64,000 nt of DNA, from contig NC_134026.1 in the NCBI RefSeq assembly GCF_964204645.1, positions 5,975,950-6,039,949 of the forward strand. The letters are read 5' to 3'. Position numbers and translations under genes: made by a program. Positions 1 through 64,000 of this stretch are shown here, piece after piece. The stretch's first letter is position 1. Each line of letters starts with the position of its first letter. The notes beneath the pieces were generated by a model. It had not been told where the DNA came from and searched no databases. It saw nothing but the letters and a program-made list of their open reading frames with translations. This stretch comes from Tubulanus polymorphus (taxonomy: Eukaryota > Animalia > Nemertea).

Positions 1-23230
<23,230 letters not shown>

Positions 23231-24732
23231 AAATTACGCAATTCAAAGAATTCTACTTGATCAACACAGCTATGCTTGATTAGACATCACTCAAAATTAA
23301 TCAATATTATAAATCCGGAGTGAAGCGGTCGTTCTTTGTGTTCTAAAAAAAAGGTTTACTTAAACCGGTCATCTCCTATAATGTTGACGAACGTAATGGA
23401 ATTTTCATATACATGTAGATGAAATATATCTACAACTGACCATCTTCTGTGTTCAAAACAAGTGCATTAAATGCATAAATTCCTTTATATCGCAGTGCCA
23501 AAATAGTTTTCAAGGAAAATTACTTTCTTCATAGTAGATTGTATTACAATAGTCATAATACAGAATAAAATTTGTTCCACAGCTGCCCATTGAATTTGAC
23601 TGCCATGTCCTAAGTTCACTATATGTAACCTTTTCTGAAAGAAGTAAATATCCGGTATGTCAAAATGAACAAGAACCATGAAATTGTTGTTGAAAACTTA
23701 AAAGATAGTATGATGTACTGATGTATTTCTGATTAAAAAACCAAAGATAGTATGATGTACTGATGTATTTCTTATTGCTCATAGAATTTATGAATTATAT
23801 TATCATTGTTGTGTGGTTTCAGGTATTAGTCGTATTATACAGGTTTGTCTCAACTAATTCCAGTATTGATGCATTTGATAATTCAGCTCAATTTGTATGT
23901 ACTTGCTGCCAGTATTTTCTTACTTATTATTATTATTATAAAATTGTAATTAAACGTGTTCAATTCTTTTGATGAAAATGTGTTCTATTAAATAATTTTT
24001 ATAACACATTAAAAGCTGCTCATTATTTCTATGCTCATCTCTCGTACGACATGTAGATGTAATCAACATGGAATATGCCTTACAAAATATTTCATTACAG
24101 TTCATAGAATTGTGTTGTGCATTTTGATTAAAGGATCAATTATGTCTGTGATCTCAACGTAAGTTCAGATGTTATGTAAATGATATTTCACGGCTTATAT
24201 TATTCAATCAATAAAATTGTTCATTCCAATGAATTAGAATTCTTTGCTTCTTGTGATGATGAAATATAACGTACTTCATTTAAAAATGGCCGAGTCGATT
24301 CACACTGCTGGGTCCAGTTTTATCAAGCAAAATGAAAATTAGTTGCTACAACAACCTTCTCATTCTCAATGTTTTCTAGTGGTGATTAGGTTTGTGAAAC
24401 TGGGTGTTGTCGCGTGAATCTAGTGACTGGATTCCCACAATAATTCAGCCAAAAAGAGAATTATTGTATAGAAGAGTACGGTATATATTTTGAGCAATGT
24501 TTCGTCTAAAGACTATTAGCCATCATCAGGAATACTGGTTGATATCATAAGCAACAGCTCTATGACGATCCTTGGTAAATTAACCCTCCTATGCCTGATT
24601 ATGACTTCAAAAAGAACCCAAAGGAACAGTTTGTTCAATACATGTATAAATAAAACTTTATTCATAAGATATTTTATCACAATTGTTGAAAGTAATATGT
24701 ACAGGATGAATGGAATAATAGTTGAAGTGTTG

Positions 24733-27700
24733 TCATGCGGAGCTGATTTGTGTAAATGCCTCTGCGCCGAATAATGCCTGGAAATGGCTAACATATGGTT
24801 CGCAATGCTCCCCTGCAATAGAAATATTTGGATCTAGTACTATGGACTGGTCAAACTAAGTCAGGATGGCCACTGATGACAGAATTAAGCCAGGTTAATG
24901 ATTTAGGATAAATGTACCAAGAGGTACACAAAATGGCAGATTTTTCAACCGCAGAAATAGGTAGGTTACAGAAACTAACGTCTACCATTATTCATAGCCC
25001 TAAGTTTGCTTTCACTGTTCCCATCATTGAGGACTTGAGTTCAACACCCTGACCTATCCGGTAACGGACTTTTAAGTACGATACCTGGCTGAAATTTTGG
25101 ATGGCCTCTCATTTTGATATTTCTTTGCTCGAAGAATTTGAATACTGTGTAGAATAACATATTATCCCTGGTCATCATTGCAGCTTCAAGGAACTTTCGC
25201 GCGGACACGTGCTGAGAATCAGTGTAGCCAACACTGCGTATGAATCTATATAGAATCGAAAGAGATTATTTGAAATGAGTAGAATATGAATCGATAAATC
25301 GTTGCCCGATGGTGCATTATTTACCGTAAAGCTGGTAGTAATTGATGTTTGGAGAGAAGCACTTCAACTATCTCATCATTAGCTGTGTTCAAACGCTGAA
25401 TAAAATAAAAGCATCGATTTCAACAGAGTTCAGACTATAAACTGTGATCATGAGAATTCTCTTGGCCAGAGGAGAGCCAAAAGATACATGTAGGAACTAG
25501 AGACAAAACATGTGGGAACTAGGGGGCCAGGGACACAACGCCCACTTAGGACGTGGTCATAGAGCATGTCACAAGCTACAATTTAGCAATTGATTGTGGT
25601 TACAAAATATGCTTAGGTACCGATATGATATGAAAATATTGAGTTATTCAGCTAAGTGGGCTAAAAAGCAAGAGTACCATTGCCCAGGCATATTTTTCAG
25701 ATGTTTTCATGGCTTCTGAGAGAGCCTCTGGCAGAAAAAGATATTCCAATCCATCTACCTTTTCTCAAGTTTCAAGTTTAGTTTATTGCTCCAAAAAAGA
25801 TATACAATTTTTCCGAGCATAGCAAAATAATAAGATAAAAACCCACTATCTACAGATTAAAAGAATTTTAAAACAAAGAATTCATTTATTCGAACAATCT
25901 AAAATATATAGAATACACGACGTTTCGATCTCACCCTAGAGATTATCGTCAGGTTTGTGATTAGATTGTTAGAATAAATGAATTCTTGGTTTTGAAATTC
26001 TTTTAATCTGTAGATAGTGGGTTTTTATCTTATTATCCATTCACCACGTTTGAGTGTGGTTATCGTTCTATGTAGCAAAATAGTATCAAATATAAATATC
26101 GAAGCTGGCAAATTTGTACATAATCAACAGATCTCCATGATTCAGAAATGTTTTGAAAATTGTTCAAAAAGATTGTTGGTTCTGACAAATGATGGATCAC
26201 ACCACTGACAAATGATGGTCACACCACTGCTTGCTTATTTCTAATAATTCACCTTCAACATGTCCAGAGCTAGTTGATGTGCTGGTGGATATACACTCTC
26301 TAGAGACAATAACAAACATGCCTGAAAGACGCCAAAAACGGTAAAATTTCAAGATGAATTCAATACATCATTTATCAGTAATACACATGTACATAACATG
26401 TATTTGACAAGCGGTTCGAAATTGTGAACATAAGTCTGAAGAGAGTACTTACAATAGGTTTTGAGTCGCTGAGGACGTGGTACTGTAAAAACTGATGTAG
26501 CTGATAGAAGCAACCATGCCGGACTAGAGTATTAATGACTAGTTCATATAGATAATGCTGAAATATACAAAGTAACTGTTGAAACACTTGATAGCATTCG
26601 GACCATACAAATTGATAAGCATTTGGTTAATGAATTGTAGAATAGACGCACTCAAACGTGGAGAATAGATTATCTGATAAAAACCCACAATGCCACGAAG
26701 TTAAGAAAAAATCATAATTAAAAAGATTGAAAATTAAAAATTGACACACCTACAATGATCTCTTGAGAGACTTCAAAACATTGTGTCCTCTGTTCTTAAT
26801 TTTCAACTTGTTTTCAAGTTTGTGCATAGTCAGTTTGTACCATTTAGTTAATGAAATTAATCACTAAAGTATATACAAGAGTTGTTATGAATTAATCATT
26901 ACCTGCACTTGTATCTGGTTCACATTCGCTGACCTGATATACTCGATAAGCACGGCTACGATGAACTTATAATGAATATCCTGAAATAATAATTATTTAC
27001 GTAATAAGTATACATAACTAATAATCGCGTTGGTAAATAGCGCCTATGAATATTTTAGAGTTCATTCAACCACAAATACAGTAGACTCTACCTTACTCGG
27101 TAGCAATGGGACCATCAATATTGAATGCTTAGTTGCCACAAAAACAAATTGAGAGGAAAAGAGATTTACTGACTTTCGTTGACTAACGGAATAAAGAGGA
27201 GTCGCCTGTATTAAGTTTTTCATCCAATACAACGAGCATGCAAAATGACGTAGCATGCTGAGCAATGGAAAATGAATACATACAGTTTTTTGTACCTTGT
27301 TTTCTATGAATCGCGAAAAAACGTGTGTATACATGTCTGACTGGTCGACGACAACCTGAAAACAACATCATTGAACTATACTTACTCCAGGGTCCCGATT
27401 ACAGGAATATTGTTTACTTTACTTCTAAGTTTACCAGTTTTGGTGTTGGTTGTTTTTAAGCGTTTAGAATAAAACCTTTTTGTGAAACCACTTGTTCGGA
27501 AGTTGTTCAATGTTACTCAAAAAAAGAACTTTAGAATTTTACCAAATCGGGGTAAAATTCTTCCATACCTCATCCGAGTACCTCTAGGGGCATATCAACC
27601 CAACATACAAGGTTTCTCATTCCAATGAAGAGGGAAGCATTTGAACAGAATCATAGACTAAGTTTTTCTGCTGCCACTAAGGATTCAAAACTTAAAATGC

Positions 27701-30700
27701 TGGATAAATGAGAACCACTTGTGAAAGACCGATGGCCGAAGCCACTCGGCCACTACTTGCCTGATTTTTGTTTTCGGACACCATATAATTTTGATAAACT
27801 TCGTTCAGTTTATTGAATATTTTCGCGATTACGCTGAGTGGTGTCCGTTGTTCAGGCGATAGCATACTCTTACAGACCAATAGAATATGCATTTTGCACT
27901 CAGTTCGTTGCAGCAGAAACCTGATGAGTAAGTATTTATCCTCGATCATCGCAACGATCGGCTCAAGATCGATGTGAACGTACCACAAAAATCCTGTAAG
28001 AGAAAGTAACATTTCTTATTACAATGCAGCATTTTTACGCAAGACTCCTCCCAACGAATAAATACCAATGGTTGGTTCAGGGATGAGATGCGAGATTCTG
28101 AAATTTCCACCCTTTCCACATTTCTTCCCACCAAAAAACAGAAGTTCTCACATTTTTTCTCTTTAAGGGACATATACCTAACACAATTTCTTCATTTTCG
28201 ACGAGGTTATATGCAAGAATAACAAAATCCATATGGCTTATTTTGTCCCTAGTACACTGTAGACCAGCTGCAATACCCAGAATCTGGGAACATAGGGAAA
28301 ACTGCATAGAAATTTTCTGACAACAAGAATTTTCAAAGAATTTCACATAGTTTCCAAACTTTTTCGTCCTTCCACATTTTTCACATGCATCTCATCCCTG
28401 CTGGTTTTACTGTTTTGGTTCTAGGTAAAAACCTTCCCCACATGTATAACCGATCTCCCAAACACAGACACAGGCTACAGTCAGTTTAGTAATTCACGTT
28501 CACATACCCAGTTTAGCATCGATAACTATGTTTGGTTGAAATACGATCCAGTTGTGAGAATCTGATTGTTACCGGTAGTCAAAGATCATATGAACCATAT
28601 ATGAAAAATGTTAATGCCCATTTCTGGACCAAGCTTTTATCAAGTAAGAATGACAATGAAATTAAAGAAGAGGCAATTCTTTGTCAGGTTGGCAACTTTC
28701 CACCAATCTACAAATTCCCTGAAGTTTTCCCTGATTTTTCCATGTTATAACACAAAATTCCCTGAGTGAAAGATATATTGTGGTTTGATATGTTGTTATT
28801 CATTCATTTTTCATGAATCACATATTGATAAAGAAACGTGTGATCAAGAACATATTCATATTCCCTGAGTTTTCCAGTTTTCCCTTTTCTTTAAAGTAGA
28901 AACAGTTACCCGAAGTGAATAGGTGTCTGTCTGTACACGGTATGCCACAGGTTCTTCCGCCATACAATTCATCATATGTAAAAGGATACACAATTCGCAA
29001 TGAATTTCAGCGGCATCAGCGTTTCCTGATAGAACCGGTTTGCGGCGAAGTTTCAGCGGTTTGATCGGTTTCGGCGCGACGACCGGTCGATGATACGTGA
29101 CGAAACCGTCGCTTTCACCGGTCAAGTTAATATCGAATATCATCGACGTCTAAAAGAAAACAATGCCGTTTATATTTCATATCAACCCATTAGCTGCCTA
29201 CTACCAACATATCTCGTAGCTGATCCTTCTTATTCACCATTTGCGTTCCGGTTATTGGAATGATACCCTTCCTGATTGGCTGGCAATGGTAACAAACTCT
29301 GCTTCATTCTCAATGTTCATTTATCAATTTTGAACAATGAATGGCTTACTATATTATAGCTCGCGTGCCACCTATGTGATAGCTAGTAGCAGCAACTGGG
29401 GACAGCGCCGTATTATCAGGTGGGAGTCAATGTGTTCAGATTATCAACGATGACAGTATAGACTGATATACTATTCTCAGTTTAGAAGAAGACTAACGAT
29501 CTCACAGTTAATATGATGTTTATTTTACTGGAATTCTAAGGGTTAAGATAAATTCCAAAACTGTCAAAACAATGAACTTAAAATATCATCAATTGTGGGA
29601 TCGTAAGTAATTATCAAAAATAATCAAAAACCCTGCAGTTTATGATTACACCATTCAAAAAACCATTCAAACAGTTTTTATACATCTAATCTGAATACTG
29701 AGATCAATATCAGGCTACCGGTCATATTATCGACAATATTCTCAAGCGATTTTTACTAGACCGACTAGAATAACGATTAAAACCTGAACCTTCGAAGCCT
29801 GATGATGTACGATGACTAGGTTATCGACTATATTTATCGCAAAGCGTCCACTCATGTCTAAACGCAGCACATCAGTTTTCTTTGCCGGCGCTTCTCTGAA
29901 AAATACAGCAGAAAATTATATCCACTCTCAATCAATACTTTGTAACAGATTTCTATAGAAATCTACCCGTAATGAAGACTTACTTCTGTAATTGATAAAG
30001 AACGATTTCGGCACCGACGCTACCCGCGGTTTTCGGTTGATGGCGTAAGACGACGATATAAGTTTTTCCAAACCTAAATTTTCCGATAAGATTAAAACCA
30101 TGAAGCAAGCTCTATAATACAGTGCGAAATTATGACTCCAATGATATTAGTACACAACTCAGTCAGCAGGCTGCTAAAGCCCTGTTATTCTAAAATAATT
30201 TCTGTCTCATGTAAGTTTATGAATTCGATTCAGTTATCAGTTTCAGACTCGCTTCAAGAAAGCAGCCATGATATCACATTCAGAAAAATACAAATATATG
30301 GTCAGGTTGTTTCCAACTTACAAATTTGCCATAGTTACATCTCTTTCTAGAAGACACAATTTTGGAGGTTTCGGAACCACAGGCATATCCACTTCAAATT
30401 TCGGTAACTTGAAAACGTTTCCCTTCAAAAAAGAAAATTGAATAGCCGATATATAACGATATGATGAACAATTATGAAATATGCAGTGAAAGATTAGTTT
30501 TGAGGCACCTTTTTTATCCATATCCCAAACCTACCATCATCTTCATCCTTACTAACCCTAGATCCTACTCAACCTACTCCCCTATCTTAAGTAGTATGCA
30601 TTATATGGGTTTGTGAGTTGCCAATGCCAAGCCTCAATTTCTTAAAAGGGTCGATTAGGCTTACCTTAAATTGAAACGGATGAATGATGTTTCCCAGTGA

Positions 30701-32488
30701 TCCTGACGCAAGCAGAAGAATAGCACTGTCGGGCTGCAACGTAACCGATAAACAATATAACATTATTTTTCCTTTGGACGATAAACTAACAGTTGATGAA
30801 GCTATAACTCTACCTACCATCCACACAAACCAATGCACGGAAACGCTGTGCGTTTTTAGCGAACGTAAAGTTCGTTTTTCCGGGATCACCTCGTAAAATT
30901 CAATCCCGTGATCCGTGATGAAAACGATTTCATTGATGCTCGTCCAACAGAAGCCTATGATCTTAGTCGATTTACCCTAGAATAAAGTCAGAATACTAAC
31001 TTACTACCGTGAGGGCAATTACATCAAGCAGAAAAACGTTTGTGGTGGCAGTAGTCCGCTAGTTTGATAACTCAAGATTTGACTTACCAGGGTACAGATT
31101 TTTCATGATGTGAAGTTCAGGACCCAGTTGCAAAGTCGTGTCTTACCGGGGGAATTGCAAAATTGGTTTTCAATCATAAGACTTGTCGTAAGTTGTGAGA
31201 TCAAAGATGGTCTTAAGACTGGTCTTAAATCTAAGTCCCGACTGTGCAACTGGGGCAGTGATTTATCATGAGTTTGATGGGTTGAAGGGCAAAGGGCGTA
31301 CTATACAATATTGTGGTATGCGCATTTTTTTCGCTTGTGAAAAAAATAAAAAAAGCTCACAAATGTAACATAATTTTATTTCCAGACCAACCTTACAACT
31401 CTGAGAGTATTCCAACACATCAATGCCATCAAAGAAATTAACAAATTCCTACAAAAGAAAGGTATCAACATACAACATATTTTGATTCTAACATGTACAT
31501 GTAAGGTAATATTTTTTGTTCTCTTATCTAAATCTAGGCTAATCCACATGAATTTGAAATGAAACAATTGAAATGAACTAAGACTATGGCGCTGTAGTCT
31601 AGTACCTAGCCATCGTTCCCCAAACAACAGCCGTAACAACGACTGGTATTCAGGCTAATGGGGCTGGGGTGATGTGTACTTACCACTGACTTCTGGGATC
31701 TTTGAATGGCTAATATTCGTAAGTCAAGAGAAAACTTTATTGAAATAACATCACCTCTGTCTTCCATCCTGAAAACGTTACCAAAATATTCATTACTATT
31801 TCGCAACATCTTATTGTTCTGAGCAAATTGATGAAAGACTGACCTGAAATTGATATTCGTTTTTTCATCAGGACCTTTCACTACCACACCAGTAGCTCCA
31901 CCAGATCGGACACAGAAAACCTGTAAAATAACAACAGTTTGATGCTTACAATGTCAAATTTGATCTTAATTAGCCCCATAAGCAAAAATATTCTAAGCAC
32001 TGCGCTTTGGACGTATATTTATATCCATATGTCAAATCCATCGCCCAAGCATTTTATTTACTAGAAAATATGTGAATTTTGTGCAATAAATTGAAACCCT
32101 GGGGCCAGTTGCACAGTCGGACTTAAGTCCAAAAGTGGTCTTTAATCTTAAGACTGGTCTTAAGTTGTTAGATTGGCTATAGAACTAAGTTGGTCTTAGA
32201 CTGGTCTTAAGTCTAAGCCATGACTATGCAACAGGGCCCTGGGATAAATGATTTCAAAAACATCTGGAACCCTTCAAATTCACTAAAAATCTAAACTGAT
32301 CTTTTAAAGTATTTCGTGCTTTATGAAAAGTGACAAACCTGTCTGTTAGAATCATCGAAGAATACATTCGTTACTTTACTGAACGGCTCGAATTGTATCG
32401 GTGTTTTACTCAGTTCAACGTAATGTCGATTGTCATCGATTTTACTGGCAGCTCCGATTGATGGCTTTATCCCTTCTGTATCCATCAT
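24733..32488 (-). CDS. RMC1: Regulator of MON1-CCZ1 complex (C18orf8/Mic1), multi-exon
   Basis: Exons read HYVELSKTPIQFEPFSKVTNVFFDDSNRQ, VFCVRSGGATGVVVKGPD, FKLPKFEVDMP and FAINIVDNLVIVHHQ, and end QALFGAEAFTQISSA*. This matches the recalled human RMC1 sequence. Confidence 0.93.
25827..26036. mobile_element. Penelope-like element inverted end with a hammerhead core, in an RMC1 intron
   Basis: Inverted arms of about 75 bp flank minus-strand CTGACGA-TAATCTCTAGGGTGAGATC-GAAACGTC. Related fragments lie at about 26645-26690 and 61130-61166. Confidence 0.72.
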
Positions 32489-32627
32489 TAATGATAAACT
32501 ACAAGAAAGATGCAGATTATCGTAAATCTTTCAAAGAAAATACAATTAGACTTAGTCCAATTGTATTTTCTTTGAAAACTTTACTCTAATCAGAGTAGCC
32601 ATTGGATTGTTCCATTGAAATTGCCAG

Positions 32628-32710
32628 CAGGACTCGATTCCTCTTGTGACTCCGTGACTGACAGTGAATGCCATAGCATCACATATTATCCCACTGAGCT
32701 ACCAAGGTCG
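32628..32710 (-). mobile_element. tRNA-derived SINE head
   Basis: Minus strand has A-box TAGCTCAGTGG and a degenerate B-box GAATCGAGTCC; no full cloverleaf. Confidence 0.5.
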
Positions 32711-32949
32711 CTTCAGGCCTAACCCTGTATTTGTACTGTCCTAATTGTCTTTTACCAGGCCTCACTATCGGTACAGAAATGAGTACGCAGATTTATGAAT
32801 AAGCTATATATAAACTATGCAGCTGAATAAAACAATCATTTCACTTAAGAGAGTGGTGCTGTAAGTTAAATATGACAACACTTGTCGATTTTGTGCGGTT
32901 TTGGTTGGTTATTAGTATTTCTGGATGGAATATTTCAATGTTTTTAGAC

Positions 32950-33175
32950 GCTTTTTATTTATGATAAATGAATGTCACAGTCATCAATTAAATTAGGCCA
33001 TATGCCGAATACCTAAGGCAAGAGCTTGTATCATCGGCGATGATAAAAGCAACGTAATTCCTAATATTTCCGATAAAAATGTATTTTATTTTCCTAAATT
33101 TACTTCCGGGTTTGGAGTCAATTCATGTCAGCGCCCAGTGCTCAGAGAAAAACGTAACTTTTCTAACAAAAATGG
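32950..33175. promoter_or_regulatory. Probable bidirectional promoter for RMC1 and MRPL55
   Basis: Divergent genes. ETS-like ACTTCCGG at 33102-33109 and YY1-like AAAATGGC overlapping the MRPL55 ATG. Confidence 0.55.
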
Positions 33176-34214
33176 CATTAAACATGTTCCGTATGTTACA
33201 GTAGGTGTCATTTACGTTATGTGTGGATATTTTCAGATAGTTAAATCAGACAGAAATCATAAGATTCGTGAATTTCGCAAAGAATTATCGAATTCCGCTG
33301 TTTATTTTTTGATAAATGCTATTGGACGTACTATTTACCGACCAAAACCCAACCGATTTTGGTAATGCGAAGTAATGGATTCGTTTTTGTTTTGATTCCA
33401 GTTGTGGCTCAATGAACGTAAGATCGCTGAGTAAAAGTGGATCTCAAATCGCTCAGATTGTTAGATGTAACTCGCATAGAGCCGATATAACGAGAACTAA
33501 TCGTAATTTGTACGCTCGACAATATCCAACAGTATTAGTGCAACCAGATGGCTCGACTATAAACATACGTTATTATGAACCAAGAAAGATTATAAGGGTA
33601 AGCAGTATAGTAAAACAATTCAGGGTGCTTTAAGGTTACTTCTTTCAATTGACGCCAAGATGAAGTAATTCATGGGGCTACTCATAAACTGTTTGATCAT
33701 CTTTTGTATGCTGTCGGCATCAATTTGTTGATGAATTATATACAGTTTTTGGGTGCACAAAATAAGAAAAATGAATATCAGGAACTAAGAACTATCTGGC
33801 AGGGTCAACTTTCCCAAATTTAGGGGTCCTGTACTTCTAATCCAGTTAACAAGTCCAACATCCAGTTTCTAAGTCACTGTTTGCAATTCTTTATCAATAA
33901 TTCTAGAAGATGATTATTCACCAAATTTCATTTAAGCACTTTTTTCATAGTTCACTGTTATACTGTACCAGTATACAAAATGAATAATGATTTTCGAAAT
34001 GTACCCTCTGACAAAAACCACTTCAACCATCATATCAAGCCATATTCTCAATTTTGATCCATTTTAGTTGCCACTTGATCTGACGCAAGTTAGCGAAGAG
34101 GTTAAACAAGCTCGAATTGACAGTCGAAAACCCAGGAAAAAGATTATCGTCGAAGAGGAAATAGAAGACACTTATGAGCCCGACCAATACATCGATTTGT
34201 GGGAGTCGAAATAA
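33172..34214 (+). CDS. MRPL55: Mitochondrial ribosomal protein L55 (bL31m); exons 33172-33200, 33402-33597, 34068-34214
   Basis: [48 protein letters not shown] family signature. Exon phases are consistent. Confidence 0.92.
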
Positions 34215-34368
34215 CCGTCAAATTTATTAAAACAATTAAAATCATGACTGGGTTTTTAAAAATTTGTTTGTATAATAAAATATATATTGTATTGTATCAC
34301 TATTGTATTGTTTTTATGTTTTGAAATGGTCAGTTTTCGTTTTGTTTGATGTTGAAGTGATGCTCATT

Positions 34369-35525
34369 TTAGCACTTTCCTTTGCGTTTCAGCGTTAAAT
34401 CTCGATCCAAACACATTGCCTTCCATAATTCGCAAACATTTCTATAAGTTTTTCCATTCGATGCGCATAGCGGTTGATCGAAAGGAGCGCATTTGTATCC
34501 TTGACGACACCAGATTTCGGACAGCCTCCTAGCCAAAGGTCCATTTAGGAAACGTTTCTCGATGGCTTCATCCGTTAATGCCAGGTCTTTGCAATGACCT
34601 TTACGCAAAAGCTTCAATTGCTTATCCAAACACATAGCTCTCCACAATTGACAAGGGTTTTCGTAGGTTTGGTCGTTCGACGCGCACGTCGGTAGGCGCA
34701 AAGGAGCACACTTGTAATCGCGCTGACACCAAATCTGTGATGTGAAGGATGCACCATCGCTACGTCGCTTTCGGGCGCTATTTGACTTCATAATCTCTGA
34801 CTTTTTCTGAACACGACAGTGTCCACTATAAGCCGGGTAAAGTGGGCCTGTGAAGAGTGAAAAAGACACCTTTTTGGTACTTTTGGTGAGAAGGTGAATT
34901 ATTGCATCAAATCAATTTGATATTTCCGTAAAAATTCTACATTTTATTTCCAAAACGGTAACGTTTGAAGCAGAAAATTTCATGTCATTTTGTTTTTTAT
35001 GAAATATTCTACCTTTTGCGAGATCAGCACTGAGTTGAAGATGACACATATTAGGATAGGTGTTGCCATCCTTCGCGCAAACAGGATCAAATCTATAGTG
35101 AACGCAAGGCATGCCCATCATATCCATCAGAGTACCGGTAGGCCTATCGGTTCCATATCGTGAATCAACTGCAATTAATTAATTTTAGCGGGAGTATTTA
35201 CATTCAACCAAGCGTAGTAGATCAGTAAACAATGTAATGTAATTAAATACGTTAGTTAAAGGGCGTTCTCAAACTTCGATGGAAATTTATAAAATTTTGC
35301 CATCAGGTTTTGATACCATCTTCAGCGTTCACCATACATTGAAATTAAGATCTGTCGAAATCTTTCTCCATGTCATTACGTTGGTTAAGTCTGTCTAAAT
35401 AATGATTATTTTGGCCGACTTGATGACTAAATCATTGAGTTTTACGCCTTTTTCGGCATAATCCCACTTCACGTACCTAATATCGTCAATGATGCGATAA
35501 ATACCACAATTAGAAATAGTTCCAT
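34369..35525 (-). CDS. Secreted Kazal-domain precursor with three domains; exons 35525-35477, 35168-35013, 34847-34369
   Basis: Signal peptide MELFLIVVFIASLTILVDS. Three P.CA.(D/N)..TY.N.C.L motifs. Phase-1 introns are consistent. Confidence 0.88.
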
Positions 35526-36233
35526 TCTTGATTCCTGCCTCCAGAACTCTCCTGGTCCGTCGTTAAATCATTTTCGACGGTAAAAGATTTCTATCCAATA
35601 AATTCCAAGAATAATGATAACCCACAAACCCATTTTGACAATACTTTATCTCCCTTGTTGATATTTGTCTGAGTTGGGCATCGGTCGAAAAAAATAGTAC
35701 AGCACTCCGTGTGTGGTTCAATTCAAACTTTACAAGTTTTCACAGTAGGCCTCTGTGCCTAGGCGTCTCTGGCTCAGTGGTAATCGCCAAAAATGATTCC
35801 TTTCGTATTCGGGACTTTTCATGGTCGGTCGGGGTTAACTTAAACAGAAAGTAGAATTTTATGAGATTTATTTTGTTAAAATGGTTATTTTCATGAAAAA
35901 ACAATTCTTTAAATTGTCCCACGCGAGAGGCAAAAAAGGTTTTCAGTGCATCATATTATGAATGTATTTAAATTGAAACTTAGTTGAAATAATCTTCATC
36001 AAAAATGGAATTTCCTGCAAATGTTTATGTATTATCTTTTTATTTTCTGATACTAAAAGCGAAGCTCGCGCCCAACGTACCAAGAATTATATATTCTCGG
36101 AGCCACCCCTATTTGTACAAAGTAATGTCTCTTTTACCGAAAATCTGGAGGTCGCGGGAAATTTGATCTGTCAAATTGTCAAAATCTTGCTTTTGTTTTG
36201 ATTTGTATAGATTTGTCACGTTTGTAGAGTAAA

Positions 36234-38589
36234 ATGGATCGCGAATTGAACAGTATACCACTAGCACCTGTTCTACGAATGAAATTAACAAAAGCTGGAT
36301 TCACAACCGTCAATGATTTGCTTGACATCAAACCATTAGAGCTTAGCAAAGGTAAAAAATGAATTTTTCACTTGTCAAAAGGCAAAAGTTTACTAATTAC
36401 ACCATTTTTTGATTTTTCATAGAGATAGGAATAACTAACGAAGAGGCATTGGACATTCTGAAATTAGCGAGGGGCGATTCGTCGAGTGATGATGAGTGTA
36501 GACTTCAATCTCGTTCGTGTACAGCGCTGGAAATGTTACAAGATGAGCGACAAACTCAGTGCATCGTTACGTTTTCGGAAGCAATTGATTCAATCCTTGG
36601 TGGTGGAATTCCTCTGACAAAGATCACAGAAATATGCGGTGCGCCTGGAGTCGGAAAGACTCAAATGTGGTGAGACAAAATCATCTCTTTCTGCTAAATG
36701 ATAAATGCAATAGCAATGATTTACAGGGTCCCTACAACTCCTTGAATCCTTAGAAATTCTTTCTAAAGTGAAAATGCTTAAAGGTCCTCGAAACTCCTTT
36801 AATTTGAGCAAAATGCCTGAAACTCCTTTAGAACTCCTTCAATTTTGAGAAATGGGCAATTAGAAATGTGTGTCTAGTTTGTAGTTGTACAGTAGAGTAC
36901 GCCTATAAAATCACTATTGGGACCAGGATTTTTTTACCCAATTAGGTGGTCTAATTTTAGGAGTCATTGGGATATGAAAGTGATAAAGACACTTCCTCGA
37001 AATTTTGAAATGTTCTTAAAACTCCTTTTATCCAGAAATGACCGATCTGTAGGGACCCTGATTTACGACATGTATGCTGTTAAATGTGATTATTATCTTT
37101 ATTATAATAACAGTATGCAGCTATGCGTCGATGTTCAATTGCCCGAAAGATTTGGCGGAATTGAAGGTGAAGCTATTTTCATCGATACGGAAGGAAGTTT
37201 CATCGTAGAACGGCTAGTGACAATCGCAAAATCAACTATAGCTCATTGTAATGCTACGGAAGGTATAATTCTAGACGTCATTCATGATGAACCACGTATC
37301 GTACATTTAATCAAGCTATCTATTTGTTCCATCATATTTTGATCTTGATTTTTTTCAGAGTGTAGAGATTTTAATTTGGAATCGGTTTTGAAGGCCGTTT
37401 ATTGTTTTCGTTGCCACGACTATATCGAGTTGGTAGCGCTCATTCATACACTGCCCGATTTTCTCAAAGAACACTCAAAGGTATCGAGCTTAGTTTATTG
37501 CTCGAAACTACTCCTTAGAAATTAAATTTCCAATAATTTTCTTATCTTATATACACATTATACGTAAATATGAATAAACATATTCAATGTACATGAAATA
37601 TGAAAATGTTTGCCGTTCTAAGGATTTCTATAAACTTTTTTTAACAGGTCAAATTGATAGTTGTTGATAGCATTGCCTTCCATTTTCGTCACGATTTTGA
37701 TGACCTGTCTCTGAGAACACGTTTACTGAATGGATTGTCTCAAAGTTTTATCAAACTGGCTGCTTTACAGAAATTGTCGGTGAGTTTCACTTTCGATAAA
37801 TTTTTGCTTTATCACCTTTATCTTCAACTTTATCACCATTGATTTATCATGTTGATGTAGAATATATTTCTGTAAAGCGTTCCAGGTCATTATGAGATTA
37901 GGCTCTATATGTGAATAGTTTTTATTATTGTATTATTATTGTTATTATTATGATTATTATTATCAGGTTGTGTTGACTAATCAAATGACGACAAAGATCA
38001 GTCCCGCTCATCCCGGTGGTTCCTATTTAGTTCCGGCTTTGGGTGAAAGCTGGGGACACGCGTGTACGATCAGACTTATACTTCATTGGGAAAATAAGAC
38101 AAGATACGCAACGCTTTATAAGTCACCATCGATGGCGGAAGCTACCGTTCCTTATCAAATAACGGTAAGCATTTCACTGAAGAGCAAGTTTTGACACTGA
38201 AATCTAACACTTACCACAGCATGACTGGAGTTAATTTCGTTTGAAATGAGTGTACGGCTAAAAGAATTGATGTAGCTTGTTTCTCATTTCTGCTGGGCTT
38301 AAAAGTTGACCCGGCCAGCCATCTATATACCCTGTATATTCTTATAGAAATCACGGTCAAGCTAACTGTAACAGACCCGGCAGCAATAGAAATGAACTGA
38401 TTACAAATTTTATTGCAGAAGTGACCCAGCTGATTATCAGAAACAAGGTATAATTTTTAGCCTAAATTTTAGTGGTCTGATGGCTTGATTCCCATTTTCC
38501 AGATGGGTGGTATAAGAGATATAGAATCCAACTCTATAGAGAATAATGGTCATCCTCCTAAGAAGAAAGCTCGCATAGACAACAACTAG
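36234..38589 (+). CDS. RAD51C: DNA repair protein RAD51 paralog C
   Basis: Walker A GAPGVGKT, then [36 protein letters not shown] and [10 protein letters not shown]-terminal NLS-like PPKKKAR. Stop TAG at 38587-38589. Confidence 0.96.
36724..37060. mobile_element. Non-autonomous DNA transposon, hAT5-like, in a RAD51C intron
   Basis: TIR CAGGGTCCCTACA/TGTAGGGACCCTG. 5-bp TSD ATTTA at 36719-36723 and 37061-37065. Confidence 0.85.
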
Positions 38590-38737
38590 ACCGCCGAAGA
38601 TATTTCCTCAATTCTTAGATTTACATTTAATTCAATCATTATATTACAAATTTTCAAATTTTAAATACAAAAGCGCTTTTTACAGAAAACTATAATTTCT
38701 TAATCATTACGAAACATAAATGTCTATTTACATACAT

Positions 38738-41072
38738 CTACTTCTTTTTGCCTTTACCCGATCCACCACGACTTTTGCCAGCCGGAGTTTTAGCTCCCTC
38801 TACCGTCGCCAATTTTTTCGTCAAAACTTCCTCCGATTGTTTCATTTTATCATCGACGGACAGGCGTAATTTCTTGATTTCGTCTTCCAAATGGGATTTG
38901 ATCATCGCGCGTAGTTCTTTAGCTGCATTGGGCTCATCTGAAATTCATACAAATTCTAATTCTTTCATGCTCTCAGGTGGTAGAAATTCGTTTCTTAGTA
39001 AAAACAACTTAATCCGGATCTGATCAGTTCAAAATGGACATTATTTCATGAGTATTGGGTATGTAAAATATGTTTTTTAATCTGGATTTCTGCATAACGC
39101 TTTTATCTGTCCCAAATGATTCACTAGGTTGAATGTACTGTAATAGACATAATTGCGATAGTGATTTGGGCAATACCAATCCCCAATTTGCGTATTGAAG
39201 CCTAATGCAAACACCAGAAAATGGGAAAGTGATACTCACCAGATTCTTCAGTTTCATCAGGTTTTTCCGATGACTCTTCTACTTCAACCGTTGTCTCTTC
39301 TGGTTGTTCTTCTACATTCTGTTCTGCATCTTGGTCACCGACTGAAACAAAAACCAATAATTGATTATCTCAGAAAAACGTTTCAAAAAAAGGTTAAGTG
39401 AATATTTTATGAAGTGATAGCAGCTTACCTTCAGAAGATGGCGGCGTCACAGGCATACCAGTGTATTGAATTGATAGGTCTAAGCGTACCTGTAGTAAAT
39501 TGAATGAAAAACTTAATTCACTTAATTAGAACTTCAAACTTGGGGCCTTCAACAAACTCGATATCGATCGACATTCAAATCAAGCAGGATCCATTTCCTC
39601 AGTTGTGGGTTAAAATCAGTTCATTTTCAATACATATCTTAGAACTGTGACTGGATCCTAATTGGTATTAAGTAGAGAAAAAGAATTGCTACTAACCAGA
39701 GGCGTAAAAACATATTTGTACATTTTGTAATGTCTGAAATAGGTGTTGATTACGTATTCAGTAATCTTCTTAACTTCTTCGGCTGAGTAGAGATCAATGC
39801 TGTATGGTGGTCTCTGTAGGAAAAAGCATGTATCATAACAACCCTTCAGACAATGAACTACGATAGGAGTTCTATGGAACTACTTAACAGTATTGAAAAA
39901 TAAGACTTACTTTAACTGAATGACAAAGCAACATTTCTCGAAAGTGGCTAAAACACTGGTCAACATTCGCAAATGGGGTCTCTATAAAAGAGCATTAACA
40001 AAATTGGATGAATTTACGAAGCCTAAGTGGGCAGAACTTTGTGAACTTTCAATGGTCTTTTTTCCCCGATCAATTATCTTCACCATCATTTAACCTCTAG
40101 ATCGCTGTAACCTATTGTAGATATTCATTAAAATACCAGTTATTATGAGGCTGATTGTGAAAATCTTTCCAAAAAGAAAACAATCACATCTTAGCGCTAC
40201 CTGTACAAATTTCATGAGTTCTTTTGATCATTGAGAAAAATGCTGACGTCTGTTCTTTACTGAAGTCATTGTCTCGGCTAAACTTCAGGGTATAGAAATA
40301 AAGATCCAGTAAGATATCTGATTTCAGGTTGCTTCCAGCGTCTTCTATTTTGAATATTTCTGCGAATATTCTGCAATTGATAATTTATTAACTTAATTGA
40401 AATAGTGATTTCCAGTTTGAATAGGAAATCGTTACAAAATTACACAACTTCTGGAAATATTGACGAATTTCTACGGTACTGACTGTTTGATTCTTTCTGG
40501 AGATTCAACAGCTTCAAGCCCATCCAAATCGTTTACGCACAAATCTTGCCTGAACCAAAACAAAATGAACAACATAAGACATGGCTCTCAAAAGTCCATA
40601 GGCCTATGACAAACCTATGATTTTCTTTGCAAAACAGATATAATACTTACCATAGTGATACTTGGGCTCTATGTTCTCTGGGCTAAAATGAAAGAATATC
40701 GAATGGTACTTTTGACACTTAATTTTGTTAGCTATTGGTCTTCAAATCTGAAACAGTCTCACAGGGGCATTTTGAATGAATTGAAAATGAAATTGAAAAG
40801 ATTTCTTTTTCCTATACAGGGATTTTTTACAACAATAATTTGTACTTAAGCCTACAATTCTTTCATGTTACTGGATATGGGAGATGAGTCAAGAGAATCA
40901 ATTAATTGATAAACTAAAGGAGTAAACAGAGGGTCTCACAAATAAAGATGAAATTCAAACTGTGAGGAAAAGGGATAAATTATGAATTATTTCAGTTGTC
41001 GATCTTTCTAACCTGTATGATTTTTGGAGCAGTATCAGCGTCGGCAATCTGTGCGGGGTTAATCTGCACCAT
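38738..41072 (-). CDS. CFAP119: Cilia- and flagella-associated protein 119 (CCDC189, central pair C1a-32 family)
   Basis: Spliced exons read ILLDLYFYTLKFSRDNDFSKEQTSAFFSMIK...LLCHSVKRPPYSIDLYS...YVINTYFRHYKMYKYVFTP. Confidence 0.88.
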
Positions 41073-41191
41073 GTTTGGCAGTTTTATTTGTGAATGATCG
41101 CGAAAAACATGCGATAAAACGATAGAAAAACAACAGCAGAACTGTCAAACTCTGACATCCAGGAAGTGAAACTATGACGACTGTAAACATG

Positions 41192-41210
41192 GTGGCAGCA
41201 CTGTACGGTA
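41192..41210 (+). promoter_or_regulatory. Recurrent promoter-proximal motif GGCAGCACNGTACGGT (also at 47282-47300 + and 53745-53764 -)
   Basis: Three near-identical 16-mers, each upstream of a gene start (CFAP119; TBL2/Tctex; HINT3). Confidence 0.6.
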
Positions 41211-42600
41211 CCCCAGTCTGCGTAGCGGTTATTTTTCATACCAAATCGCCATCAATTTATTAGTGAGGACCGTCTTTCACTTGTTAATATCCTTGAAATC
41301 CATTTTTGTTTTCGATTTAAAGATCTGTATCCGTTCTTTTCGATATTTCGAGCTAAACCTTAAAATATCTGATCCCAACAAACAACGTTAAAAGAATGGA
41401 AATCTTAGTATCAGCCATCAAATATCATATATCATGCATTGAATCGACAAAAACAGGATAATTGTATGGAAATAAATTGTTTATTCAAATATCTTTTTAT
41501 TACAAATATTTACTTCTCGAGGGAACAATGCACACTATTTGAAATCTTAAAATTAAAGTTCGGACAGCATGATTTACATCCCTGACATTTTTGCTGAGAA
41601 AAATGGTGCAACCACTGAAAACTCTTGAATATATGAAAGAATGTTGACACTTCACCGCAATGCTCCCTTTAAAAGCTTAAGTAACAATAAAACATTTAAC
41701 AAATGCAATTATACCGGGTCAACGTATAACTTCTCAATTGTATTGCATGCACTCTGTTCTGGATACATGTTTAATTCAGCCTAAAATAATCCATTGCCAT
41801 TAATCATGTACTAATAGAATGAATGTACAGTCAATGTCTGTTATATTAAACCATCATCAGTACCAAAAATATGGCATTTTACATAAAAGTGTTTTAAAGT
41901 ATTCTCATTGAATTTAAGGCATATTTGTGAGATTTGGCATATTTGTTCTCTGAAGAATGTTGGTGTTAAAAAGTAAGCACTCGCTTTAAAAAGCTGTTGT
42001 TACATATAACAGGCCTTGCCAGTAGTTTTTATTTCAAGTCTGAATTTCAAATGTGACCTAAAACGATCCAACCATCACCAAAGCGATCAAACGTCTATGT
42101 CGGTAGTCGTGTGAACTACAATAGACAAAGAACAGGGTCAGTTGCTCAAGAGATAGTGGAGATAATGGATAGTTTGTAATGGTGACAATAAAAACTCCAT
42201 TGCTATCAGTTACCTGATGGTGTTAACTCAGAAGAACTTTTGAGCAACTGACCGCAGGCCCAGTTCCACAGTTGTAGGTAAGATTTCAAAAATTCCATTG
42301 TCTAAACGAAAAGATTCGTAGAGGAGCCGTGTTAATCCGTTGTAGAATAAATACGACAAGATAGATAGCACATGTACTTTACAGGTTAACTAGTTTATTC
42401 AAAGTACGAGCTTTCGCTAATTCAAATAAACAAGTTAACCTATAAAATACTATCCTTCTCGTTTTACAATGTCTATGTGAGTTCATTTCCAATTACTTTG
42501 TCTTAGTGTTTCATATCCTAACGAACAACAACTGTAGAACTGAGTCGAGGGTTGATATTTTTTAAGCACCCTATATTTTTAGAATAAAACTTTGAAGAAT

Positions 42601-45600
42601 TTATGGCGTCTTCTGAGAAACGGTCTCCAGCAGGTTTTCCAAATATTTCCTAAAAATAGAAAAGTGTAGTTTCAGAACCCGCCCTGAATTTTTCGTTTAA
42701 TCTTCAAAATCATCACCAAATTCCCTCGTCAAATCTTACCTCGCCTCGTCTAATTGCGGCGATAATCGTTCTCGGATACTGTGAGTTTTCGCTTTCATTT
42801 TTTTCTCGGTCAAATCGGCGACTTTCGCCTGAGCGCCGGGAATGTTATAGAATACGCAGATATGCCGATCTCCGGTATATACGATGTATTTGCTGCCTTG
42901 ATCGTAAGCCACTTCAGTTATTTCATCTGAAAACGAAAAGGTAAAACGTTCAGGCTAAAGGTAGTAATAGCAGTTTTGGTAATATCCATAGCATGGCATC
43001 GATAGCAATTAAGGATTCTGTTGTTAATCGTGACAATAAACGAGGATCGAACGGGCGATGATAGTGCACATTTGGAAAACTGATTTCCTCTCAGACTGAA
43101 TTAAAATCTATCCATTTTTTTTCAAATTCTATGTAGTGTCCCCGGGCAAGACACTTATCCTCATTGCCTCTCTCCACCCAGGAGTAAATGGGTACCTGGC
43201 CTGATATATGACTCCTGAGCGTTTGTAAGCAGCTCGGTGTTACTTCTCCCCAGGGAGAGATGACTGATACATGTTAGAGTATAAAATTGGCCGGGGTAAT
43301 AATATCGAAAAATGTAAAGCGCTCTGAGCAGCCTGGCTGGATTTAGCGCTATATAAACCACATATTATTATATTATTATTATGAATGATGAATTAAATCT
43401 CGCGCTCTGTATGATGATCAACCCAATTTGGCAAGAGACAAGATTAGCTTAATATTCTATGTGTGATAATGAACTCAATTTTGGCAGAGTTGTCCTATTG
43501 TTACATTGGCCATATCTGGCAGAATAGCTAGTGGCAAGGGGTACTCATTTTAATATCAACCCTACACAGACCTAACTACCTGAAATTCTTTATGGGAGTA
43601 TTTGAAACTGAAATAAGATTAATTTGACATCGAAATAAAAATTAACTAGAAATCTATTTGATTTTGAGCAAATTTTTGATATTTTGAGAATGATTGAGCC
43701 CTAAAATAATAGCAGTAGTCAGTTCATCCCTATATCAAAAGCGATTTTAACGATGATGGTAATGACAAAATAAAATCTAAACCCACCGGCATGCACGTTC
43801 TCATATGTGACGGCTAAGTTTCCGGACACGGTGTTAAAAACTGTGAGCGTTTTTCCAGTGGCGATCACGCACGACAAACCATCGGGAGCCAGAGTGATCG
43901 TACTAAGTCCGGGTGATACGAATTTTCCTGTATGCAACAGATACGGTTCTTGTCCTAACTGATATTCAACTGAAATTCAATGAAATGTACTCAGATATAA
44001 TTCAAGCGTAGAATCTCAGGACCAGGAATAACACGCCATTAAAGAATATAATTTCACAAAGAATAGTATTTTTATTGAATACGAGATAAGATTCATATAC
44101 ATGTGGATCAGATCCGCTAGATTATTAAAAGGTTTTTGTTAATTAACCATTAAATGGTTTTTGTTGGTCTCAAATTTTGAGACCAACAAAATCCATCTTG
44201 TTTATGAGAAATCCACATTTAACTTCATATTTTACTCGTGTAAATTTATGTATAGGTAGACCATAAATAATGCCCAAATTAGATCAAAACCAAAATCAAT
44301 CCCGATTAAGCAAGTTTGACTGCATTTGTTAAATGTTGGCATCAAAAAGGATGACGTTATGATAAACTTTGATTGTATCAGAACAATGTTTCAAGGAACA
44401 ACTTACTGTTCGTATCCCAGAATTTCCAGGTTCCATCTTTGGCTACGGAAGCCATTCTGAAAAGTGTATAAATTCAACTTAAAAATGGAAGATATCGAGT
44501 TGAGAACCTGGTTAATTGGAGGCCATTCCTAAACTGATTATAAACTAGTTTTCCAAATCGATAGAAGATATGGAGTTGACCGTTAATAATTGAGCAATCA
44601 TCAGGAATTACCGGGTAGAGTCGTTCGAAAAGGAAAACGAGTAGATTCCGGCGTTGTGTCCTTTCAGTTCGAACGCTCGTGAAACTTCTTTAAACGATGA
44701 CGTCTTATCGAAAACGACCGACCAGACTTTAACGTCCGGCGTGAAACCGGACGAACCGACGAATCTGCCACACGGCGATATTACGCAACACGAATTCGAC
44801 ATTTGATGAGTATCGATTTTAGCTAAAATCTCTCCTGCAACGAACAATTCAAAAACGATGTACATGAATAACCAAACAAAAATATTTTGATCTCTGCAAT
44901 CGACGCAGCTAAGTAATTGACTTTACCTTTTAAATCCCATAAAATAATAGTAGTATCTTTATACGCAGTCATAATAAACTTCCCATTGCTTGCAATTCCG
45001 ATCTTGAAAATCTCACAATTACCATGTTCCTGAAAATAGTCCGGTGCACACTAAATTCACAATTTTTCTAGGGGCAACGACGAGAAGAGCGAATCCACAT
45101 GCTAAACGATCAGCAGCAAACGTGTTTGGAAAAGGTATCGAAAATGATATTGGCCAACCCGTGGGAACCCTGTACAGTTTAACTAATACTTTGCTTCATT
45201 TTTTACCATAAGTTCTTAGGAAAGCATTATTAGCATACCTGAGGGAAATCAAGAACAGCGGTGATATTTCCAGGCGTTCCATCGTCTTTCTTTCCAATCT
45301 TATAAACTCGTATCGTATTTGCATAGTACAGACTAACAATAAATGCTCTGAAAATCGAGAAAGAAGAAATTCGCTTTCAACTTGTGAATCATGAAAAAGC
45401 TGAGGAAGAGCAAATTTGCTTTCAGAATTGACACATGTCAAACCGGATACTTAAATCGCTTACTTTCCAGATACAGTACCTGCGGTGAACTAATTCACAA
45501 TTTTTTAAAATATTTCTCCCTAAAAATATTGAATTCATACGAACAGACTCTCTGGCCACTGGCCCCACTCTTACCTTGAATCAGGACTGAATTTGATTTT

Positions 45601-46838
45601 TGTAGCGTGGTCCAATTCCACGTTACTTCGTATTGACTTGTGTTCCTTTTGCGCAAAGTCTTTGACGCTCCAAAGGTAAACTGTGCGATCTGCAACGAAA
45701 AAGTTACATTACAAAATCTTTAAAAATCCTGATAATACGTATAAAGCGGATTCAGTGACCATAAGTTATCAAATTCCAGGAGCCATTTGCTCTAAAGTAC
45801 TTTAAGGTTAACCCATCGCATTAATTGCACGGTTACAACCCTGTTTCAACTGGTTAATTTCAACAACCAACTTTCGAACAACTGGGCCCAGATTTTTTTC
45901 GTAATTGGTCGACTTTCAAAACAACAAGTGAAACAAACCTTCAGCACACGATATTAAATATTTGTTGTTAACGCTAAAATCAAGACCGAGCACATTTCCA
46001 CCGTGTCCTTTCAATGTTCCAGCCAGCCATGGATGGCTAAACGAATGCTTCACCACTCTATTTGACGGCTTAGCTTTTTTCGATTGCGGAGGGGGCGCTT
46101 TCTTTTTTGAATGCGAAACTCCATTGGTCTGATTTTTTCCTGCAAAGTAAATAGATAAAAATTGTGTTTTGGCAGTCATGAGTCGGGAAGGTACCACCAA
46201 AACTGACTGACCTAGGCCACGTCCTCTTAAGTCAAGTTGAAATAGACAATAGTCTAGTATCCGTTGTTTGGTTATAATGAACCCTAACGTTTGGTATTCA
46301 GATAGTCAGTAACTTGTCTGTCGAATATTTTCACAAACCACATATTTATTGGTATTCGTTGGTATAAGCCCATCCCATTATAAAAAGCTTACCACCAACG
46401 ATTAGGTAACTAACTATGACTACCTCTGGCTCTGCCCCTCCCTGGCTCTGCTCACGACACCGCCACTCAGGTCTATTAGTAGTGGCAGGATTGTGGGCCA
46501 GATTTCGTGTTGTGGCTGAGAGTCTAGCGATGCCATCAGGTTTGAATCGCCGGGGAGGATGGTCGGTGGAATACTGATGCTGGATATTGTGAGGATGATC
46601 GTAGTTACAGCAGTGTATGAGGCGAAAAACCCGTGATTTCCTTCTTGATCGGGACATTTTGTTTGATAATTTAAGGGCTCAAGACAACGAAGGAAGTGTT
46701 CGCAAATATACCTTTGCGCTTTTTGGAAACACTGAGACTTTTTCGAACGTTGCACAGCAGTACCAGGAGCAGAATAACAGCACCAACAGCGGCTGTAACT
46801 GCAATGACCGGCACCTGATCGACGACTTGATCTTCCAT
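42601..46838 (-). CDS. TBL2: Transducin beta-like protein 2 (ER-anchored WD40 protein)
   Basis: N-terminal transmembrane segment VPVIAVTAAVGAVILLLVLLC, then FSHPWLAGTLKGH, SPCGRFVGSSGFTPDVKVW and AFELKGHNAG. C-terminal coiled coil. Stop at 42601-42603. Confidence 0.93.
43133..43380 (+). mobile_element. CORE-like SINE body with an L2-type 3' tail
   Basis: GGGCAAGACACTT...CTCTCCACCCAGGAGTAAATGGGTACC core and a TGTAAAGCGCT...GCGCTATATAAA(TAT)n tail. Confidence 0.7.
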
Positions 46839-47819
46839 GTTGTCTTCACGCGAGATAATGCGAGATTTGAGAAACACTAAAGCGGAAACGTCGTATACAA
46901 AATCTTACAATTTATTCAGTATTGAGCAATATTTTCAGCCAAACTATACGTTGATTAATAATAAAAATAATTCATTTTAAATTAAGTGACATCTTAAAAG
47001 AAAATGTTCGTGTCAAGCGAACGAATCTTTATCTACGTTTCGTATAGCAGTTTTAGTTACGCTAAGAGGTGACGTAGAAGACACTTTGACATTTAGCAGA
47101 CGCTACAAATTCATGTAATTCTTTCTAATCTGCTTTAAATTTAAACTCCTTTTCGTTCAAATTCTCCTTATCGAGCCATTTTTGCGCAGTTAAAAAACGG
47201 TCATCGTTTTCAGGAGTTTTATAACCCCACAAATGAATTAAACAGTACAAAAATTAAGTTCGCTCTAGATTTTTTAACTTCGTGGCAGCACCGTACGGTG
47301 TTTTAAGCTTACGATTGATTTTTACGGGCCGGGTCGAAATTGTCGCGTGAATTTAAACGTTTTTAAAAAAATAGGAAAATAAAAAATACACATAATAAAC
47401 CAATGCAAAATATGATGAAGTTCTCCTTGAACGTTTGAAAATCTAACTTTAATTCCCAATTCTGATGCTTTTTTTGATTGCCCACAATTTTTGGGGAGGG
47501 GGTGGGTGAGATTCTTTAAAAATCACGACGTTACCCAATCTAGGGTCTATGGAATATTCAATTTAATCAATGTCTGTTAAACATGAAAATCGTCCGATGA
47601 ATGATCCGGTTCACATATGTAACCTTACTGTTCATGTGTTTACTTTTTTAATCGATTTTTTTTTACAATAGCAGAATTTCATTTATCGATAAATGAGATT
47701 ATATCAACAAAAAGATAGTTAAGGTATGCAAACATACACACGTATCGACTCTGACCTCAAACCACTTCTAGACTATTAACGAAGCGAATAACATTCTTTT
47801 TTTCAGCCAGAAAAAGAAA

Positions 47820-49399
47820 ATGGATGAAGATTTCACAGGCGCAATAAATCAGAAAGCTTCGAGAAGAGGCAGTTTATTCGAGGTTCCAGCGCATTTCAAA
47901 CCTGTACCATGCGGTTCCAGCATCACTTCTTTCGCCTTCGAACCCAGAATGAACGAAGAGTTCCACGAGGGAATTCCGAAACCACATCGAAAGGTACGCA
48001 TAATAGCCGGGTGTTTATATATTTTCAGCAGGCGTTTTTTTTTCTAAATCCAAATTGCTAACTTTTCTAGGTAGTGCTCGAAAATACATTTCAAATGGAG
48101 CCACCGAAAAAGTTTCAAGCTGAGAAAGTAAAAAAGATCATCGAAGAAGTTCTCAATACTCATCTCGAAGGTAATGAGGATATTTAGATTTTGCAACCAT
48201 AAATAGGATGTGCATGAGTTAACAGATGTAAAGTTCCAGATGAAATGTAATACAGAATAATGTAAACATTTAGACAGATCAAATTCCTTAGAAAAACACG
48301 CAATCTTCGGGAAGGCAGTTTTTAATTTCAAAAGAGGTTATAAAGAGATACATGGACGAATTAATCACACTCGACAAATAAGATTAAATGCACCTTCACG
48401 CAATCTTCGGGAAGGCCTACTTTTTCATCATAAAAGAGGTTATTAAGATACATAGGATGAATTAATCGCACTCCACAAAATAAGATCAAATGCAATACTC
48501 CATTATTCTAGGTCAGGCCTACGACGCATCCCAGTGCAGCACGAAAGCAAGGGCACTTTCTCAACAGATCAAAGCAATGGTTAAAGAGCTCGACTTCAAA
48601 AGGCAAGCGACATCAAAAGACGTCGACTCTTTTTATTTAACGTTGTTAGAGGATTTCTTTTATATTTTTGGAAACTTCGCTGGTCGGTCTATTTGAATAA
48701 ATCTATACTGCACCTGAATCGCCAAGGTCTGACTAGCATCTCAACTGGCTACACGCTGACAACATCATATTTACTCGTTCCTTTTTACTAAACGTCGAGA
48801 AGTTGGCTCTACACGCGTATGGCTAGCAGAGACACTTTTTGATTCGAAATTAAATTTGTGCGTTTACAGCTTGATGTAATAAGAAGTTTCCAGTTTAGGC
48901 GCCATAATGTGGCGGTCATTCGCTCGATTAACTTATCCGTGCGTCATTCCAAAGCAAATCAATGCTGGGGACCTCGAGGGAACGCCAGGAAACATAGAAA
49001 CCGGAAACTCCTTTATCATCTTAACAAGATAATTACTCTAAGGTTACATAAAACCACGATGTATATATGTCGGTCCCAGTCCCGGTGATTTTCCAATGAA
49101 TACCTCCAAAATCAAGAAATGTTTTTCCCTCGTTTCGTGCAGTTTTTGTCTACCGGTATAGTCGTACATTACGTTGTAATATGTTGTAGTTTGTAAGTGA
49201 CGGTAAAATTGTCGTCATTTTTTTCATATACAGATACAAGATCATAGCGTTGGTTAGTATCGGCGAGAAGAAGGACCAGGACGTCAGAGCGGGCAGTCGT
49301 TGTATATGGGACGTTAATCGGGATACTTATGCCTCGGCTTCCTATGAAAATCGTCAGATCTGGGCCGTAGGCACCGTGTACGGTATCTACTACGAATAA
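47820..49399 (+). CDS. Tctex1-domain dynein light chain (TCTEX1D1/DYNLT5-like); exons 47820-47993, 48071-48170, 48512-48602, 49234-49399
   Basis: ENTFQMEP...RYKIIALVSIGE...SRCIWD...DTYASASYEN...AVGTVYGIYYE* Tctex-1 signature. Confidence 0.9.
48295..48492. repeat. Intronic tandem duplication, about 100-bp unit
   Basis: CACGCAATCTTCGGGAAGGC...AAAAGAGGTTAT...AATAAGAT.AAATGCA occurs twice. Confidence 0.8.
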
Positions 49400-51327
49400 T
49401 TGTAAAAGGAGGAGCGAATGATATGTTGTTCTTCGTTGTTAACTCTGTTAGTTCTCTTTTTTTTAAACCGGCGTATGTTATCTAACTATACATGTAAATA
49501 ACTACATGTCTATTTATATTTTGTTAGCTCCTTGGACACTCCAAGACGGTAATGATTTGATCTGAATAATCATCTGTTTCATTAAAGTTACCTCTCCCGA
49601 ATTATATGAACTATCGTCGTCTATATATACATGTATATCACATTCAGCCAGTATAATGTTGCAATGTTACCGAGTATCGTATTAAAAAAAAGTTCCACAA
49701 ATAGAAATTGCTTCTTGTTATATCCTCGGAATGTCTTTAGTTTTCTATCACTTCGGAATAGATGTCGTATTCTATCTCAATCGTGGACCACGATCCGGAT
49801 AAGGAGTACGTGCGCCAGTCGCAATTTTCCCGCACCCTTTTGAAAAAACAACGGCAATTTTTCTATCCGCAACTAATAGATCTAAATTCCGCTGCGCAAG
49901 ACTTAATGTCACACAAGACGGGGCCTAGAAATTGCATTGAAATGTACGGAAATTTCAACAATTCCAAGACCACCATTTCAGCCACCCCTTCCCTATGCGT
50001 GGATAGGCGACTTTACAATATGCCCATTTCATTTTTTGCGCTGCTAAGTCTGCCTTTGGATCAAATATGCGACTCCACTGCGATCTGTCGACCCAGGGAG
50101 GTGCGAAACCTCTGGTCGAATCATCGCATTTAGTATTTGACCGGTGGATTTGTCCCGAAGGTGAGATAGCTTCAGCGTCCGATACAGACAAGTGGGTACT
50201 TAGAAGAATCTCTTTTCTGTGGCAGACACCCGAGACACCGAGAATTCGAAGAATATCGATTAGAAATTTCGAAAATACATCTAAAATACCGGTATTTATT
50301 CATCTCAATTAAATAGCTTATTGTTTAAAACAATTTACATGAATTACAAAAGTCTTCATCCAAGAAGCCGACTGAAATATGTAAAACATATTGCCGTATT
50401 ACATATCAGTAATCACAATACGATTAGTGGGATATATAGTTTTGATTTTATTTCACATTTGAACAAACTCTCGAAAAAATAGTATAACATTACCAAATGT
50501 ACAAATCAGACATGATATTCAAAATACACACAATAGTGATGAAACAATAACTTCCGTTTTTCTGACGTTTTCATCACTATTGTTTGTTCTCCGAATATAC
50601 CTCATAGACTGCAACTAGTCTAAACTAATTCAAAAAACAGACATTACCTAATTTAGGGGCAAACTTTTTGAAAGTTAATCATTAAAGAAAATGAAATGTT
50701 GAAATTTCCATTCCATCTCAAACAAAGAGAGTAAAAATTATTCACTACAGAAGAACAATGCGTACATTAATTGTTGCATGTCATTTGACAGATTTCTCTA
50801 AAAAGATTATTTCGATTTATAACTAAACTTGCAAAGTCGAATACAACAAATTCATAACAATTTAACTCGTACATGTATAACGCTAATAGAATATTGGTAA
50901 TTAGAAAAAAAGGAATTAATCATCATGGAGGGAACTAAACTAAAAGGGGATAGCTGGACTGAAATCTCTCGTAGGCCTCGAATCAATAATTCCCTACATG
51001 CAAATGAAACAGGTTCAATCAAACTCGATTAAGTTGTCAATGACTGCTGTCGTCATGACTATCTTGTCCTAATTTGTAATTCAGGTACAATCTACTACTA
51101 CATGACCGTCGTTATTTGGATAATTCATCATTATGATTGTCCTACTATGATAACTTAACGAGTTTGATTGAGAGTTTGATCAGGTTGTTCAGATGATTAC
51201 TGAAGAAACTTTTCTCCCAAAAGATAAACACATACTGTATCGGCTCGAACAGCAGATTGCAACGAACAATTTGATTAATACGTACGCTTTTCTACATAAT
51301 ACACATTATCCAATGATTACAAATCTA

Positions 51328-53693
51328 TCACAGTTTCGGATTTTTTATATCGGATTTTTCTTTCAGTTTTTTTAACCTTTCTCGAATCCAATCAACCTAG
51401 AATTAAAGACACATCGTATCAAGTTATTATATTTACATCAATTGCAGGTGATTAAACCAGTAGACCAGTATAACTAGTCCATTTGGCTATACAGCTTGTC
51501 ATAATGAGTAACACTGACAGGATCTTGTAGATCTTTCTATGGAAAACCAGTGGAACCCTCGACAGATACATAACAAGCGGCTACTCAGGGCAGTTAGCAT
51601 CAAGGTAATTCTTGCCAAACTTCTCAACGAACAACATGTCAAAGACAACAACTCATCAAACCTTCCACTAACCTCCACAACCTACCCCTCCCCATCCTTT
51701 ATTTCTCATAAAAATTCTCCCCGATTTTTTACAAATCATGGGTCGGTTGCTCAAAAGTTGGTTAAAGGAAACTGACGGATAAATACCACAGTAACAACGC
51801 TCTTTTAATTGTCACTGAATCAACTAACCACTGGTTAACTCTAACCAACTTTTGAGCAACTGGCTCCTGATATATCAAATTAGGTTAAAATAGATATTTG
51901 TATCTTCATAAATATTATGTCAGGGCTGTGTGCTGTTTAATCAGGATTAATTGATATAAAGTTATCGCACTAGCTGCTGATTATATGTTGTCTCTAAACT
52001 TACTGTTCTAAACCAGAAGCACCCGGGTTTATATTTCGCCGTCAGAACGAAAAATCGTTTGATACCGGACACCGGTGATAACACGTGTAGATGTAGGTGG
52101 TAAACGCTATTGAACGGAGCCCAGTGAAATCCGAACCTGAATACGATAAACACGAGAAAGAAGGATAACTCTAAGAGACTCACCGTAACGAACCAGAACG
52201 AATTCGGCCAGAACATAGCTCGACTGATTAGTCGCATTTCACTTTCGGGTGAAATGACATGGACGTGCAAATGATCGACCATACGAAACGGAGGCCAGTG
52301 GAACCCCAGCCTAAAAAAATATACAAATTAACAGTACGACCATTCTTGATATTGAAAATCAGATTGACCGAGAGTTTCGTGGTTCTGAGTTTTAATCTAA
52401 TTCAGGACTACCGAATTTGGGTCGAGTTTCATGAAAAAGTCGAAACTTAAATTCTTGGTTCATTGATAATTGCAATAGCTTACATCCATGATCTCAAATG
52501 AGCAGAGCTTAACCATTTTAAGCTTAAACTCTTTCATGACCCCAGAGACTATTCTACTTCCAGACAATTGGTGTCACCGCCTATTTCATGTAAAGTTTTC
52601 TGCAATGCATGGCCTTCTGGTCTGATACACGATGATCTTACAGCTTAACCCTTCGCAAACTGAATGAAATATCCCTTTTGTAAACGTTTTCTCTATTATG
52701 TTTTACAATTACCTGACGTCATTAACATTGCCGCCTTGTTCCTGGAGAACTTGTTTACCAGCAGTTACCAAATGTTCAACTGTAACAATGACAAGCACGC
52801 ACTTAGAAGGCAATCCAGGTTAGAGATGTACAGTCAAATACAGTTAATCTAGATCGGTTTAATCAGGATTCAAATCTAATCTGGACCCAGTTCCACAGTT
52901 CTGAGTTAAGATTTGACCCTGGGTTAACTCATTGAAAATGAACTAACTTTAACTCAGACTTAACTCTAACTCACAACTGTGGAACTGGGTCCTGGATATT
53001 ATTTACGATCCATTGTAAATTTATGTAAAATATGATGTTTTATCATGTATATTTATAAAGCCGATAAAATTCATTGGTACCAAATGATCTGAATTAAGTG
53101 AGTTCTACTATAGATTTATACAATGTATGTGTCGTTATTATCGTAACAAGCCCAGCAAACATCGTTTTATGAGATACAGACCTAAATCAATATGTTCGGG
53201 ACCCAATGAGTTGGCATCTCGTATGTGTTGTTTCGGAATGGATAAATAGTGATGAGGAGCTGCAGGTCTGTGATCCTTAAAAACAACTACATCATCATCC
53301 TAAAACATCAAACATCATATAAGTAGTAGAATGGGAAACCCGATAGGCCTACCTACAATCGTTTGTAAACTTTAGAAAAATTTACTTATAGAATGAAAAA
53401 TTATGACATGGTGTGGACTCTCTCTCTCTCTCTCTCTCTGGCTCTAGATACCATCGTCAGGTGTTACAAACAGTTAAAAATATCTCGATATTTCGTTATA
53501 TATTTGTTGATCAATAAAAATAATTTTGATTGGTTTTTAAGATTTTTACCTCGTACAGAATCGTAGTTTTGGGATCGTTATTTTGAGCAATCGCACAAAA
53601 TATGCATCCGGGTTTATAAATATTTCCCTGTTTTTCGTTTTCCTGCTCTGATTTATCAGCTCGATCGTAATCTTGGTGAGATTCTGATGCCAT
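51328..53693 (-). CDS. HINT3: Histidine triad nucleotide-binding protein 3; exons 53693-53550, 53299-53182, 52779-52713, [52310-52184 or 52136-52004], 51396-51328
   Basis: CIFC, FKDHRPAAPHHYLSIPK, and GFHWPPF...HLHVH are typical of HINT3. Phases are consistent with exactly one exon-4 variant. Confidence 0.93.
52884..52991. mobile_element. Harbinger-type MITE family C; related copies at about 17080-17176, 19585-19685, 39585-39657 and 42257-42545
   Basis: GACCCAGTTCCACAGTT...AACTGTGGAACTGGGTC flanked by CTG on both sides. Confidence 0.8.
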
Positions 53694-54223
53694 ATCTGTC
53701 GATCGAATAAACTTCCAACCGAGCTCAATTTTGACAGTTCATACTACCGTACTGTGCTGCCCTCTATGTATAATTATTTTCATGCGTTCAATGAATGCCA
53801 TTAGATTCGAATCCTATAATCCAGTGGGTTCACTTATCAACATAAACGAAGTTATACTAGTCATCCTTCAATGTCATTCAGAACTTCCACATAGTAAAAT
53901 TTCAATGAAATAGATACACATTTCAATTTCTCTACATTTTTAGGACTTTCTTCCAAACCGAAGTCAGTGTGGTGCGGTGTGGTTCGAATGACCACAAAGC
54001 CTAGAACTAATTAAAAAAAACAATTTCATGAAAACAATATTCTATTTACTAAATGTAAAATCAGCAACAATCGTCAGATATCATTTACAAACACGCAGAA
54101 CACTCCATGCAATGGTTGGAGTCAGTCCATACAAGTATTTTAATAATTCCATTTATTTCGAAATTCAGGCTACACAATAAATATGCTATTTACTAATACA
54201 ATCACGCTCTGTTCTGCTGTTGA

Positions 54224-54577
54224 TCAAGCTGAAAGCTTTTTCTGTCCTGCGTCATAAACGATGGTCGGTGGTCTAGATTCGCGACGTCCATCTCGCCGGC
54301 AATAATAGTTACTACTTAATTTATGCGAAACGCCATCCGGCAGAATTGGAAGAGGTTGAGTCCTTTTCGCCATCGACTGCTCAAAACGTTGATGATCTTT
54401 CAGTGTTCTCTGAAAACCAAATTTGTACAATAAAGTATATTTAAATTGGAATTGAAAAAATGGCAAGCGTTTTCCATCGTTATTGCGTCCAAATACTCAA
54501 TTTACCTGATTCAGAAAGTTTCTTAATTTCATCATGAGCGGGGTGAGCTGCCTGGTTGCACCAGATGTCGATGCCAT
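54224..54577 (-). CDS. NDUFA7: NADH:ubiquinone oxidoreductase subunit A7 (B14.5a), 85 aa; coding exons 54577-54506 and 54409-54224
   Basis: [24 protein letters not shown]|[48 protein letters not shown] matches the family motif. Confidence 0.93.
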
Positions 54578-54900
54578 GGTATTTTCCTACACAAACAGAT
54601 GAAAAATCGAAAAATCTATGGAAAAAGTACACGAAATGTAACGACCGCTTCACAAATTCAAATTCAATTACTTCCTTTATTCGCCAATTTCCCAATTCGT
54701 TTACTTCGCAAGGCGATGGATTTAGGGTCGAGATAGAATCTATTTACTTTTGTCTGGGATATAGAATAAGATAGAAATCAGCGATTCCATGACTATAACC
54801 CAGTAGCAGCGATCCAACATGTTTTGGGTGTAGCTTAATACAGTAGGCCTTATAGTCAATAACGTGTGTGTGGTTTAGTTTCACGATCGGATATTTTCAC

Positions 54901-55150
54901 ATAAGCCCATTCCATTATAAAAAGTTTACCACCAACGATTAGGTAACTAAGTAGGCCTATGACTATGTATCATGGGTCAAATTCAATCTCAAGAAAATGA
55001 ATCATTATTCTTCCAATCCATAGAGAGAATACTGCCCTGAGAAAGTTGATCATAAAAAATTAATTTCTAAGTAAAGTCCTTTCATCCAATGAGTCGTTCG
55101 TGCTGTGGCTGAGTGTAGCAATATCATCAGGTTCGAATCCCTACCGAGAG
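54901..55150 (+). repeat. Dispersed bipartite repeat with tRNA-like A and B boxes; second copy at about 46365-46552
   Basis: Shared block TAAGCCCAT.CCATTATAAAAAG.TTACCACCAACGATTAGGTAACTAA, plus TGTGGCTGAG.GT...CATCAGGTT.GAATC. Confidence 0.7.
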
Positions 55151-55219
55151 GATGCCAACAATATAAGAAAAACGGTGATTCACAGGGTTTGAGGGTAAAA
55201 TATTGAAAATCAAATAAGA

Positions 55220-55356
55220 AATCTTGTTAGAATTTTTTTTTATTTACATCATTGAAATTCAAGCAAATAAAGATATTTCCTCAAGTGAAAAGTACAATTT
55301 CAAGATGTGGTTTTCTAATCTTTTTTACTATCATCGCCGAGAGAAGGCACAAAATC
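55220..55356 (-). other. RPS28: Probable non-coding terminal (3'UTR) exon of RPS28
   Basis: Minus-strand acceptor TTTGTTCTTTCAG ends at 55357. AATAAA at 55244-55239 is followed by U-rich sequence. Confidence 0.65.
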
Positions 55357-55720
55357 CTGAAAGAACAAACCAAAGAGATAAAAACAAGTATATAACCAGG
55401 GTCTAGCTTCACGAAAAAGTTCAAGCCTAAAACGGTGAAGCTTGAATTGTTGTCCTCATTTAAAACATGAAGTAACCAATGGCAATTACACCAAAAATTT
55501 GAGTTTAACTTTTTCATGAAACCGGGCCCAGGGGTTAGGTGGGGCATTGTTCCCCAGATCTAGGCTTGGCTGATACAGTGTTCATAGAAAATAATTTTTC
55601 AAATCAGTTGATAACCGATATTTTCGGCCTAAGTCAATTCATACCTATTTCCACCAATCTGAGTAAAAAATTGAATCAAAATTTCAAAATATATTTTATG
55701 GATGGTCGAGATTATACCTG

Positions 55721-57891
<2,171 letters not shown>

Positions 57892-57918
57892 GCTGCACGC
57901 GATGTCGCTGCTTTTAAC

Positions 57919-57931
57919 GAGAAGAGGAAGA
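57919..57931 (-). promoter_or_regulatory. TCT initiator / 5'TOP tract of RPS28
   Basis: Minus strand TCTTCCTCTTCTC about 30-40 nt upstream of the ATG, typical of ribosomal protein genes. Confidence 0.8.
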
Positions 57932-58990
57932 CTAGGCGCGAGGAACTGCGACGTGCGGTGATCTACCCAAAATGCAGAATTATATCATGAAATGACGAAC
58001 GGAATGTGTATTTTTCCTAGGTTAATTGGAGCTCTGCGCAGCAAGCTGATAATTTTCAAAACCCCTAGTCTAGCATTACAAAAAGGGAAATGAACTCAAA
58101 CAATGCATTACTTATTGTAATCATATCAGCCCTGTAGAAAAACAACTTGAGTTCTTAATTCCGAAAGAACCCACTTAAGGCGCTAAACTATACCAGGCTA
58201 GTTGAATTAATCTGACCGCGACACTATCTCTGGAGCCCCAAATCTGTAACAGTCACAAAGGGTGCGAAAAACAACGTCTGTCACAAGTGGATTTTTCGAA
58301 AACTCGAATCTCCGGTGACCATGCTCACAGGTGCCAGCCGAAGCGATGGCACCAATAAAAACACGCTTTCAGAAATATATCATCTATGTTATTTTGGGCC
58401 TTTAAAATCAATTTCATTTTTAGAGTCCCATGATGAAGTCAATAGTTAAGTTGAAATATCCATGTCATTCATGACGACTTTTGTAATTAGGACTTAGAAA
58501 ACACGGTGTCAAGTTGTCGATGTCGTTTGCATTAACATTATCTTTTCTTTATCGAAAAATGATTACATAGTAGTACTTTCAATAATGGAACAAAGTAATA
58601 CTCGAAAATAAGTCAACATTTTGCAATGTCGAGATTACAAGAAAATCTGTTGATATAAGGATGAATGGGGGATTAATGAGCCCGCGTCGTGATCACATTC
58701 CTTGCGCGTAGAGACACCGAGTGAAACAATAGACCCTTAGATTTATAACACTTTCTGAAATAATTGCGTAATCGGGTCTTGTGTTTATATCGCGGGAGTT
58801 AATTGCCCCGCGGGGACCCCCGATATGGTCACGTGACGTGGATTGAGCGGCGATTAGCCTCGAGTAGCGAGTGGTCATTCGGTATATGGGAGCTATATCA
58901 ACGTCAGGTAGAGTCCATCATCATATCAATCTCAAATCTCATACGGGAAGCATCTCGCGGATTTCGCCTTCAATCGATGGATGATTTAAC

Positions 58991-61900
58991 ATGCAGTTTA
59001 GTTTCAGGTAAAAATTTCATCAAAGTTTCGATCACATTACAACGTGGACTGATTATAATTCAAAACGTCATATAGTTTTAAAGTTAGAAAAGTCTTCTTA
59101 CTTGTTAATCAGAATGAGAATGACATCTAAAGTTTTAACATCTGATTTCGTTGTAATGTTGACATATTTGAAATATGTATCTCAATTTCTAAGAATAAGA
59201 AAATGGTTTTTGGCCAAAAGAAGGCCTACTACTAAATATATTTTGCGATCATGTGGAAATTTTAAAATGAAGCTAGAATTCAATTCTCTAATCAAAACTC
59301 AAATACATATTTGCACATTTTCCCTTTCAGTTTGAATTACAGTTTTGGCGTAATTATTATGCTATTCGTTACGATAATAGATTTAGTTAACGGTAGAGCA
59401 TCCATACTAGAATCTAGCGGAAATTTGTTAAAAGGTAAGACATTTCTTGAATTAGTGATATCTTTTGGGCCAGACGTTTTTCATGCATTGAAAAGCGGTG
59501 TAAATAAGAAATCGAGTTGTTCAGGTGAAACAAAATTAATTAAACCTTAGATGAAGAAGTTAACTATTCGTTTCGTTCGTATCTATCTTTCGGTAAAATT
59601 TGACTTGAATTAGATAGGAGCCGGCGTACAAACGACAGATCCCCAACCACATGACATTGTACGTCGAAACCTTTTAACAGTTTCAAATACAATCAAGATT
59701 ATGATCTATCACCGCGTTTTGGTTTGACTTGTATCGGCCGCACAGAGTTTCGTTTCGAATGACAATAATAGATTTATACGTTCCGAGAATTCACGTGAAG
59801 TGAACCATTAACCGGTTAAGAGATTAAGAGACCAATTAGACATTAAGGAGGTATTGAAGGCGATCGTCTTCGGACAATGCTTTTGTAATATTTTCCTAGG
59901 GATATTGACGTAATATTCTATTCACTAATAATAAAGATACTACGGGAAGGTCTTCCGCTCTATTGCCGCAGGCGGTCGACAGAATGCCGTAACAACTTCC
60001 CACGTGAAATCCTCTGGGGATCTACCTAGCGCTATATGGAGCCCCGATACTCGCGCATCCTTTTCTCCGAGGTGTTAAAAGTATTTGGGGCGAAAGTCAA
60101 AAATGACAATTAATATAGATTGATTTTTAGAGAATAGCCTTAAGCTTATGTGAGTTAAGGGGGCTACGACGAACTACCCATAATCCGAAAAACGGTCCAC
60201 TTTGATGAAATTAATATTCATGAATTAGATCCTTGGCTTGTCCCCCGGTTCTCAACCTATACAGCTACGATTGGCTTTGGGTTGTTAGGAAGCTTAGAGT
60301 TGGGAGGGCCAAAGTTAGCTCCCCAAAATCAGTCGCACTATTCGCAACTGATAGCCATGATCGCGAGTTGTCCACAAAGAGGTGACCATTTTAGAGCATC
60401 TGCTTGAGAAACACGATTGCGGGTTGGCGATAGGTTTTTGGGTTTTTATTCAGCTTTATTTCAAAACTTCCAGGAGGAAATGGCCACCGGATTCGCCATC
60501 CAAGAAAACACACGAAAACGAGACACCAAAAGTCACATCATCAGAAAGGTACGTACGGTATTCGAACCAATTTCCACCGCTATTTTATTGTTCGGTGAAC
60601 GATTTAGTACAATTATCGCCGCAAAGATAATTGGCTTATCCGCATGGAGGCATCGTCGTCAACTTAGCGTCCATCTATTACGTAATTCCATTGAAACATA
60701 CCCGGCAAAAGGTGCCGTGATTGTCTTACGACTGATTAAGCTACTAATTAATATTGACGGTCGCCGGGAACGCCAGATGTCGAATAACTATAGCCGAGGG
60801 GTGCCGGGTCTACCAATTTGGGGCTAAATATTACGTGATTTCTCTCTAATTCATTGTTTATATCGCATCCATTGTTCGCTTTATAATGTATACACGCTCA
60901 TAAGGAAGAGGGGAATTACATGCATTAAACGGGTAGATCACACGACGAAAGTTGACAACGGGGGTCGAAATATTTAGCTTTTCCTTTGATTGGATCCCGA
61001 TGGAATTGAATACATACGCCAGTAGGCCTACGTATGATTTCAAGAAATTAATAAGAGAAAAACCCAGTATGTACAAGTTAAAAGCATTTCGAAATCGATA
61101 ATTTATTTTATCAAAAAATAAAAAGACGCCGAAGTTTCGATCTCACCCTAGAGATCAAATTGTCAGATGATACCCCAAGAAATTAATATCTCGCGACTTC
61201 CATTTTCATTTTCTTACGAAAAGAAAAGCTTTTATGTTCTGTGTCATGAATTATACATTTCAGCCGCAAGCCGTTCCAGTGCTTTCAGACCCATATCCTG
61301 GGATAAATGTTGTCAGAATGGTGGAACATGTTACCTGGGGAGTTTTTGCATTTGTCCGACGTAAGTATCACGTGAATTCATCGTCTGGACCTTGATTTCA
61401 TTTTCAATTACACAACCTGATTGTGGGTGGGGGATGAGTCGGCGAAATCTGTGCAAATTCACGATTTATTACGAAATGATATCCATCTGTGAAAATATTA
61501 AATACGGGTAAGATCAGATAGCCCGCTTTACACCTGTGTTTTATCCAGGTATGTCCGCATTTAATTATGTACGCAGTAAGTCTAGTAACAGTTGCTTATC
61601 AGCGCACGGTGTTTGACGAAGTAATGACAGGTGATGTCTGCAACACACGACTGATTTTACCTGCACTGAATCCTTATCTGATAATTAGCCTTTGCACCAC
61701 GAAGATTCTATAAAAAGAAAAAGTTGATATTCTTCGCGTAAATGAGAATTACGAACGCGCAAGTTTAGCGTTTAGCGCCTTTGTTCGCGTACCGTTTGTA
61801 GATCTTCGAATGACCATGTCCCGAATTTTCGAGACGATCCCCTGCGAATATTTTTGATACGTTCATTGTCAAAGATTTAAACATCTTTCTGTGAATGATA

Positions 61901-62638
61901 AACGCATTAAGAACATTTCCGTTAAATTCATTCTGACAAAAATATGTTTTCATGTTTATATTTGTAGCGGTTATCACGGACGGTATTGCGAGTATTTTCA
62001 GCAGACGAGAAAGTGTGAAGAATTCCGACACGGACACCACGTAAAACAGGATTGTAATTTATGTCTGTGCATCGATGGGACGATGTCTTGCGTGCAGCGC
62101 ATCTTCCCCAACTGTCGTAAGTATTCGAAAACATTTTTCGAAGTGTTGCACCCAGCTTCATGTGAATTTCTTTATGTTTTATTCAAGTTAGAATTATTGT
62201 ATTTTCAACTCTGAACCCCGATCCGAAATTCAAAGTTTAGCTCAGACATGTAGAATCGGCTCCAGGTTTAGCCTAGTTAACTTTGAGGTTTTTGAAGTCT
62301 GATCGTCTTAATGTCTAAATTATAAGTGGAACGATCTCCGTAAAAATGAACTGTGTCGTCACATCGTCTGAAAAATAATCTACAAGCTTACTCTTACTGC
62401 CATGTATTCAAAACTGACTCCAATTTTACTATATTTACTTTCAGTCGAATCTTCTAACTTAGGTGAAAATATCGTGAACTATAATTTCTCAATACTCGAA
62501 GAAAGAATGGATTTCTATCGGATTTATGATTTCACCGAAAATAGCTCACCGATTGCGCAAGTGTCGATGGACTATCGAACTATGGTTTTTTTCATAGTAC
62601 CTTTTCACGGGTTACTAAAATGTCTTATGCACCGTTGA
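58991..62638 (+). CDS. EGF-CFC (Cripto/Cryptic/one-eyed pinhead-like) co-receptor; exons about 58991-59007, 59331-59434, 61264-61361, 61968-62116, 62445-62638
   Basis: Signal peptide, truncated EGF [26 protein letters not shown], CFC domain CEEFRHGHHVKQDCNLCLCIDGTMSCVQRIFPNC, and a hydrophobic C-terminus resembling a GPI signal. The first exon is less certain. Confidence 0.88.
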
Positions 62639-64000
62639 CCTGGCATGTTAGAATGATAAATTACTATCGAATGTGAAGAAAATGTTAAGGACATACTGCT
62701 GACCACGAATATGATCTCGGAGCGAACGACTTTGTAATTTGTTACTAAAAATGAAGGAAAATAGTAGCAAACTGTGAGATCTGGGGAAGAGCTCAAAAAA
62801 GTTACTTATGTTTCAAATACCCGTCGTTGTAAATGTTTGTGTTCTACAAAAACCACAAACATATCGACGAAACAAATCATTGGATCGAAATCTATTTTGG
62901 TCAGAAGGGATCGAACCAGCTGTTCCTGGCCAGTTACACAAGACGATAAACACTCGGTGTTATCTGACAAATTACTCCGAGGCCGTCTGCAACTAATTAT
63001 CCATTATCCATCGCGTATTGATTACTTTTAAGATGTTTTCCAAAGTATCGTCCATAAATATTACCAGCAAGTTCTAATAAAACACTGTATATATTTTGAT
63101 AAGATATGTTGCTATTTATGGAATAAGAACATTCCGTAATGCTGTATTTTGCTAAACCGTTTTGTAAGAGTTAATCGTCTGCTATTACAGGATCGGGATA
63201 TTTCTGTATAAAATCGTATCCACCTGAAATTGAATCATTTATAATCTTCTGATATGTGCTAATTAATTGTATCTTTAATGTAACAAATATAGAAATTGAG
63301 AATTTGTATGGGATCTTTTTTTGTATGTATGCTTTCATTAATAAAACGTTGATACCGAGTTTATCAGCTTGATTGCTGTGGTGTGATATGAATTTATCAG
63401 CTTCACGGTCAAGGCTAACTTTATAGTTGGTCTAAGCCTATGTATGTACACCGATCCTACAACATGGGCTTTTGGACGTTCTGGAGACTGCAGCCGAGTC
63501 AGTTTGTGTCGTCAAATTCTGATCAAAGGGTCTTAGAAACATAGATCCTCGTCGTTAGTGGACATCATTGTTACCAGCTGGTTGTTGTATCGGCAGGCAG
63601 GCAGGGGAACTAGCATTTACACCAGCGGTACAGGATTCCATCCGAATATGTCAGTGTGACATCATGCATGATAAAACTTGGGTACACGGGTAAAAATGAC
63701 TGCTTCCACGGCCCTTAATTGTTCAACAAACAGACGCTTAGGGTGCTAGACTTTGTAATGGAAATGTTGACAGTCACGAATCTTTCAATGTTCCTTCCTC
63801 AGTTCTGAATGGAAACGATTTATAACTAACGACGAATAACCCATATTACAGACATTTTCATTTCTTTTTATTTACATTGTACATGGTCTAATTACAGTAC
63901 GTACATAATCGACTAACATGGAAATCGACAGCTATCTTACACTGTGGACCTTATTCCATAGATGAAAATAAGATTTAAATCTAAGAGTCAACATTCGTCT

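Follow-up and report, generated by a model that had tools for sequence, protein, structure and literature searches.

Tandem histidine-triad exons, likely spliced one or the other, in the HINT3 gene of the nemertean Tubulanus polymorphus

The HINT3 gene and its surroundings

We analyzed a 64,000-nt stretch of DNA from the palaeonemertean Tubulanus polymorphus, here called the window, and give all positions relative to its first letter. Within it we confirmed a five-exon HINT3 gene on the minus strand, with two histidine-triad exons, 4a and 4b, in tandem. The coding part of exon 1 (53550..53693, minus strand, as are all HINT3 features below; 144 nt counted from the ATG) matches RefSeq isoforms X1 and X2 and is joined onward in a spliced contig from sequencing run X4 (joint 53298-53549). 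Exon 2 (53182..53299, 118 nt) encodes the N-terminal part of the HIT domain, and exon 3 (52713..52779, 67 nt) ends in phase 2; each is equal in length to its counterpart in L001, a locus on a eukaryotic contig from a metagenome scan. Exon 4a (52184..52310, 127 nt, 42 amino acids) is a HINT3 triad exon of canonical length with Met at position 120, and its product is RefSeq isoform X2 (XP_074640796.1). After a 47-nt spacer intron (52137..52183) comes exon 4b (52004..52136, 133 nt, 44 amino acids), a longer triad exon with Ser at position 120, whose product is RefSeq isoform X1 (XP_074640795.1) and which has counterparts in isoform X1 of Lineus longissimus and in L001. The coding part of exon 5 (51328..51396, 69 nt including the stop) supplies a C-terminal helix common to both isoforms.

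The lengths, coordinates, and open frames that a first-pass annotation had given for the two triad exons, and the 47-nt gap between them, were all reproduced. Its phase-2 AG acceptors and phase-0 GTRAGT donors were likewise borne out, the donors being GTGAGT and GTAAGT. It had put the other introns at about 70 nt or more, which holds within the HINT3 gene, where they measure 250, 402, 402, and 607 or 787 nt. It had also read an intact HxHxH in both exons despite heavy divergence. Both are indeed diverged homologues with a complete triad: 21 residues are identical, and the alignment score of 115 was reached by 0 of 2,000 shuffles, whose maximum was 30. A six-frame pattern scan of the 64-kb window found two HxHxHx motifs, those of exons 4a and 4b, and each exon passes the Pfam DcpS_C cut-off of 24 bits on its own (28.2 and 24.9 bits, respectively). 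With its DcpS_C and HIT domains, HxHxH motif, and HIT fold, the gene resembles the HINT3 branch of the HIT superfamily (adenosine 5'-monophosphoramidase HINT3).

The neighbours look ordinary. Among 111 open reading frames scanned, Pfam recognized pieces of CAD-like, RMC1, MRPL55, Kazal, RAD51-like, WD40, and NDUFA7 genes. The HINT3 start is preceded on its own strand, at a distance of about 530 nt, by an exon of NDUFA7 (complex I B14.5a; 54227-54496, minus strand), which leaves little space for a HINT3 promoter. The MGS-like and ATCase-like pieces of the CAD-like gene flank a plus-strand open frame of 283 codons that has no Pfam match (17403-18251). Introns 2 and 4 each contain a short inverted-repeat element (52883-52992 and 51756-51860, respectively); the two are 77% alike over 35 nt, are matched by very many contigs, and are likely high-copy miniature transposons.

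Splicing, reading frames, and possible routes to exclusion

Both products are already present in the automatic annotation. RefSeq isoforms X1 (exon 4b) and X2 (exon 4a), which are automatic models, equal our two predicted splice models letter for letter, and a protein search with 4b as the query returned one protein, XP_074640795.1, named HINT3-like isoform X1. Evidence on splicing came from the contigs of five sequencing runs (X1 to X5), of which X4 was taken as RNA because its contig is spliced. That contig, of 1,614 nt, has four GT-AG joints: 1 to 2, 2 to 3, 3 to 4a, and 4a to 5. The last of these (51394-52182) bridges 787 nt from 4a to exon 5, across 4b. Of the four junctions named in the first-pass annotation, 52713>52310 and 52184>51396 occur in one X4 contig, and 52713>52136 and 52004>51396 are absent from contigs, which drop rare variants. 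Matching contigs of runs X1, X2, and X3 were unspliced (that of X1 covers the stretch from end to end and may be where the window comes from, and those of X2 and X3 were pieces), X4 had no contig covering 4b, and X5 had no match at 90% or 80% likeness. The absence of a 3-to-4b junction from the contigs of all five runs is silent on the use of 4b, as contigs drop rare variants.

One explanation of these contigs, which we consider extremely unlikely, would be that only 4a is used in Tubulanus and that 4b is a rarely spliced relic made into an isoform by annotation, or else that spacer retention yields a protein with two triads. The single spliced contig does use 4a and skip 4b, as a relic would predict. 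However, the splice sites and frame of 4b are intact, its acceptor is as pyrimidine-rich as that of 4a (15 and 14 of 20 positions, respectively), and its comparison with the B-type exon of L001 gave a pN of 0.25 against a pS of 0.71. As for a two-triad protein, retention of the 47-nt spacer (52004-52310, minus strand) is in frame and stop-free, giving 234 amino acids with two triads and a hydrophobic linker. In L001, however, retention is out of frame (127 + 79 nt). The open spacer of Tubulanus is therefore probably due to chance, and we rejected spacer retention as a conserved isoform.

One-or-other splicing, the reading we prefer, agrees with the remaining frames. Exon 4a alone gives isoform A of 174 amino acids and exon 4b alone gives isoform B of 176, both open into exon 5. 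When both are skipped, the frame shifts and a stop falls at residue 117, leaving a product of 117 amino acids that lacks the triad. The earlier claim that double inclusion causes a frameshift was also correct: translation then reaches a stop at residue 161, which lies 103 nt upstream of the last junction. In L001, double inclusion meets a stop at nt 28 of the B exon, the same position as in Tubulanus 4b. Joint inclusion by splicing is thus a frameshift in both genes, and neither has a productive joint form by splicing. The proposal of mutually exclusive use gains support from the two RefSeq models, from the X4 contig that carries 4a past 4b, and from the retention of the pair in Lineus and L001.

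In the part of the human atlas of mutually exclusive exons considered here (Hatje et al. 2017, PMC5740500), joint inclusion causes a frameshift in 60% of clusters, and a donor-to-branch distance of less than 50 nt, found in 9%, is taken as steric interference. In the Tubulanus spacer (52137..52183), a predicted branch-like motif is separated from the 4a donor by 18 nt and from the downstream 4b acceptor by 30 nt. The first of these distances is inside that range, and the whole spacer is 47 nt. The short spacer, with about 18 nt from donor to likely branch point, would therefore be predicted to block 4a-to-4b splicing sterically, and the frameshift and decay of any double-inclusion RNA, through a frame incompatibility common to Tubulanus and L001, would act as a backup. 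Exclusion had been described as enforced. The short spacer fits this idea in Tubulanus, but in L001 the spacer is 79 nt and its best branch-like motif, at 50 nt from the donor, borders on the steric limit, and one annotated Lineus isoform leaves out both exons. A search between exon 3 and exon 5 for docking-site/selector pairing found none, the only inverted 11-mers there belonging to a repeat element, and a comparison for docking elements found that the intron words common to Tubulanus and L001 are 8 nt or less.

Counterparts in other organisms and the origin of the pair

Lineus longissimus (Pilidiophora), which we compared on proteins, has three isoforms with neighbouring accessions whose residues 1-101 are identical. 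Isoform X1 has a 44-amino-acid segment like 4b and X2 a 40-amino-acid segment like 4a; they share a tail and differ exactly over the exon-4 interval. Isoform X3 (P0022, XP_064626668.1; 104 amino acids) is without the triad, and its last three residues equal tail codons read out of frame, which makes skipping of both exons 4 likely. The stop of X3 would fall in the last exon, and its RNA could escape decay.

A metagenome scan covering 33 of 64 parts yielded 596 matching stretches, from which five loci were confirmed. One of the five (L001) has two triad exons; the other four have one each in the available DNA. The L001 gene is complete, with 118-nt and 67-nt exons followed by an A-type exon (127 nt), an intron of 79 nt that is the shortest of the gene, and a B-type exon (136 nt). 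Its splice sites are canonical, A precedes B, and the phases are those of Tubulanus. In a tree of the constant part, L001 was unplaced, and its highest identity was 59%, to Capitella. The pair is thus intact in L001 and has matching isoforms in Lineus, the opposite of the unconserved or disrupted second exon that would have spoken against the first-pass annotation. Furthermore, all six pairs of Tubulanus and L001 exons gave a pS of 0.71 to 1.09 (synonymous sites are saturated) against a pN of 0.25 to 0.42. At the codon level, these values show that both exons are under amino acid constraint.

B-type segments also occur in other proteins. The annelid Lamellibrachia satsuma has a protein with a 44-amino-acid B-type segment, and such segments were present in 2 of the 150 proteins listed and in 7 of 108 further proteins. 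Full-length proteins on contigs of 0.9 to 1.9 kb (P0038, P0184, P0185, and P0187-P0191) all carry one, and the records compared included no A-type partner sharing their N-terminus. Named molluscs, Capitella, Owenia, Priapulus, amphioxus, arthropods, and fish have the 39- to 43-amino-acid type, as judged by cluster representatives only. Across 257 one-motif proteins, the Tubulanus and Lineus pairs were the only ones whose N-terminal parts are identical while their exon-4 segments differ. The Tachypleus isoforms (seven further members) have the same triad segment and were rejected as an exon pair. The two-triad proteins P0051, P0183 (Anarhichas minor), and P0186 (Merluccius polli) were rejected as exon duplications because the whole domain is repeated. 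These fish records have two whole HINT3 domains in a row with differing post-triad segments, and they are likely tandem paralogues annotated as a single gene, which parallels the exon pair at the level of whole genes. The Lineus A, B, and skip-both isoforms, the tandem A and B exons of L001, and the annelid B-type segment are new findings of this work.

Next, we examined whether the pairs share one duplication. In a tree of the six exons of Tubulanus, Lineus, and L001, A was split from B by a branch (91/93) that was not starred. On this set, three independent duplications were rejected (p-AU of 0.009), and a nemertean duplication with a separate one in L001 was not (p-AU of 0.06). A and B profiles were trained without the six exons; the B profile gave the B exons 63 to 70 bits and the A exons 42 to 59 bits, but for L001 B the A profile gave the better score (70.5, against 63.1 with the B profile). 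A second tree, of 44 columns, used 58 exon-4 segments chosen manually from some 290 proteins. In it, a branch (93/85) set apart the 14 B-type rows and four shorter sequences of 42 to 43 amino acids, from two arachnids, Amoebidium, and one other; because these join the B side, B-like features can arise without this duplication. The starred group (95/84) held Lineus B, Lamellibrachia, and nine other 44-amino-acid segments. AU tests on the 58 segments did not reject pairing of A with B within species (p of 0.06 to 0.12).

These results could mean that exon 4 was duplicated more than once, for example, separately in nemerteans and the L001 lineage, with the B-like appearance being convergent. The AU values that leave such histories unrejected in both sets would fit, as would the arachnid and Amoebidium sequences near the B group and the occurrence of only the 42-amino-acid type in the named molluscs, Capitella, and Owenia among the records compared. 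Nevertheless, we consider repeated duplication very unlikely: exon order, phases, and a short spacer are the same in Tubulanus and L001, Tubulanus B is identical to L001 B at 28 of 44 positions versus 21 to its own A, and fully independent origins were rejected. Given the tree split, that rejection, and the constraint in all six pairs, it is likely that exon 4 was duplicated once, before Palaeonemertea and Pilidiophora diverged. An older spiralian origin, before the nemertean-annelid split, is possible. The split of the two nemertean classes is several hundred million years old. An old pair placed on the active site is more interesting than a species-specific duplication and less so than a new function would be; this one persists in both nemertean classes and in one or more further lineages. 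If its distribution were mapped, it may serve as a rare genomic character for spiralian relationships.

Differences around the active site and known exon pairs

The exchange had been described as a swap of the catalytic triad itself. Because H123, H125, and H127 are the same in both forms, the triad chemistry is not exchanged; what does differ is the loop before it (residues 116-122) and a stretch of about 25 residues behind it, which aligns with the part of aprataxin that comes after the triad there. The HxHxHxx motif with hydrophobic x is present in both isoforms. Both forms model as HIT folds, with most of their differences lying after the triad, in a modelled helix and loop; the two models were built from alignments of 9 and 40 rows, and their pLDDT values (77.9 and 90.1) are not comparable. 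In Foldseek, form B matched HIT hydrolases, aprataxin, and HINT1. An Atlas structure match gave a TM score of 0.78 to a HINT3 cluster versus 0.64 to aprataxin, and named sequence matches were HINT3-like, placing the protein closest to HINT3 and not to HINT1/2 or aprataxin. A PDB sequence search with 4a alone gave 0 matches, and structure searches returned no HINT3-named entry.

In HINT1, Ser107 has an acid-base role in P-N cleavage. Position 120 is in register with this residue; the E-values are weak, and the register is fixed by the triad. In the three two-exon genes, position 120 is S, T, and S in the B exons and M, L, and W in the A exons, hydrophobic in 3 of 3. Across HINT3, 199 of 249 distinct motifs have S or T there and 50 have another residue; 2 of 13 B-type proteins are also without S/T. 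If the pair has one origin, the Ser/non-Ser contrast would be one event, which we offer as a lead. The part of the HINT1 inhibitor study considered here describes hydrogen bonds between Ser107 and inhibitor groups next to the nucleophile, His112 (bioRxiv 10.1101/2024.07.15.603568).

The first-pass annotation had also stated that the C-terminal region shapes HINT specificity. Such a link is described for HINT1-type enzymes in the portion of PMC6354057 considered here, and not for HINT3, so that a difference in specificity between A and B is something that we infer by analogy. Form B, with Ser/Thr at the Ser107 position, and form A, with a hydrophobic residue, would favour different leaving groups, and the two may prefer different substrates (adenylate or phosphoramidate leaving groups). 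Our guess, from HINT1 chemistry, would be that phosphoramidates are cleaved better by B and that A leans towards acyl-adenylates. Mammalian HINT3 hydrolyses both phosphoramidates and acyl-adenylates, and its physiological role is described as unclear in the available part of PMC6878047.

Alternatively, both exons could be kept and exclusive while their proteins are enzymatically near-equivalent. The persistence of the pair would then reflect regulation by tissue or stage, stability, oligomer state, or the binding of partners, and not substrate choice. We regard this as unlikely. The identical triad histidines would agree with it, as would the free variation of position 120 across HINT3, the location of most differences after the triad in the modelled helix and loop, and the enrichment of variable residues at protein surfaces in a survey of mutually exclusive exons (bioRxiv 10.1101/292813, in the part considered). 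The same part of that survey, however, finds those residues close to functional sites; moreover, distinct A and B signatures are kept in three genes, and the changed position 120 aligns with a ligand-contacting residue of HINT1.

Two forms that differ at the active site remain the reading we favour, and several known exon pairs resemble them. Like the human homologous mutually exclusive exons in the atlas text considered (PMC5740500), exons 4a and 4b are adjacent and similar, have like length and frame, and shift the frame when included jointly; unlike the cases there, the swapped HINT3 exon holds the whole catalytic motif. HINT3 has 0 occurrences in the main text of that atlas. Exons 4a and 4b of OGDH, in the part of PMC7969005 considered, likewise give two enzyme forms by exclusive exons, and there a branch point close to the upstream donor enforces exclusion, as is predicted here for HINT3. 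There, however, a calcium-sensing element is swapped, with distant branch points and a longer intron, whereas HINT3 has a 47-nt intron and its catalytic residues inside the exon. Exons of this exclusive kind usually modify surfaces close to functional sites; the swapped HINT3 exon contains the entire catalytic motif together with the loops on either side. In KHK-A/C, PKM1/2, and the reactive-loop exons of insect serpins, one gene uses alternative homologous exons to change substrate range, regulation, or target. Functional differences have been measured for these, and those of the HINT3 pair are predicted. Insect serpins are closest in logic, as the reactive element itself is swapped, but they are inhibitors with many exons. 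Among the papers that literature searches returned, none concerned HINT3 exon switching by title or start of abstract. The exon pair is thus real, old, and a case of a known, textbook kind of splicing mechanism, homologous mutually exclusive exons, that is apparently undescribed in HINT3.

Taken together, the gene anatomy, the incompatible frames, the splicing of 4a past 4b, the constraint, and the pair in two other organisms make it probable, in our judgment, that HINT3 has a tandem exon 4 pair, likely spliced one or the other and likely from a single old duplication, that gives two HIT hydrolases with differing active-site lining. The two forms would share their N-terminal half and differ in a loop and in the segment lining the active site, and the duplication would predate the split of Palaeonemertea and Pilidiophora and possibly that of nemerteans and annelids. 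More tentatively, and with clearly less confidence, we suggest an active-site switch of early spiralians, in which an exon duplicated once, persisted in nemerteans and annelid-like lineages, and was lost or is so far unannotated in molluscs, with Ser-bearing and Ser-lacking forms acting on different substrates. If such a switch existed, comparing A with B would be a natural experiment on what HINT3 acts on. Two natural variants on one scaffold also allow a clean test of the residues that set HINT3 substrate choice. One A-type segment stands apart, that of Lineus X2 (P0006), which has Ile instead of the nearly invariant His114, is two residues shorter, and lies on a long branch; its activity may be altered or reduced.
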